64,000 nt of DNA from a bacterium (GTDB lineage Bacteria > Electryoneota > JAOADG01). Below, one piece after another: positions 1-64,000 of this stretch. Made by a program: the position numbers and the translations under genes. Under the pieces are notes generated by a model. The model was not told the origin of the DNA. It did not search any database and worked only from the letters and a program-made list of their open reading frames with translations. The stretch's first letter is position 1. Each line of letters opens with the position of its first letter. The DNA lies in NCBI GenBank assembly GCA_963681965.1, contig OY820579.1, positions 672,001-736,000 on the forward strand, written 5' to 3'.

Positions 1-293
1 TATTCGGAGCGGCATGCTTGTGCCAAATCTTTTCCGGTCGCAATTCCAAGTCGCGCCGCCAATGTTTGCAGCAACACCGCCATCAAATTCGAAAGCAGCA
101 ACACCCAAATCAGTGCAAATCCGAACCGCGAGCCGCCCTCCAAATCGGTCGCCCAATTGCCGGGATCCATATAGCCGACGCTGACCAGATACGCTGGTCC
201 GAAAAACGCAAAGAGACGATGAAACGTCCGTTTCCGGTCGGTGGAAACGGATGCATTCACTTCGGACAAGGATTTTGATGATGGTGCTGACAT
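1..293 (-). CDS. mntH: Nramp-family divalent metal (Mn2+) transporter, 5' part (runs off window)
   Basis: Not in ORF track. Manual translation from ATG at 293 gives [16 protein letters not shown]...[66 protein letters not shown], containing the Nramp DPGN motif. Confidence 0.95.
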
Positions 294-336
294 AATCAAA
301 AAGTATTACGAACCGATCTGGTCAATCTATGGAAAT

Positions 337-362
337 CAGGGCAGACTGTTCAGCCTGCCCTG
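337..362 (-). terminator. Hairpin (REP-like or terminator) downstream of the LVIVD gene
   Basis: CAGGGCAG...CTGCCCTG inverted repeat; on the minus strand it reads GCAG-GGCAGGCTGAACAGTCTGCC, the same architecture as the other REP hairpins. Confidence 0.55.
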
Positions 363-395
363 CGGATAATGCATTAGTAGTCGACTGAATAATTG

Positions 396-2231
396 CTACT
401 TGAGCAATACGACTTTCATCACTTCGCTATAGCGTCCCGCCGTAAATCTTACGAGATACACGCCGGAAGCGAGATTCTCGCCGTTGATCCGGAACTCGTA
501 TGCTCCCGGTCCTGCCAATTTGCGCGTTTGCTCCAAAACAGATTTACCCAACAGATCGTACATTGCCAAATGCGATTCACATGCCGACGGCACATGACAG
601 CGAATTACCGTCGATGCATTGAATGGATTGGGATATGCCGGTTCCAACTTAAATTCGGTTGGTAGTACCGGATCGTCGACGCCATTTAATCGAATTGCGA
701 CTGAAATCGCCGCAGAATAGAACGAATCGGGGTATTGTGCAATCATCAACAAAGCAGAAGATGCGGTATCTCCAGTAACGGTCCAGCGCAAAGAATCGTC
801 TGTCGTAAATCCGATTCGCGTAGTACGACTGTTGCGAATCACCTTCACGATTACATTGACGCCTTCACTGTTTGCCCACCGGATCGTGTGGAGTGTATTC
901 ATGTCCCATGACTCGCCGCGTGCCGGACTGATGATCGCCAGCGGTGTGAGCGGACCCTTGATAATGAAGGTCGGCGAAACACCGAAGATCGTCGAATCGG
1001 TTAGCGATATCACGCGAATGACACAAGGCGAATTGACGAGATTGAACGGATTGTATACTCGCCAGGTATATTGTCCATCGGATACCGCAGCACGACCGAT
1101 GGTTGTCCACGATTGCGGGGTCGCTCGCGAAATTTGGATTTTTACGCTGTCTTCGACGTTAATGCTATTCCATCCAATTGTGGTGTAATCGCGCGAGCGT
1201 AAGGTATCGCCGGTAGTCGGCGAGATCGTCCAAATGTGCTGTTGGAAATAGACTCGTCCAAAATTATAAATTACCAAGCCGCTTGAATCTGCCGCCAGAT
1301 AAGCAAAGCTGTCGCGAACCGCGATACCGCGAGCTACGCCGCGTGTTGTGTTACCCATCTTCCGGTGATAGGCTTGTAGCGATGGGTGTGATCCCGTATA
1401 GCTGGCAATATTCAATCCCGAGTCGGCTGATGCCCAGCAAACGAGCGTATCGATTTTTGTCACGCCGCGCGCATTGGGGATGGCAATCGAATCGACATAG
1501 CGCATTGAACTTGGACTGGCAATATTGACGATGTGCTGATAGGTTCCGGTAATGCTGGCAAGAAAGGCACGATTGCCGTCCACACAGACATCGATTACCC
1601 GCTCTCCGCCACCCGGAGCCAATGTTTGAAGAATCGTCATCGACCCAATACTGGTGACATCCACTGCCGTAAAACCGCTTGTGAATGACGCCACGTAAGC
1701 TGTTGTGCCAACCACTTTCACAGCATAGGCATTGCCGGGTGTGGTGATCGATCCCAACAACGACGGTGCCGCCGGATTGGCAACGCTGTATACATACAAC
1801 CCACCGACATCGGCGGCGACATATGCAATCGTGTCGATTACGCATACCCCTCGTACCGATCCGGTTGCCGGGACAATACTCCCGCGCGCTACCGGATTGG
1901 CTGGATCCGCGACACTGACAATCTGCAACCCACTAGCGCGCGTTGCCAGATATACCAGCGAATCGACCACATTCAAACCTTGAACCCAACCGGGACAATT
2001 GTAATGTCCAGTGATAATCGGAGTGGTCGGGTCGGTAATGTCGATCACCCGAAGTCCGCTGTCGTCGTTCGCGACATAAGCATAATTGCCCAGCACTTTT
2101 ACATCGTAAGCCTGTTCACCCGTTGTGCGCATCCCTACGCGCGACACAAACAGACTATCGACCGACCAGCAGGTAGAGGTCATAAGCAGAAGTACAGCAG
2201 AAATCATCAAACAATATTTCATCATTTTCAT
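396..2231 (-). CDS. Secreted LVIVD-repeat beta-propeller protein with Ig-like domains and T9SS type-A sorting domain
   Basis: Signal peptide MKMMKYCLMISAVLLL; repeats such as YAYVANDDSGLRVIDITDPTTP; C-terminal PAYPNPFNAST...LASGVYLVRF...KVVLLK. Start is uncertain (2231/2225 versus 2276). Confidence 0.85.
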   Translation of the reverse strand: MKMMKYCLMISAVLLLMTSTCWSVDSLFVSRVGMRTTGEQAYDVKVLGNYAYVANDDSGLRVIDITDPTTPIITGHYNCPGWVQGLNVVDSLVYLATRASGLQIVSVADPANPVARGSIVPATGSVRGVCVIDTIAYVAADVGGLYVYSVANPAAPSLLGSITTPGNAYAVKVVGTTAYVASFTSGFTAVDVTSIGSMTILQTLAPGGGERVIDVCVDGNRAFLASITGTYQHIVNIASPSSMRYVDSIAIPNARGVTKIDTLVCWASADSGLNIASYTGSHPSLQAYHRKMGNTTRGVARGIAVRDSFAYLAADSSGLVIYNFGRVYFQQHIWTISPTTGDTLRSRDYTTIGWNSINVEDSVKIQISRATPQSWTTIGRAAVSDGQYTWRVYNPFNLVNSPCVIRVISLTDSTIFGVSPTFIIKGPLTPLAIISPARGESWDMNTLHTIRWANSEGVNVIVKVIRNSRTTRIGFTTDDSLRWTVTGDTASSALLMIAQYPDSFYSAAISVAIRLNGVDDPVLPTEFKLEPAYPNPFNASTVIRCHVPSACESHLAMYDLLGKSVLEQTRKLAGPGAYEFRINGENLASGVYLVRFTAGRYSEVMKVVLLK

Positions 2232-2477
2232 CGGAAGTCCTCTTGGTTGGTTGTACAGAGGTAGGATCGCCGGCATCGGATATGCCGAATACGAGAAAGT
2301 AATAAGGATCCGATCGATATAAAAGACAAAAACAGTCAGTTGACAATATTTTTACTAACTGACGCCGGCAAAACGAAAACAATCGGATTTTCCGGATGGG
2401 GAGAGGGTATCGATTAACCGAGGAAAGTGTTTAAATCAAGCATTCTGTCATAATACTGTAACGAATTGACACATTCG

Positions 2478-3023
2478 TTACTTAATCTTGATCATTTTAT
2501 CCACGGCGAAGCCCATCGTTTTCGCACGATCGAGCACTTTGTTGTAGGTAGAATCGGGTAACTGGGGTGTGCGACTGAGTATCCAGAGGTACTTGCGGCT
2601 TGGTTCGCCAACAAGTGAATAGGAATAATTATCCGGTAAATCTAGGATCCAGTAGGTACCCCAGACCATCGGCAGAAAACTGAGCCATTTAGGCGCGAAC
2701 CGGACCTCTAATTTCGAGTTCGGTCCCGTTGCAGAATGTAATCGTGCTTCACCAATTGCCTCTTTGAGGCTACCATCCGATTTCTGGCACCGATTGACGA
2801 CACTTATTATTCCATCGGACTGTTTAGTATAAGTCGCAGTAATTTCTCCATCGCACCCACGCTCAAACCAATTCGGCAAGCGTGCAACTTCATACCAAAC
2901 TCCGCAATAGCGATCCAGATCGACTTGAGGAACAGCAGTTACCGGTTGTACCGGTTTGTTTGCCGATGCCAATGAAATAAACCCAGACGCAGCAATGATG
3001 ATAACACTTAAAAGACGTTTCAT
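2478..3023 (-). CDS. blc: Bacterial lipocalin (Blc-like)
   Basis: VDLDRYCGVWYEVARLPNWFE motif and YWIL...YSLVGEPSRKYLWILSRTP; signal peptide. Confidence 0.9.
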   Translation of the reverse strand: MKRLLSVIIIAASGFISLASANKPVQPVTAVPQVDLDRYCGVWYEVARLPNWFERGCDGEITATYTKQSDGIISVVNRCQKSDGSLKEAIGEARLHSATGPNSKLEVRFAPKWLSFLPMVWGTYWILDLPDNYSYSLVGEPSRKYLWILSRTPQLPDSTYNKVLDRAKTMGFAVDKMIKIK

Positions 3024-3868
3024 TCCATATATTCCGTTAATAATTTCACTGCGATCGTTTCGACAAGCTCAATATCTTGTACGAAAACCCCCTCTTTGGA
3101 ACAGTGATACGGAAAGATCGCCGGTTCGATAGCAATCGATGGAATGGCGCTGCCGGGCGCTTCATTTAATAATTTGCCGAATTCGAGATAATCGTTGGTG
3201 TTGTTGCGGTGCACAACTTCCGGGAAGTTGGTGGTAAACCACGCTTCCAATCGTATGGTTTTGTCCGTCAATTCGGGACTTGGATCCAGATTATTCAATT
3301 CCCAATGCCGACTATACAACGCTACACCGGGTGTCCCTTTAAAAAATGGAGTGGTATCAATGGTAACGACCATTGCGGGAACACGATTCGTCGCCAGCAA
3401 GTGTCGCGACAGTCGTTGTGCACCAATCCCGTGATACAGCCCTTCACCGCCATTTCGGAGCAATGGCACAAGTGCTGGATTGGCAATATTCTCTTCGATT
3501 TCCGAAAACAGAAATTGCAGTGGGGGGAAATTCTGCTCGGAGCAGTGCTCGAGAATATGCAACAGAATTCCAACGCCAGTGGCGTCGTCGAGTTGACCGG
3601 TTAGGTGAGCTTCGTCGAGAACGATCGGCAAATCGGTCGTTAGATTCTCGCCATAATGATTGATTTTATCCAGATGAGCCGCTAATGCGATCGGTGCACA
3701 TTTTCGCTTGCCCGGTACCGTAACGATCAAATTGTTGTCCGCGACAATTTCAATTTTAGCATCCGGAACCTTCAATGCGGCGTCGCGAACCAATGGGTGA
3801 ATCCGCTCCTCATAGCTACTGAATGAAGGCACTTTCGCGGCTGCCATGACCCAATCGATAACGTTCAT
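3020..3868 (-). CDS. M28/M20/M42-clan zinc metallopeptidase-like protein
   Basis: Metal-ligand motifs AHLDK, GQLDDATGV, FSEIEE, IDT and PYH. Start ATG 3868 has a CAGGAG RBS; stop overlaps the lipocalin start (ATGA). Confidence 0.7.
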   Translation of the reverse strand: MNVIDWVMAAAKVPSFSSYEERIHPLVRDAALKVPDAKIEIVADNNLIVTVPGKRKCAPIALAAHLDKINHYGENLTTDLPIVLDEAHLTGQLDDATGVGILLHILEHCSEQNFPPLQFLFSEIEENIANPALVPLLRNGGEGLYHGIGAQRLSRHLLATNRVPAMVVTIDTTPFFKGTPGVALYSRHWELNNLDPSPELTDKTIRLEAWFTTNFPEVVHRNNTNDYLEFGKLLNEAPGSAIPSIAIEPAIFPYHCSKEGVFVQDIELVETIAVKLLTEYME

Positions 3869-4275
3869 CTTGATCTCCTGAAACTGATCCAATATACATG
3901 AACCGATATACCGAACACTATCATTCCTCGCAGTCCGATCAATAATATTCGATCGTTTCAAAACTCTTTTGTCTGAAAAATTCCGACCGAAGATTCGCGT
4001 ACGTTTCCCTAATTCGAAAACTCATCGGTAATTGTGACGAAGCGATCGAGTGATTTACGATTAAACTGGTGAAACCCTTCACGTTCGATTAATAATCAAC
4101 CGCATAGCTACTCCGATTCAAAACCGGCAATCAATAATCTTGAGAAATACTTCAAAACCGTTACAATTTCTATTAATAGCAACGTATTACTGACATATTC
4201 ACGAAACCGGCGCAGTCCGGCACTCATTTCAAGTACTTTGTCCAATATTTTATGCACTTTTCCGGGGGGAATCGT

Positions 4276-6237
<1,962 letters not shown>

Positions 6238-6258
6238 TCCACGATTATTCTCTGTATA

Positions 6259-6482
6259 GTAGAGGCGGACTTCTATGTCCGCCCGTTTTTTTATTCTGTT
6301 CTCTTCGCGGTGGCGCAGGCATCCGAGCCTGCATAAATATTCTTTTCCGTAGGTCAGAATTTATTCTGACCACATCTTGAATTTTTTTGTTTGGCGAGTT
6401 ACAAACCGCCCTTCGGTTCGTTCGTAAACTGACTCAAAATGACAAAAAAGCGGATGAAAGGCGGCCCTGAAGGGCCACCTCC
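6259..6482. repeat. Mosaic cluster of different REP-like hairpins (BIME-like); the first hairpin doubles as the acs terminator
   Basis: GTAG-AGGCGGAC/GTCCGCCC plus T-run (6259-6292); GTGG-CGCAGGC/GCCTGC (6310-6332); GTAG-GTCAGAAT/ATTCTGAC (6349-6370); minus-strand GGAG-GTGGCCCTTCAGGGCCGCC (~6460-6482). Confidence 0.8.
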
Positions 6483-6492
6483 GATTAATCAT

Positions 6493-6610
6493 ATCGTGGT
6501 TATTGAAAAAAAAGTTGTCATGATTCTGTGTCAGGCTTCGCCTGACCTGCGGGAGGCCGCGGTGGGCCTCCCATACTATCCGATGACAAGTTATTTTCAA
6601 GAGATACTAT
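6493..6610. mobile_element. MITE-like element copy A carrying two REP hairpins
   Basis: Near-identical to 20505-20620 (AAGTTGTCATGATTC..GTGTCAGGCTTCGCCTGACCTGCGGG...TTATTTTCAAGAGATACTAT); imperfect terminal inverted repeats. Confidence 0.7.
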
Positions 6611-6615
6611 ATAAC

Positions 6616-6647
6616 AAAAGGGCGGACATCTGCTGTCCGCCCAATTT
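6616..6647 (-). terminator. Intrinsic terminator (REP-like stem) of the 6669-7904 gene
   Basis: GGGCGGACA-tctgc-TGTCCGCCC preceded by AAAA on the + strand (U-tract on the minus strand). Confidence 0.7.
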
Positions 6648-6668
6648 CACTGAGAAGATTAGATGAGT

Positions 6669-7904
6669 CTACTTCAAATAGATCAGCTTTTTCGCTGTCG
6701 AAAATCCGTTGGCATCCATCCGGTACATATATACACCGGCTGCCAATCCATTTGCATCGAGCGTCACCCGGTAGTGATTCGCCTGATGGAAACTATTCAC
6801 AATTGTCCGAATTTCGCGTCCCTGCAAATCGTACAGCGCAATACGAACATTTCCGGCGCGTGCGACGGCATACGAGATTTCCGTCGAGTGGTTGAATGGA
6901 TTCGGGAAATTCTGCTTGAGTGCATATTTCCCGGGAATGACGGCAATCTGTTCCGCTGTCGGAGTTGCCATCACGACATTCGGATGAATCTGTTCGATAC
7001 CATCGAGACTGACATCGCTCAACCGGTAATAGTAGGTGGCACCATTTTCCACCCGGGTATCGGTAAAGCTGTAATCCATCGGTGTCGCAACGGTGCCGCG
7101 TCCCGGAACAACTGTAAGCACATTGCCCACAGCACTCGGATCGGTTGAACGGTACAAATTGAATTGCCGGTTATTGACTTCCGATTCGACCCGCCACTGC
7201 AGTGTCACTTCACTATTTCCCGTCACGGCGCTAAATGAAGCCAGCGTTACCGGTAAAATGTCGTTCATCACGATCTGAATATTCGGGGCATAAAATCGAC
7301 GTTGTCCGACTAAAGTATTTGCCGATGCTTCGGTATTTTTCTCCGTCATGAAGAATCGCGCCAATGCACTGGGTGTATTGCGATATTGACCGCCCAAATC
7401 GCTTGCACCCGCCGCGCTTACATCAATCACGGTAAAGACCATCAGATTGTCGACGCCATTGTAATCGAACGGAGCAATGGCAAAATCCTGCCATGCCATC
7501 CCAATACCAACTCCGGAGTAATTGGCATCGACATAAACGAGCGTCGCGCCAGCCACCAAATCGTTGTACACCGGCATTACCGGAATTTCATTGTAAGCGA
7601 CATGCTTCAGATAAATCAATAAATGCCGGGAAGCCTGATTCATGGCATAAGCCTGTGCGGGATACCAGCGCAGATTCGTTATCGTGCCGGCACGACCAAT
7701 TTCGGCTGCCATGTATATCCCAGCCGTTCGGTAATTCTTGTACACATCCCCGAATGGATGCCGGACTTGATCCGCACCCATTCCGATGGTGACGGTGGAA
7801 TTCAGCTCATCGGTACTCGATAGCGCAAGATTGGACAGAAGAAAGAGCGGAAATAGAACAAACAGCAGACTGAAAACAGTGTTAAACTTTGACAATTTCG
7901 TCAT
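6669..7904 (-). CDS. Secreted protein with LPV(T/E)L-type Ig domain and T9SS type-A sorting domain
   Basis: Signal peptide; ILPVTLASFSA...VTLQWRVESEVNNRQFNLYRS; QNFPNPFN...AAGVYMYRM...KKLIYLK. ATG 7904 follows GGAGG. Confidence 0.85.
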   Translation of the reverse strand: MTKLSKFNTVFSLLFVLFPLFLLSNLALSSTDELNSTVTIGMGADQVRHPFGDVYKNYRTAGIYMAAEIGRAGTITNLRWYPAQAYAMNQASRHLLIYLKHVAYNEIPVMPVYNDLVAGATLVYVDANYSGVGIGMAWQDFAIAPFDYNGVDNLMVFTVIDVSAAGASDLGGQYRNTPSALARFFMTEKNTEASANTLVGQRRFYAPNIQIVMNDILPVTLASFSAVTGNSEVTLQWRVESEVNNRQFNLYRSTDPSAVGNVLTVVPGRGTVATPMDYSFTDTRVENGATYYYRLSDVSLDGIEQIHPNVVMATPTAEQIAVIPGKYALKQNFPNPFNHSTEISYAVARAGNVRIALYDLQGREIRTIVNSFHQANHYRVTLDANGLAAGVYMYRMDANGFSTAKKLIYLK

Positions 7905-7999
7905 AATTACCTCCAAAATCGGTGATTGAAGATGAATGAGTAAGTGCGATGGATAAAACCAATTTCATTATATCAATTCAGGGCTTTCAAATACACAAC

Positions 8000-8050
8000 T
8001 ACTACCGTATAATAGTAATAGTGATTCTATGATACTACCGTATTGTAGTA
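8000..8050. promoter_or_regulatory. Two tandem palindromic operator candidates TACTAC-N6-(G/A)TAGTA
   Basis: TACTACCGTATAATAGTA (8000-8017) and TACTACCGTATTGTAGTA (8033-8050), 33 bp apart, between the divergent TrmB gene and the secreted-protein gene. Confidence 0.65.
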
Positions 8051-8134
8051 ATTCAAAATCGATTGTATCTTTTTTCGCGGCTAGAGTTGACTGAAATCAC
8101 ATAATTCTCTGTTTTTGGTCCGGTTGGAGGCAAT

Positions 8135-8992
8135 ATGACGTCAATAGATGCCCAAAATTCAATGATTGAACTCGGTTTCACTCCGATGGAGGCATCCGTT
8201 TATCTCCTTCTCCTCGGATCTCCCCCCCTTACCGGTTACGGTATTGCCAAACAGCTCGGAAAACCTGCCCCTTATGTCTATCGCGCGATCGATGCGCTAG
8301 TCCAAAAGAATGCGCTGTTTCTGGATAAGAGCGAAACGAAGAAATACCGCGCTGTTCCCTTTGCAGAGTTGCTTGAGCGGCTTAAGCTGTCGTTCCAGAA
8401 TCGATGCGATACCGCCAAAGAGCGTATGACACAAATCCAAACCGCGATCTTCGATGACCGGGTCTATCACCTGAATTCAGTCGATCAGGTGTTCGAGCGG
8501 GCACAGACCATGATTGCCGATGCTCGGGAACTGCTGTACATCGACGCGTTTCCCAAGGCGCTGACGCGAATCGCGTCTTTACTGGAAACGGCACAGAGTC
8601 GTGGGGTGACTGTTGGCGCCGTGGTATATGAGCCGATAAAATTGAATATCGCCAGTGTCATGCAGTTCCGAACCGAACGGTTAGTGTGGGATTGGCCGAC
8701 CCGACAGTGGCTGCTGGTTGCCGTCGATAACACACAGTACCTCATCGCGCTGCTTTCGGGTAATTGCGAACGGGTACATCAGGCAATTTGGACGGCGAGT
8801 CCGGTTCTGGCATACGTCCAACAATTCATGATGGGTTCGGAGCTATTGCTCGGGCAAATGCTCGAAACACTATATTCGGGTGGGGGTAATGCAGAATTAC
8901 TCGACACTTACCACCGGTGGCAGGAAACCTTCGGCAAAGTCAAACCGTCCGGGGTCGATCGCTTCGAGCAACTGTTCGGGAAGGTGGAATAA
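8135..8992 (+). CDS. TrmB-family transcriptional regulator
   Basis: N-terminal LGFTPMEASVYLLLL...TGYGIAKQLGKP..YVYRAIDALVQK HTH, then YRAVP and an effector domain (ADARELLYIDAFP; WLLVAVDN). GGGAGG RBS. Confidence 0.9.
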   Translation: MTSIDAQNSMIELGFTPMEASVYLLLLGSPPLTGYGIAKQLGKPAPYVYRAIDALVQKNALFLDKSETKKYRAVPFAELLERLKLSFQNRCDTAKERMTQIQTAIFDDRVYHLNSVDQVFERAQTMIADARELLYIDAFPKALTRIASLLETAQSRGVTVGAVVYEPIKLNIASVMQFRTERLVWDWPTRQWLLVAVDNTQYLIALLSGNCERVHQAIWTASPVLAYVQQFMMGSELLLGQMLETLYSGGGNAELLDTYHRWQETFGKVKPSGVDRFEQLFGKVE

Positions 8993-9054
8993 ATCGGGTC
9001 AGCGCAAGGACGGAGTTCGCCGACTGCGAATGAAGAACATAGCGATCGATCGTT

Positions 9055-9260
9055 TCGCTTGAAAAACTGTTGTTATCGATAGTAGGGGCAGATTCTCGCG
9101 TCCGCCCGCATTCATTTTTCCCCATCCCCACGACCTATCTCCTATCACCCATTTATTCGGAGAGGCGTATGGCAACGCCCAAATCTTGTGTCCAAAAATT
9201 AGGCACGGTTAATTTTGTTCCGTCTCCTTTCTCAGCTAGATCGTAGACGGAAAATTTTCT
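9055..9260. repeat. Half MITE arm plus REP hairpins and a short C-rich repeat cluster
   Basis: CTTGAAAAACTGTTGTTATCGATA-GTAG-GGGCAGATTCTCGCGTCCGCCC (9055-9107) matches the MITE arm; CCTATCTCCTATCACCC (9134-9150); GGAG-AGGCGTATGGCAACGCCC (9159-9180); imperfect AGGCACGG...CCGTCTCCT hairpin. Confidence 0.65.
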
Positions 9261-9337
9261 AAAATCCCAAATTTTATTCGCACCGATAATATTTCCATTA
9301 TAAATTGATCTCATCCACTTGGGAAACAACTTTACCC

Positions 9338-11173
9338 ATGAACTGCTGCCACCGATACCTCCTCTTCCGAATCGCCGTCGCGCTGCTGTGGCTGCTAACG
9401 ATATGCAGTGTGGCGATGGCGCAGCCGCTGCCTTGGCCAGCACCGATTACATGGAATCGACCCGATACGGTCTATCGAACCCGAAGCGATATCGTCTGGA
9501 ATTTCATGTCCAAAGGGGACACATTTGCAGTCGTATGCGAATACAACAATCGTTTCCGTCAAGCATTCGCTAAAGTTATCGTAAGCTCAAATCGTGGTCG
9601 AAGTTGGACACCTGCACACTGCTTTATCGATACCAATTCCAGTCATCATGGCAGTCGACCAGTGCTTGGAATTATTACTTCGCAAGGGGTATTCGTTAAC
9701 GAATACAATGAAACTTCCGACACCTTAAGGCTATACTATTCAACCAATAATGGCATTAGCTGGCAGCGATCTCAGAATCAGTCGGGATATGGTTTCGGTG
9801 TACGATGTTCGCAAGGAGATACCTTAGCAGGGAGTAATTTTTTCAATCGAATTCAAACGCCAGTTTGGACCGTGGATCGTGGGGAAACATACTTTCCACC
9901 TTTCCCTACCGATACCCTTGACGCCGGTGATGAATTTTCGCTCAATGCCGGACAAATGCTGATTGCAGGTCGAAGCACATCCAATCAAGTAAAAGTATAT
10001 TACAAACCGGTTTCTTCGACAACTTTCCAACGGGCAATTATTCCTCACGATACTTATCCGGATTTAGATAATGCATTAATTAAACACAATCATGACGGTT
10101 ATGGGGTATTAGCAATCGACGCATCAAACAGTGTTTTATCATCTTTGACAATCTTAGTGAGTCACACAACCGATTTCGGACGAAGTTGGTCGGATTTCGA
10201 TACGATAAGTCATATAAATATGTCTTCACTTGCTGGCGGTAGACCAAGCTATCTAGGTAATCAAGGAAAATTATTTGCACTTTGTTGGTATGATCGTCAT
10301 CCTTATCTACCGGAATCGCTTGAAGGCGGATATATGGTATCGAGCATCACAGCCAATAACGGTCGGTCATGGTATTTTCCGCAGGATATGTTAATCGAAG
10401 TAGATTCTGCAGGATCAGAACTTACCCAAATTGAATTTCGTGGTGACTCGATCTTTTACAATTATATGGTATCTGTCAACGTAAACATGGTGAACACTTA
10501 CGGTTTTCGAAGTGCTTGCGTGAGAATTTCTGGGTGTATCAATCGCGACACCATCGTCCCGGTTATCAACGAACCAATGGTTTTACCACTAACAATTTCC
10601 CGTCTACAACCAATTTCACTTGCAGCTAGATTCAGCGATAACGACAGCGTATGGCAAACGCAATGTATCATCCGGCGCTCCGGCGATCTTGATTCGGCGA
10701 TCATTGCGCTAACTCGCAACAATACCGATAATTTATATCATGGCAATTGGACACCCTCCGATACCGGCAACTACCAATATTATTATCGCTGCGAAGATAT
10801 GTGGGAGAATGTGAGTCGATTACCCACGAATGCAATGTATCAGACGCGGGTTTTGCCGGTCGAAAATGTCGATCATACTGTTCCGATGGTTCTCACCGAA
10901 GCGATGTTGCGCGTCTTCCCCAATCCGGTGAATGGGATGATTACTTTCACCGGACAGTTGCCTGCGCATTCATCAAACACGCAACTCAAAATCTACAATC
11001 TTACCGGTGCACTGGTCGCATCGCTGCCGATCAAACCCAATGCTATTGGTAGTTATCGCGCATCGTGGGATTGCCGCAATGCGCAAGGGAGTACAGTAGC
11101 ATCGGGAGTGTATTTTGCACAACTCAATACAAGCATGAAAGCAAGTTTGGTGCGGTTTTCTGTGATAAAGTAA
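9338..11173 (+). CDS. Secreted BNR/Asp-box (sialidase-fold) protein with T9SS/FlgD-type C-terminal domain, paralog 1
   Basis: Asp-boxes SSNRGRSW, STNNGISW, TTDFGRSW and TANNGRSW; signal peptide; FPNPVNG...ASGVYFAQL C-terminus. Confidence 0.85.
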   Translation: MNCCHRYLLFRIAVALLWLLTICSVAMAQPLPWPAPITWNRPDTVYRTRSDIVWNFMSKGDTFAVVCEYNNRFRQAFAKVIVSSNRGRSWTPAHCFIDTNSSHHGSRPVLGIITSQGVFVNEYNETSDTLRLYYSTNNGISWQRSQNQSGYGFGVRCSQGDTLAGSNFFNRIQTPVWTVDRGETYFPPFPTDTLDAGDEFSLNAGQMLIAGRSTSNQVKVYYKPVSSTTFQRAIIPHDTYPDLDNALIKHNHDGYGVLAIDASNSVLSSLTILVSHTTDFGRSWSDFDTISHINMSSLAGGRPSYLGNQGKLFALCWYDRHPYLPESLEGGYMVSSITANNGRSWYFPQDMLIEVDSAGSELTQIEFRGDSIFYNYMVSVNVNMVNTYGFRSACVRISGCINRDTIVPVINEPMVLPLTISRLQPISLAARFSDNDSVWQTQCIIRRSGDLDSAIIALTRNNTDNLYHGNWTPSDTGNYQYYYRCEDMWENVSRLPTNAMYQTRVLPVENVDHTVPMVLTEAMLRVFPNPVNGMITFTGQLPAHSSNTQLKIYNLTGALVASLPIKPNAIGSYRASWDCRNAQGSTVASGVYFAQLNTSMKASLVRFSVIK

Positions 11174-11192
11174 CTTGAATGGGAGTGGCAAA

Positions 11193-13031
11193 ATGAATCG
11201 CTTTAATCTTGTTCTAATCGCAGCACTTTTGCTGATTATTGTAGGAATGGCGCAGCCTCGGGAGCTACCGGTCTCGTGGGGTCCGTTCCGTATGCTTTCG
11301 GAGGGAATGCCTAACGGTAGTTATCCTAAATCGGTAGCGGCAAAAGGGGATACGATCGTACTAGTCAAACTTGATATGATTGCCCATCTGCAATATACCT
11401 CCGTTCGCGTTTCGGGAGACAATGGTCGCACTTGGAGTCCTTGGCAGTACTTGAACGATACCACTATTCATCACTTCTCCGAATATCCTGCGCCGATTAT
11501 TACGAACAATAACATCATGGTAATGAATACGAACGCTGAGCTTCCGGAACGGTACGGTTTCTTTCGCACGACCGACCTTGGTCAAAGTTGGATTCGACCG
11601 AGAACAACCTATCATGCAGGTTACTACATGGACGGAACTTCCGGCGATACGATCATCATGAGTAATCCAAATCCGACGATACTGTCGGACTCGGTGACTT
11701 GGGTAACGTCCAATAGCCTGGTACTACAACCCCGGAAGAACTTGTTTTTCGATGTTCCCAATGTTAACTCTCAGTTTCTTTCTTACGGATCGTATTGTGC
11801 CAATCGTCAGTGGATGTTCGGAGTGTGTGGATTCTGCGATTTGGGACCATACTCTGCGACGCTATTGGCATTTCGGCGGATCTCGTACAATGGGCAGATC
11901 GTTGGACCCCTTCACATGCTCATGAACCACATTACCTACCATTTCTATGAAGGTATTGATTTCGATGACGATGGGAATGGTGTGATCTTCGTTGCTTCCG
12001 ACACCATGGGTCCTATTATCGACTATTTTGCAATTACCCGGATTGTTACTCACGATTATGGCGAATCGTGGTCGATTCCGGTCACGATGACACCGGTACT
12101 CTCAGCCGGTCGTTGGAATTATGTGAGTCATTACGGTCATTATTGGGCGATTTGCTGGCAAGACTCTTCGCACGCACCCGACCTCGATCCACTCTATAAC
12201 AGTATGGTAAAAATCTCCTTCTCACCCAATCGCGGACATTATTGGTATCCACCCGTCGAAGCCCCGCTCGGAGATACATCCCTTCTATATCGACGAAATC
12301 TGGCGATAACGATGGGACCGAATTACGTTCGAGTATTCGGTTTTTGTCCACCAGCCGGCGGTTATAGGTTCTATGAAAAGGAGATGATTTTCAATCGCGA
12401 TGCGCGCGCACCGGTGCTCAGCAATGGTACGATCATCCCCTTGTCGGTGTCGACCGACACCACACTGAATCTCGCGCTAACTGCCGTCGACAACGATTCG
12501 ATTTGGAATGCTATCCTCGTCGTAAAACGCATCGGATCGCGAGATTCCCTGATGGATACACTGCGGTACGACTCGCTGAATCGATACACAACTCACTTCA
12601 CCGTACCTACTGACAGTGGCGAATATGCCTACTATTATTTCGCCGAAGATCTTTGGGAAAACCGCGGTTACTATCCCGATAGTGCGCGCACGAATCCACC
12701 ACATTTCCGTGTTGGTGGTGTGAATGTTGTAAAAGAATCGGAGTTGTTACCTCAACAACCGTTACTTTGCGCCTTCCCCAATCCGGTAAACGGTATGATC
12801 ACCTTTACCGGTCAGTTGCCGGCACGCTCATCGACTACGCAACTCCAGATCTACAATCTTACCGGTGCACTGGTCGCATCGCTGCCGATCAAACCCAACA
12901 CTTCCGGTAGTTACCGCGCGATGTGGAATTGTCGAAATCGTTCCGGAACTACTATTGCTTCCGGTGTGTATTATGCCACGTTCGGATCAACCGCAGCACA
13001 CCAGACGCTGAAGTTTGTTGTTATGCGCTAA
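11193..13031 (+). CDS. Secreted BNR/Asp-box protein with T9SS/FlgD-type C-terminal domain, paralog 2
   Basis: SGDNGRTW, TTDLGQSW and THDYGESW; same architecture and C-terminal domain as the upstream gene; ATG 11193 follows GGGAG. Confidence 0.85.
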   Translation: MNRFNLVLIAALLLIIVGMAQPRELPVSWGPFRMLSEGMPNGSYPKSVAAKGDTIVLVKLDMIAHLQYTSVRVSGDNGRTWSPWQYLNDTTIHHFSEYPAPIITNNNIMVMNTNAELPERYGFFRTTDLGQSWIRPRTTYHAGYYMDGTSGDTIIMSNPNPTILSDSVTWVTSNSLVLQPRKNLFFDVPNVNSQFLSYGSYCANRQWMFGVCGFCDLGPYSATLLAFRRISYNGQIVGPLHMLMNHITYHFYEGIDFDDDGNGVIFVASDTMGPIIDYFAITRIVTHDYGESWSIPVTMTPVLSAGRWNYVSHYGHYWAICWQDSSHAPDLDPLYNSMVKISFSPNRGHYWYPPVEAPLGDTSLLYRRNLAITMGPNYVRVFGFCPPAGGYRFYEKEMIFNRDARAPVLSNGTIIPLSVSTDTTLNLALTAVDNDSIWNAILVVKRIGSRDSLMDTLRYDSLNRYTTHFTVPTDSGEYAYYYFAEDLWENRGYYPDSARTNPPHFRVGGVNVVKESELLPQQPLLCAFPNPVNGMITFTGQLPARSSTTQLQIYNLTGALVASLPIKPNTSGSYRAMWNCRNRSGTTIASGVYYATFGSTAAHQTLKFVVMR

Positions 13032-13155
13032 TTTTACAAGATCTTACATATCGTTTGCAATCCCAACTCGAATTTCCCGTCGACTCGGTTTTCCTGCGAT
13101 TGCCGCGCGTATTACATTATCCCGTTTCCAATTTTGATCTTAGGTCCGGGATACT

Positions 13156-14064
13156 ATGGTACAGAATCGCATTACCAATTTCGCTTATTCGCTCATCCTG
13201 ATGCTCTGCTCGCTGCTCTCGCTCGCATCCGGACTCGCCGCCGCCGAGACCGAGACCGGGAAATCGGCACTGATCGCCGCCGAAACCCGTCTTGCGGATG
13301 CGGTGAAACAGAATGGCGCAAAATCCGCATTTCTCGCAGTTTTGCACGACTCCTCAATCGTCTATCAACCGATTCCGATCAATGGCAAAGTCTGGGCATC
13401 GCAACTTCCCGATACCGAACGATTGTTGCAATGGGAACCCGCCCTCGTCGAGCTATCCAGTACACCCGATTTCGGCTATACAATTGGGCAATGGTGGAAA
13501 AGTCTTACCGATTCCACTCCGCCCACTGCTTCGGGTGCATATCTTTCAATCTGGAAACAGACCGACTCCGGCAAGTGGCGCATCGTACTCTACGCCCGAA
13601 TGCCCCATGCCTTCGCCGACACCAATGTCGACTATCTGCCCGAACGGCGCAGCGACCGGATTGCCAAGAGTAAATTGCCGAAACGCTCAGTCGACGAAGC
13701 AATTCGCTCGATGTGTATCGCCGACAATGTGTATAGCACACTGGCAAACAAAAAAGATTTGTTCGATGCCTTTCGAAACTCTGCCGCGACCGATATTCGC
13801 TTATTGCGCCCCGACCACCTCCCGGTGACTGGCGCTAATGCCGCATTGGCATGGTTATCCGTACACCCGACAAAAGAAAACTGGACGATTGCCGGCGCCG
13901 ATATGGCATCCACCGGCGATATTGGCTATACCTGCGGATTGATTATTCCCCCGGATGGAAATAAGAATGGCAACAATACCGGTTGTTATGTCAGAATTTG
14001 GCGACTCGACAACGAGGAAGTGTGGCGATTGGCGGTCGATTACGCCTATTTTCCGGTGAAATAA
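13156..14064 (+). CDS. Secreted tandem SnoaL/NTF2-like (DUF4440-type) protein
   Basis: Signal peptide; two repeats of W.P....S...D.GYT.G...G.Y(L/V)(S/R)IW(K/R)....W(R).. Confidence 0.75.
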   Translation: MVQNRITNFAYSLILMLCSLLSLASGLAAAETETGKSALIAAETRLADAVKQNGAKSAFLAVLHDSSIVYQPIPINGKVWASQLPDTERLLQWEPALVELSSTPDFGYTIGQWWKSLTDSTPPTASGAYLSIWKQTDSGKWRIVLYARMPHAFADTNVDYLPERRSDRIAKSKLPKRSVDEAIRSMCIADNVYSTLANKKDLFDAFRNSAATDIRLLRPDHLPVTGANAALAWLSVHPTKENWTIAGADMASTGDIGYTCGLIIPPDGNKNGNNTGCYVRIWRLDNEEVWRLAVDYAYFPVK

Positions 14065-14164
14065 GCGTTTTGACCGGTGGTGTGGCGTGTACGATTTATC
14101 TTGAGTATGTTCTTATTCACCCACGGAACCTGATGCAAACCGATTTAACCAAGCGAGCCGCATT

Positions 14165-14668
14165 ATGAACGCAATCTTCACCCGCCGCAGTATTCGGCAC
14201 TACACCAAACAGCCGGTTACCGACGAACAGCTCGAATATCTTCTGCGCGCCGCGATGTGCGCCCCTTCCGCCGGCAACGAACAGGCGTGGGAATTCATCG
14301 TTATCCGGCAGCACGAATTGCTCGCTGCCGTTCCCGAATTTCATGCCAATGCTTGGATGGCACCGGACGCCCCGGTCGCGATTCTGGTTTGTGGCAATCA
14401 GGCACGCGAAAAATACCCCGGTTTTTGGGTACAGGATTGCGCAGCAGCCACCCAAAACATTCTACTTGCCGCCACCGAACTTGGTCTCGGTACTGTGTGG
14501 GTGGGATTGCACCCCCGCACCGAACGGGAAGTGGAGTTTCGCAAGCTCTGTTCCATTACCGACGAAAAAATCGTTCCATTTTCACTGATCCCGATTGGAT
14601 ATCCCGACGAAGTTCGACCCGAGCGCGACAACTACGACCCACTGCGCATCCATTACAATACGTGGTAA
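14165..14668 (+). CDS. Nitroreductase family protein
   Basis: RRSIRHY, APSAGNEQAWEF, QDCAAATQNILLAATELGLGTVWVG and IPIGYP motifs. Confidence 0.95.
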   Translation: MNAIFTRRSIRHYTKQPVTDEQLEYLLRAAMCAPSAGNEQAWEFIVIRQHELLAAVPEFHANAWMAPDAPVAILVCGNQAREKYPGFWVQDCAAATQNILLAATELGLGTVWVGLHPRTEREVEFRKLCSITDEKIVPFSLIPIGYPDEVRPERDNYDPLRIHYNTW

Positions 14669-14819
14669 TGTGACGCGCGAATTGGGCTATTATTGAATTT
14701 TTGCGATTTATACCGGAACCAATTGACAATTTTCGTTGTAGAAGATATTTTGTAACACGGTGAAGGCACCGCTTTTCTCTAGATGTGACGATTCGATGTT
14801 GATGATGAGTGAGGAAAAG

Positions 14820-16874
14820 ATGAAACAACTGCTTGCAGTATGGTTCGGCTGTACACTTTGGCTCGCAACCGCCCTGAATACCGGAGCACAACCGGTTTGG
14901 CTGCCGACCAACGGTCCCGATGGCGGCACGGCAAATTCACTGCTGAGTTGCCGCAATGGCGATCTATTTGCGGTAATGAATCACAACCTGATCGTGAAAG
15001 TCACCGATCACGAACCCACCCTCCAACGTGCCATTTTACCCAGTTACGAAAATATTGCGCAATTGGCGGAAGCGCCGAACGGACACCTGTATGCCTTAGG
15101 TTCCAACTTCTACCGTTCGACCGATCGCGGTGTCAGTTGGACGCGGCTATCGAGTTTTCAGGGTTATGCCGTTTGCGTCGACGACTCCGGTGCCGTGATT
15201 GTCTCAGCCGACACGAATATCTACCGCTCGACCAACGAAGGGGATACGTGGTTGCGAAGAAATCAACGTGGTGCCGTGGCGCTGTTCCGTGCTCCTCACC
15301 GTTCCGTGATCGCGATCACCAACAATACCGCCTCGTCGCAGTTATTGAAAACGACGGATGGCGGAATCACTTGGAATCAGGTGTTTAGCTATAATTCACG
15401 GATCCTCGGGTTTACCATGGCGGATTCGGTCACTTGGTATCTTTCGATCGAAAGCCCGTCGATGATTTTCCGGACGCAGAATGCCGGTCTTGGCTGGTCG
15501 CCGTTTGGTCCATCGCGCCGCGCATGGGAACTGGCGGCGGCATCAAACGGATATTTGTATGCGAAAACCAGCGGGATAGAACGCATCTCACCTGCCGGTA
15601 CGGCGTGGGAAGATTTACAATTTCCCGAACAATTCAATCTCCGCAACGCGACTCTATTGAAGAATCAGGCGACCGGAAATGTGCTTGCCAGCGGGATCAA
15701 TAACGGATTGTACGAATACACCGGCAGTCAATGGCAGTCGCTGATGACGGGAATTCGCACCACAGCAGTGCAGTCCATTGCGTCATACGGTAGAAACATC
15801 TACGCTTCGGTACCCGGAAGAATCGTTCAATCGACCGATAACGGAACCTCATGGAATACAATTTCTACTTTTTTATATTCTTCGCCGATCATCGCGACAA
15901 CACATACCGGAGCGCTCCTGTACGGAAATATCGGTACTAACGAAAACGCAATTCAACGATCCATTAACAACGGCGCTCATTGGGATACGGTTGCGACATC
16001 GCGCGATAAAGTAAAATTTCTCACAGCACCCGATGGAAATATGTATATCAACCGCGGTGTGCCAAACACAGTACGGTTTTCGCAAATCATCCGGTCTACA
16101 GACGACGGTCTGACGTGGTATCCGGTTTTCGCGATCGACAATACGATCAATGCGTTTACCGTTTCGTCGCACGGTGTGGTGTTTGCTGCGGTGGGAATTT
16201 CGCTCTATCGTTACACTCCGAGCACCTCTACCACCCAAGAGTTTCCACTGTCGACTCAAATCAGTGATATGTCAATTAGCGATTCCGGAACAGCAATCTG
16301 CGTCGCGAACCGTCAACTGGTGAGATTAAGTGAAACGGGATATTCATTTACGACAATTGCAGCGCCGTTCGCCAATAAAATTGTCCGCAATCGCGACGGT
16401 CGAATCTACTTAGCCTCCGGTAGCGATTATTACACGACTGACAGTGCGGGTTGGATCACGATCGATTCCGGTGCGACAGCATCCGCTTGTTTATCGTTTG
16501 CATTCGATCCGGTCTCAGGTTACATCTTTTCCGGAACCGATGGCGATGGTGTATACCGCACGGCACTGCCGACGGTTGGCGTAGCATCGTCATCAATCGA
16601 TCCGCTGCCGACAGCGATCGAACTTTTACCGGTTTATCCCAACCCGTTCAATTCATCAACCGTTATTTCGATTGCGTTACCGTCGACATCGCCGATTTCG
16701 CTCGATATTTACGATAACAATGGTCGATTCGTACAACAGATATGGCGGGGAAACTCACCGGCAGGCGTACACCGGTTTATCTGGAATGCCGGAAACAGCG
16801 CCAGTGGAACCTATTATGCCCGGCTCGCGTCCGGAAGACGCGTTTCGACCAAAGCGATACAGTTAATTAAATAG
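14820..16874 (+). CDS. Secreted Asp-box beta-propeller (YCF48/VPS10-like) protein with T9SS type-A sorting domain
   Basis: Many RSTD.G.(S/T)W repeats; signal peptide MKQLLAVWFG; YPNPFNSST...ASGTYYARL...IQLIK. Confidence 0.85.
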   Translation: MKQLLAVWFGCTLWLATALNTGAQPVWLPTNGPDGGTANSLLSCRNGDLFAVMNHNLIVKVTDHEPTLQRAILPSYENIAQLAEAPNGHLYALGSNFYRSTDRGVSWTRLSSFQGYAVCVDDSGAVIVSADTNIYRSTNEGDTWLRRNQRGAVALFRAPHRSVIAITNNTASSQLLKTTDGGITWNQVFSYNSRILGFTMADSVTWYLSIESPSMIFRTQNAGLGWSPFGPSRRAWELAAASNGYLYAKTSGIERISPAGTAWEDLQFPEQFNLRNATLLKNQATGNVLASGINNGLYEYTGSQWQSLMTGIRTTAVQSIASYGRNIYASVPGRIVQSTDNGTSWNTISTFLYSSPIIATTHTGALLYGNIGTNENAIQRSINNGAHWDTVATSRDKVKFLTAPDGNMYINRGVPNTVRFSQIIRSTDDGLTWYPVFAIDNTINAFTVSSHGVVFAAVGISLYRYTPSTSTTQEFPLSTQISDMSISDSGTAICVANRQLVRLSETGYSFTTIAAPFANKIVRNRDGRIYLASGSDYYTTDSAGWITIDSGATASACLSFAFDPVSGYIFSGTDGDGVYRTALPTVGVASSSIDPLPTAIELLPVYPNPFNSSTVISIALPSTSPISLDIYDNNGRFVQQIWRGNSPAGVHRFIWNAGNSASGTYYARLASGRRVSTKAIQLIK

Positions 16875-16910
16875 CTCGACATGTTTACAATTATCGTTCG
16901 ATGGAGCCAG

Positions 16911-18314
16911 ATGATGCGTTGGAATAAATCAGTTTCGATCACTTGCTTGCTTTTGTTGTTTGCAATTTCAGCATACGCGCAATACAGTAGTCCGGAAAGC
17001 GTCGTATACGATCCGGTCCGGAGTCGGTATTTAATCTCGAATGCCGGTGCCGGTTCGATCGTCCAGCGGGATTCGCTGGGATATCTCACGAACTACATCA
17101 CTGGCTTGAATTCGCCCAAGGGGATGTGTATTGTTCGCGATACGCTTTATTTCACCGATGTATCGGTCGTGCACGCCTATCGCCTCAGCACCGCTACGCT
17201 TTTGTATAACATTACGCCAGCGACGACAACCGGTCTCAACGATATCGACGGCGATACTACCGCAGTTTACTTTACCGATATGTCGGTCGGTCGAATTTAT
17301 CGCTATAACATTCGAACGCACACACTCACGACGTTTGTCGGCAGCTCGCTCAATACTCCGAATGGGGTTTTGCTCGATCATCCCCACAACCGGTTGCTGA
17401 TTGTATCGTATCGGACGAATTCACCAATTCAAGCGGCGAACTTAACGACTGGTGCGGTAACGACAATTACCACCACCCGTTACTCCGATCTGGATGGCAT
17501 TACCCGCGATTGGCGCGGTTATATTTACGTCTCCAGTTGGGCATCCAATAATGTCATTATGTTCACCCACGATTTTTCGACAAGCACGATTTTTTCTTCC
17601 GGATATTCCGGTCCTGCCGACATCTATTACAACGTCTATCGCAACGAATTTGCAATACCCTCTTTCAGCGATAACCGCGTGCTCTTTGTCGACGGCGCGC
17701 TACTTCCCAACGCTTCCATTTCGGATACGGCACACAATTGGGGTACGATTGCCCAAAACAGTGCCCAAGTGAGTTGGAATATGTCGATCTACAACACCGG
17801 ACCCGGCGATTTAACGGTCGATTCCATCTTGTTTAACAGTATGGTGTATTCGGTTGTCCCGAGTTCCGGCGTGATCAATAGTAACGATTCGGTGCCACTA
17901 ACCGTATATCTGAATCCGATTTTTCCGAATGGAAACGATCTCATGCAGATTTACACCAACGATCCGTTTCACCCATTGCTTACCGTTCGACACACGGCGA
18001 ATATCACAACCGGTTCAACGCCGGAAAGTGGCGAGAGACTGCCGGCAGGATTTGCAATCGGCACACCATACCCGGCACCCTTCAATCCAACCGTAACGGT
18101 GGATATTTCAATTCCAAGAGTATCGAATCTATCATTGAAACTCTACAATACAATGGGTGCTCTGCTTCGCGCAGAGTCGTTGACGGCACTAAATCCCGGT
18201 AATCATAAAATCAGTGTCAATGCATCCGATCTTCCCAGTGGGATGTATTTCATTCAGATAACTGGAATACCCGGAGCCAGTCCGGTGCTGCGTAAAGCAA
18301 TTTTAGTGAAATAG
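16911..18314 (+). CDS. Secreted SMP-30/gluconolactonase-like beta-propeller with Ig (choice-of-anchor D-like) domain and T9SS sorting domain
   Basis: SPESVVYD...YLISN, LNSPKGM, LNDI, PNGVLLD, LDGI and GPADIYY repeats; YPAPFNP...PSGMYFIQ C-terminus. Confidence 0.8.
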   Translation: MMRWNKSVSITCLLLLFAISAYAQYSSPESVVYDPVRSRYLISNAGAGSIVQRDSLGYLTNYITGLNSPKGMCIVRDTLYFTDVSVVHAYRLSTATLLYNITPATTTGLNDIDGDTTAVYFTDMSVGRIYRYNIRTHTLTTFVGSSLNTPNGVLLDHPHNRLLIVSYRTNSPIQAANLTTGAVTTITTTRYSDLDGITRDWRGYIYVSSWASNNVIMFTHDFSTSTIFSSGYSGPADIYYNVYRNEFAIPSFSDNRVLFVDGALLPNASISDTAHNWGTIAQNSAQVSWNMSIYNTGPGDLTVDSILFNSMVYSVVPSSGVINSNDSVPLTVYLNPIFPNGNDLMQIYTNDPFHPLLTVRHTANITTGSTPESGERLPAGFAIGTPYPAPFNPTVTVDISIPRVSNLSLKLYNTMGALLRAESLTALNPGNHKISVNASDLPSGMYFIQITGIPGASPVLRKAILVK

Positions 18315-18333
18315 GATCGCTTCAATTTGTTGT

Positions 18334-18361
18334 AAGGGGCGCGAAACCGTGCCCCTTTTTT
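18334..18361 (+). terminator. Intrinsic terminator
   Basis: AAGGGGCGCG-AAAC-CGTGCCCC-TTTTTT. Confidence 0.8.
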
Positions 18362-18391
18362 GTATCTTGCTCTCAACGATCCAGTGGAACC

Positions 18392-19465
18392 ATGAATACC
18401 GAACAGCAACCGTCATCAGAATTAGGCAAAATCTCAGCCGATATCTTCGACCGGGTCATATATCCGAAACTTGGACGCTCGAGAAATTCCGAGGTTTTGG
18501 TTGGACCACATACCGGTGTCGATGTTGGTATCGTCGCACTTGGCAATGGACAAGTGATGGCACTGACGACGGACCCGCTTTGGGTATTACCGGAATTCGG
18601 CTGGGCACGCGCCGGTTGGTTCGCAATCCATATCATCGCCTCCGATGCCGCCACTTCCGGACTAGAACTGAAGTATATCACACTCGACTTAAATCTTCCT
18701 CCATCGCTGCCGGCAGACGATTTTTCCGAATTGTGGGAGGTAACTCACCGCACATGCGATGATATCGGACTCGCTATCGTCACGGGTCATACCGGTCGGT
18801 ACGACGGCTGCAATTTTCCCACGATCGGTAGTGGCACCGTCATCGCTATCGGCAACGAATACGATTACATCACACCAACCATGGCACAGCCGGGTGATAT
18901 TGTTGTCATGACCAAAGGCGCTGCGATTGAAACTACTGCTCATTTCGGGGTTGCGTTTCCGGATCGTATTCGTGCCGCTTGCGGCGAGGCGATTGCAACA
19001 GCAGCACAAGATTTGTATTGGCAGTTATCGGTCGTGAAAGAAGCACGGTTAGCGGCAAGTATCGGTGTGCGCGAGCGCGGTGTCACTGCGATGCACGACG
19101 CAACCGAACGTGGTGTGTGGGGCGGGTTGTATGAGATCGCGCAGGCTTCCGGCAATGGATTATTGATTCACAAGGACGCGATTTTAATTCCGCCGGTGGT
19201 TGAAGCGGTCTGCGGTTTATTCAATATCGACCCTTACCCTGCCAGCAGCGAGGGAACACTACTCCTGACCTGCCGACCACGACGCGTGATGGATTTGATC
19301 GCAATATTATCTGATAACGGAATCGATTGTACGATGATCGGCGAGATCCTTCCTCGAGAAAAGGGAATTAAATATATCGAGAACGGACAAATCAAAGATT
19401 TGATTTATCCCGAACACGATCCATTTTGGGACGTATTCACTGCCGAACGCGAGAGGTCGGTATGA
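18392..19465 (+). CDS. AIR synthase-related (PurM-like) ATP-binding protein of unknown function
   Basis: GKI...GP..GVDVG, TTDP, ASDAATSG, TGHTG, AMHDATERGVWGGLYEIA and SEGTLL motifs; lacks the HypE C-terminal PRIC. Confidence 0.85.
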   Translation: MNTEQQPSSELGKISADIFDRVIYPKLGRSRNSEVLVGPHTGVDVGIVALGNGQVMALTTDPLWVLPEFGWARAGWFAIHIIASDAATSGLELKYITLDLNLPPSLPADDFSELWEVTHRTCDDIGLAIVTGHTGRYDGCNFPTIGSGTVIAIGNEYDYITPTMAQPGDIVVMTKGAAIETTAHFGVAFPDRIRAACGEAIATAAQDLYWQLSVVKEARLAASIGVRERGVTAMHDATERGVWGGLYEIAQASGNGLLIHKDAILIPPVVEAVCGLFNIDPYPASSEGTLLLTCRPRRVMDLIAILSDNGIDCTMIGEILPREKGIKYIENGQIKDLIYPEHDPFWDVFTAERERSV

Positions 19466-20508
19466 CTCACAAAACACTAGCGGACATCGGTGAATTTGGG
19501 TTAATCGAACGGCTCAAGCGGTTTCTACCCGGTTCACTTCCTGAAGATGTGGTGCTTGGCATCGGCGACGATTGTGCAATCATCCGTATTTCCGACGACC
19601 GGGTATTTGTGGTCACCTGTGATATGCAGGTTGACACTGTCCATTTTCGCAGCGACCACACTGAACCCTACGTGATTGGCAGACGAGCAATGTCAGTCAA
19701 TCTGTCGGATATCGCTGCCATGGGCGCAACACCCCGATTTGCGCTAGTATCACTTGGCTTGCCGGAAGCATTGTCATCCGATTTCTTCGACCGTATGTAT
19801 CAGGGATTGGTCGATCGGCTTACCGAATTCGGTGGTGTTGTCATTGGTGGAAATTTTTCCCGCACCGATAAAATCATTATTGATCTTTTTATAATTGGTG
19901 AAGCGCATCCCGACCACATCCTCACCCGTTCCGGTGCGCAACCCGGTGACCGGTTGTTCGTCACTGGTTGTCTCGGCAGCTCTGCCGCAGGACAACTTCT
20001 TCTATCGCAGTTCGATCGATCCGCACTTCCATCGACCTTCGCTTCACTTATCAACGCACATCTTAATCCCACCCCTCGTGTAGCATTTGCCAAAAAGCTT
20101 GCCGAAGCCGACATCGCAACTGCGGCAATCGATATCAGCGATGGACTTGCTGCCGATCTGGGGCATCTCTGCGACCGCAGTCAGTGCGATGTACTCGTGC
20201 GATACGGCGCATTGCCATTTCTCCTTGAACTTGATGCTGCTATCGAATGGATCAACCAGAATAATTCGATTACATCGCGTGAATCGCTGATCCTTCAAGG
20301 CGGCGAAGATTACGAGTTGCTATTTACCATACCCGCTTCCGTTTCGCTGGACACGCTCCGCAAAATTGCGAATCAAACGAAAACGCTTATCACGGAAATC
20401 GGTCGCATCGCGCCACGTGATGCCGGAAGATTCTTAGAATTGACCGATGGCAGCAATAAAACCCTCTCTGGTTCCGGGTGGGATCACTATTCTCCGAATC
20501 GAGCATAG
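19462..20508 (+). CDS. thiL: Thiamine-monophosphate kinase
   Basis: GEFGLI, GIGDDCA, NLSDIAAMG, IDISDGL, GGEDYELLFT and GWDHY motifs; ATGA overlap with the upstream stop. Confidence 0.95.
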   Translation: MTHKTLADIGEFGLIERLKRFLPGSLPEDVVLGIGDDCAIIRISDDRVFVVTCDMQVDTVHFRSDHTEPYVIGRRAMSVNLSDIAAMGATPRFALVSLGLPEALSSDFFDRMYQGLVDRLTEFGGVVIGGNFSRTDKIIIDLFIIGEAHPDHILTRSGAQPGDRLFVTGCLGSSAAGQLLLSQFDRSALPSTFASLINAHLNPTPRVAFAKKLAEADIATAAIDISDGLAADLGHLCDRSQCDVLVRYGALPFLLELDAAIEWINQNNSITSRESLILQGGEDYELLFTIPASVSLDTLRKIANQTKTLITEIGRIAPRDAGRFLELTDGSNKTLSGSGWDHYSPNRA

Positions 20509-20620
20509 TGATTCTTGAAAATAAGTTGTCATGATTCGGTGTCAGGCTTCGCCTGACCTGCGGGCGGACGCGGGGGTCTGCCCCTACTACCGATAACAAC
20601 TTATTTTCAAGAGATACTAT
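20505..20620. mobile_element. MITE-like element copy B (116 bp, 28-bp imperfect TIRs) carrying two REP hairpins
   Basis: Left end ATAGTGATTCTTGAAAATAAGTTGTCAT versus reverse complement of right end ATAGTATCTCTTGAAAATAAGTTGTTAT (24/28 match). Confidence 0.75.
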
Positions 20621-20622
20621 AT

Positions 20623-20651
20623 AAAAAAAGGCGCACTCGCGTGCGCCTTTC
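20623..20651 (-). terminator. Intrinsic terminator of the FadL-like gene
   Basis: AAAAAAAGGCGCAC-TCGC-GTGCGCCTTT. Confidence 0.8.
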
Positions 20652-20672
20652 TAGAATTCTGTCCAACTGATT

Positions 20673-22163
20673 CTACAATTTCCAAGCAAAGCCTAAGTTG
20701 ACAAAGCTGCCGCTCAAGCTATTGCTACTGCCGGAGTATTCACTCGCCATAATGCTCGGATTGTCGGCAGTCAAATCTTTCTTCAATGCCATTTCGTACG
20801 CTAAGTGCGCTGAGAATGTCTTGCAGATATTGTAGCTGCACCCAACCGTAAGGTGGTGCTCGATGATTGCCGGGAAAACGGCAATCAAGGTCGAACTCGG
20901 TACCGGATTGCTTCCATAAGCATAGCCACCACGAACCGTCCAAGCCTGATTGATCATATATTCCGCACCGAGGCGAAGCATTACGGCGTCTTTCCAGTCC
21001 ATTGGGAAATCGACCGCGAAGTTGCCGTAATTGCCCATCATCCGGTTGATGTTGGGGTTGTCGCCATGCTTCAGTGTCAATTTGATCTTATCGTAGGCAT
21101 TCTTCCAATTGATCCACTCCACATCCATTGCCAGCAGCAACTTCGGATTCGCCTGATAGGAAATGCCGATTCCCACAGATTGCGGGTTGGTCAATTCGGC
21201 TTCGAGATCGTAATCGCCAACAAAACCACGCGCGGTATCGATACCCAATCCGGTATATTGCATCATCACGGCGTGACGAGCTGCAGCATCCGATAAACCG
21301 TATTGACGCTTCACGACAGCGACCTGTCTGCCAATCATATCGTCAGCTTGCCGCGTCATATCGATATGCGCCTTGCCGCCAGTATGCTTAAATGTCGTCG
21401 GGGAGGTGTAGTTAAATCCGAACGAAAGATCTTTGGTGGGCTTGTAAGCAAATCCGATTTTCCCGCCAAGACCCGAACCAGCCAAATCACTCATTTTCGA
21501 TGCGGCGGTTGTTTCCTGATATCCGTATATGCTGAAAATCTTGCCAAATGTCGTATCCGGTTTAGCAATACCAGCTAATGCAGACGGGGACATCGAAAAC
21601 GGCATTTCGAATTCAAGCGTACTGTACATCAGGTGCAGCGACATTCCGACAGATAACTTTTCGTTAATTTGATAAGCGACGCTCGGTCCGATCTGAATTA
21701 CGCCCAATTTCGAGTGATATTTCTGAGGATCGTAGACGTTATGTCCACCAGCAGTGTCAACCCAAAGGGCATGATTCAATTTGTAGTCTGCGCCCATTCC
21801 GCCGAGTGTAAACGCGCCAACACCCCAGGTAATGCGGTGTTTTTCTTGCAGTTTCGTGTTCACATAACCGATACCGCCTAACGGGTAAGTGTTGCGGTCA
21901 CCATCTTTATCGTTCAGATTATTTTTGAAGTGCGTTGTTGGCATCAATGCGGCAAAGTTGGCACCAATTCCAACTTCATCTAGAAAAGTCAATCCGGCTG
22001 GATTCGTCATCATGAGCGATGGACTATCAAACACGCCGATACCGGTTCCACCACGACCGTTCATTTTCGGACCAAAACCGATTAAGCGCGTTCCATTTGT
22101 GGCAAATGCTGAGGAAACAACCAGTAAGGTTAACAGTAGAATAGCAAGTAGTCTTCGCTTCAT
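20673..22163 (-). CDS. OmpP1/FadL/TodX-family outer-membrane transporter
   Basis: TNG..LIGFGPKMNGRGG, NPAGL hatch motif, WKDAVMLRLGAEY, RGGYAYGSNPVP; beta-barrel-type C-terminus. Confidence 0.9.
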   Translation of the reverse strand: MKRRLLAILLLTLLVVSSAFATNGTRLIGFGPKMNGRGGTGIGVFDSPSLMMTNPAGLTFLDEVGIGANFAALMPTTHFKNNLNDKDGDRNTYPLGGIGYVNTKLQEKHRITWGVGAFTLGGMGADYKLNHALWVDTAGGHNVYDPQKYHSKLGVIQIGPSVAYQINEKLSVGMSLHLMYSTLEFEMPFSMSPSALAGIAKPDTTFGKIFSIYGYQETTAASKMSDLAGSGLGGKIGFAYKPTKDLSFGFNYTSPTTFKHTGGKAHIDMTRQADDMIGRQVAVVKRQYGLSDAAARHAVMMQYTGLGIDTARGFVGDYDLEAELTNPQSVGIGISYQANPKLLLAMDVEWINWKNAYDKIKLTLKHGDNPNINRMMGNYGNFAVDFPMDWKDAVMLRLGAEYMINQAWTVRGGYAYGSNPVPSSTLIAVFPAIIEHHLTVGCSYNICKTFSAHLAYEMALKKDLTADNPSIMASEYSGSSNSLSGSFVNLGFAWKL

Positions 22164-22526
22164 TTGCGTCCCTTCCTATTGATATTGGTAAAAAACATCG
22201 TATAAACAACAAAATCTGCTAATGATTGGCGAGAAAAGTGTCGAATTTCATGGGATAATCCCCACTCATTGAACATCCCGATGATACAATTTTTTATTCA
22301 CGGAACCAAACTATTTTAGCAAATTAGTCGAAATTCTGACTTGGGTGAATTCGATCTAGAATCGAACGATTATTCTGTTTTTCCTGTTTCTTGCTCGAAA
22401 AGTGCCGAATTTCGTCAGATTGCTTGCAGTAGTCGGTTACCCTCTGTACCTTTGGGATCGAATCGACTTATTCCTGCGTTTCATCTGTATTCCATAATTG
22501 TTTTCTCAATGCTAGAGGAGCTCCTA

Positions 22527-23075
22527 ATGAAAAAACTCGGATTAATTTTAATCGTAGCACTGTTCACAACGGTAGCATTTGCCGCCGAGTTGACCGAACC
22601 GATTTTATTAACCTCGATCGGACAATCGGCAGACCTGTCCATGGCAAAAGCAATGCTGAAGAAAGCTGGTTGTGACTCTGCCAAGCTCGTCGTCGATAAA
22701 TTGGCAACCGCTGCCAAAGTTCCCGAGGGCGGTACGGTAGCAATGGTGGTGGGCGCATCCAACAAGGGTCTCGGCGAGGCACGCATTTCCGTCGATACCG
22801 AAATTGCCCGCGCGAAAACCTTAATCGAAGCGGCTAAAAAAGCCAAAGCGAAAATTTTATTGATCCACGTTGGTGGTAAAGAGCGTCGCGGTGGTCAATC
22901 CGAGGCGATTTGCAAAGCGGTTGCCGACGCTGCCGATGTGCTGGTCGTCAAGAAAGATGGCGACACTGATAGTTTCTTCGCCAATATCGCCAAAGCGAAC
23001 AAGAAACCGTATCACGGTTTCGTCAAGATTCCCGAAGGCACCAAAGAATTGGCGACAGCATTCGGTAAAAAATAA
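22527..23075 (+). CDS. Secreted DUF6305-like protein
   Basis: Signal peptide; PILLTSIGQSAD, GASNKGLG, HVGGKERRG and DGDTDSFF pattern recalled for DUF6305; GAGGAG RBS. Confidence 0.75.
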   Translation: MKKLGLILIVALFTTVAFAAELTEPILLTSIGQSADLSMAKAMLKKAGCDSAKLVVDKLATAAKVPEGGTVAMVVGASNKGLGEARISVDTEIARAKTLIEAAKKAKAKILLIHVGGKERRGGQSEAICKAVADAADVLVVKKDGDTDSFFANIAKANKKPYHGFVKIPEGTKELATAFGKK

Positions 23076-23130
23076 TTTTCGTCAATTCTCGGTTGAGAAT
23101 TAATCGCTCAACGTGAATGACATTTTCAGT

Positions 23131-23160
23131 AGAAGGGTGTATTTCAATACACCCTTCTTG
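23131..23160 (+). terminator. Intrinsic terminator
   Basis: AGAAGGGTGTATT-TC-AATACACCCTTCT followed by T-rich sequence. Confidence 0.75.
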
Positions 23161-23313
23161 CTTTATCACATCGATATTAGTATTGCGGATTTCGTTTATC
23201 TTTTTTTTGTTATCACTGGACTCGCGAAATAATCGGTGTTTATGTAGTATTCAACCGACTTCGCTGTTTGAAATCACGGCGTATACTTGCCATCTCATCG
23301 CGTTGGGGGTAGT

Positions 23314-25842
23314 ATGATGTTCTTTTTGATCTTCATCGTCCTGTTTGCGATCGCTATTACTTTTTACCGCTCGTTACAAGATCGGTACCGGAAACTGGAA
23401 GAAGCATTCCGCGCGCTTGTAATAAAACACAAGTTGCTCGACGGTCGTCTCGACACCGTCGAAAAAGAGTTAGCACAGCTAAAGAACAAGCCACTTGCGA
23501 CATCGCCGCTACCGAAAACCGAATTAATCTCCGAAATTTTCGAAGCGGCGCCAATTACTTCAACTCCACTGGAAGCACCGGAAATGGCACCCGTCGTCAA
23601 GACGGAGGCACCGCTACCGTTCACACCACCTCCACAAGAGACAATAACGCCACAAGAAATACCGATAGTACCGACACCGGTTCAACCCGAACCAGTGCCA
23701 TCACCGGTGGCTGCACACCCCGAAAAGAAATCGGAAGGGTGGGAATCGTTTGTCGGTGGTAAATTGTTCAACCGGATTGGTGCCGTCGCCCTTATCCTCT
23801 TCGCGGTATATTTCTTAAAGTATGCCTTCGAAAACAACCTGATTTCCGAGACGATGCGGATTGTTTTGGGTATATTTGCAGGTGCCGGTCTGATTGCCGG
23901 AGCGGAATTATCCCGAAAATCCGGTTACAATATCTTTGCTCAGGGGATATTGAGTGCGGGTATTGCAATCGAGTATCTATCGGTTTATGTCGGTACCGGA
24001 TTGTATCATTTGGTCTCAGTTGAAGCCGGGTTTGCTGGAATGTGTCTGGTTTCGCTCGTCGCACTCCTGTTTTCTTATCGCCTCAATTCACTTCCGGCAG
24101 TAATTTTGGCGTGGGCAGGTGGCTTTGCGACCCCCTTTTTACTACCCATTCATACCGATTATCCGATGGCGATGTTCATCTATTTACTCGTCCTCAATGC
24201 CAGTTTACTCTTCGTCATTCGATTAAAACCGCACTGGTTCATCCTCGAAGCGATCGGTTTTATCGCCACAACCATTTGTTACATCGCTTGGTATGCGCTG
24301 TCACCCGACTTAAATAAAATATCGATCTTTACTTCGTTTGCTATTCTTGCATGGTGCTTGTTCCATCTGATGGATCTCATTCGACCGGAACCCGATGATG
24401 AAATGGCGCAATACCTCCGGAATACCGTTCAAGTTTGTGTCGGAGTGGCAGTACTGCTGATTTCGATTGGTCTACTGCATTCGCATTACAAGTGGGAATT
24501 GATGACGATTATCGGTAGTATTTCTGGCTGCTATATCCTCTCTGGTTGGTTTCAATTTCGTCAGAATGGATTCAACAATATTCAATGGAATCGGCTATCG
24601 ATCACGGCGCTGGCATTTCTCGCGGTTGCCGCATTGTTGGCTCCGACGCTGCTCTGGAGTTGCATTCTTTTATTCCTGTTAAATGTCGGTCTGCTTGCCG
24701 GTCAACTGATGAAACGATCCTGGAATGCTGCCGAATTAGTGGGTATCATTTTTAGCTCATTTTCGGTATTTCTATTATATCATTCCACCCTCCCGCTCTT
24801 GGATCGGAATCTGTTCCTCGTTTTCATCGCCGCCATCTGGCTGCTTTACCATTTGAACGATCTCTTCCGGAAAACCGCTTTCGACTTATCGCTTCGACCG
24901 TTACGATTCGCCGCTCAGTGTGTCACGACCTATTTTATCTTCGCATCGCCCGCGGTTGTGTTATACACCGGTCATCCCACTCTTCTTGCCGTGATCTACT
25001 TACTTGTCGCTGCCGGTTATGCCATTTCAGCCGGGAATTGGTGGTATCGTACCGCAAATCTCGATCTGCAGTGGAATCGCTTGGTTGGATCCGCAATCGT
25101 GATGCTCATGGCGGGCACACTGGTATATTTCGAAGGGTTCGTCGTCGTTGTCTTCTGGTCGATCGAAGCGATTTTAATCGCATGGTGGGGGGCATATAAG
25201 GGATATCAGATTATCGGGAAATTTTCCTTTGCGATGATCGCGATTACTTTCCTGAAATATCTGAGTATAACGGGAGCTTTGTCGTGGCATCCCATCCTGG
25301 AATTTGAGTTACTCTTCAATCTCAGGTTCCTTGCCGCATTCTTGTTAGTCGGAGCTATGTCTACGATCCTCTTTCTCGCCACAACCCTCGATGAGTTTCT
25401 GTCGCAAATACTGAAATTGTTGTTGGGTATTGGAATCGCCGCACTGGTCTTCCTACTCATTACATCCGAAACGGTCGATAACTACAATCAGCAAATTGCC
25501 ATGCTGAGCGGTCGCATCGAGTCCGATCGACTGGCAGTCGCCTCGATGCAAAATATGAAACAGTTGGTGCTTTCGGGTGCGTGGCTGGCTTATTCTGTGA
25601 TCGCAATGGTGTTGGGTTTGTGGATGCGGAAACGGGGCATTCGGCTGGCGGCAATTATCGTATTCGGTATGACGATATTTAAGATTTTCGCGATCGATTT
25701 ATCGTTCCTCGACGCTTGGTATCGAATGTTGTCGTTCCTTGCGCTGGGCGTCATTCTGATTTCGGTATCGTTCCTGTATCAGAAATACAAAGCGGTAATT
25801 CTTCCTCCCGAAAAAGAGGGCGTAGAGCAAGATCTGAATTAG
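23314..25842 (+). CDS. DUF2339 multi-pass membrane protein
   Basis: Pro-rich linker, WESFVGGKLFNRIG, FLKYAFEN, and C-terminal KIFAIDLSFL...RMLSFLALGVILISVSFLYQK. Confidence 0.9.
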   Translation: MMFFLIFIVLFAIAITFYRSLQDRYRKLEEAFRALVIKHKLLDGRLDTVEKELAQLKNKPLATSPLPKTELISEIFEAAPITSTPLEAPEMAPVVKTEAPLPFTPPPQETITPQEIPIVPTPVQPEPVPSPVAAHPEKKSEGWESFVGGKLFNRIGAVALILFAVYFLKYAFENNLISETMRIVLGIFAGAGLIAGAELSRKSGYNIFAQGILSAGIAIEYLSVYVGTGLYHLVSVEAGFAGMCLVSLVALLFSYRLNSLPAVILAWAGGFATPFLLPIHTDYPMAMFIYLLVLNASLLFVIRLKPHWFILEAIGFIATTICYIAWYALSPDLNKISIFTSFAILAWCLFHLMDLIRPEPDDEMAQYLRNTVQVCVGVAVLLISIGLLHSHYKWELMTIIGSISGCYILSGWFQFRQNGFNNIQWNRLSITALAFLAVAALLAPTLLWSCILLFLLNVGLLAGQLMKRSWNAAELVGIIFSSFSVFLLYHSTLPLLDRNLFLVFIAAIWLLYHLNDLFRKTAFDLSLRPLRFAAQCVTTYFIFASPAVVLYTGHPTLLAVIYLLVAAGYAISAGNWWYRTANLDLQWNRLVGSAIVMLMAGTLVYFEGFVVVVFWSIEAILIAWWGAYKGYQIIGKFSFAMIAITFLKYLSITGALSWHPILEFELLFNLRFLAAFLLVGAMSTILFLATTLDEFLSQILKLLLGIGIAALVFLLITSETVDNYNQQIAMLSGRIESDRLAVASMQNMKQLVLSGAWLAYSVIAMVLGLWMRKRGIRLAAIIVFGMTIFKIFAIDLSFLDAWYRMLSFLALGVILISVSFLYQKYKAVILPPEKEGVEQDLN

Positions 25843-25864
25843 TTCTGTGGCAAGTATGATTCTG

Positions 25865-25901
25865 AAAACCGGTTGAGCGACTTTTCCGCTCAACCGGTTT
25901 T
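25865..25901. terminator. Bidirectional terminator between convergent genes
   Basis: AAAACCGGTTGAGCG-acttttc-CGCTCAACCGGTTTT perfect 15-bp stem. Confidence 0.85.
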
Positions 25902-25906
25902 ATTTC

Positions 25907-28900
25907 CTAGTCAAGTACTTCGCGTAGCTTTCTCGAAATCGATTCGATCGAGAACGGCTTCTGAATAAAATGAATTCCTTCTTCGAGAATTCCCTGATGA
26001 GCGATGACATCGGAGGTGTATCCCGACATAAATAGTACTTTCATATCGGGTTTAATCTGTCTTATTGTCTCGAATAGCTTCTTTCCATTCATTTCCGGCA
26101 TAATCACATCCGACAGCATTAAGTCGACCACTTCTTCGGAAGAATGAATAAATTCTACACATTTTGCCGGACTATTCATCCCATACACTTTGTAACCCAA
26201 AAATTCCAACATCTGGCATGTCATCTCGCGCACATTATCATTGTCTTCAACGACTAATAGTTTTTCAGTACCCCGCTTATATCCATCCGAGATGGCAGAT
26301 TTTTTCTCGGTAATAATTGCTTCGTTCGATTTGATAAAATAGAGTCGAAAAGTTGTACCCTTACCCAATTTACTCTCTACCGAGATGTGTCCGCTGTGCT
26401 GCTTGACAATGCCAAATACTGTCGACAAGCCTAATCCAGTACCCTTTCCCTGCTCCTTGGTCGTGAAAAACGGTTCGAATATTTTCGATAAATTCTCGGT
26501 AGAAATCCCGCTGCCGGTATCGCTGACCGTCAATTGCGCATACCGACCCGGTTTGACGTCCGGATAATTTTTACAGTAATCCGGAGTCAGTTCGACTGAG
26601 GAAACTTTAAATGATAGCTCGCCGCCGTGCGTCATCGCATCTTGCGCATTGATTGCAAGATTCATCAAGATTTGTTCAATTTGCCCGATATCGGCGACAA
26701 TCGGAATCGGTTTGGCGGGCAAAGAGAATGTAATTGAAATATCCTCGCGAATCGTTCGACGCAGAATTTTCTGAAAATCCGAGATGATTTGATCCAACGC
26801 TACTGGTTTTAATTCCAAAACCTGTTTTCGACTAAACGCCAGCAATTGACGTGTTAATCCCGAAGCGCGGTCGGCGGCGTTGTAGATCTCGCGAACATCG
26901 TTGTGACGTGGATCGTTCTCGTGGATGTTGTTCATCAACATTTCCGAATATCCGAGAATCGGTGACAGCAAGTTATTGAAGTCGTGTGCGACACCACCTG
27001 CCAGTTGTCCGATCGCCTCCAATTTCTGCGATTGACGCAACATGGCTTCCAAACGCTTTCTCGCCTCTTCCTCTTGTTTCCGATCGGAAATATCGACCGC
27101 TAATCCGCGAACTCCGACAACTTTCCCCTCGCTGTAGATCGGACTTGAATAGATTAAAGCGGGAAAAGTAGAGCGATCTGTGCGTCGAATGGTGTACTCG
27201 ACACCCTGCAACGAATGCCCATTGAGCACCTGTCGCATATCCTCATACGCCTTCTCCTGCGATTCCTCAGCAACGACGTCGGTAATATTAATCGTAGTAA
27301 CATCTTTGGATTCGTCAAACCCCAGTTCTTTGAAACCACGAATATTGGAATATGTAAAGGAGCCCAATACGTCGATTTCAAATACGATTTGCGGCAACAA
27401 ATTCGATAGATCGCGGTACCGTTGCTCGCTATCTTTCAGCGCGACATCGGCAGTTAGACGCTCCAACTCGGCACCGGCTCGTGTAGCAAACAGCGACAAG
27501 ATCGACAATAGGTGTTCGAATTGTAAAATCGGTTTATTGTCGAAGATCGCCAGAATTCCAAGCAGTTCGCCAGTACTGGAAATTAGTGGAATGCCTAAAT
27601 ATGACGTAATTCCTAGTTCTTGTAACTCTCGACAATTGGGATATAACTCTTGCACTTTGTCGGAAATATACTTTGTTTCGCGCGTCAGAATTGTCGAACA
27701 GGGTGAATCCGCGAGATCATATAACCTGTTTTCAATCAACTCGACATCTTGACATCGACCAATCGATTCCAGTTGATTGCGATTGTCATGCGGAAATCGA
27801 TCGATCGTAACCATGCGCACTCGGAGTGTTTTTGCGATCGATTGTGCAAACGACTGGAAGTACTTCATTCCCGTCACGGATACGGTTTCCCGAAGAATCG
27901 TGTCGAGCATGATTTCTAGGCTTTTACGCTCGGAAATATTGTGGACGATCATCAAAAAGCAGGGATCGCCATTGAGAACGATTGGTCGCACCGAAACTAA
28001 TCCGTGAATTAATTTTCCCGATTTCGATTTAAATTCGCCTTCAAAGTTGTCGACATAACCATTTGCTTTTATGATTTCAACTAATCTTTTTCGGTCTTCA
28101 ATATTCCGCCAGGTACCAATTTGATTGACTGGCTTTCCGATTACCTCTTCGCGCGTATATTCGGTTTCCTTACAGAATGCGTCGTTTACCGCCATGTGTA
28201 GACCATCGGAAATTCGGGAAATCGCTATGACATCCGGACTGGTCTGAAAAATCATTTCAAATTTCTCGACGGAAACTAGTAATTCGTCCTCTGTCTTTTT
28301 TCGCTCGGTAATATCACGCGCGATAATCAACAAACACTCGTTTCCACGATACTCCATTGAACTGATCGACAGCAGGGCAGTTATGATACTTCCATCTTTC
28401 CTGCGAATGCCCATTTCAAAATCGCGAACCACCCCATCGTTTTTTAATAATTCGATTACCCGATTACGCTCCTCCGGTTTCTCCCAAATGTGTAAATCAA
28501 AAGATGTTTTCCCGACCACTTCGTCGCGAGTATACCCAATCATCGATAAAAAATGCTCATTGACCTCGATAAAAGTGCCGTCGTTAAGGTTGGTCAAAGA
28601 TATCGAATCGGGACCGGTCTGAAATACTTTCGCGAATTTCTGTTCCGATTCTTCCAATTCTTGAACTAGTTTCTTTTGACCGGTTATATCAGTAAGAATA
28701 AAGGTCAATCCGGTAATTTTATCGTCGACTTTCGATGGTCCAATTCGCACTAAATACCACGTGCCGTGCTGATCGATCGTTTCAATACTAATCGGTTTTC
28801 CGGTTTGTAAAATGGTGTCGATGTGGTTTCGAAGATCACTAGCACGATCTGGTTTTACAAACTCTTCGATATTTTTGCCGACCGGATTCAGGTTCGGATC

Positions 28901-29404
28901 ACTGATTTCAACATTGATAAATTGAACGACTCCGTTGATATCGGTGTTGAATATTACATTCGGTGCGTATTTGGCGAGTGAACGCCATTTCGCTTCACTT
29001 TCGCGCAATTTCTTTTCGGTCGATTTCATCGCAGTGATGTCGCGGGCAACGCCGACAATAGAATCGACATCACCGTTGTCGTTAAACACTGGCGATAGAA
29101 TGACCATCAGTGTTCGAATCTCGCTACCGAGCTGCATCGGTGCTTCAATACGGAGAGATTCTTTCGATGCGATTACTGCTTGGATCACTTGCTGTTGGTA
29201 AGCGACAAATTCCGGTGGAAAAAAATCGGAAATCGACCGACCAAGTATTTCATTCGGTGACATCTGGAAGGGTTTGGCACCGGCAGAATTCATCATTACG
29301 TATTTCCCGGTCAAATCAAGCTGGAAAATAATATCATCGGTCGCTTCGACAATGGCGCGATAAGGGTTGTTTTTCGTCGATTGAAAAGCGGCTTCACCGG
29401 TCAT
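25907..29404 (-). CDS. Cytoplasmic hybrid sensor histidine kinase (multiple PAS, GAF, HisKA/HATPase, REC)
   Basis: QSQKLEAIGQLAGGVAHDFNNLL, NLAINAQDAM, FEPFFTTK..GKGTGLGL; receiver SDVIMPEMNG...FIQKPF. Confidence 0.95.
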   Translation of the reverse strand: MTGEAAFQSTKNNPYRAIVEATDDIIFQLDLTGKYVMMNSAGAKPFQMSPNEILGRSISDFFPPEFVAYQQQVIQAVIASKESLRIEAPMQLGSEIRTLMVILSPVFNDNGDVDSIVGVARDITAMKSTEKKLRESEAKWRSLAKYAPNVIFNTDINGVVQFINVEISDPNLNPVGKNIEEFVKPDRASDLRNHIDTILQTGKPISIETIDQHGTWYLVRIGPSKVDDKITGLTFILTDITGQKKLVQELEESEQKFAKVFQTGPDSISLTNLNDGTFIEVNEHFLSMIGYTRDEVVGKTSFDLHIWEKPEERNRVIELLKNDGVVRDFEMGIRRKDGSIITALLSISSMEYRGNECLLIIARDITERKKTEDELLVSVEKFEMIFQTSPDVIAISRISDGLHMAVNDAFCKETEYTREEVIGKPVNQIGTWRNIEDRKRLVEIIKANGYVDNFEGEFKSKSGKLIHGLVSVRPIVLNGDPCFLMIVHNISERKSLEIMLDTILRETVSVTGMKYFQSFAQSIAKTLRVRMVTIDRFPHDNRNQLESIGRCQDVELIENRLYDLADSPCSTILTRETKYISDKVQELYPNCRELQELGITSYLGIPLISSTGELLGILAIFDNKPILQFEHLLSILSLFATRAGAELERLTADVALKDSEQRYRDLSNLLPQIVFEIDVLGSFTYSNIRGFKELGFDESKDVTTINITDVVAEESQEKAYEDMRQVLNGHSLQGVEYTIRRTDRSTFPALIYSSPIYSEGKVVGVRGLAVDISDRKQEEEARKRLEAMLRQSQKLEAIGQLAGGVAHDFNNLLSPILGYSEMLMNNIHENDPRHNDVREIYNAADRASGLTRQLLAFSRKQVLELKPVALDQIISDFQKILRRTIREDISITFSLPAKPIPIVADIGQIEQILMNLAINAQDAMTHGGELSFKVSSVELTPDYCKNYPDVKPGRYAQLTVSDTGSGISTENLSKIFEPFFTTKEQGKGTGLGLSTVFGIVKQHSGHISVESKLGKGTTFRLYFIKSNEAIITEKKSAISDGYKRGTEKLLVVEDNDNVREMTCQMLEFLGYKVYGMNSPAKCVEFIHSSEEVVDLMLSDVIMPEMNGKKLFETIRQIKPDMKVLFMSGYTSDVIAHQGILEEGIHFIQKPFSIESISRKLREVLD

Positions 29405-29725
29405 GCGATATTCCTTTTACAACTACTGGACAACTAAGAGTAAAACAAGACATACAGGTGACTTATTACACTTGTTCGAATAAATCGAAACCACTGCTTT
29501 ATAGTGCTCACAACTCTCGGTTAGATTTGTTTATATAGCGAAATCACAGTACTAATTCAATGCCTCAGTGTTCCTTTTCACTTTTTTTTTTATTGTTCTA
29601 CTACTAATTACGAAACCACAATGTCCTGTAACATCAATAGTAACGTTAATTATATAAAACCAAGACATTACGCCTTTTAGCAGAAATCACTTATCTTATC
29701 CTCATTCAACTGGATGGACAATTGT

Positions 29726-32188
29726 ATGAGTACGAAACGCGAAATGCGTGAACATGCCGACGAAGTCAGCCGACTGCTTCCCATGATGCCAGTACGGGAT
29801 CTTGCGATTTTTCCGCAAACAATCGCACCGTTGCTGGTTAATCGTGATTTATCGCATAACGCGATCGAACAAGCACAGAAACAAAGCGGGCAAGTGTTGC
29901 TGTTGCTCGAACCGGAAAATGTCACCGACGATATGCTCCCCGGCGATTACCCCAAAATCGGTATCGTTGCACGGGTCCTGCAGGTACTCACGCTTCCGAA
30001 TAATATGACCAAAGTGCTGGTCGAAGGTCTTTTTCGCGCCGAGGTTGAGGAGTTTTTTGTCTCGAACACGCTTTGGCAAGCACAGTTCCATCCCATCATC
30101 ATTCGCGACAGCGATCCACAACAGCTTGAGGCTGCCCAACGGCACACACTCGATTTGTTTCGCCATTACGCCAGCTCGCAGCGTATCAACGTCGAAGAAG
30201 TGATTGCAGCATGCGATACATTTAAAGATTCCGTGCGCGTTGCCGATTTCCTCGCTTCGCACATCCAATGCCCCGCATTCCGCAAACAACCGTTATTAGA
30301 TGCCCCCACACAAATCGATGCACTGATTGCCGTTGCCACATTGATTACCAACGAAACTGAAATGGTGGTACTCGAAAAGCAGATCGAAGGGCAGGTTCGC
30401 GAACGGATCAATAAATCGCAACGACAATATTTTCTGCAAGAGCAACTCCGGCAAATCAAGCGCGAATTGGGCGAGACTGAAGATGCCGACGATTTCGGCG
30501 ATGTGATTCAGTATCGCAAATTGATCAAAAAAGCCAAGATGCCGAAAGAGGTTCGCGCGAAAGCCGAAGAAGAGTTGGAACGACTGAAACAGATGCCAAT
30601 GCTATCGCCAGAAGCGACGGTCGTTCGCGGTTATGTCGATTGGTTGATCTCGCTCCCGTGGCATCACCGCACCACCGATCGCGACAATATCGATGCCGCC
30701 CATGCCATCTTGGAAGAAGATCACTACGGTTTATTGAAGCCGAAAGAGCGGATTCTGGAATATTTAAGTGTCATCAAACTGGTCGGGAAGGTGCGCGGTC
30801 CCATTCTTTGCTTTGTTGGTCCTCCCGGTGTCGGCAAAACATCGCTCGGTCGATCCATCGCGCGGGCGCTGGATCGAAAATTCGTTCGGATGTCGCTCGG
30901 TGGAATTCGCGACGAGGCGGAAATTCGAGGACATCGACGTACTTATATCGGTTCCATGCCAGGTCGAATTATCCAAGGCATGAAAAAAGCCGGATCGAAA
31001 AATCCCGTATTCTTACTCGACGAAATCGATAAAATGTCGGTCGATTTCCGTGGCGATCCCGCCAGTGCATTGCTCGAAGTACTGGATCCGGAACAGAATA
31101 AAACATTCTCCGATCACTATCTCGAAGTCGATTTCGATCTATCCGAAGTTTTGTTCATTACCACCGCCAATTATCGCTCGGCGATTCCGGAACCGCTCTT
31201 GGATCGTATGGAGATAATCGAATTACTCGGTTATCTCCCTCCTGAAAAACTTCAGATTGCTCGACGTTTTCTAGTACCGCGCCAACTTACCGAACACGGA
31301 CTGACCGGCGATCGGCTGACGATCCCCGACAGCTCGCTGAAACGCATCATCGAAGAGTATACCCGCGAAGCCGGTGTCCGCGAGTTGGAACGCTCGATTG
31401 CAAACGTCTGCCGCAAGAGTGCCCGCCGAATTGCCGAAGGAAAAACCCAAGCGGTCGTCGCAACACCACGTTTGCTGCCACAACTGCTCGGTGTGCCGAA
31501 ATTCGTCGATAAACCGCTCGATGGAAAAGACCGTGTCGGTGTCGCAATTGGTCTGGCGTGGACACCGGTCGGTGGTGATGTTTTAAAAGTCCAAGTTGCG
31601 ATCACTCCCGGAAAAGGCAAGTTGGTGCTCACCGGACGATTGGGCGAAGTGATGAAGGAATCTGGAATGGCGGCGCTCACACTGCTGAAAGCTCGCCACA
31701 AAGAACTTGGATTGAGCTGGGAGCCGTTCGAAAAAAATGATCTTCACGTCCACGTACCGGAAGGGGCTGTTCCCAAAGACGGACCGAGTGCCGGCATCAC
31801 TTTGGCTACCGCGCTATATTCTGCACTTTCCGGTCGCAAAGTCCGGGGTGATATCGCGATGACTGGCGAGGTAACGCTTCAGGGTGAAGTCCTGCCAATC
31901 GGCGGGTTACCCGAAAAACTTATGGCAGCCAAACGCGCCGGGCTATCGCTTGTCATTATTCCCGAACAAAATGTCAAAGATTTGAAAGAAGTGCCGCCAC
32001 AAGTGCTGAAAGGATTGAAACTGAATCCGGTAAAGACGATCGATCAAGTTTGGAAACTCGCACTACGTCGGCTTCCGACCTCAAAAAAATCGACCACCGA
32101 GCAATCGAATTATACTTCGATTATACCAACGCTCGATCACCCCTCGCCCCACATCGATCTAGACGATCTTGAGATTGGCGAGATGTAA
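29726..32188 (+). CDS. lon: ATP-dependent protease La
   Basis: [11 protein letters not shown] Walker [20 protein letters not shown] catalytic Ser and PIGGLPEK Lys. Start 29726 or 29714. Confidence 0.97.
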
Positions 32189-32234
32189 TCGATGGCGATG
32201 ACTGGATTCAAAATGTGCTTTATGAGGATGATTT

Positions 32235-32837
32235 ATGGGTTTTAAGGCTGAAACCGAGCCCCCCTTCAGTGCAAAATTCTTACTGTCGGTGGTTGAGCTG
32301 TCGCAACGACCGGTACCACGGTGGCGGGAAGTTGCTATTGGCGGTCGCTCGAATGTCGGAAAATCTTCCTTAATCAACGCGTTGTGTGCTCAAGGCGGGT
32401 TGGCACGAGTCTCGAAAACACCCGGAAGAACTCGCGCACTGAACTATTTCTCGGTGCCGAAAGAGCAATTTTATCTGGTCGATTTACCAGGGTACGGTTA
32501 CGCCAAAGCGGCGAAATCGGAGCAAACCGCATGGCGTGCAGTTGTCGATCGATACTTTTTCGATAGTCGCGAACTGGTTGCCGTATTTGCTTTAGTAGAC
32601 GCACAGGTGGGACCCACGGCTCTCGATCGTGAATTCATCGAGTGGCTCGTTGATCGGCAAACCCCGTTTCGAATTGTGTTAACCAAATCCGATAAAGCGA
32701 AACAATCCGAACTAGCTTCGACAATTCGCGCGCTCACTGAGCTAATCCCGACTGACCTTCAAATTGTTAAAACTTCTGCCGATAAGCTTATCGGTATCGA
32801 AACACTCCGGCGGGAAATTCGCGAAACAATTTCGTAA
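32235..32837 (+). CDS. engB: Ribosome biogenesis GTP-binding protein YihA/YsxC
   Basis: GRSNVGKSSLIN, SKTPGRT, DLPGYGYAK and TKSDK motifs; conserved lon-engB synteny. Confidence 0.95.
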   Translation: MGFKAETEPPFSAKFLLSVVELSQRPVPRWREVAIGGRSNVGKSSLINALCAQGGLARVSKTPGRTRALNYFSVPKEQFYLVDLPGYGYAKAAKSEQTAWRAVVDRYFFDSRELVAVFALVDAQVGPTALDREFIEWLVDRQTPFRIVLTKSDKAKQSELASTIRALTELIPTDLQIVKTSADKLIGIETLRREIRETIS

Positions 32838-32933
32838 TTTGCATGAAATGTGGCTTCAACCACTAGTTCTATAGTGTATATTACTTTCAAATAAATCGGA
32901 TTTCCTCAACTTTCGTCCGGGAATAACGCGACA

Positions 32934-33530
32934 ATGCCACACACGATGCCTGATGTCCGAAAATCGATTCTAGAATCTGCGCGCAGCCGATTCTTAACCG
33001 ACGGTCTCAAAAAAACTACGATGGAGCAAATTGCCCGGGACCGACGGATCTCGAAAAAAACGCTCTACGAACATTTCCGCTCGAAAGATGAAATCTGGCG
33101 CGAATTGATCGTGATCGAATCCCGCAAATCCTGCGAATACTTAAAAACTCATCTTCCAACCGATTTATCACCCCTATACCGCTTAGAGCGCTTGATTGGA
33201 TACTATGTCCGCCGGCGTGTACTTAATCAATCCAATGTTCCGGCAACAGTAAGACTATCAGCACCGCTTCCGGCAATTGTACCGGATTCCGCCGATGACA
33301 CTTCCAAGCAGTTACGCGAGGAAGCGCTTCAACAAGCTTTTCCAACGTTGGTGGCGGAATTGATAACAGTAGCGCAAGCCACCGACGAGGTGGTTCCCGG
33401 AGAGGCAGGATTGCTGGCGGAGATGGTGGTCGGAGCGGTGATTGCTACGGCAACATCACCAAAATACAGTAACGATTGCATCAATTTGCTTACAACTCGT
33501 ATTCGCACTATGCTCAGCAACGTCACCTAA
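32934..33530 (+). CDS. TetR/AcrR-family regulator
   Basis: ILESARSRFLTDGLKKTTMEQIARDRRISKKTLYEHFRSKDEI HTH. Confidence 0.9.
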   Translation: MPHTMPDVRKSILESARSRFLTDGLKKTTMEQIARDRRISKKTLYEHFRSKDEIWRELIVIESRKSCEYLKTHLPTDLSPLYRLERLIGYYVRRRVLNQSNVPATVRLSAPLPAIVPDSADDTSKQLREEALQQAFPTLVAELITVAQATDEVVPGEAGLLAEMVVGAVIATATSPKYSNDCINLLTTRIRTMLSNVT

Positions 33531-33533
33531 TAC

Positions 33534-33947
33534 TCATATTTTCCGTCTTTTTCCCATACTAACCAACGGGTCAATCGTGTATCCCAACTTCTGATAGAAT
33601 CGAATGACCCCTTTGTTCGTCTCACGAACCTGCAAATTGATTTTCGGGCAACCCAGATCCGCCAACCGCGCCTCGGCAGCTTCAACCAGCAGCTTTCCAG
33701 CTCCTAACCGACCGCTTGCCAAATAATTCAACCATCCGCGATGTCCATCATAACCCGCCATCACGGTACCTACCACCACCTCATTTTGCACTGCAACCAG
33801 AAATAATTCCGGCTGCCAAGCGACCTTCATTGCGATATCTTGCACCGGATCGTTCCATGGAACGACAAGATTGCTTTGTTTCCAAAGATTTACGACTTGA
33901 TCCTCATCATCTGGGTGGTACGGTCGAACAGTCATTTCGGTTCGCAT
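33534..33947 (-). CDS. GNAT acetyltransferase (YpeA-like)
   Basis: PWNDPVQDI, GTVMAGYDGHRGWLNYLA and GCPKINLQVRETN...FYQKLGY motifs. Confidence 0.9.
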   Translation of the reverse strand: MRTEMTVRPYHPDDEDQVVNLWKQSNLVVPWNDPVQDIAMKVAWQPELFLVAVQNEVVVGTVMAGYDGHRGWLNYLASGRLGAGKLLVEAAEARLADLGCPKINLQVRETNKGVIRFYQKLGYTIDPLVSMGKRRKI

Positions 33948-34061
33948 AGTTGACCCTTTTCTATGTACATTTGCGGTGTTAGATGCAATTCGATGTTAAA
34001 GGTCATAATTTAACACCAAGTATCTTCGCTTTTCATCACTTAAATAATCGGAGTAAATCTC

Positions 34062-35075
34062 ATGAGTCCGACCAATATTTCATCGACCAATAACTGGACA
34101 CCTACTTCGATTCGGGAACTTGCGTATGCTTTCCAAAAAAGCCGCACTTTTTTAACCGCTTATGATCTGGCAATTTTTACTGCCATCGGTAACGATGCAA
34201 AAAATGCGACCGATGTCGCAACCACGCTTAATGCCGATATCCGCGCGACTGAGCGGCTGCTGAATGCGCTGGTCGGTTTTGGTCTCTTGACCAAGCGCGA
34301 GGATCTGTTTTCCAATACCGATTTCAGTAAAATTTATCTGGTGAAAAGTTCCCCGGAATACCTTGGCGGCATTGCCCATGCTGAGAATTTGTGGCGTAAC
34401 TGGAGCACACTAACTGCGTCTGTAATCGCTGGAACGTGTTTGGTTGAGCGACGATTTTCTCACCCCGGCAGCGATCCCACCCGTGGTTTCATTGCTGCCA
34501 TGCATGATCGCGCACGTCCTGTTGCACCGGTTATTGCCAATCAGATCGATTGGACCGGGATCTCGCGAGTCATTGATATCGGTGGTGGTTCGGGTGTCTA
34601 TTCCATCGCCTTCGTATACGCGAATCCAGCGCTCACTGCCACCGTTTTCGACCTGCCGGCAATTATTCCCCTCACGAAAGAATACATCGCTACCGAGAAT
34701 TTAGTCGATCGCATCGACACACGCGAAGGCGACTATTTGCTTGACGAGTTGGGAACCGGATACGATCTGGCGTTTCTTTCGGCGGTTATCCATAGCAATT
34801 CAGCCGAAGAGAACAAACACCTGATGAAGCAGTGTGCTGCTGCGCTCAACCCGGGCGGCAAAATTGTCATCCAGGATTTTGTGATGGATGAAGATCGTAC
34901 AACGCCAGAGCAAGGCGCACTATTTGCCCTCAACATGTTGGTCGCAACGCCTTCCGGCGACACCTATACCGAAACGGAAATTACCGAGTGGCTGCAGGAA
35001 GCGGGATTTCATTCGATTTACCGGCATGAAACCGGTTTCGGAACCACCCAGATGATCGGTACATTAGAATCTTAA
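34062..35075 (+). CDS. SAM-dependent O-methyltransferase (Methyltransf_2, with dimerisation domain)
   Basis: VIDIGGGSG, TVFDLP, GDY, LSAVIH, ALNPGGKIVIQDF and LNMLV...GDTYT motifs. Confidence 0.9.
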   Translation: MSPTNISSTNNWTPTSIRELAYAFQKSRTFLTAYDLAIFTAIGNDAKNATDVATTLNADIRATERLLNALVGFGLLTKREDLFSNTDFSKIYLVKSSPEYLGGIAHAENLWRNWSTLTASVIAGTCLVERRFSHPGSDPTRGFIAAMHDRARPVAPVIANQIDWTGISRVIDIGGGSGVYSIAFVYANPALTATVFDLPAIIPLTKEYIATENLVDRIDTREGDYLLDELGTGYDLAFLSAVIHSNSAEENKHLMKQCAAALNPGGKIVIQDFVMDEDRTTPEQGALFALNMLVATPSGDTYTETEITEWLQEAGFHSIYRHETGFGTTQMIGTLES

Positions 35076-35128
35076 TCTGAAATAAAACGATCTATTTCGC
35101 GGACAACGAAGAAGTATCCGGAGCTTAC

Positions 35129-36106
35129 ATGGTTACGTCGAAATTGCGTTCTTTTCTTTCGATCTCGATCCTCATCTTTTTCCTTGTTTCCTGTGTTGGT
35201 GCAAGCGATTCGACGAAATCGGCAACACTGGTTCCTTTTGGCATATCCGATCGATCGGTTTCCTTTTTGGTGATCGGCGATTGGGGGCGTCGAGGGAAAG
35301 AAAATCAACAAGAGGTTGCCAATCAGATGGGAATCTATGGTGCACAGATCAATTCGAGTTTTACGATTTCGGTCGGCGACAATTTTTACGAGACTGGCGT
35401 TACCTCTACTTCCGATTCCCATTGGAAAGAGACGTTTGAAAATGTATTTACCGCTCCAGTACTTCAAAAAAGGTGGTATGTAACCCTGGGTAATCACGAT
35501 TATGCCGGGAGTGTACAAGCGCAAGTCGATTACACCAAACTGTCCAAGCGATGGTATATGCCTAACACCTATTTTTCCGAGACTATCGCTGTTGACGATA
35601 CCACCAAAGCATTATTTGTTTTTCTGGATACCAATCCGTTCGTGAATAAGTATTACTCAAAAGCCGTTTGGAATCGAAATTACAATGAAATCGTCAAGCA
35701 AGATACCTTGGCGCAATTTCGCTGGTGTGACAGCGTTCTGGCACACAGCAATGCACAGTGGAAAATTCTGGTTGGACACCATCCGGTATATTCCGGTAGC
35801 ACTTACCATGGCGACACTCCGGAAATGATTGAAAAGATTTTACCATTAATCAAGAAATATCACGTACAGGTTTTTCTTTGCGGTCACGATCACGATCTTC
35901 AACATCTCAAGCCGAATAACGAATCGACCGATTATTTCATTTCCGGCGGTGGTTCATCGGTACGACCGACAAAAATGAAACCGTTTTCCCGGTTCGGTGA
36001 AGGCATATCGGGTTTTCTTGCCGCGACCTTGTCTAATAAAACGATGTCGGTAAACTTTATCGATTATAATGGCAATATTCTATATCGCACTGAAGTAAAC
36101 CGTTAG
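35129..36106 (+). CDS. Purple acid phosphatase, ACP5/TRAP-like (probable lipoprotein)
   Basis: GDWG, GDNFY, GNHDY, VGHHP and GHDHDLQH ligand motifs; LVSC lipobox-like signal. Confidence 0.92.
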   Translation: MVTSKLRSFLSISILIFFLVSCVGASDSTKSATLVPFGISDRSVSFLVIGDWGRRGKENQQEVANQMGIYGAQINSSFTISVGDNFYETGVTSTSDSHWKETFENVFTAPVLQKRWYVTLGNHDYAGSVQAQVDYTKLSKRWYMPNTYFSETIAVDDTTKALFVFLDTNPFVNKYYSKAVWNRNYNEIVKQDTLAQFRWCDSVLAHSNAQWKILVGHHPVYSGSTYHGDTPEMIEKILPLIKKYHVQVFLCGHDHDLQHLKPNNESTDYFISGGGSSVRPTKMKPFSRFGEGISGFLAATLSNKTMSVNFIDYNGNILYRTEVNR

Positions 36107-36120
36107 CGTGGCAAACTAGA

Positions 36121-37779
36121 TTGCGATCTTCTACGACACCGATACTACCAACGACGACCGGCAATGAAACCGGTTCTTCTTCAATTCATCACATTTCGGA
36201 CTCGACACCACCCCCCAGTGAAATACTAAAACGATGGCTCGTACCTTACTTAATCGGTACCGTTCTCGCCGGTGCTGTCGGTGCACCGTTGGTGTGGTTC
36301 GGTGTCGATCTTCCAATCGATCAACGCAATGCTTGGCAGGCGGTACTTATTGGAACAGTCATTTCCTACGCTGTGATGATTTTGCTCGATTTTTTCGCCA
36401 CTGCGATTTATCTATTGCGAAATCTTGATAAAGAAACCCACACAATCGTTTATCGTAAATTGCGTCGTTTCCCTTTTTTTTGTGCTGTTCGATCGCTTAC
36501 GATTCACTGGCTGGGCTTCGCTGTTCCGCTCGTGGTTTGTTGGATATGGTTGTTCGAAGAACTTAAAATTTCGATTGTCCCGATTCAAGTCATTTTCTTT
36601 TTGGTCGTTTCGCTGCTGATGTCGTTTATGCATGGGATCGTCGAATACTACCTGGTGTCGCGCCGGTTACACCCGTTTCTCAGAGTCACTCAACCTGCCA
36701 CTCATTCACTACTTCCAATTTGGCTGAAAATCGGAGGAATTACCTTATTTGTTAGTGTCATTCCGATTGCACTGCTCGCCGAAACGATCTACCTCAAACT
36801 CGCCCATGCTAACACTACAACCATTGTTTCGGGATCAGGAATTTCACCAATCATTATGTGGACTGTCGTTTACACGCTCGTTTCGATCGTAGTCAGTTTG
36901 GTGATTACATGGTTGGTTGCATCGGACATTTCTACGGCTTCGAAGCAGTTGGTAGAAGGATTCCAACGACTCGCGCAAGGCGATAAACAACATCGTCTCA
37001 CAATCGCATCGGCAGATGAATTTGAAGAATTAGCTGCCGGTTTTAATTCGATGGCAACGGAGCTACAACGCAATGAAATGATCTATGAGGAGTTCGGAAA
37101 ATTAGTCGATCCGACCATTCGTGATGAAATGCTGTCCGGACGCGTGAATCGTGAAGGTGAATTACGGTATGCTGTGATTTTATTCACCGATTTAATGAAT
37201 TTTACCCCATTGGCAGAATCGCTCAAACCGGCTGAACTAATTTCATATCTCAACGAATTGTTCGATCATCTAGTAAAAACAATCTCCGCTCATGGTGGAA
37301 CGGTAAATAAATTCGTCGGCGATGCGATTCTTGCGTTTTGGAATCTCCCAATTTCAATGGAAAATCCCGAAATCGCTGCCGTAAAATGTGCATTGCAGAT
37401 GCAGGAAGTCGTAGAACAATTCAATCGCAATCGATCAACTTGGCGCAAAAATCTATCGGTATCCATTGCGCCTGCGCAAATCGGGATCGGGATTCATGCC
37501 GGAAACGTGATTGCCGGTACAGTCGGTGCTGAACATCGTCGCGAATACACCGTTCTAGGTAATCACGTCAATCTCGCCGCCAGATTTCAACAACATACTC
37601 GAAACTCGAGTTGTAACATCATCGTAAGCAATACAATCGCCGAGAAAATTCGTCCTTTTACGCGATCTTCCGCTTTTTCACTCATCCCCATGGGAACAGT
37701 CGAATTAAAAGGGGTCGCTGAACCTCAAGCGGCATTTGGTGTTTTAAGACCAACCCCATCCAATCCCCTTCATCACTAA
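36121..37779 (+). CDS. Membrane class III adenylate/guanylate cyclase with HAMP domain
   Basis: Several TM helices, DEFEELAAGFNSM HAMP, LFTDLMNFT, KFVGDAI, GIGIHAG and YTVLGNHVNLAAR. Start uncertain. Confidence 0.9.
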   Translation: MRSSTTPILPTTTGNETGSSSIHHISDSTPPPSEILKRWLVPYLIGTVLAGAVGAPLVWFGVDLPIDQRNAWQAVLIGTVISYAVMILLDFFATAIYLLRNLDKETHTIVYRKLRRFPFFCAVRSLTIHWLGFAVPLVVCWIWLFEELKISIVPIQVIFFLVVSLLMSFMHGIVEYYLVSRRLHPFLRVTQPATHSLLPIWLKIGGITLFVSVIPIALLAETIYLKLAHANTTTIVSGSGISPIIMWTVVYTLVSIVVSLVITWLVASDISTASKQLVEGFQRLAQGDKQHRLTIASADEFEELAAGFNSMATELQRNEMIYEEFGKLVDPTIRDEMLSGRVNREGELRYAVILFTDLMNFTPLAESLKPAELISYLNELFDHLVKTISAHGGTVNKFVGDAILAFWNLPISMENPEIAAVKCALQMQEVVEQFNRNRSTWRKNLSVSIAPAQIGIGIHAGNVIAGTVGAEHRREYTVLGNHVNLAARFQQHTRNSSCNIIVSNTIAEKIRPFTRSSAFSLIPMGTVELKGVAEPQAAFGVLRPTPSNPLHH

Positions 37780-37859
37780 TTCTTGTTTTTACGCACTAAG
37801 CCGTCACCAACAGAATTTGTTTAAGTTCGTACTATTTAATGTTTAACGAGGGACGTGTT

Positions 37860-38309
37860 ATGCCATCGGTGTATCAAGGTCAACCAGAAGAAGTCTTGGC
37901 ACTTAATTTATATATTAAGTTATCAAGAGCTTATGAAGCAGTAAACAACCGTCTGATGAAGCAGGGTACTCTACAGGGGTTAACAATCAGCCAATTCGGG
38001 GTCTTGGAAGCACTCTTCCACCGTGGATCGATGTGCCAACACGACCTCAGCATTAAAATATTGCGGAGTCCAGCGAATCTTACCACGGTTATTGACAATT
38101 TGGAAAAACTAAGTCTCGTCCAACGAACAGCTTGTGAGACTGATCGTCGCCGCTTGATCATAAAATTGACGGAAGCTGGAGAACAGCTTATTAAAACGGT
38201 TCTTCCACTGCATGTTGCGGCGATTGTGAAAGAATTTTCGGTGCTAACTCCCACCGAACAAGAGCAGTTTGCACAACTGGCTAAAAAGCTTGGTCTTGCG
38301 AATTCTTAA
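37860..38309 (+). CDS. MarR-family regulator
   Basis: LTISQFGVLEALFHRG...NLTTVIDNLEK..LVQR...DRR...LTEAG. Confidence 0.92.
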   Translation: MPSVYQGQPEEVLALNLYIKLSRAYEAVNNRLMKQGTLQGLTISQFGVLEALFHRGSMCQHDLSIKILRSPANLTTVIDNLEKLSLVQRTACETDRRRLIIKLTEAGEQLIKTVLPLHVAAIVKEFSVLTPTEQEQFAQLAKKLGLANS

Positions 38310-38350
38310 CAAGATGTCAATGATTTCAAATACTTAACAAGGAGTTTTAG

Positions 38351-38920
38351 GTGTCAATTAATCAAAAGCCTATTCAGATATTAGCTGTCGCTGGCAGTTT
38401 ACGTAAAGGATCGTTCAACCGCGCGTTGATTCGAGCTGCAAAAGAGTTACTGCCAGACAACGTAACTCTCGTAGAATTCGATATATCCAATATTCCATTG
38501 TACAATGGTGATGTCGAAGCCATTGGTTTTCCTGAATCAGTGCAAGAATTCCGTCAGCAGATCGCGACTGCTGATGCCTTACTCATTGCCACTCCGGAAT
38601 ATAACTACTCAATACCGGGTGTTTTGAAAAATGCTATTGATTGGGCATCACGAGGACCGAACCAGCCTTTTTTCGGAAAGCCACTGGGATTGATGGGAGT
38701 AGGTGGAACGCTGGGAACGGGGCGTTCACAATACCATCTTCGACAAGTATCAGTCGTATTGAACATGTATCCTATTAATAAACCGGAAGTTCTGATTCAG
38801 TATTCAAAAGAGAAATTCGATGACGCTGGTAATTTGATCGATCCTACTGCGAAGAAATTCATTCGCGAACACTTGAAAGCGCTTGCAGAATTTACAAGAA
38901 CGCTTTCAAGCAATGATTAA
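38351..38920 (+). CDS. NAD(P)H-dependent FMN reductase (ChrR-like)
   Basis: GSLRKGSFN and TPEYNYSIPGVLKNAIDWASR motifs; GTG start after AAGGAG. Confidence 0.93.
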   Translation: MSINQKPIQILAVAGSLRKGSFNRALIRAAKELLPDNVTLVEFDISNIPLYNGDVEAIGFPESVQEFRQQIATADALLIATPEYNYSIPGVLKNAIDWASRGPNQPFFGKPLGLMGVGGTLGTGRSQYHLRQVSVVLNMYPINKPEVLIQYSKEKFDDAGNLIDPTAKKFIREHLKALAEFTRTLSSND

Positions 38921-39040
38921 TCTCAGATTATTCAATTAATTACAATTAACATCGAATACCTTCTAGATTGATTTTGTGGTTTTCAATCCCTTCGAATCAC
39001 GATTACCTATTTTATGTTGTCCTTTATTAATGAATTACGA

Positions 39041-39071
39041 GAGTGGATATCTTTATCCACTCCAGTTTTTT
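39041..39071 (+). terminator. Intrinsic terminator
   Basis: GAGTGGATA-tctt-TATCCACTC-cagTTTTTT. Confidence 0.65.
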
Positions 39072-39400
39072 CAACGAGCTGTCTGTGTTAGTATTTAGAT
39101 TAAACGGTAAATTCTATATAAACAGCAACAACACAAAATTCCTCACATCCGATGCAGATAGATTGACGTATTGACTTCACCAAGAAACATACCCGAAAGA
39201 GGAACGTATCCTCTTCACTGATACATCCAAAAAAATATTAAATTACTTAACCACTACTTGCTTTTGATTCCATAGTGACTATATATTTAGCTAGCAATAA
39301 ACGATATTGTAATTAACTTACGAATCGTTTGAATTATTATAAATACGGCATTCCATAAATTCAAACGCAAATCGATCCCAACAGGAGTTCAGATCGACAC

Positions 39401-39790
39401 ATGGTCGAACCGCAACAGCCTCATCAACGCAATTCCGGCAACTTATCGTCTTCTGGCTTGACCATGGCGTGGGTGACGATCGGAAATAAGTGGAAAATGG
39501 AAATTCTTTGGGCGTTGCGAAACGGTCGTTGCCGTTTTAGCGCGCTACGAAAGCGTATTCCGCAGATCTCCGACCGCATGTTATCGCAATCGCTACGCGA
39601 ACTAGAACAAAATGAGTTGGTGATCAGAGAGATTTTTGCTGAGATTCCGCCACGGGTCGAATATCAATTAACGACCAACGGTGAAACGGTGATTCCCATA
39701 CTACAACGGATCAATGCCTGGGGAATAAAACGGATGGTAACAAAGCTGGATTCAGAAACACCAAAGCTCGACGAACCAGAATGGATTTAG
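39401..39790 (+). CDS. HxlR-family winged-helix regulator
   Basis: IGNKWKMEILWAL...RFSAL...ISDRMLSQSLRELE...EIPPRVEYQLT. Confidence 0.92.
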   Translation: MVEPQQPHQRNSGNLSSSGLTMAWVTIGNKWKMEILWALRNGRCRFSALRKRIPQISDRMLSQSLRELEQNELVIREIFAEIPPRVEYQLTTNGETVIPILQRINAWGIKRMVTKLDSETPKLDEPEWI

Positions 39791-39911
39791 TTATTAACAA
39801 CACAAGTGTCTGTTATCATTGAGCACAAACATACAATTTCGAGGAAATCAGGAATATTAGACGACGAGTTATCCACTTGAATCTGCATTTGAAAATAAGT
39901 TGAATTCGGAT

Positions 39912-42900
39912 TTATCCAATCAGAGCGGTGCGAACAGCTTTTAATAAATCTGCCGCTTTAAACGGCTTCTGTAAAAACGGAAGTCCTTTTTCTTGAATTA
40001 GATGTACGACAGATTCTGTAGTATAACCGGACATAAACAATACTTTAATCGATGGGTATTGAGCTTGAATGAGGTCATAAAGCGCTGGACCACTAGTTCC
40101 GGGCATCACCACATCAGTGAGTACCAGTCGAATTTGTTCGTGTTGTTCCGCAATGATTAACGCTGCTTCCGTTCCATTATTAGCCTTAAGTATCTTATAT
40201 CCATATTGTTTCAACAGACGAGCAGTCAAATCCAAAATAACTTTTTCGTCTTCGACAATTAAAATCGTTTCAACACCACCCGTATTTTCTGTTTTGGGTA
40301 TTTGAACTGGCGCTTCTACATGCTGATCGATCGCGGGATAGTGAATATGTATCGAAGTCCCAACCCGCTCTTCACTGTCAATTTCAATAAAACCACCAGA
40401 TTGCGTTACGATCCCGTGCACGGTCGCCAACCCCAACCCTGTTCCTTGTCCCATCGGTTTCGTGGTAAAGAACGGCTCGAGTGCGTGCTCCTTCACCTCG
40501 GTTGACATTCCAATACCGGTATCGGAAATGGTCAATCGGCAATAGGTTATTGTCCGAGGCGATTCGACTTCCGGTAGTTCGCTGGTTTCGATAACTGTCT
40601 TCAAATCTGTTTTCAGGGTAATTTTGCCTCCTTGTGGAAGTGCATCTCTTGCATTTACAATAAGATTCATTACTACTTGTTCAGTTTGTCCTTCGTCGGC
40701 GATGATATTGGGTAACTCTTCAAACAGATTGTATGTAATTTCAATGTCTTCGCTAATTAACCGCGTTAACATCTTCGACATGCCTTTTAGGATGTCATTT
40801 AAATTTATGATTTTAGGTATTTGCGGTTGTCGGCGGCTAAATGCCAACAGTTGTCGGGTAAGCGATGTGCCACGATCTACCATCTGCCGAATTAATGATA
40901 GCCCCTCCTGCATCGAATCGTCTTTTTTCAATTTGCTTGCCATAATCTCAGTATTGGCACTGACGATCGTCAGCAAATTATTGAAATCATGTGCAACACC
41001 ACCAGCCAGCCGTCCAATTGCTTCGAGTTTTTGCGACTGATGGAGTTGGTCTTCCAGTAAACGCTCGCGCGATAAATCGTGCTTTACTGCGATAAAATTC
41101 GTAATAGTACCATTTGAATCGCGTACCGGAGAAATCGTCGCTTCTTCTTCGAACAGCGAACCATCTTTTCGCTTGTTGACAAACCGACCCCGCCAAATTT
41201 CACCATGAACGATCAAATTCCACAAGTTGGCATAGAAATTCGCATCATGCTTTCCACTGCGGAGAATATTGGGTTTCCGACCAATAACCTCATCGCGTGA
41301 ATATCCCGTAGATTTTGTAAATGCCGGGTTTACATATTGAATAACCGAATCGGGACCGACGATCATTAACGATTCAGATGTCTGCTCGATTGCGGATTTC
41401 AATCGATTTAAATCTTCTTCCGCACTTTTCCGTTCGGTAATGTCGCGAATTATTGCCTGAACGAGTTTCTCGCTATCCACATCCAATTGATTCACGTTAA
41501 CTTCGGCGAGAAACTCCGATTGATCGTTGCGCTTAAATCGCCATTCAAAGTTAAGTTTCTCGCCTTTTGCCGATTTTTCCAAAAATGTCTGAATTAATTG
41601 ACTGGTGAGAATTCCGTGCGGTTGGAAATCCGGTGATAAATCTTGGATCGATTTTCCAGTCAGCGCGGGCTTGGGCAAACCATACATCGTGGCGGCACAT
41701 TGGTTGCATTCGATAATAACTTCCGACTTTAAAATCAGGATCGCGTCGTTAGCTGTTTCAAAGAGTGTTCGAAACCGTTTTTCGCTTTCCGATAACGATT
41801 GCTCCATCTGCTTGTGCTCGGTTATATCGCGCAACATAACCAGAATCGCTTTAATATTACCGGCTTTATCAGTGATCGGAGTGGTAAATACGACACCCCA
41901 GAAATTGGTGCCTTCGTGATCTACGAATTTATATTCACCCGATTCTTTTGTCAGCGCTCCGTTTCTTAAATCAACCAAGCGATTCCGAATTAAGTGATGA
42001 TATTCCGGAGCGACTAAGCTGAAGGCATTAAAGGTAGGAACATTTGCGTCTCGGGGAATTTTGAATAGTTTTTTCGTCATTTCCGACGCAAAAATTACCT
42101 TCCCTTCGATGTCAAGTATTACAATGCCTTCCGGTGAGGTGGAGATCAACTTCCGGTAATATTCCTCGGTTTCACTTGCCCGATCATCCGCTTCAACGCG
42201 CTCGGTAATATCGATTATAATTCCCGAGATCCGCTTCGGTCTTCCTTCTTCGTCTTGTTCAACGATTTTACCGCGATCCAATACCCAAATCCACTCGCCA
42301 TCCTTTTTCCGCATACGATGTTCGTTTTCATAAAATGGCGTGGCACCGGAAAGATAGAGTTGTAGCTTTCGATCTATTTCGGCAATGTCATCGGGATGGA
42401 CCAAGCGCCGCCAAAGTTGTGGCTGAACCAAAATTTCCGGGGAGTCGTACCCCAACAATTTGGCGTATTCGTCGCTGTAATAAACCGTGCCGGAAATTAA
42501 ATTCCAATCCCAAATTGCGGCGTTAATCCCTTCCATCGCTATCGATAGGCGTTCCCGGTATTCAAACAAAGAACGCTCGATTCGCATTTTTTCGCGTTTA
42601 ATCCGGGCATGATTGAGAACCGATCGAACCGATTGCGGAAACCGGGTAATCCGGTCTTTCAGTACATAGTCATCGGCACCGGCTTTCATACATTCGACTG
42701 CGGTTTCTTCGTTGATCGATCCAGTAAGGACGATAAATGGTGTGTCTGGGGAGAATTCTTGAACGATTTTGAGCGCCGATAGTCCATCAAACGACGGCAT
42801 CGCATAATCGGATACAACAAGATCGGGGTGAAAATCGGTAAGTTCTGCAATCAATCGATCGGCATTATCGACACGGCAGTGCTCGATCGTGAGTTCGTTA

Positions 42901-42977
42901 TGCTGCAAAGCACGGACAGCTAATTCCACGTCGGATGGAATATCTTCAACGAATAGAATGCGAATCGGTTGGTTCAT
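39912..42977 (-). CDS. Hybrid REC-PAS(x4)-histidine kinase-REC protein
   Basis: N-terminal receiver (ILFVED...SDYAMPSFDG), PAS repeats, AHDFNNLL H-box and C-terminal receiver. Start 42977 or 42995. Confidence 0.95.
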   Translation of the reverse strand: MNQPIRILFVEDIPSDVELAVRALQHNELTIEHCRVDNADRLIAELTDFHPDLVVSDYAMPSFDGLSALKIVQEFSPDTPFIVLTGSINEETAVECMKAGADDYVLKDRITRFPQSVRSVLNHARIKREKMRIERSLFEYRERLSIAMEGINAAIWDWNLISGTVYYSDEYAKLLGYDSPEILVQPQLWRRLVHPDDIAEIDRKLQLYLSGATPFYENEHRMRKKDGEWIWVLDRGKIVEQDEEGRPKRISGIIIDITERVEADDRASETEEYYRKLISTSPEGIVILDIEGKVIFASEMTKKLFKIPRDANVPTFNAFSLVAPEYHHLIRNRLVDLRNGALTKESGEYKFVDHEGTNFWGVVFTTPITDKAGNIKAILVMLRDITEHKQMEQSLSESEKRFRTLFETANDAILILKSEVIIECNQCAATMYGLPKPALTGKSIQDLSPDFQPHGILTSQLIQTFLEKSAKGEKLNFEWRFKRNDQSEFLAEVNVNQLDVDSEKLVQAIIRDITERKSAEEDLNRLKSAIEQTSESLMIVGPDSVIQYVNPAFTKSTGYSRDEVIGRKPNILRSGKHDANFYANLWNLIVHGEIWRGRFVNKRKDGSLFEEEATISPVRDSNGTITNFIAVKHDLSRERLLEDQLHQSQKLEAIGRLAGGVAHDFNNLLTIVSANTEIMASKLKKDDSMQEGLSLIRQMVDRGTSLTRQLLAFSRRQPQIPKIINLNDILKGMSKMLTRLISEDIEITYNLFEELPNIIADEGQTEQVVMNLIVNARDALPQGGKITLKTDLKTVIETSELPEVESPRTITYCRLTISDTGIGMSTEVKEHALEPFFTTKPMGQGTGLGLATVHGIVTQSGGFIEIDSEERVGTSIHIHYPAIDQHVEAPVQIPKTENTGGVETILIVEDEKVILDLTARLLKQYGYKILKANNGTEAALIIAEQHEQIRLVLTDVVMPGTSGPALYDLIQAQYPSIKVLFMSGYTTESVVHLIQEKGLPFLQKPFKAADLLKAVRTALIG

Positions 42978-43024
42978 CCTTATTTCTATCGTCACTTTTC
43001 ATCCGTTTGGAAATGATTTTACGA

Positions 43025-43465
43025 TTAGTGAGGTGCTTCATTCAAAAGCAACCAATACATTCCCAGCGACCCCACCGCATCGACAAATTTATCAAAATCG
43101 ACCGGCTTAACGATGTAACTGTTTACTCCGAGTCGGTAACACTTCTCAATATCGGGTGTTTCGCGTGAAGAAGTCAACATAACGACAGGAATATTCGAAA
43201 GTTGCTCGGAACTTTTGATCTGTCTGAGAACCTCAATACCATCGACTTTGGGAAGCTTAATATCCAGTAAAATCAATCGCGGACGACCGGAAATGTCGTT
43301 TTGAGCGAACGCCCCTTCACCCCGAAGAAAATTTAGTGCCTCTTCGCCATCGGTTACAACGAAAAGATTGTTGGCAAGATTTTTTTTCTTCAATGAGCGG
43401 ATCGTCAATTCGATATCATCTCGATTATCCTCAACCAGTAGAATATCGATTGCAGTTTCAATCAT
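43025..43465 (-). CDS. Single-domain response regulator (Rcp1-like)
   Basis: [21 protein letters not shown] and [12 protein letters not shown]...YWLLLN; start MIETAI at 43465 overlaps the upstream kinase stop. Confidence 0.93.
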
Positions 43466-46400
43466 TTTCCGCCCTCGTTTCGCAATGTAATGTAAAATAG
43501 AATGTTGCACCTTGATTAACGGCAGCTTCTGCCCAAACCCGACCATGGTGTCGATGAACGATCCGTTGAACGATTGCCAACCCAACGCCGGTACCTTCGA
43601 ATTGGTCCATGCTGTGCAATCGTTGAAATACGCCAAACAATTTATCCCGATACTTCATATCGAAGCCGACTCCGTTGTCTTTTATGTAGTACACGATTTC
43701 ACCGTCGATGACGGTCGAACCCACTTCTATCGAAGAGCGCCCTTTAATTGACGAATACTTAATCGCATTCCCCAATAGATTCGTCCAAACCTGTCGGATT
43801 AGGCTTGGGTCGCCCAATGTGTCCGGCATTTCTTTTACTGTAAAATCGATGCGCTGACGCTGCGCTTCCGAAGTCAATTCCAAAAATTCATTTTGAACCA
43901 AAGAGGAAAGCGAAATTGGCCAAGGAATTAACTCCGAGCGTCCTACCCGGGAAAACGACAGTAAGTCGTCGATCAGTTTTCCCATCCGATTGGTGTTATT
44001 ACAAACAATATTCAACAACCGAATTCCCTCGGCATCTAAACCCGGTCCGTACTCATCCAACACTATTTTAGCAAAGCTGTCGATCGCACGTAACGGTGCG
44101 CGCAGGTCGTGCGACACGGAATACGAGAACGCTTCCAGCTCATGGTTAGCGGCTTCAAGTGCCGCGGTACGCTGTTTTACGCGCTCTTCCAATTCGGTGT
44201 TCAATTGTTGAATTTGTTCCGCCGAGGATACCGATTCCGTGACGTCACGCATATTGGCAACCGCTAAGCCGACATTGGGATCGGAATATAAATTTCGAAA
44301 CGTGTGATCCATCCAACGAATGCTGCCATCCCGATGCCGTGCTCGAAAGAGCGAGTGTACGGATTGTACGGTTCCGAGGAAGATTTGTTCTTGAGTGTCC
44401 AGAAAAGTTTTTCTGTCGTCGGGGTGAATGATCTCATCGCGAAACATCGTTAAATATTCTTGAGCGGAGTACCCTAAAACCGATTCGATCGATGGAGTAA
44501 CAAAAATTAATTTACGATCTCGATTATATAACGAAATTGCGTCGCCACTATTTTCAAATAGCGCCCTCGCCCGCAATTCACTGACTCGCAACGCTTGTTC
44601 TGAGTGTTTTCGTTCGGTTATTTCAAGTACCGCTCCGACCAATCCGACGATTTCACCTTGCTCATTTTTAAGTGGAAAATAATTTCCCAACAAGTATGCT
44701 TCTTCGTTTTTCGATCGATTTCGTCCATAGGTTTCCACATTTCCAGCGGAAACGCCTTTCTGAAAAATCGGCTGGAACAGATTTATATAATAGTCGCGCA
44801 TGTGCGGGAACATTTCCAGCAACGACTTACCAATGTGCTGTTCCACGGGTATACCATTAATCTCTGCCAGCCGCGCGTTGATCCGCTGAAAGCGAAAATC
44901 GCGATCCAACACGAACAGACCGACCGGAGAACAAGCGAATATCTGGTCGATTTCCTCAAGTTGACGTTGAATTTGCTTCGCACTCTCCTGCAACGCCAAT
45001 TCGAATTGAACCCGATCGTGAATATCCATCAATGATCCAACAAACCGGACCGGAGTTCCATTTCTATTCCAATAAGCCTGCCCACGACTATTTACCCAGC
45101 GGTACTCACCCGATTTCGTCCGCATTCGGTAGTCAATATCGTACGGTTCATGGTTTTGCAGGTGTTGCGTGATTGCTTGTGCAATTCGATCCTCATCTTC
45201 GGGATGAATAAAATCGCGCCAAGTCTTGGGAAGATTGGGAATATCGCTGTCGGAATAACCCAATATCTCCTTGTATCGCGTGGAATAGTAAGCTTCGTTC
45301 GTTTGAAAGTTGCGATCCCAAATTCCTACCGAAGCACCTTTTACAGCCAACTCAAACCGTTCTTCGCTTGATCGCAAAGCATTTTCGTTCAATTTTCGAT
45401 CGGTTATGTCGCGAATCATGAATACAACGGAGTCGTTTTGCACTTTGAAAACGGAAATCTCCAAAAACTTGCTCGTTTCGCGAAGATACTGTTCGAACCG
45501 AATTCCCTCGCTATCTCTTACAACTTTATCCAATCGATCGCGACAAATCGACAACAAATGCGGTAAAATATCGGACAACTTGTGACCAATAATACGCTGA
45601 TTCTTTTCATTGACGATTAATTCCAGAGGACGATTCGCCGCAACGATTTCCGCATCGTCGTACACGTTCATATGATTCAAAAGCGGTTTTACAATCAGGC
45701 AGGCTGTCATCATGTTGTCGAACAGTAAGCGGAAGCGGCGTTCATTATCAAGTGCCGTCTCCTCGGCGTGCTTACGTTCGGTGATCTCTTTTGCCATAAC
45801 CGCCACTCCGGTCGTTTCGCCGGAATGATTTAGGATTGGACTCATTGTCGTCAAATAATAATGCCGTTCTTCACCGGTCGGTATGCATATTTCAACCGAT
45901 CTTGCCCCGCCAATCATCGCTGTAGTGATATCTCGTTGGGCGCCTTCGGCTTCCACCAAATCGGTAATCACGTCCAACAGATTTTTCCCGATTTCTGCGG
46001 TTCCTTGGAAGATTTCGCGCGCCCAGTTATCAAATGCCCGATTGTAACTCAACAGATTGAAGTCCCGATCAACGGCAAAGATCGGATCGAGGCTGCTTTC
46101 CAGAATACCGTGCATTGTGGAATACTGTTCTTGAAACGCTCGCTCGATTTTCTTTTGTTCCGAAACATCGATCAAAATGCAGTGGGTCCGGAGAAAATTT
46201 CCATTGTCGTCTTTACCGGCTCGTCCGATTAAAGAGACAATAATCGTCGACCCGTCTTTACGGATCATCCCGAACTCTTCTGTAATATTATTCTCTTGCG
46301 CCGATATCCGCTGAAAATAATCGCGCGCACTCAAGCGGGCGGATTCTGCAAAGAAGTCGATGATCGTATGACCGACAACGTCATCGCGATTGTATCGCAT

Positions 46401-48449
46401 CGTATCCAACCACGTCTGATTGACGGTTATAATTTTATTTTCCTGATTTACCGAAAAGTAGCTCAATGGAGCATAAACAAAGAGGCTTCGAAATCGCTCT
46501 TCACTGTCGGCAAGCGCTCGCTCGAACATCGATCGTTCGGCTTTCTGTTTGAGCATATCGAGCGCATTCGACAAGTCGGTGGTAATTTCCTCGAGTAACT
46601 GCTTCTCGCGGCTGGAAAAGAAAAATGGCTGTTCGGAGTATAGCGCCAAAATTGCACATAATTCTGAATCACAAAATACCGGCAATGCGGCAATCGATTC
46701 GTATCCCCGCTTTAAAGCCGCATTCAACCATGGCAACATCCGGGCTTCGTTGCGAATATCGTTGCAGATATCGACTCGTCGTTCCCGCACCGCTGTTCCA
46801 ACCGGACCGTAACCGACCGGTTCCTGATTTGCCGAAATCCTTATCTCCGAGAAATATCCTTCTTCGAAACCTTCGATCGCAACCGGAACAATTTCTTTCG
46901 TCTCGGGATCGACTTCGCCGATCCACGCCATCCTCAAACCACCCTGTTCTACCGCAATTCGACAGACCTCTTTCAATAACGTGTCGCGACTGAAGCTGTT
47001 CACAATTACTTTGTCTATTCCACTCAGGAAACTAAACAGGCGATTCACACGCAATAACTGAAGTTCGGATTGTTTTCGCTCGGAAATATCGCGTACGATC
47101 GATTGGTAAAACATTTTTCCACCGAGTTCGATCGTATTAGTGCCCACTTCAACGTAGATTTCCAGCCCATCGCTGCGTCGATGAATCGCTTCATGTAGTT
47201 GTTGATTGTGTGAGCGCGCCTCCTGCATCACCGTTTCGAAACTGGTAGGAGAATTTTCCGAACGCAATCGCCACGCTTCCAAACCTACCAGTTCATTCTT
47301 CGAATAGCCATACAAGACTTCGGCACGTTTGTTAACCCGCGAGATGATATAATCGGAATCGAAAATCAGAATTGCATCGTTTGCATTCTGAAAGAGTATC
47401 TCTACCTGTTGCAACAACTCTTGTTTGCGCTCCTCGGCACTCAGCGCTTCGCGAATAAATCGCGCTTCGCGACGATACCACCACAACCCCGTAACACCGC
47501 CAATCGCAACAATCGCAAGTAAAATGACCAACAACACATATCCGCCAAAAACACGCGATGGCGTCGCTATTTCTTCTACATCCACTTTGGTGAGGAGATA
47601 CCACGGGGAATCGGGAATGCGGTGTAAGGTCGCATATACTTCAACACCGCGGTAATCGGTTGTCGAAAAGAAGTTGCGTTTGTCCAGCACGCTTTTTGTA
47701 ATCGCACTTTGCCAGGAAGATCGCATTGAATGAAAGCGAGGTGATGTGTTCGTTTGAAACCGGAAATCATTTAGAAATTCTACGCTATCGCCATTGATAC
47801 GTAACAGTAAGCATTCGGTGGTCCGACTCGGCATCGGAAATTGTTGGATCAACGGGTAGAGGTCGCGATGTGGGTCGATTTGTAACAGCAGGGTTGCAAC
47901 CACCTTTTTCGAATCGTTGTCAAAATATGGAGCAACCACATCGATACAGGTTTTTCCATTTTTTAATAAATGAAAGTCATGAAGCTTTACGATATTCTCG
48001 GGAATTGTCTGAACGACTTTTGCGGTTACAACGTCATCGGGAAATTTAACACAATTCGTGTCGGGATCTACGAATAATACATTATTGTTGGGGTCGACCA
48101 ACCAAACACGCTGGTAATTTCGATTAGTAACGAATATTTTATTGCTTTCGTGGAGCGTCTTTCTTGCTTGGGTGTCTTGACGGTTATTGGAAATCTTTTT
48201 TATTGCTTCAATCACCCCGGGGTGACTGATTGCGGCGAGACCGTCCTGAATCCGCTCGCTACGCCAATTCAGGATTTGATCGATTTTTATCTTAGTGACC
48301 GCGATCATGCCGTCTTGTTCTTGACGGCGAAAAAAAGCGGAACGTTCATGATTGAAATAAAATCCGCCCACGATTAGCAAAGCAGATAACACGACAAAGA
48401 TGATCATCGGAAGAACGGATAGATGTAATCTTCTTACTTCTTTCCCCAC
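43458..48449 (-). CDS. Membrane sensor histidine kinase (periplasmic Cache-like domain, PAS x7, GAF, Cph1-type HisKA)
   Basis: Two TM segments; [29 protein letters not shown] and FGVFQRLH...GTGVGLAIV. Confidence 0.93.
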
Positions 48450-48936
48450 AACGACCTCATTGCAATCGCTCGTTCGTAAAGTTGAATGAAACGAATAATA
48501 GGTGTCAGTTCAATCGATTTCGAAATCAGCTACTATTATAACCGTACTAATTTTTTTTTACGCTTGCAAGCGATTTTTGATCGATAACATTAATATTTGG
48601 AATTACTTGTGTAATCTCGCCAGTAGTTTTCTTCACTCCGTTTTCACGTTTCAGCACACCGCTGCGATGTAACTACAAATTCTTTTTGTAAGTTTCGGAT
48701 TTTTCGTATCTCTCGAAACCCTCTGATCTTATTCTTTTTTCCAAATCAAAAGCAACGCCTCTAAAAGGCGTCAAACAATAATGTTTTCACTCCGATGATC
48801 GAATTTCCCGGTACTCGATCACACAAAAATTCCGGTAGAGTTCGTTTTCGGTTGGAAGCGGTTCATTCTTCAAGTAACTTTTCTCAGATTTTTTCCCTAT
48901 TCGAGCAAAATCCTTCCACTAATCATTGAGGTATCA

Positions 48937-51666
48937 ATGAAACAACTTATTATTGTTATTATACTTATCGTAATTCTCGCCACAAATCTTTGGGCATCCG
49001 TAACCGGAACCGTAAACAATGCGACGACACAATTGGCTGTTGCAGGGGCAAAAGTGAAATTCGGAACCGTCGATTCTACAACAACAGACTCGCTCGGTCA
49101 GTTTTCACTTCCCAATATTGCTGCTGGACGATATGTGGTCCGTATTCAAAAATATGGCTATCAAGTCTGGCGCGACACGGTTACGCTCGTCACCGGCACA
49201 AATGCGTACAACGCACAACTGACAGTATTAACAGTCGATCCCGCTCCGGTAGGGCTGTGGACTTTCGACAATACCGCCAATCACGTTGCTGCCACAACCG
49301 GCAACGATTTAATACTTAGTGGAACCGATTCGCTGATTTCCGGACCAACTACTGGCGATGGCGCGATAAACATCGGTGTTGGCAGCTATTTTCGGTGCAA
49401 TCACGACATTCCCGCCAACGGCGGTGGTACCGAAGTAAATGTCTACACCGTGGTAATTGATTTTCGCGTCCCGTCGATCGGTCAATGGTACTGTTTCTGG
49501 CAAACCAACCCCACCAACACGAATGATGGCGACTGTTTCGTCAATCCGAACGGTACGATCGGCGTCGCCGCTACCACCTACTCGCAATATGCGATCCAAG
49601 CGAACGAGTGGTACCGGTTGGTCGTTTCCATTTCAATGGGAACCCACTACACCTACTATCTCGACGGTCAATTGCTGAATGAGGCGACGAACCAGACGAC
49701 AGACGGGCGCTTTAGTCTGTATCCTTCCAGTGCCAACAACCAGATTCTGTTTTTCGCCGATGAAGATGGCGAAGACAATATGATTTCGGTGGCAAAAGTG
49801 GCACTCTACGACCGCGACCTAACAGCCGCTCAGGTTGGTGCACTCGGCGGGTTTGGTCATAACCTGTCGAGCCAGCCGAATGCGATGAAACCGTACCTGC
49901 AGTCTCCGACGACGAATTCGATCTGGGTAAGTTGGCATGCTGCACCCTCGCTATTGTCGACGGTACAATACGGCACTTCGGCTAGCACCCTGACCCAATC
50001 AGCCACCGGGACAGCACAGACACTCGGCACCAACGTGATCTGGCATAGTGTTCAATTAACCAACCTACAATCCAATACCGAATACTTCTATCGTTGTGTC
50101 ACCGATACAATGCAATCGCTGGTCTATAGCTTCCGTACTCCACCGGCAAATAACGATCATTCGCGACCGCTTCGGTTTGTTATGTTCGGCGACTCGCAGT
50201 CCGATGTCACTCGCTCCACCGCAACGGCGATGGCAATCCGGCAGAAAACCTTGGAGTTGTATGGTGATTCGCTACACAACACTGTGAATTGTCTTCTTCA
50301 TGCCGGCGATATTGGGGGCAACGGTGCTGCTTTGGCGGGGTATGTCACTGAATATTTCAATCCGTTCCAAACGATTAGCCGGGAAATTCCGATGATGATT
50401 TCGGTTGGAAATCACGAAGGGGAGTCCAATTTTTTCTACAACTACATGAAGTATGAAGCGTTCGGCGGTTCGGAAGGGGAGCGCTATTATTCATTCCGGA
50501 TCGGCGATACCCGGATCATTATGTTAAATGGTAATGTTGCAGGGACAACACAATTAACCTGGCTTACATCGGAACTTCAAGCCGCACAAGCCGACACTTC
50601 GATCGATTGGATTATTACGGTTTCACACCAACCGGGGCATAGCGAAATATGGCCTGACGGTAACTGGTCGTGGATGCAGACTAGTGTCTTACCGATGCTC
50701 GATACCTGTTCGAAAGCAACACTCGTGGTTGATGGTCATTCCCATTGTTACGAGCACGGCGTACGCACCAACGGCAATGAACACTTTATGATCGTCGGTG
50801 GTGGTGGCGGTGCACTGGATCGCTGGCGGATGTACCCAAATCAGACCGATTATCCCGATGTGTTCCGGTCACTCGACGAATATTGTTATCTCATTGTCGA
50901 AATCGATCCCTCAGCACAGACGTTTACTTGTACGACCTACGGTCTCGGCAACACCGACCGACCGCGCAACAATCAAGTAATCGATCGCTGGAGTCGCAGT
51001 CTGCGCGCAATTGCACCTTATCAGCCGGCAAACTTAACATCGGGTGCGGTTTATCCGAATGATACGCTCTGGGTAAGTACTTGCCCGCCGAACGATTCAC
51101 TGCTCAGTACTCAGGTACAAATTACCAGTACACTCGGAAACTACACCAGTCCGCTACTGGATACATTGCGAAATTTCGAGAATTTTTACCTAGACAGTGG
51201 TACCCCGAACTATACTCCGATCGACCGAAATGCCGGAATCATGCTTAAAGCATTTCCACTGCCAGCGAGTCGGTTGCGGGATAGTACGACATATGGTTGG
51301 AGATTCCGGTATCGCACAAAGAATCTGAATTGGTCGAGTTGGTCTCAGGAAGCAGCGTTTACCTATCGCCGAACCGATGTTGCGGAAACAGCGACAACAC
51401 CGTTTACTTATTCGTTGTTACCGAATTATCCAAACCCATTCAATCCGAAGACGACGCTGCGATTCTCGTTGGCTGCGCCGGGACGAGCACGAATAACGGT
51501 ATTCGATGCAACCGGACGATTGGTGGCGACGGTGACAGATCAACACTATCCGGCGGGACAATACGAGATTCCATTTGATGGTACTCGCTTGCCTTCAGGC
51601 ACGTACTTTTGTCGATTTGAAACGAACCGCGCCTCGATCACTCATTCTATTGTGTTAATGAAGTAG
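48937..51666 (+). CDS. Secreted multidomain purple-acid-phosphatase-like metallophosphoesterase (CarboxypepD_reg, LamG-like, FN3, metallophos, T9SS CTD)
   Basis: FGDSQ, HAGDI, GNHE, SHQP and GHSHCYEH ligands; PYLQSPT FN3; NYPNPFNP...PSGTYFCR C-terminus. Confidence 0.88.
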   Translation: MKQLIIVIILIVILATNLWASVTGTVNNATTQLAVAGAKVKFGTVDSTTTDSLGQFSLPNIAAGRYVVRIQKYGYQVWRDTVTLVTGTNAYNAQLTVLTVDPAPVGLWTFDNTANHVAATTGNDLILSGTDSLISGPTTGDGAINIGVGSYFRCNHDIPANGGGTEVNVYTVVIDFRVPSIGQWYCFWQTNPTNTNDGDCFVNPNGTIGVAATTYSQYAIQANEWYRLVVSISMGTHYTYYLDGQLLNEATNQTTDGRFSLYPSSANNQILFFADEDGEDNMISVAKVALYDRDLTAAQVGALGGFGHNLSSQPNAMKPYLQSPTTNSIWVSWHAAPSLLSTVQYGTSASTLTQSATGTAQTLGTNVIWHSVQLTNLQSNTEYFYRCVTDTMQSLVYSFRTPPANNDHSRPLRFVMFGDSQSDVTRSTATAMAIRQKTLELYGDSLHNTVNCLLHAGDIGGNGAALAGYVTEYFNPFQTISREIPMMISVGNHEGESNFFYNYMKYEAFGGSEGERYYSFRIGDTRIIMLNGNVAGTTQLTWLTSELQAAQADTSIDWIITVSHQPGHSEIWPDGNWSWMQTSVLPMLDTCSKATLVVDGHSHCYEHGVRTNGNEHFMIVGGGGGALDRWRMYPNQTDYPDVFRSLDEYCYLIVEIDPSAQTFTCTTYGLGNTDRPRNNQVIDRWSRSLRAIAPYQPANLTSGAVYPNDTLWVSTCPPNDSLLSTQVQITSTLGNYTSPLLDTLRNFENFYLDSGTPNYTPIDRNAGIMLKAFPLPASRLRDSTTYGWRFRYRTKNLNWSSWSQEAAFTYRRTDVAETATTPFTYSLLPNYPNPFNPKTTLRFSLAAPGRARITVFDATGRLVATVTDQHYPAGQYEIPFDGTRLPSGTYFCRFETNRASITHSIVLMK

Positions 51667-51712
51667 CCTGTTCAAAGTCACTGTTATTCGCTTGCGAAAA
51701 TTATTTATACAG

Positions 51713-51743
51713 AAGGGGCGTAAAAAATTACGCCCCTTTTTTT
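51713..51743 (+). terminator. Intrinsic terminator
   Basis: AAGGGGCGTAA-aaaa-TTACGCCCC-TTTTTTT. Confidence 0.85.
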
Positions 51744-51784
51744 AGTGGAACACTTACCCATCAAATCGTATAATAGCCGCTTTC

Positions 51785-53206
51785 TTACATAATCACCGGT
51801 TCTGTTGGTGAATCGTCTTTTAAGCGATGAAGTTTTTTCTTCACAAAAAAGTATACACCCATACGATGTGCCCAAGAATAGGAGAGTAAATCCAACCAAC
51901 GGTGATTCTTGTAATAGAGTTTCGCAATCGCTTTCATCTGGAGGCGTTCGAGTTCTTCGTAGGGTAACCCTTCGATCTTGAGTGCTCTACCCCCGTATTT
52001 ATCGTATTCTTCCCAGCGCTCGCTCAATAAAGAATATCCCATTTTATTGTTTTTCGCCAAATTGTAGATTTCTGTTCCGGGAAAAGGCACCATCAAACCA
52101 ATAGCGATGTTGTCTGTGTTTAATTCTGCAGCCAACTCGACAGTTTTATTCGCCGTCGCTCTGGTCTCTCCCGGGTGTCCTAGGATATAGTAAGTGTTTA
52201 AGCTTATGCCGGCATTTTTTACGATTGCTACCGCCCGTTTAATTTGCTGGATGTTCACTTTCTTTCTGACTGTAACGAGAATTTCATCGTCCCCGGCTTC
52301 GACGCCCATTGCCAGACAGATACAACCCGAACGTCGAGCAAGATCGATCAAGTCTGCATTGACAATATTCGCCCGCGTAAGTCCAGTCCAGCGAATCTTT
52401 TTCGACAAACCGCTGTCGATAAAATATTGAAGCAGTTTTCGCGTTACCGGACGATCCATCAGAAATATTTCATCGAGAAAATCGAAAGTATGCGCACCAA
52501 ATTTCCGGATCGCCATTTCAATTTCGGCAATAATATTTTCCGTACTTCGTTGACGAACCTTTCGTCCTAACAGTTGCATACAAAATAGGCAATCGTAGGG
52601 GCATCCTCGCGACGTAAAGATCGCATACACATCATTTTTTCGACTTAGTGCGCGGGTGTTATCACCATAATAATCGCTAAAATCGGGGAACGGGAGCGCA
52701 TCGAGTTCGGCATTTGTCAAAAATGGACGGGCATCATTTATTCTGATCGAATCGCCGTTACGGTAGATAATGCCGGGAATATGTTCTTGCTCATACAGGT
52801 TTGGCTGTTCGAGATACTTCACCAACTCCACAATGGTTTTTTCTCCCTCGCCAATCACACCATAATCGAAAACCGGGTAATCCGACAGCGTTCGTTCCGG
52901 AAGCGCTGTTAAATGACATCCGCCGATAACAGTAGTGCAGGCGTGTTTGCTGCGAATTTGCGAGGCAACGAACGAAGCTTGAGTGATTTCTTGTGTCATT
53001 GCCGTAAAGCCGATTGCGTCCGGCGAATATGCCACAATTTCTTGAACCAGGCGATCGACAGACCAGTTGTTAAAAAAGCCATCGAAGATTTTTGCTTCGT
53101 AACCGTTTTGTTTAAGGACACCAGCCAAATAAGCGAGTCCAACGATTGGTCGTTGATGCCAATTTGCATACGTGGAAGGTAGTTTGACGAGTGCAACCTT
53201 AAACAT
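51785..53206 (-). CDS. B12-binding-domain radical SAM protein
   Basis: GLAYLA, GGCH, GEGE, TSRGCPYDCLFC (CxxxCxxC), GVEAG, GHPGET and PFPGTE motifs. Confidence 0.93.
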   Translation of the reverse strand: MFKVALVKLPSTYANWHQRPIVGLAYLAGVLKQNGYEAKIFDGFFNNWSVDRLVQEIVAYSPDAIGFTAMTQEITQASFVASQIRSKHACTTVIGGCHLTALPERTLSDYPVFDYGVIGEGEKTIVELVKYLEQPNLYEQEHIPGIIYRNGDSIRINDARPFLTNAELDALPFPDFSDYYGDNTRALSRKNDVYAIFTSRGCPYDCLFCMQLLGRKVRQRSTENIIAEIEMAIRKFGAHTFDFLDEIFLMDRPVTRKLLQYFIDSGLSKKIRWTGLTRANIVNADLIDLARRSGCICLAMGVEAGDDEILVTVRKKVNIQQIKRAVAIVKNAGISLNTYYILGHPGETRATANKTVELAAELNTDNIAIGLMVPFPGTEIYNLAKNNKMGYSLLSERWEEYDKYGGRALKIEGLPYEELERLQMKAIAKLYYKNHRWLDLLSYSWAHRMGVYFFVKKKLHRLKDDSPTEPVIM

Positions 53207-53525
53207 TCCTGTCTCCCAATCAAATGCATCTGATCTACCGAATTATCGACATGTTCGTCGAAATGCAATCGGTGTGTAGTGATAATGTAATACCTATCCA
53301 CAGACAAACAATTCAACTTTTCCAGTGATACAAATATTCGACCAACTCTTATAAATTCAAACTCATCTAAAAATTCGCAATAATGGACAAATATGCTTGA
53401 ACATATGTCCAAAAATAATACAACTATTTGTGATTACAAATAATTATTGTTAACTTTAAGTTCCGATATTTGCTTTGTGTGACGATGTCCAATCTTATGG
53501 CAATGGCTCTTTATTGAGGTGTAGT

Positions 53526-54938
53526 ATGCGAATTTCATTTCGATTTTTCCTCATTACCCTGCTCGGTCTGGCAACAATCGCGTTTGCCGACCCGTGGGAA
53601 TTTAGACTCGACGGAGTCGAAAGTGCTGCCCGCAATATCAATTTTACCAGTGATGGTGGCTATATCATTGCCGGAACCGGTGCGATGTTTAAACTATCAC
53701 CGACCGGATCGTTACTTTGGTCAAGCCCGATCTCCGGCGCCGAAGCCAAACAGACGTGGGACGGCGGATATGTGCTGGTTGGCAATAACAGTTTCATGTC
53801 GGCAATGATTGCCCGGACCGATTCGACCGGCGACACGCTCTGGACCCGGTTGTATGGTCGTTCCCGCACTCGCGCCGATTTTTACAATGTCTTTCCAGCT
53901 CCCGATAGTTGTATTTTGGCGACCGGCTATCACAACGGATCCGCGTATTCACCCTCCGGTGGCAATGGCTGCCTGGTAAAATTCGATCAAAACGGCGACA
54001 CGCTGTGGAACCGCAGTTACGCTTACGGTCAGGAAACCCGTTTTTTTGCTGCTGTGAAAGTGAGCGACGGCTTTCTTATGGCTGGTCGAACGAAAGCGGT
54101 CGGCACTGAAAGCGATTTTAATTTTGTTGCAGTTCGCACAAACGATAATGGCGACACGATCTGGACCGGTATCTACGGTCGCACCGGCAATCAAATCTGT
54201 AACGGTGTTACCGTTTGTTCCGATGGTGGTTTTTTACTTACCGGTAGCACTGATATCACTACTGGCGGTGGAACCACCAAAGATCTCTATTTAGTTAAAA
54301 TAAGTTCTACCGGTGCGTTTCAGTGGGAACAACATTACGGATCCGAAATGTTGGATGAAGTCGGCGAAGCCGTTGCTGCAGATCCGAATGGTGGTTATAT
54401 CGTTACCGGATATGCCGAATTGTCGGGTGTTGCGCCGATGGTTGTGTCACTAATGAAAGTTGATTCGGCGGGCGCTGCTGTTTGGACTTCTGGCTTCGGA
54501 ACAAACTTGTACAATGCCGGTCTCGCGGTGCGGACGCTTAGCGATGGTTCGATTTTGTGCGCTGGATTGCGCGAAGCAAATTTCGTTTTCTACGGCGATG
54601 GCGAGGCGTGGGTGGCTTGTACCAATTCCGACGGTTCGCTTTCGACGCTAGATCCTGCTCACCGCGCATTACCAGTATCTGTCGCGCTGCAACCAGCTTA
54701 TCCGAATCCATTTAATTCGACAACGGTAGTCCGCTATTCACTGCCGCGACAGACGCATGCGCGGATCGAATTATTCAATCTTTATGGTCAACGGGTAGCG
54801 ACATTGCTCGATCGCGATCACGCTGCCGGAAACTATTCGTTATCACTCGACGGCGAGGGATTGGCGGCGGGTACTTATTTTGTGAGGCTTCATACGCCTA
54901 ACCAGAGCGCGACTCAAAAGGTGGTTTTGCTCAAGTAA
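53526..54938 (+). CDS. Secreted beta-propeller repeat protein (GDTLW..YG repeats) with T9SS type-A sorting domain
   Basis: Repeats TDSTGDTLWTRLYG, FDQNGDTLWNRSYA and SDGGFLLTGST; AYPNPFNSTT...AAGTYFVRL...KVVLLK. ATG follows GAGG. Confidence 0.85.
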   Translation: MRISFRFFLITLLGLATIAFADPWEFRLDGVESAARNINFTSDGGYIIAGTGAMFKLSPTGSLLWSSPISGAEAKQTWDGGYVLVGNNSFMSAMIARTDSTGDTLWTRLYGRSRTRADFYNVFPAPDSCILATGYHNGSAYSPSGGNGCLVKFDQNGDTLWNRSYAYGQETRFFAAVKVSDGFLMAGRTKAVGTESDFNFVAVRTNDNGDTIWTGIYGRTGNQICNGVTVCSDGGFLLTGSTDITTGGGTTKDLYLVKISSTGAFQWEQHYGSEMLDEVGEAVAADPNGGYIVTGYAELSGVAPMVVSLMKVDSAGAAVWTSGFGTNLYNAGLAVRTLSDGSILCAGLREANFVFYGDGEAWVACTNSDGSLSTLDPAHRALPVSVALQPAYPNPFNSTTVVRYSLPRQTHARIELFNLYGQRVATLLDRDHAAGNYSLSLDGEGLAAGTYFVRLHTPNQSATQKVVLLK

Positions 54939-54963
54939 CGAGAGAATTCGGTTAACGCCGTGT

Positions 54964-55165
54964 ATAGTGTCTCTTTAAATTAGTTGTTATCGTTAGTATG
55001 GGTGGACCCTCGTGTCCGCCCATTTTGTATCTAGACCCGCTTTGCGAATACATCGTTCGGCTGGTGGCGCAGGCCTCCGAGCCTGCGATTTTTTTGTAGT
55101 ACTGCCGATCTCCGAATCGGCGATTCGCTTCGTTCCCGTAGGTCAGAACTTGTTCTGACCACCTC
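54964..55165. repeat. MITE arm plus REP mosaic, same order of hairpin families as 6259-6373
   Basis: ATAGTGTCTCTTTAAATTAGTTGTTATCG arm; GTAT-GGGTGGAC/GTCCGCCC (54996-55021); GTGG-CGCAGGC/GCCTGCG (55064-55087); GTAG..GCCGAT/ATCGGC (55096-55121); GTAG-GTCAGAAC/GTTCTGAC (55138-55159). Confidence 0.8.
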
Positions 55166-55300
55166 CTGTGTCTCAAATAGAAAACAATTAACGCAGTCTT
55201 AATCCTGCGGCTACAAATTCTCCTTTCACTCATCAATTTGTTTGTAAATACTCTCCATCCACATTATTATTGATATACCACCTGTCCGACCGGAGGCGCC

Positions 55301-58090
55301 ATGAATCTCCATCATCGTTTTCTAAATATATCTCTGCTTGCATTCGCGACGACGCTTATTGTCATCCTCACGCTTCTTCTTCCGCAATCGTCTCATGGCG
55401 TATCGGTGCAATCGACCCGATTGCCGCATCCGTTCCAATTCACCGAGAACAAGGGGCAATGGGATTCTGCGGTCGTGTATAAATGCGAGGTGCAGCGCGA
55501 TGGCTTCACCTGGTTCCTTGAGCGCGATGGTGTCACCCTCGTCACGAGCTTAATTGATTCCTCAAAAATGATAGACGCCAGTAGGGGCGGGCTCCCATGC
55601 CCGCCCATCGATCCTTTTTCCAGTAGGGGCGGACCCCCGTGTCCGCCCCCAAGCGGCAACGATGTTGCCGCCGCAGGGGCGTATGGCATACGCCCTGATC
55701 ATGAATCCTTTCCATTAAAATCTCACGCCCTCAAATTCAAATTTGTCGCATCTGGAGGTGGCGCAGGCCTCCGAGCCTGCGAACGTAGGGGCGAACCACA
55801 AAGTGCTCGCCGAAGGCAATCGCATTCGCCCCTATCCGCTCAAGATGCACCAACCAATCTGGGCGCGTCCGCGCCCACAGGGCGAATGCGATTCGCCCCT
55901 ACAGAAAAATATTCGACACAAGAGGATGTCGGAATAAATTCCGACCTTCGAAAATACACTTGCGCGAAATGGATTGATGCACAGGGGGAATTATCGTGGC
56001 ACAACAATTATTTCCTCGGGAATGACTCATCGAAGTGGGCACCGGATTGCCGGAACTTTACGCGCGTAGTGTATCATGATGTCTGGGATAGCATCGATGT
56101 CGAGTGGTATGAGAGCAAAGGTCATCTCGAATTCGATTTCGTGTTTCATCCCGGTGCCGATCCGAAACAAATCAAAATGGTATGTGAGGGATTGGATGCG
56201 CCAGTAGTAGGCGGAGGACGGACACTCTTGTCCGTAGACTCAATTATTTCTGTCACAAACAGGAGTCGGACAGGAGTGTCCGACCTCCTCTTGTCGAATG
56301 AACTGTCACTCATGACCTCCCTCGGTGAACTCCAGATGTCGATTCCGGGAGCCTACCAATCCACTGCGAATGGAACTCGCGGAAACGCTGTCACGGCACA
56401 ATTCAGACTCGTGTCAGAAAATGTCTTCGCCATCGATTTGCCGAATGGGTATGATGCATCGCAAACGCTTCGAATCGATCCGCTGGTGTATTCAACGTAT
56501 TTGGGGGGATCAGGAAACGACAACGTTTCTGGAATTTGCGAGGGTGGAGTCGATGAAGTGATCGTTACCGGTCAGACTAGTAGTAACAACTATCCTACAA
56601 CAGTTGGAGCAATCCAGGGTGGCTTGATGAGTACCTATTGGGATTGCATTATCACAAAATTGAATTATAACACATCTACACTGATTTATAGTACCTATTT
56701 ATCGATGGGCGTTTGGACTCAGGGAATTGGAATCACTAGCGATGGCAGCAATGGCGCGATTATCTGCGGTGCCTGTTACAACACTATTACTCACGTCGAT
56801 GTGATGTATGCAAGAATCAACTCAACCGGTAATCACTTGATATATAGTGGAACATTAATCGGTGGTTCCGACGATTACGGTTATGCCGTTTGTGGCGATG
56901 GGAATGGGGGGGCGACACTCACCGGTCAGGCTACCAATGGATTTCCCCATACATCAGGTGCATATGATACACTGTTTGGTGGTAGTAACGCATTCGTGAC
57001 AAGAATCAATAACGATGGAGTTATCGTATATAGCACTGCTCTTACAATGTCGACTTGCTACGGAATCGCGAGTGACAATAATGGTGGTGTATTTGTCACA
57101 GGTGGTGCTGGCCGCAATTTTCCGACAACACATGATGCTTTTGATACCACCTATAATGGTGGTTGGGATGCTTTCGTCACGCATTTGAATAGTACTGGTT
57201 CTGCTTTATTGTATAGTACTTTTCTAGGTGGATCAGGTAATGAAAAAGCTTCTGGAGCCGATTGTGATGCATCTGGAAATGTATTCGTAACTGGCTATAC
57301 TTCAAGTGGTAATTTTCCAACAACAATAGGGTGTTTTGACTCATCATATAATGGCGGGCAAAATGATTGTTTTATCACAAAAATCAATCTTATGGGTTCG
57401 CAGTTAGAGTATAGTACTTATTTCGGTAGCTCTGGTGGTGACTGGGGTCAAGCAATTTGTTTGGATGATTCTGGTGGATGTACGGTTACAGGTTATACCG
57501 ACAGTACAGATTTTCCAACTTCAACTGGTGCTTTCGACCGTACGTACCATGGTCGTGGCGATTGTTTTATTACTCATCTGAACAGAAATGGGTCGATGAT
57601 TTCTTATAGTACATATTTGGGAGGCTCTATCAATGATATGGGGTACGGAATAATGAAGAGTGGTTCTGATAGAGTCATAGTAGCTGGAATAACCAATAGT
57701 CCTGAATTTCCACGCACAACGGGAGCTTTTGATACAGTTTATCATGATAGTTATGACTGTTTCATTACTCAACTTAGATTGACTCCAGATTCAAATGAGG
57801 CTGTAATAGAGAATCATTTGATACCAACAGGTGTTTCTCTCTCACATAACTACCCGAATCCATTCAATTCCTCCACCACGCTCTCTTATTCGCTTCCGCA
57901 CGCTTCGATGGTTGAGCTGAAGTTGTTCGATCTCACCGGTCGCGAAATCTTGACGCTCGTAAATCAAAGACAGAATGCGGGTAGTTATCGCATTCATTTC
58001 GATGGTTCTCATTTAACATCAGGTACCTATTTTCTCCGCATGAAAGCTGGTCAATTTTCTCAAACTCGAAAGATTGTCCTGCTCAAATAA
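55301..58090 (+). CDS. Secreted SBBP-repeat beta-propeller protein (DUF7948-like N-domain, T9SS CTD) with in-frame REP insertions
   Basis: FTENKGQW...NYFLGND..KW...LEFDFVFHPGADP...LRIDPLVYSTYLGGSG N-domain; YSTYLGG and FPTT.GAFD repeats; NYPNPFNSST CTD; GGAGG RBS. Confidence 0.9.
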   Translation: MNLHHRFLNISLLAFATTLIVILTLLLPQSSHGVSVQSTRLPHPFQFTENKGQWDSAVVYKCEVQRDGFTWFLERDGVTLVTSLIDSSKMIDASRGGLPCPPIDPFSSRGGPPCPPPSGNDVAAAGAYGIRPDHESFPLKSHALKFKFVASGGGAGLRACERRGEPQSARRRQSHSPLSAQDAPTNLGASAPTGRMRFAPTEKYSTQEDVGINSDLRKYTCAKWIDAQGELSWHNNYFLGNDSSKWAPDCRNFTRVVYHDVWDSIDVEWYESKGHLEFDFVFHPGADPKQIKMVCEGLDAPVVGGGRTLLSVDSIISVTNRSRTGVSDLLLSNELSLMTSLGELQMSIPGAYQSTANGTRGNAVTAQFRLVSENVFAIDLPNGYDASQTLRIDPLVYSTYLGGSGNDNVSGICEGGVDEVIVTGQTSSNNYPTTVGAIQGGLMSTYWDCIITKLNYNTSTLIYSTYLSMGVWTQGIGITSDGSNGAIICGACYNTITHVDVMYARINSTGNHLIYSGTLIGGSDDYGYAVCGDGNGGATLTGQATNGFPHTSGAYDTLFGGSNAFVTRINNDGVIVYSTALTMSTCYGIASDNNGGVFVTGGAGRNFPTTHDAFDTTYNGGWDAFVTHLNSTGSALLYSTFLGGSGNEKASGADCDASGNVFVTGYTSSGNFPTTIGCFDSSYNGGQNDCFITKINLMGSQLEYSTYFGSSGGDWGQAICLDDSGGCTVTGYTDSTDFPTSTGAFDRTYHGRGDCFITHLNRNGSMISYSTYLGGSINDMGYGIMKSGSDRVIVAGITNSPEFPRTTGAFDTVYHDSYDCFITQLRLTPDSNEAVIENHLIPTGVSLSHNYPNPFNSSTTLSYSLPHASMVELKLFDLTGREILTLVNQRQNAGSYRIHFDGSHLTSGTYFLRMKAGQFSQTRKIVLLK
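55581..55696. repeat. Intragenic REP block 1 (four hairpins)
   Basis: GTAG-GGGCGGGC/GCCCGCCC (55581-55606); GTAG-GGGCGGAC/GTCCGCCC (55623-55648); GCGGCAAC/GTTGCCGC (55653-55671); GCAG-GGGCGTAT/ATACGCCC (55673-55695). Confidence 0.85.
55757..55947. repeat. Intragenic REP block 2 (five hairpins or doublets)
   Basis: GTGG-CGCAGGC/GCCTGCG (55758-55781); TAGGGGCGAA...TTCGCCCCTA doublet (55786-55834); TGGGCGCG/CGCGCCCA (55860-55877); GGGCGAAT/ATTCGCCC-CTAC (55880-55902); GTCGGAAT/ATTCCGAC (55928-55945). Confidence 0.85.
56213..56288. repeat. Intragenic REP block 3 (inverted GGAG-type doublet, REPIN-like)
   Basis: GGAG-GACGGACACTCTTGTCCGT facing GTCGGACAGGAGTGTCCGAC-CTCC. Confidence 0.8.
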
Positions 58091-58212
58091 TCAGTCCCAA
58101 CAGTTCACTCTCGACGATGTTTCAAGGTTAAACAACCATGAGTAGCAGGAGGATATTTTTGCATTGCCGGTACCGTGAACTGCGGTCTTTCGATACCTGC
58201 GTGAGGCGCGCT

Positions 58213-58266
58213 AAAAAAATGAAAACGGTACGAGATAGCTCCGTTACGAGTTCTCATACCGTTCTC
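58213..58266 (-). terminator. Terminator downstream of tRNA-Pro
   Basis: AACGGTACGAGA...TCTCATACCGTT imperfect long stem, with A-runs on the + strand left side (U-tract on the minus strand). Confidence 0.6.
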
Positions 58267-58303
58267 AATATGTATTTGGAGGTGTTATCACCTCATTCGA
58301 AAA

Positions 58304-58380
58304 TGGTCGGGGAGACTGGATTTGAACCAGCGACCCTCTGCTCCCAAAGCAGATGCGCTACCGGGCTGCGCTACTCCCCG
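58304..58380 (-). tRNA. tRNA-Pro (UGG)
   Basis: Minus strand CGGGGAGTAGCGCAGCCCGGTAGCGCATCTGCTTTGGGAGCAGAGGGTCGCTGGTTCAAATCCAGTCTCCCCGACCA: 77 nt, full cloverleaf, encoded CCA. Confidence 0.97.
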
Positions 58381-58406
58381 AAAAAGGGTATTCAACAAAA
58401 TATCAA

Positions 58407-58671
58407 GCTGGGAACCAGCGACCAAAGAAACTCCCGAAAGCAGATGCGCTACCGGGCTGCGCTATTCCCCTGAAAAACAGGTGTTGGGTGATAGGGCTTG
58501 GGGGCTGGGAAAGAACTAAAAGATCGAACCAGCGTCCCTCAGAAAACCCCGAATGCTGATGCGCTACCGAGCTACGCTATTCCCCTGAAAAACAGGTGTT
58601 GGGTGATAGGGTTTGGGGACTGGGAAAGAACAAAAGATCGAACTAGCGTCCCTCAGAAAACCCTGACAGCA
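58407..58671 (-). repeat. Tandem ~114-115 bp repeats containing decayed tRNA-Pro copies
   Basis: GAAC(C/T)AGCG recurs at 58324 (tRNA), 58412, 58526 and 58640; GATGCGCTACCG(G/A)GCT(G/A)CGCTATTCCCC at 58443 and 58558; shared G-rich linker. Confidence 0.85.
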
Positions 58672-58904
58672 GTTGTTTGATTACACCGCTTCACCAATTA
58701 TCAGCGAGTGAAGATAACAAAGATCGCCAGCATCTGCAAGAATTCGATTATTATTGGTATTCAAACCCCAATTTTACTTTATAAGTGATCCTTGATGTTT
58801 GAGAAAAAAATAACTTGATCGCTTTCTATTGATATATCGCACACCATTTGCTATTATCCGATAAATAATTTAACCCGCAACTTCACTTAAAAATTGGGAA
58901 GATT

Positions 58905-59279
58905 ATGCCGTGGCAAGCGTCTTTTAACCAATCGTTACAGTGTGTAGAGTTAGTCTACAGTCAAATTGTCACTCCCAAAGAATTGAACGACGCTTTTCTC
59001 GAAGCCGTTCAGATCTTAAGTGATCACAATTCGCGCAATGTCCTCGCCGATTGTTCCGAAATGGTCGGTGGGCATTCAATGGTGGATCTCTATTATTTGA
59101 TTGATCTATATCAATCGGTAGGGCTGCGACACGACATGCGAGAGGCGATCGTGTTACCATCGCTGCAGGCAACGGCAAGTGAAGTGAAATTCTACGAAGT
59201 GGCTTGTTTGAATCGCGGATACCACGTCAAACTCTTTAAGTCCAGAGAGCTTGCAACACAGTGGTTATCGAAAGTATAA
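58905..59279 (+). CDS. Hypothetical protein (possibly STAS/SEC14-like small alpha/beta domain)
   Basis: 124-aa ORF with GGGAAG RBS; pattern VLADCS...REAIVLP...FYEVACLNRGYHVKLFKSRELATQWL. Confidence 0.7.
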   Translation: MPWQASFNQSLQCVELVYSQIVTPKELNDAFLEAVQILSDHNSRNVLADCSEMVGGHSMVDLYYLIDLYQSVGLRHDMREAIVLPSLQATASEVKFYEVACLNRGYHVKLFKSRELATQWLSKV

Positions 59280-59398
59280 CTTTACAGATCCGACGGTTCA
59301 ATCCCAATAAATTCAACGTACAGATCTTCGATTTATTCAACTTTCCCGGCTTTATTTGTCGATAATTTAAGTACTTGTTCAAAAAACAGCCGACCCAA

Positions 59399-59701
59399 TT
59401 ATACAAAGAAGATTTTTGATATCTTTCCCGGAGCATAGTCATTCACCAATTTTAGCAGTTGCGAGCGTTTTTCCTCGGCAACGTGGCGCCAGGCATCACT
59501 GTCGAACTGAAGTGTAAGTCGTCCGTTTAAATATTCGATTCCCTTAATATGAGGGGAAAAATGTCCAAAAATCTGATCTTTTTCTGCTTTTAACCGCGAA
59601 GCAAATACTCCATCGAATAACCCGTATTTTTCCAAAGTTTGATCGATTACCGAACTTAAATTAACGGTTCGATTTGCTCGACTCTTTCGGGAATATGCCA
59701 T
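59399..59701 (-). CDS. DUF721/DciA-like helicase-loading protein
   Basis: LSSVIDQTLEKYGL...IFG...NGRLTLQFDSDAWR...LLKLVN...ISKIFF resembles DUF721; lies beside oriC. Confidence 0.7.
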   Translation of the reverse strand: MAYSRKSRANRTVNLSSVIDQTLEKYGLFDGVFASRLKAEKDQIFGHFSPHIKGIEYLNGRLTLQFDSDAWRHVAEEKRSQLLKLVNDYAPGKISKIFFV

Positions 59702-59789
59702 CTTTCACCACTTTTTTCATTTCTTCGAGAGTAACTTGTTCGAATAGTAATTGCAAATTTACTGATGTATCTTGAAGACTTGATAGAGT

Positions 59790-60100
59790 ATGTGGAAACG
59801 ACTATCTTTCAAGCCAATGCATGGTTTTCCACATGTTTTCCACAATTAGCGGATAAATGAGTGGATAAGCGTGTATAAAACCCATTTTTTCCACAACTCT
59901 AAGAGTCTGAGGGGATAAACCAACGAGTAATTCAACTCTATCCACAATGGTATCCACATTGAGGATAACTTATTATTACTCGTAACCAAAGAAAAAATGT
60001 GGCACTAGTGATAACTTATAATAGTTATCCCCGCAATTCACCGATATACTCTTCCTCCTCTTTTTTATATCTTTAGAGAGAAGAGTAAGAAAAGAAACTA
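59790..60100. promoter_or_regulatory. oriC: Chromosomal replication origin (oriC)
   Basis: About 12 DnaA-box-like 9-mers, e.g. TTTTCCACA 59825/59836/59887, AGTGGATAA 59860, CTATCCACA 59938, GTATCCACA 59950, TGAGGATAA 59960, TTATCCCCG 60025; then TAC-TCT-TCC-TCC-TCT trios (60047-60061) and an AT-rich tract directly before dnaN. Confidence 0.88.
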
Positions 60101-60138
60101 GCAAAATAACTGATCCGATTTTCCGGAGGATAAACCCA

Positions 60139-61260
60139 ATGCGATTTTCCGTTCCTCAAGACCGTTTTTTGACAGCATTGGAGCGAGCAGCTTCAGTCGT
60201 ACCATCGAAAACTACGATGCCGATTCTACGAACGGTACATGTTGCCGTTGCAAATAATGAACTGGCAATCTCGGCGACCGATCTTGAGTTGATCGTTACC
60301 AGTCGTGTTACAGCCGACACTGCGGAAGATGGATTGGCAGTTATTCCGGCAAAACGACTGGTTGATTTAGCACGCGCATTGCAATCGGATCTTCCGGTTC
60401 GCGTCGAAGACGAAGCTGGTCACTATATGGTGATTCATGCCGGTCAAGGACGTTTTCGCATCGCCGGTGAAGAACCATCGTTGTTCCCGCAACTACCGAC
60501 GTTGCCACCGGAACCGGTCCTCAAAGTTCCTGCAAATAAATTAAAACGGATTATCGAAAAAACATTGTTTGCAGTTGCCACCGATGAATTGCGTCCAGTA
60601 TTGAATGGTGTTTTATTTCAGTTAAAATCCGGCAAATTGCGAATCGTCGCAACCGATGGACACCGGCTTGTTCGCTGGGTCGATGCATCGACGCAATATC
60701 AGGCTCCCGATTTCGATTGGATCGTTCCGAAGCGTGCACTGGAAGTTCTCAACAAGATGGTCGACGGCAAAGAAAATCTGATGGTAGAAGTTTTCCATGC
60801 CCAGAATCAACTTCACTTCAAACAGGATTCAATTGTCTTATCGACCCGATTGATCGAAGGTAAATTCCCGATGTTCGATTCGGTAATTCCATCGAATAAT
60901 CCAAATCACATGATGGCAGATGTAAAGCAGTTTGCTGCTGCCGTAAGACGAGTGTCGGTGTTCTCGGGTTCGTTGACGAAACACATCCGGATGGATCTCA
61001 AACCGGGTGAAATTATCTTGCAAGCGGAAGACCCGGAAGGGGTTGGACGCGGTATGGAACCGCTCGCTGTCGAGTACAGCGGTGAAGCTTTCACGATCGG
61101 ATACAACTCGGCATTCCTCGAGAAGATTTTGTCACAGGTCGATAGCTCACATGTGAAATTTGAGTTATCGGGACCGAGTGGCGCCGGGGTTGTTCGACCG
61201 ACGGAACAATTGGATGGCGAAGATTTATTGATGTTGTTAATGCCTGTTCGATTGAGCTAA
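60139..61260 (+). CDS. dnaN: DNA polymerase III beta sliding clamp
   Basis: SATDLE, RPVLNGV, VATDGHRL, RLIEGKFP and LLMPVRL motifs; GGAGG RBS. Confidence 0.98.
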   Translation: MRFSVPQDRFLTALERAASVVPSKTTMPILRTVHVAVANNELAISATDLELIVTSRVTADTAEDGLAVIPAKRLVDLARALQSDLPVRVEDEAGHYMVIHAGQGRFRIAGEEPSLFPQLPTLPPEPVLKVPANKLKRIIEKTLFAVATDELRPVLNGVLFQLKSGKLRIVATDGHRLVRWVDASTQYQAPDFDWIVPKRALEVLNKMVDGKENLMVEVFHAQNQLHFKQDSIVLSTRLIEGKFPMFDSVIPSNNPNHMMADVKQFAAAVRRVSVFSGSLTKHIRMDLKPGEIILQAEDPEGVGRGMEPLAVEYSGEAFTIGYNSAFLEKILSQVDSSHVKFELSGPSGAGVVRPTEQLDGEDLLMLLMPVRLS

Positions 61261-61261
61261 T

Positions 61262-61432
61262 ATGTTGAATATTTCCGTGAAGAACCAGAAAGCAGTCGAA
61301 ACGGGAGTTGGGTTTGGTACTGCTTTGGCGATTTGTATTTCGTGGTCGCTGAACCACTCCGTGATCTGGGCGATTATTCACGGCATACTTACTTGGTTTT
61401 ATGTACTTTACTATATTTTCTTTCTAAGGTAG
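61262..61432 (+). CDS. Small (56 aa) hydrophobic membrane protein, missing from ORF track
   Basis: MLNISVKNQKAVETGVGFGTALAICISWSLNHSVIWAIIHGILTWFYVLYYIFFLR*; fills the gap exactly between the dnaN stop and the next start. Confidence 0.8.
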   Translation: MLNISVKNQKAVETGVGFGTALAICISWSLNHSVIWAIIHGILTWFYVLYYIFFLR

Positions 61433-61435
61433 ATT

Positions 61436-61933
61436 ATGCGCAATCAGATTCTCTGTATCGTTATCGGATTGTTGGCTGTCGGTGTGGTTTTTTCACAACC
61501 GGCACCAATCGAAATTACCAGCGACAAATTACCCGATTCGATTAAAACAATTTCCGGACCCGACGGCAGAATCCTAGCCGATAATTGCCCGGTACTTGCG
61601 ATCAGGATGAAAAACGAAAAACCAGGAATTCCGGTAGCTGGAAAAGGAATCGCTAAAGATGAAATGGTCATTACAAAATCGGCGATCAACCAGTACAAAA
61701 CCTCACCGGGCGGAATTTATTTTACCATGACGGCGGCTGATTACGATGAGTATTTTGTTCCGACTCAAGCGATGAAAAAAGAGAAGATTATCTTTCGAGT
61801 GTTCGATCGACCGGATACCACATTTCCTGCCGGGATGATGTATGCCGATAGTCCGATTTACGAAGTTCCATCGGGACCGGCATCGATCGATCAACTGCAT
61901 TTTGGCGACTGGAAAAAAATACCTGCGAAATAA
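61436..61933 (+). CDS. Hypothetical secreted protein
   Basis: 165-aa ORF with signal peptide (MRNQILCIVIGLLAVGVVFS-Q); no recognised domain. Confidence 0.75.
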   Translation: MRNQILCIVIGLLAVGVVFSQPAPIEITSDKLPDSIKTISGPDGRILADNCPVLAIRMKNEKPGIPVAGKGIAKDEMVITKSAINQYKTSPGGIYFTMTAADYDEYFVPTQAMKKEKIIFRVFDRPDTTFPAGMMYADSPIYEVPSGPASIDQLHFGDWKKIPAK

Positions 61934-62040
61934 GCAGTCGTTTCTTTTTACGAGTATATTTTATTAAACATATTGTTTATAAGAGTTTTAGAAAATTGAC
62001 GACTGCTGGGTCGTCTTTTTTTTCATCTGAAGAGACTGCA

Positions 62041-63417
62041 ATGAAGTTACCGGAATTGAACGATACGATTTGTGCGTTGGCAACGCCGTTAGGTCATTCG
62101 GCGCTTGCAGTAATCCGCTTGAGTGGTCCTCAATCGTTTGCGATTACCGACGCCATTTGCAATCGCCCGGTTTCCCATACAAAAGGTAATCGTCAATTTT
62201 TTCGGAAACTTCTTGACCGCGACGGTACTATTCTCGATCAGGCAGTTATCTTAACATTTCATGCGCCACACAGTTTTACCGGACAGGATGCGGTCGAATT
62301 CTCGCTTCATGGATCTCCGTTACTTATTGAAAAAACAATAAATAGGCTATTAGAGTGTGGCGCAAGAAGCGCCGCTCCTGGTGAATTTTCGCTCCGGGCG
62401 TTCTGGAATGGAAAAATTAGCCTTGATCAAGCTGAAGGGATCGCAGCGCTGATATCTGCTCAAGATGATGTTTCGCGAGTCAGTGCGTTGCGGCTATTGG
62501 AAGGTGAGGTAGGTCAGCATACACAGTCAGTTTACAATGATTTGACTGCTTTGATTGCCAAGCTTGAACTCGAACTCGATTTCAGTGAAGAGGATGTGCC
62601 GCTCTATCCAACAATAGTAATTATTTCGCAAATTGAAGCCATCATTCAATTTATCAATAAGTTAACTGCGACATCGCAACGTACGAAGAATGCTGCCGAT
62701 GGAATACGCATTGCGATCGCCGGACCACCGAATGTCGGTAAATCGTCGCTGTTAAACCGGTTGTTGGCGCGTGACCGGGCAATCGTTTCGCATATCCCGG
62801 GAACAACGCGCGATGTGGTTGAAGGTGAAATTCACCTTGCAGGTCGGCAAGTAAAGCTTTATGATACCGCAGGTATTCGACATACTGAAGATGAAGTCGA
62901 GCGGGAAGGGGTTAAACGGAGTCGGCATGTTCACAAAAATGCCGATTTGGTGCTATGGCTTCAGCAAGCTGATCGCGTCGGTGATCTGGAAAATCTTGAG
63001 ACCGAAACCGCCAAAACGCGCTGGATTATTCTGAATAAAATCGATTTAATTGATTCTGAACAACGTAAACAACTTCGGAAACAATTAAAAAAGGTCGTAT
63101 ACCCAAAGATTTACTTGTCAGCGAAAACTGGAATTGGGATTTCAGTATTATTACAGCAGTTAGAGCTGTGGATAACTCAGAATTATTCATCTTCATCTGA
63201 TTCGATTGTTCCGCTCAATAGTCGGCACGAGAAGCTATACTTCAGCGCGAAGAAATCTCTACAGTCAGCAAAATCAAACAGTTCCAAAAATGCTGCGATA
63301 GAAATCGTGGTGGAAGACCTTCGAGCGGGACTTTCGTATTTATCAGAGATTACCGGCGAAAACGTAAATGAATCGGTGTTAAGTAAAATATTTTCAGGGT
63401 TTTGTATTGGTAAATAA
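62041..63417 (+). CDS. mnmE: tRNA uridine-34 modification GTPase
   Basis: DTICALATP, IRLSGP, PHSFTGQD, GPPNVGKSSLLN, PGTTRD, DTAGIR, NKID and C-terminal FCIGK. Confidence 0.97.
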   Translation: MKLPELNDTICALATPLGHSALAVIRLSGPQSFAITDAICNRPVSHTKGNRQFFRKLLDRDGTILDQAVILTFHAPHSFTGQDAVEFSLHGSPLLIEKTINRLLECGARSAAPGEFSLRAFWNGKISLDQAEGIAALISAQDDVSRVSALRLLEGEVGQHTQSVYNDLTALIAKLELELDFSEEDVPLYPTIVIISQIEAIIQFINKLTATSQRTKNAADGIRIAIAGPPNVGKSSLLNRLLARDRAIVSHIPGTTRDVVEGEIHLAGRQVKLYDTAGIRHTEDEVEREGVKRSRHVHKNADLVLWLQQADRVGDLENLETETAKTRWIILNKIDLIDSEQRKQLRKQLKKVVYPKIYLSAKTGIGISVLLQQLELWITQNYSSSSDSIVPLNSRHEKLYFSAKKSLQSAKSNSSKNAAIEIVVEDLRAGLSYLSEITGENVNESVLSKIFSGFCIGK

Positions 63418-63421
63418 TTGT

Positions 63422-63437
63422 TGTTTCACGTGAAACG
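63422..63437. other. parS: parS site 1
   Basis: TGTTTCACGTGAAACG, 15/16 match to the consensus TGTTTCACGTGAAACA. Confidence 0.92.
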
Positions 63438-63459
63438 GGATTTGTAGGGGTGTTAATAA

Positions 63460-63475
63460 CGTTCCACGTGAAACA
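63460..63475. other. parS: parS site 2
   Basis: CGTTCCACGTGAAACA, matching tGTTNCACGTGAAACa. Confidence 0.9.
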
Positions 63476-63486
63476 GGGAGATTGGT

Positions 63487-64000
63487 TTGGTTGATTTGGT
63501 AGTAGTGGGTGGTGGTCACGCTGGGGTCGAGGCGGCAAGTGCGGCTGCCCGGATGGGGCTGTCGACGGTTTTGGTAACTCAGCAACAGGGTGCGATTGGG
63601 CGGATGTCCTGTAATCCGGCAATCGGCGGATTAGCTAAGGGGCATTTGGTGGTAGAACTCGATCCACTGGGTGGATTGATGCCACAAATCGCCGATAAGA
63701 CCGGCATCCAATTTCGGTTACTGAATCGATCGAAGGGTCCTGCGGTATGGGGACCGCGCTGCCAATCGGATAAAGACGCCTATTCCAAACTAGCCCAACA
63801 AATGTTGTTGTCTACTTCGAATTTGAGTATTTGGGAAGATGAAGTCGAGCAGTTGATTACCGAAAACAGCTCCCACTCAGAACCGAATATTATTGGTGTC
63901 CGCCTCAAGCAGCGTGGTGAAATATCCTGTCGTGGTGTCGTGATTGCCAGTGGTACATTTTTAGGCGGGCGCATTCATTGCGGTGAATGGAGTCAGCCAG
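63487..64000 (+). CDS. mnmG: tRNA uridine-5-carboxymethylaminomethyl synthesis enzyme MnmG/GidA, 5' part
   Basis: Not in ORF track. TTG start after GGGAG; MVDLVVVGGGHAGVEAASAAARMG...MSCNPAIGGLAKGHLV...IQFRLLNRSKGPAVWGPRCQSDK. Confidence 0.96.
   Translation, partial: MVDLVVVGGGHAGVEAASAAARMGLSTVLVTQQQGAIGRMSCNPAIGGLAKGHLVVELDPLGGLMPQIADKTGIQFRLLNRSKGPAVWGPRCQSDKDAYSKLAQQMLLSTSNLSIWEDEVEQLITENSSHSEPNIIGVRLKQRGEISCRGVVIASGTFLGGRIHCGEWSQP

Follow-up and report, generated by a model that had tools for sequence, protein, structure and literature searches.

A family gene with three palindrome-dense sites

The window, by which we mean the whole stretch of 64,000 nucleotides analysed here, carries a gene for a secreted protein in which the ORF and profile matches bear out the sequence-only reading of an intact frame of 929 amino acids that runs through to a sorting domain: DUF7948 is matched at 134.3 bits (cut-off 27), SBBP at 29.4 bits (cut-off 20.5) and Por_Secre_tail at 42.9 bits (cut-off 27). 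The N-domain consists of framework segments (F1 to F3) and three variable sites (V1 to V3), laid out as follows.

54993..55160 (54993-55021, 55063-55088, 55141-55160), no strand: intergenic REPs upstream, of families shared with the gene's own REPs
55301..58090, + strand: intact 929-aa gene (signal peptide, DUF7948 N-domain, SBBP beta-propeller repeats, T9SS C-terminal sorting domain), from the ORF and profile matches
55400..55549, + strand: framework segment F1, 150 nt, indel-free in 20 paralogs, with codon-periodic divergence
55550..55717, + strand: variable site V1, 168 nt (78-249 nt in paralogs), low pLDDT
55585-55606, 55626-55649, 55653-55671 and 55677-55695, + strand: the four perfect REP hairpins of V1
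55718..55744, + strand: conserved 9-codon strand separating V1 from V2
55745..55981, + strand: variable site V2, 237 nt (81-402 nt in paralogs)
55762-55782, 55860-55877, 55880-55898 and 55928-55945, + strand: hairpins of V2
55786-55834, + strand: nested element in V2, with a 24-nt inner insert missing from some paralogs
55982..56194, + strand: framework segment F2, 213 nt
56195..56317, + strand: variable site V3, 123 nt (48 nt in the insert-free paralog)
56213-56234 and 56267-56288, + strand: arms of the REPIN-like doublet of V3
56318..56497, + strand: framework segment F3, 180 nt
56498..58087, + strand: SBBP propeller part and T9SS sorting domain (aa 851-926), with 0.13 hairpins per kb over 20 paralogs

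Some ten REP hairpins, grouped in three blocks of this gene, had been noticed from the sequence alone, and we confirm them as GTAG-type REPs: 11 inverted-repeat pairs occur in 55500-56350, none outside the blocks originally named, and a separate scan gave eight perfect hairpins (stem of at least 8) in 55585-56284. The 850-nt bin that holds the gene's hairpins has seven perfect ones, where the genome averages 0.36 per bin, and ranks in the seven densest of about 5000. The odd peptides quoted earlier are present in the translation. An estimate of roughly 380 bp of REP sequence holds as the span of the blocks but not as sequence added, which relative to the shortest paralog amounts to 321 nt (V1 +90, V2 +156, V3 +75). 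As for the likeness to particular hairpins elsewhere in the window, 55757-55782 and intergenic 55063-55088 are indeed exactly identical (26/26 nt, family D7), and the other two resemblances, 55673-55695 with 9159-9180 and 55928-55947 with 6351-6370, come to 24/34 and 18/32 identical columns. Two of the upstream intergenic REPs (54993-55160) have T-tails and resemble terminators of the upstream gene; a sense-strand T-tail is absent from the copies inside the 929-aa gene, a terminator scan of the ORF (55301-58090) gave no terminator-like site on the sense strand, and an Rfam search of 54800-58800 returned a tRNA as its sole match.

AlphaFold gives the framework a pLDDT above 90, and V1, V2 and V3 values of about 35-75, mostly 35-56, so that the three sites are predicted to be low-confidence loops between confident strands, in line with the location first proposed for them. 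Their peptides look low-complexity and disordered, apparently free of codon-level constraint. A Foldseek search of the PDB found nothing at E ≤0.001; weak hits were to the N-terminal beta-sandwich domains of GH92 and GH97 enzymes.

REP families and RAYT genes in the genome

The genome contains 427 occurrences of the 9-nt GTAG head, 301 of them outside ORF cover (12% of the genome), and across the genome the 3-mer most often found beside perfect hairpins is, by a wide margin, TAG (n=389); within the gene, a GTAG or TAG head precedes the hairpins at 55585-55606, 55626-55649 and 55677-55695. The genome also contains RAYT genes bounded by REP doublets, a search for which had been advised. With profile NF047646 the best gene scores 94 bits (cut-off 80) and has REP doublets on both sides, a second (79 bits against the cut-off of 80) has a doublet upstream, and two weaker candidates are present. 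The REP types that flank RAYTs also occur at V2 in most paralogs and at V3 in a single one. One family paralog has the two best RAYT genes at distances of about 3.4 and 6.4 kb, and RAYT genes of this genome are placed at C1:529684-530088 and C1:526681-527085; among the RAYTs of the genome we identified none bordered by REPs with the commonest type of head. Judged by their sequence features (a GC-rich palindrome with a GTAG end, high and mostly extragenic copy number, a REP-flanked RAYT), the elements would be classed as GTAG-type REPs. The V1-V3 blocks are genuine GTAG-headed REP or REPIN-like elements, or close derivatives of them, lying in frame in disordered loops of the DUF7948 N-domain.

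The distribution of these palindromes among genes is uneven. Repeated GC-rich hairpins (n=663) fall in family genes (102), intergenic sequence (434), short ORFs (108) and other ORFs of at least 300 aa (19); in this last class 16 hairpins, from 11 ORFs, are at the extreme N- or C-terminus, two more share one dubious ORF, and the last lies in a 357-aa ORF, about 60 aa short of its end. Internal REPs are thus confined to the DUF7948/SBBP family, and no other bona fide gene has them. The proposal that genic hairpins belong to the intergenic families stands for the V1/V2 units, which form genome-wide families of 45-132 copies each, mostly outside family genes, but fails for the commonest V3 doublet: all 17 of its full-length genome copies are at V3 of family genes, and only single arms occur elsewhere, so that REP traffic is not supported for the V3 element. 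The 22-nt arms of the doublet are 91% complementary and stand 32 nt apart; as RNA the doublet is calculated to fold at -50 kcal/mol (z -6.0).

Relatives from a different genus (G003) and from a different family (G014) have other hairpins in the same loops, again in frame; in G003 one of the V3 arrays is long enough to encode about 250 aa. Such lineage-specific REP types at shared sites imply replacement after the lineages split. Homologs from distant lineages are without the segments, and the V3 insert and V2 REPs are missing from one close paralog and from all distant homologs compared. The nearest named relatives of the source clade are Caldithrix MAGs.

Reading frame, selection and gene conversion among paralogs

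The complete genome has 28 family loci: 19 full-length close paralogs, six broken or truncated copies and three distant members. Each of the 19 full-length ORFs (853-1036 aa) encodes a signal peptide and a sorting domain; three of the six damaged copies, out of 25 close loci, are broken within V sites. In 20 aligned paralogs 88 of the 94 perfect hairpins are at V1-V3, where density reaches 8-12.5 per kb, against 0.13 in the propeller part. Gaps and variation in paralogs and outgroups fall exactly at these sites, as anticipated; the contents vary as modular combinations, with cassettes common to several paralogs, and V3 alone has six length classes (48, 114, 117, 123, 216 and 237 nt) made of different hairpin families. 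The longest single array of this genome's family, in V2, has 134 codons (402 nt).

Despite this variation the frame is kept. Of 26 loci, 24 have an F1-F2 interval that is in frame, in 21 distinct lengths, and 26 of 27 have an in-frame F2-F3 interval. Different REP combinations with lengths of 3n had been expected in paralogs and related genomes and are found; the count of 50/53 in-frame intervals takes in copies related by descent, the events being fewer than the loci. For at least 21 of 23 length classes to be in frame, given a chance of 1/3, the probability is 1e-8, and frameshifts are far rarer than chance would have them. Of the 44 GTAG heads in the 20 paralogs, none is in the only frame that would give a stop codon. 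Clean indels between conserved flanks form four length classes (12, 18, 24 and 72 nt), all 3n, but these were drawn from intact genes and are therefore no independent test of frame; spacing between adjacent hairpins, a weak measure only, is 0 mod 3 in 30/50 cases in the family vs 79/208 elsewhere. Over the 543 nt of F1, F2 and F3 together the 20 paralogs have no indel, dN/dS is 0.08 and dS 0.77, and variable sites are mostly third codon positions in all three segments alike.

Two results were unexpected. In the paralog comparison the V blocks are conserved as DNA and not as protein: third codon positions of the V3 core are 0.95-0.97 identical vs 0.60 in adjoining codons, with sharp edges, those of V1/V2 are 0.88-0.93 identical vs 0.68 in the framework, REP stems are 99% identical without compensatory changes, and no codon periodicity of divergence is seen in the V blocks. 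The N-domain, moreover, evolves in concert, by gene conversion, as shown by mosaic exact tracts: 30 shared tracts of at least 100 nt (up to 1086 nt) occur in 27 of 190 paralog pairs, some spanning V sites. Framework distances are nearly uncorrelated between segments, even inside one segment, and four-gamete violations already reach 54% at <15 nt in the framework, to which saturation of constrained third positions may contribute. We also considered REP sites as gene-conversion breakpoints; the data allowed no special role to be assigned to the V sites.

All 19 full-length paralog proteins are identical on two listed contigs, from assemblies whose independence is not established, and so give no sign of fast change. 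Parts of the window are held by five public runs from two studies, possibly including the source sample, and no RNA run is among them. Contigs from these runs match 55601-55700 (one mismatch), 55714-55923 (exact) and 56179-56290 (exact); apparent joints are other paralogs, the skip of 55743-55914 reading as a short-V2 paralog. Being short and mixing paralogs, such contigs give no verdict on within-population variation or assembly continuity.

Origin of the arrays and comparison with known systems

Tolerance of the V1-V3 REPs and selection for frame are both demonstrated. As to how the arrangement came about, we think it probable that REP arrays took hold in three permissive loops, that selection kept those in frame, and that gene conversion has reshuffled them. 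The family ancestor would have received arrays at the V1-V3 loops, and these would later have grown, shrunk and been exchanged; new units would join REPs already present, including by nested insertion into a hairpin loop, and RAYT-dependent turnover may still be going on at the V sites. Gene conversion between paralogs would spread and reshuffle the cassettes, and purifying selection on the protein would cull variants that break the frame or add stops, such that in-frame mosaics survive. The confinement of REPs to this one family would follow from the assumed ancestral seeding. The REP-coded peptides would be functionless passengers in floppy loops, a reading supported by the lack of codon periodicity in the V blocks, and the REP DNA would keep its sequence through forces on the nucleic acid, not on the peptide.

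Yet passenger sequence ought to be less conserved than the V blocks are, so that selection on DNA or RNA, or homogenisation precise to the element, is needed; this excess of conservation leans towards co-option, which on the whole we find doubtful. The in-frame REP/REPIN blocks would then be selected cis-elements, either substrates for RAYT- or recombination-mediated cassette exchange or on/off switching that diversifies three exposed loops, or mRNA hairpins controlling translation, stability or export of the family transcripts. Nucleotide conservation sharply bounded by the element, with its nearly uniform stems, suits such a role, as do the family-exclusive V3 doublet with its strong calculated fold, the lineage-specific hairpins at the same three loops across genera and families, the 21 distinct lengths among the 24 in-frame F1-F2 loci, the three copies broken within V sites, as on/off switching would give, and the closeness of the two best RAYTs to one paralog. 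However, REP uniformity may just reflect forces that keep all REPs of the genome alike, the peptides are low-complexity and disordered-looking without codon-level constraint, paralog proteins are identical in the two assemblies, no within-population variation was seen in the short contigs that mix paralogs, and we know of no mechanism by which RAYTs would effect exchange in frame. It is unlikely that a RAYT-serviced cassette system, conserved across this uncultured clade, rewrites or switches the exposed loops of the T9SS proteins, or that coding-region hairpins gate translation; if true, these would be the first REPs domesticated for protein diversification.

A distinctly less probable history is one of fossil inserts, in which a few REP insertions took place once, in the family ancestor, and all diversity seen today stems from duplication, deletion and gene conversion, with no present mobility at the sites. 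The V3 doublet, inherited or spread within the family alone, the mosaic exact tracts and the modular sharing of cassettes among paralogs would all agree with it, but a genic unit remains identical over 26/26 nt to an intergenic copy 694 nt upstream while family dS is 0.77, the V1/V2 units belong to several genome-wide families, the six V3 length classes derive from different hairpin families, and relatives have their own REP types at the same sites. Finally, that these are dead genes, accidental open frames or assembly chimeras is scarcely credible: 6/25 close loci are broken or truncated and no RNA run turned up among the public runs, but the low dN/dS and third-position bias in all three framework segments, the 19 full-length ORFs with signal peptide and sorting domain, the same architecture in other genomes and the public contigs matching within V1, V2 and V3 (from runs that possibly include the source sample) argue against it.

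Seeding, frame filtering and gene conversion thus remain our preferred account of what is an uncommonly extensive and regular instance of selfish DNA inside working genes, about 25 of them, for secreted surface proteins. By definition REPs are extragenic, and what they do is still under debate; here a single family of surface-protein genes carries some 15% of the genome's repeated perfect hairpins within its coding sequence. The family offers a natural system for studying REP uniformity, RAYT action at pre-existing REPs, and selfish palindromes as material for surface-protein variation. For annotation, the low-complexity peptides of V1-V3 are to be read as REP translations, and the inserts split the DUF7948 profile into pieces, by which such genes are possibly mis-scored in profile-based annotation.

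Several known systems share part of this picture. Surface-protein families such as pilE/pilS, vlsE and tprK are varied by gene conversion, and the present family resembles them in its many paralogs, mosaic exact tracts, framework with discrete variable regions and secreted or surface product; unlike theirs, its V regions are genome-wide mobile palindromes, not family-specific coding cassettes. Nor does it have the one expression locus and silent donor cassettes of antigenic variation: neither is evident in the genome, and the 19 paralogs are full-length genes. REPIN/RAYT and BIME-type arrays have long-hairpin doublets, REP-flanked RAYTs, mosaic clusters and copies uniform within a genome, and are extragenic; we find similar doublets, a REP-flanked RAYT, mosaic arrays and uniformity, but within coding sequence and with lengths held to multiples of three. 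Rickettsia RPEs are palindromic and lie in frame in seemingly functional genes, at places thought to be surface-exposed and permissive, but they are longer, belong to an obligate intracellular alphaproteobacterium, are scattered through many genes of unrelated kinds, as a rule singly, and are not known to be tied to a RAYT; ours are arrays of short GTAG REPs in one family of a free-living uncultured lineage, and the likeness is functional only.

The RPEs, taken by the sequence-only reading as the main precedent, prove too narrow a choice: intragenic REPs are already published, one study describing GTAG and CGTC REPs in several species wholly within ORFs of known proteins (Di Nocera et al. 2013, PMC3733652). 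In the text of that study the palindromes are often dimers or groups encoding 20-30 aa, clusters encode 43-82 aa, some ORFs are hit twice, and the authors read the intragenic REPs as tolerated insertions (Di Nocera et al. 2013). The hosts given there are genes unrelated to one another, DNA-repair genes being frequent among them, and take one or two inserts apiece, whereas here a single paralogous family holds 102/663 repeated hairpins, at the same three loops (88/94 in 20 paralogs). Compared with the cases described in that text, the arrays reported here extend to 134 codons, mix their modules, recur across genera and are conserved at the nucleotide level.

The REP-bearing gene and its paralogs

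The open reading frame at 55301..58090 (+) runs uninterrupted for 929 aa and exceeds the Pfam cut-offs for DUF7948, SBBP and the T9SS sorting domain. The sequence-only reading had claimed three palindrome blocks in this gene, and all 11 inverted-repeat pairs that a repeat search found in 55500-56350 do lie inside them, 8 being perfect hairpins with stems of at least 8; the 850-nt bin covering the blocks contains 7 perfect ones, whereas bins average 0.36 genome-wide. The 26-nt match proposed between the gene and intergenic 55063-55088 is exact, and the two other resemblances between genic and intergenic hairpins were confirmed. The upstream neighbour (53475-54938), a second T9SS sorting-domain protein of 487 aa without DUF7948, has an internal repeat of ~160 nt and is free of REPs (short GTAG-headed palindromes); T-tailed REPs come after its stop codon.

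The window belongs to a complete 4.24 Mb genome, in a single contig, with 28 DUF7948 loci, the profile often being split near positions 74 and 148. Of these loci, 19 are close paralogs of full length, 6 are broken or truncated, and 3 are distant members of the family. In an alignment of 20 N-termini, a near-invariant framework (F1, a 9-codon strand, F2 and F3) is broken by three variable sites:

Variable sites of the focal gene (window coordinates, + strand) and their length range among paralogs
55550-55717, V1, 78-249 nt
55745-55981, V2, 81-402 nt
56195-56317, V3, 48-237 nt

These sites carry shared cassettes, combined differently from paralog to paralog, and hold 88 of the 94 perfect hairpins of the 20 paralogs, at 8-12.5 per kb versus 0.13 per kb in the propeller part. 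A genome census, with genes called by a simple longest-ORF heuristic, returned 663 repeated GC-rich perfect hairpins: 434 intergenic, 102 inside DUF7948 family genes, 108 in probably spurious ORFs 100-299 aa long, and 19 in non-family ORFs of at least 300 aa. Of these 19, 16 (11 ORFs) lie at the very N- or C-terminal end of the ORF; two others share one dubious ORF, and the last, in a 357-aa ORF adjoining a paralog, is ~60 aa short of that ORF's end. Among bona fide genes of this genome, internal REPs are limited to the DUF7948 family.

V1-V3 are predicted to be loops: in an AlphaFold2 model (residues 34-420, alignment of 64 rows) pLDDT exceeds 90 for the framework strands versus ~35-75, mostly 35-56, for the three sites. 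In one close paralog the V3 insert is missing (48 nt versus 123 nt) and V1 and V2 are minimal; distant homologs are insert-free at V2 and V3. In two loci of a relative from another genus (L131 and L132 of G003), V2 has, besides hairpins, several tandem copies of a 7-residue peptide unit; therefore, the loops admit repeat expansion of other kinds too.

REP families, transposases and relatives

The hairpin units found in V1 and V2 come from families that are spread over the genome in 45-132 copies, the majority outside the DUF7948 gene family. By the same ORF heuristic, 301 of the 427 genomic copies of the 9-nt GTAG head lie outside ORF cover, a space that makes up 12% of the genome, and TAG is the triplet most often adjoining perfect hairpins. 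Two small ORFs match the model of REP-associated tyrosine transposases (RAYTs) at 94 and 79 bits (cut-off 80), the former with REP doublets (two inverted REPs) on both sides, the latter with one upstream; the genome has two further, weaker candidates. The two best genes (L031 and L032; G000:C1:526681-530088) lie on the same strand, 3 kb apart, each with its own, different REP type; the paralog at C1:520355-523297 is ~3.4 and 6.4 kb away from them. A ~115-nt REP-containing module occurs twice in the window (6507-6621 and 20518-20631, 88-93% alike), as does a 208-nt repeat (10911-11118 and 12769-12976, 79% alike).

The DUF7948 family is present in 12 of the 41 genomes searched, this one included. 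In non-self homologs from uncultured bacteria, the three sites are occupied by REP-like peptides of other kinds. In DNA, V1 and V3 of a homolog from another family of the phylum contain perfect hairpins, and one of these is similar to an upstream intergenic hairpin. Paralogs of G003 bear in-frame arrays of up to ~250 aa at V3. In the same-genus genome, 18 matches, many at contig ends, were recorded for one paralog's V3 insert. Among named organisms, the closest relatives are Caldithrix-labelled MAGs (32-34% identity), and we infer a placement in Calditrichota.

Reading frame, nucleotide conservation and exchange

Selection preserves the reading frame across the REP-bearing intervals. The framework was searched by tblastn irrespective of frame; of 26 loci, 24 keep the F1-F2 interval in frame, at 21 different lengths, and 26 of 27 keep F2-F3 in frame. 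Taking length classes as events, the probability of at least 21 of 23 in frame, at an expectation of 1/3, is 1e-8, a figure that overstates independence, the copies being related. The frame-breaking intervals fall inside V sites (two in V1/V2, one in V3). The V3 case is that of the pseudogene paralog L025 (G000:C1:1543063-1545439), whose V3 interval is 44 nt and which has, between F1 and the remaining gene, a 292-aa transposase-like ORF that runs open at the end of the locus and adjoins REP-coded sequence. Among 20 paralogs, the 543-nt framework has no indels, a dN/dS of 0.08 and a dS of 0.77, and most of its variable sites fall at third codon positions; the paralogs are therefore functional genes, and old ones.

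Unexpectedly, the REP blocks are conserved as nucleic acid. In 15 paralogs with a common 123-nt V3, third-position identity stands at 0.60 over the final 30 nt of F2 and 0.59 over the initial 15 nt of V3, rises to 0.95-0.97 in the doublet core, and falls to 0.76 and 0.60 downstream; in the core, conservation is the same at all three codon positions, and stem identity is 99%. V1 and V2 follow suit, with third-position identities of 0.88 and 0.93, versus 0.68 for the same pairs' framework. The V3 doublet (fold -50 kcal/mol, z -6.0) has 17 full-length copies, every one at V3 of family genes; elsewhere only its single arms occur, in this genome and three relatives.

Gene conversion among the paralogs is seen in their mosaic pairwise profiles, with 30 exact shared tracts of at least 100 nt (up to 1086 nt) in 27 of 190 pairs. 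N-framework amino acid identity is 90-94% within the genome versus 47-50% to the best foreign homolog, whereas the propeller parts of several paralogs are 37-46% identical among themselves and 40-45% to foreign proteins; thus, the REP-hosting N-domain evolves in concert within the genome, or is exchanged as an N-terminal module. Downstream of the focal gene, the 3' part of a tRNA-Pro (58304-58380, minus) recurs after it as two partial copies (58426-58520 and 58541-58635, 81-91% alike), apparent remnants of integration events that recurred at this tRNA.

Origin of the arrays and known genic REPs

We lean toward a model where REP arrays would have been seeded at three permissive loops, where they may turn over; gene conversion among paralogs would reshuffle them, and selection on a surface protein that still works would weed out arrays that break the frame. 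That the blocks were co-opted is a lesser possibility, favored by their nucleotide-level conservation, the exclusivity of the V3 doublet to the family and the recurrence of the pattern across genera. Pure fossil inserts are unlikely, given that genic REP units are identical to intergenic copies and that REP types at the same sites are lineage-specific. Artefact or dead genes, contradicted by the selection data, are highly improbable. Identical paralog proteins occur in two assemblies, which may not be independent, and public-run contigs over the region are short and mix paralogs.

In the literature on intragenic or in-frame REPs, palindromic elements, genic REPIN/RAYT and Caldithrix REPs (PMC3733652 represented by passages of its main text), we found no account of REP arrays that keep to fixed loops within a single paralogous family, and none of genic REPs conserved at the nucleotide level. 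In the portion of the Caldithrix abyssi genome paper drawn on here (PMC5317091), the sole palindrome described is intergenic and 18 nt long. Intragenic REPs of GTAG and CGTC type as such have been reported previously (Di Nocera et al. 2013, PMC3733652): in the sections used here, dimers code for 20-30 aa and clusters for 43-82 aa, and the Rickettsia RPEs are cited.
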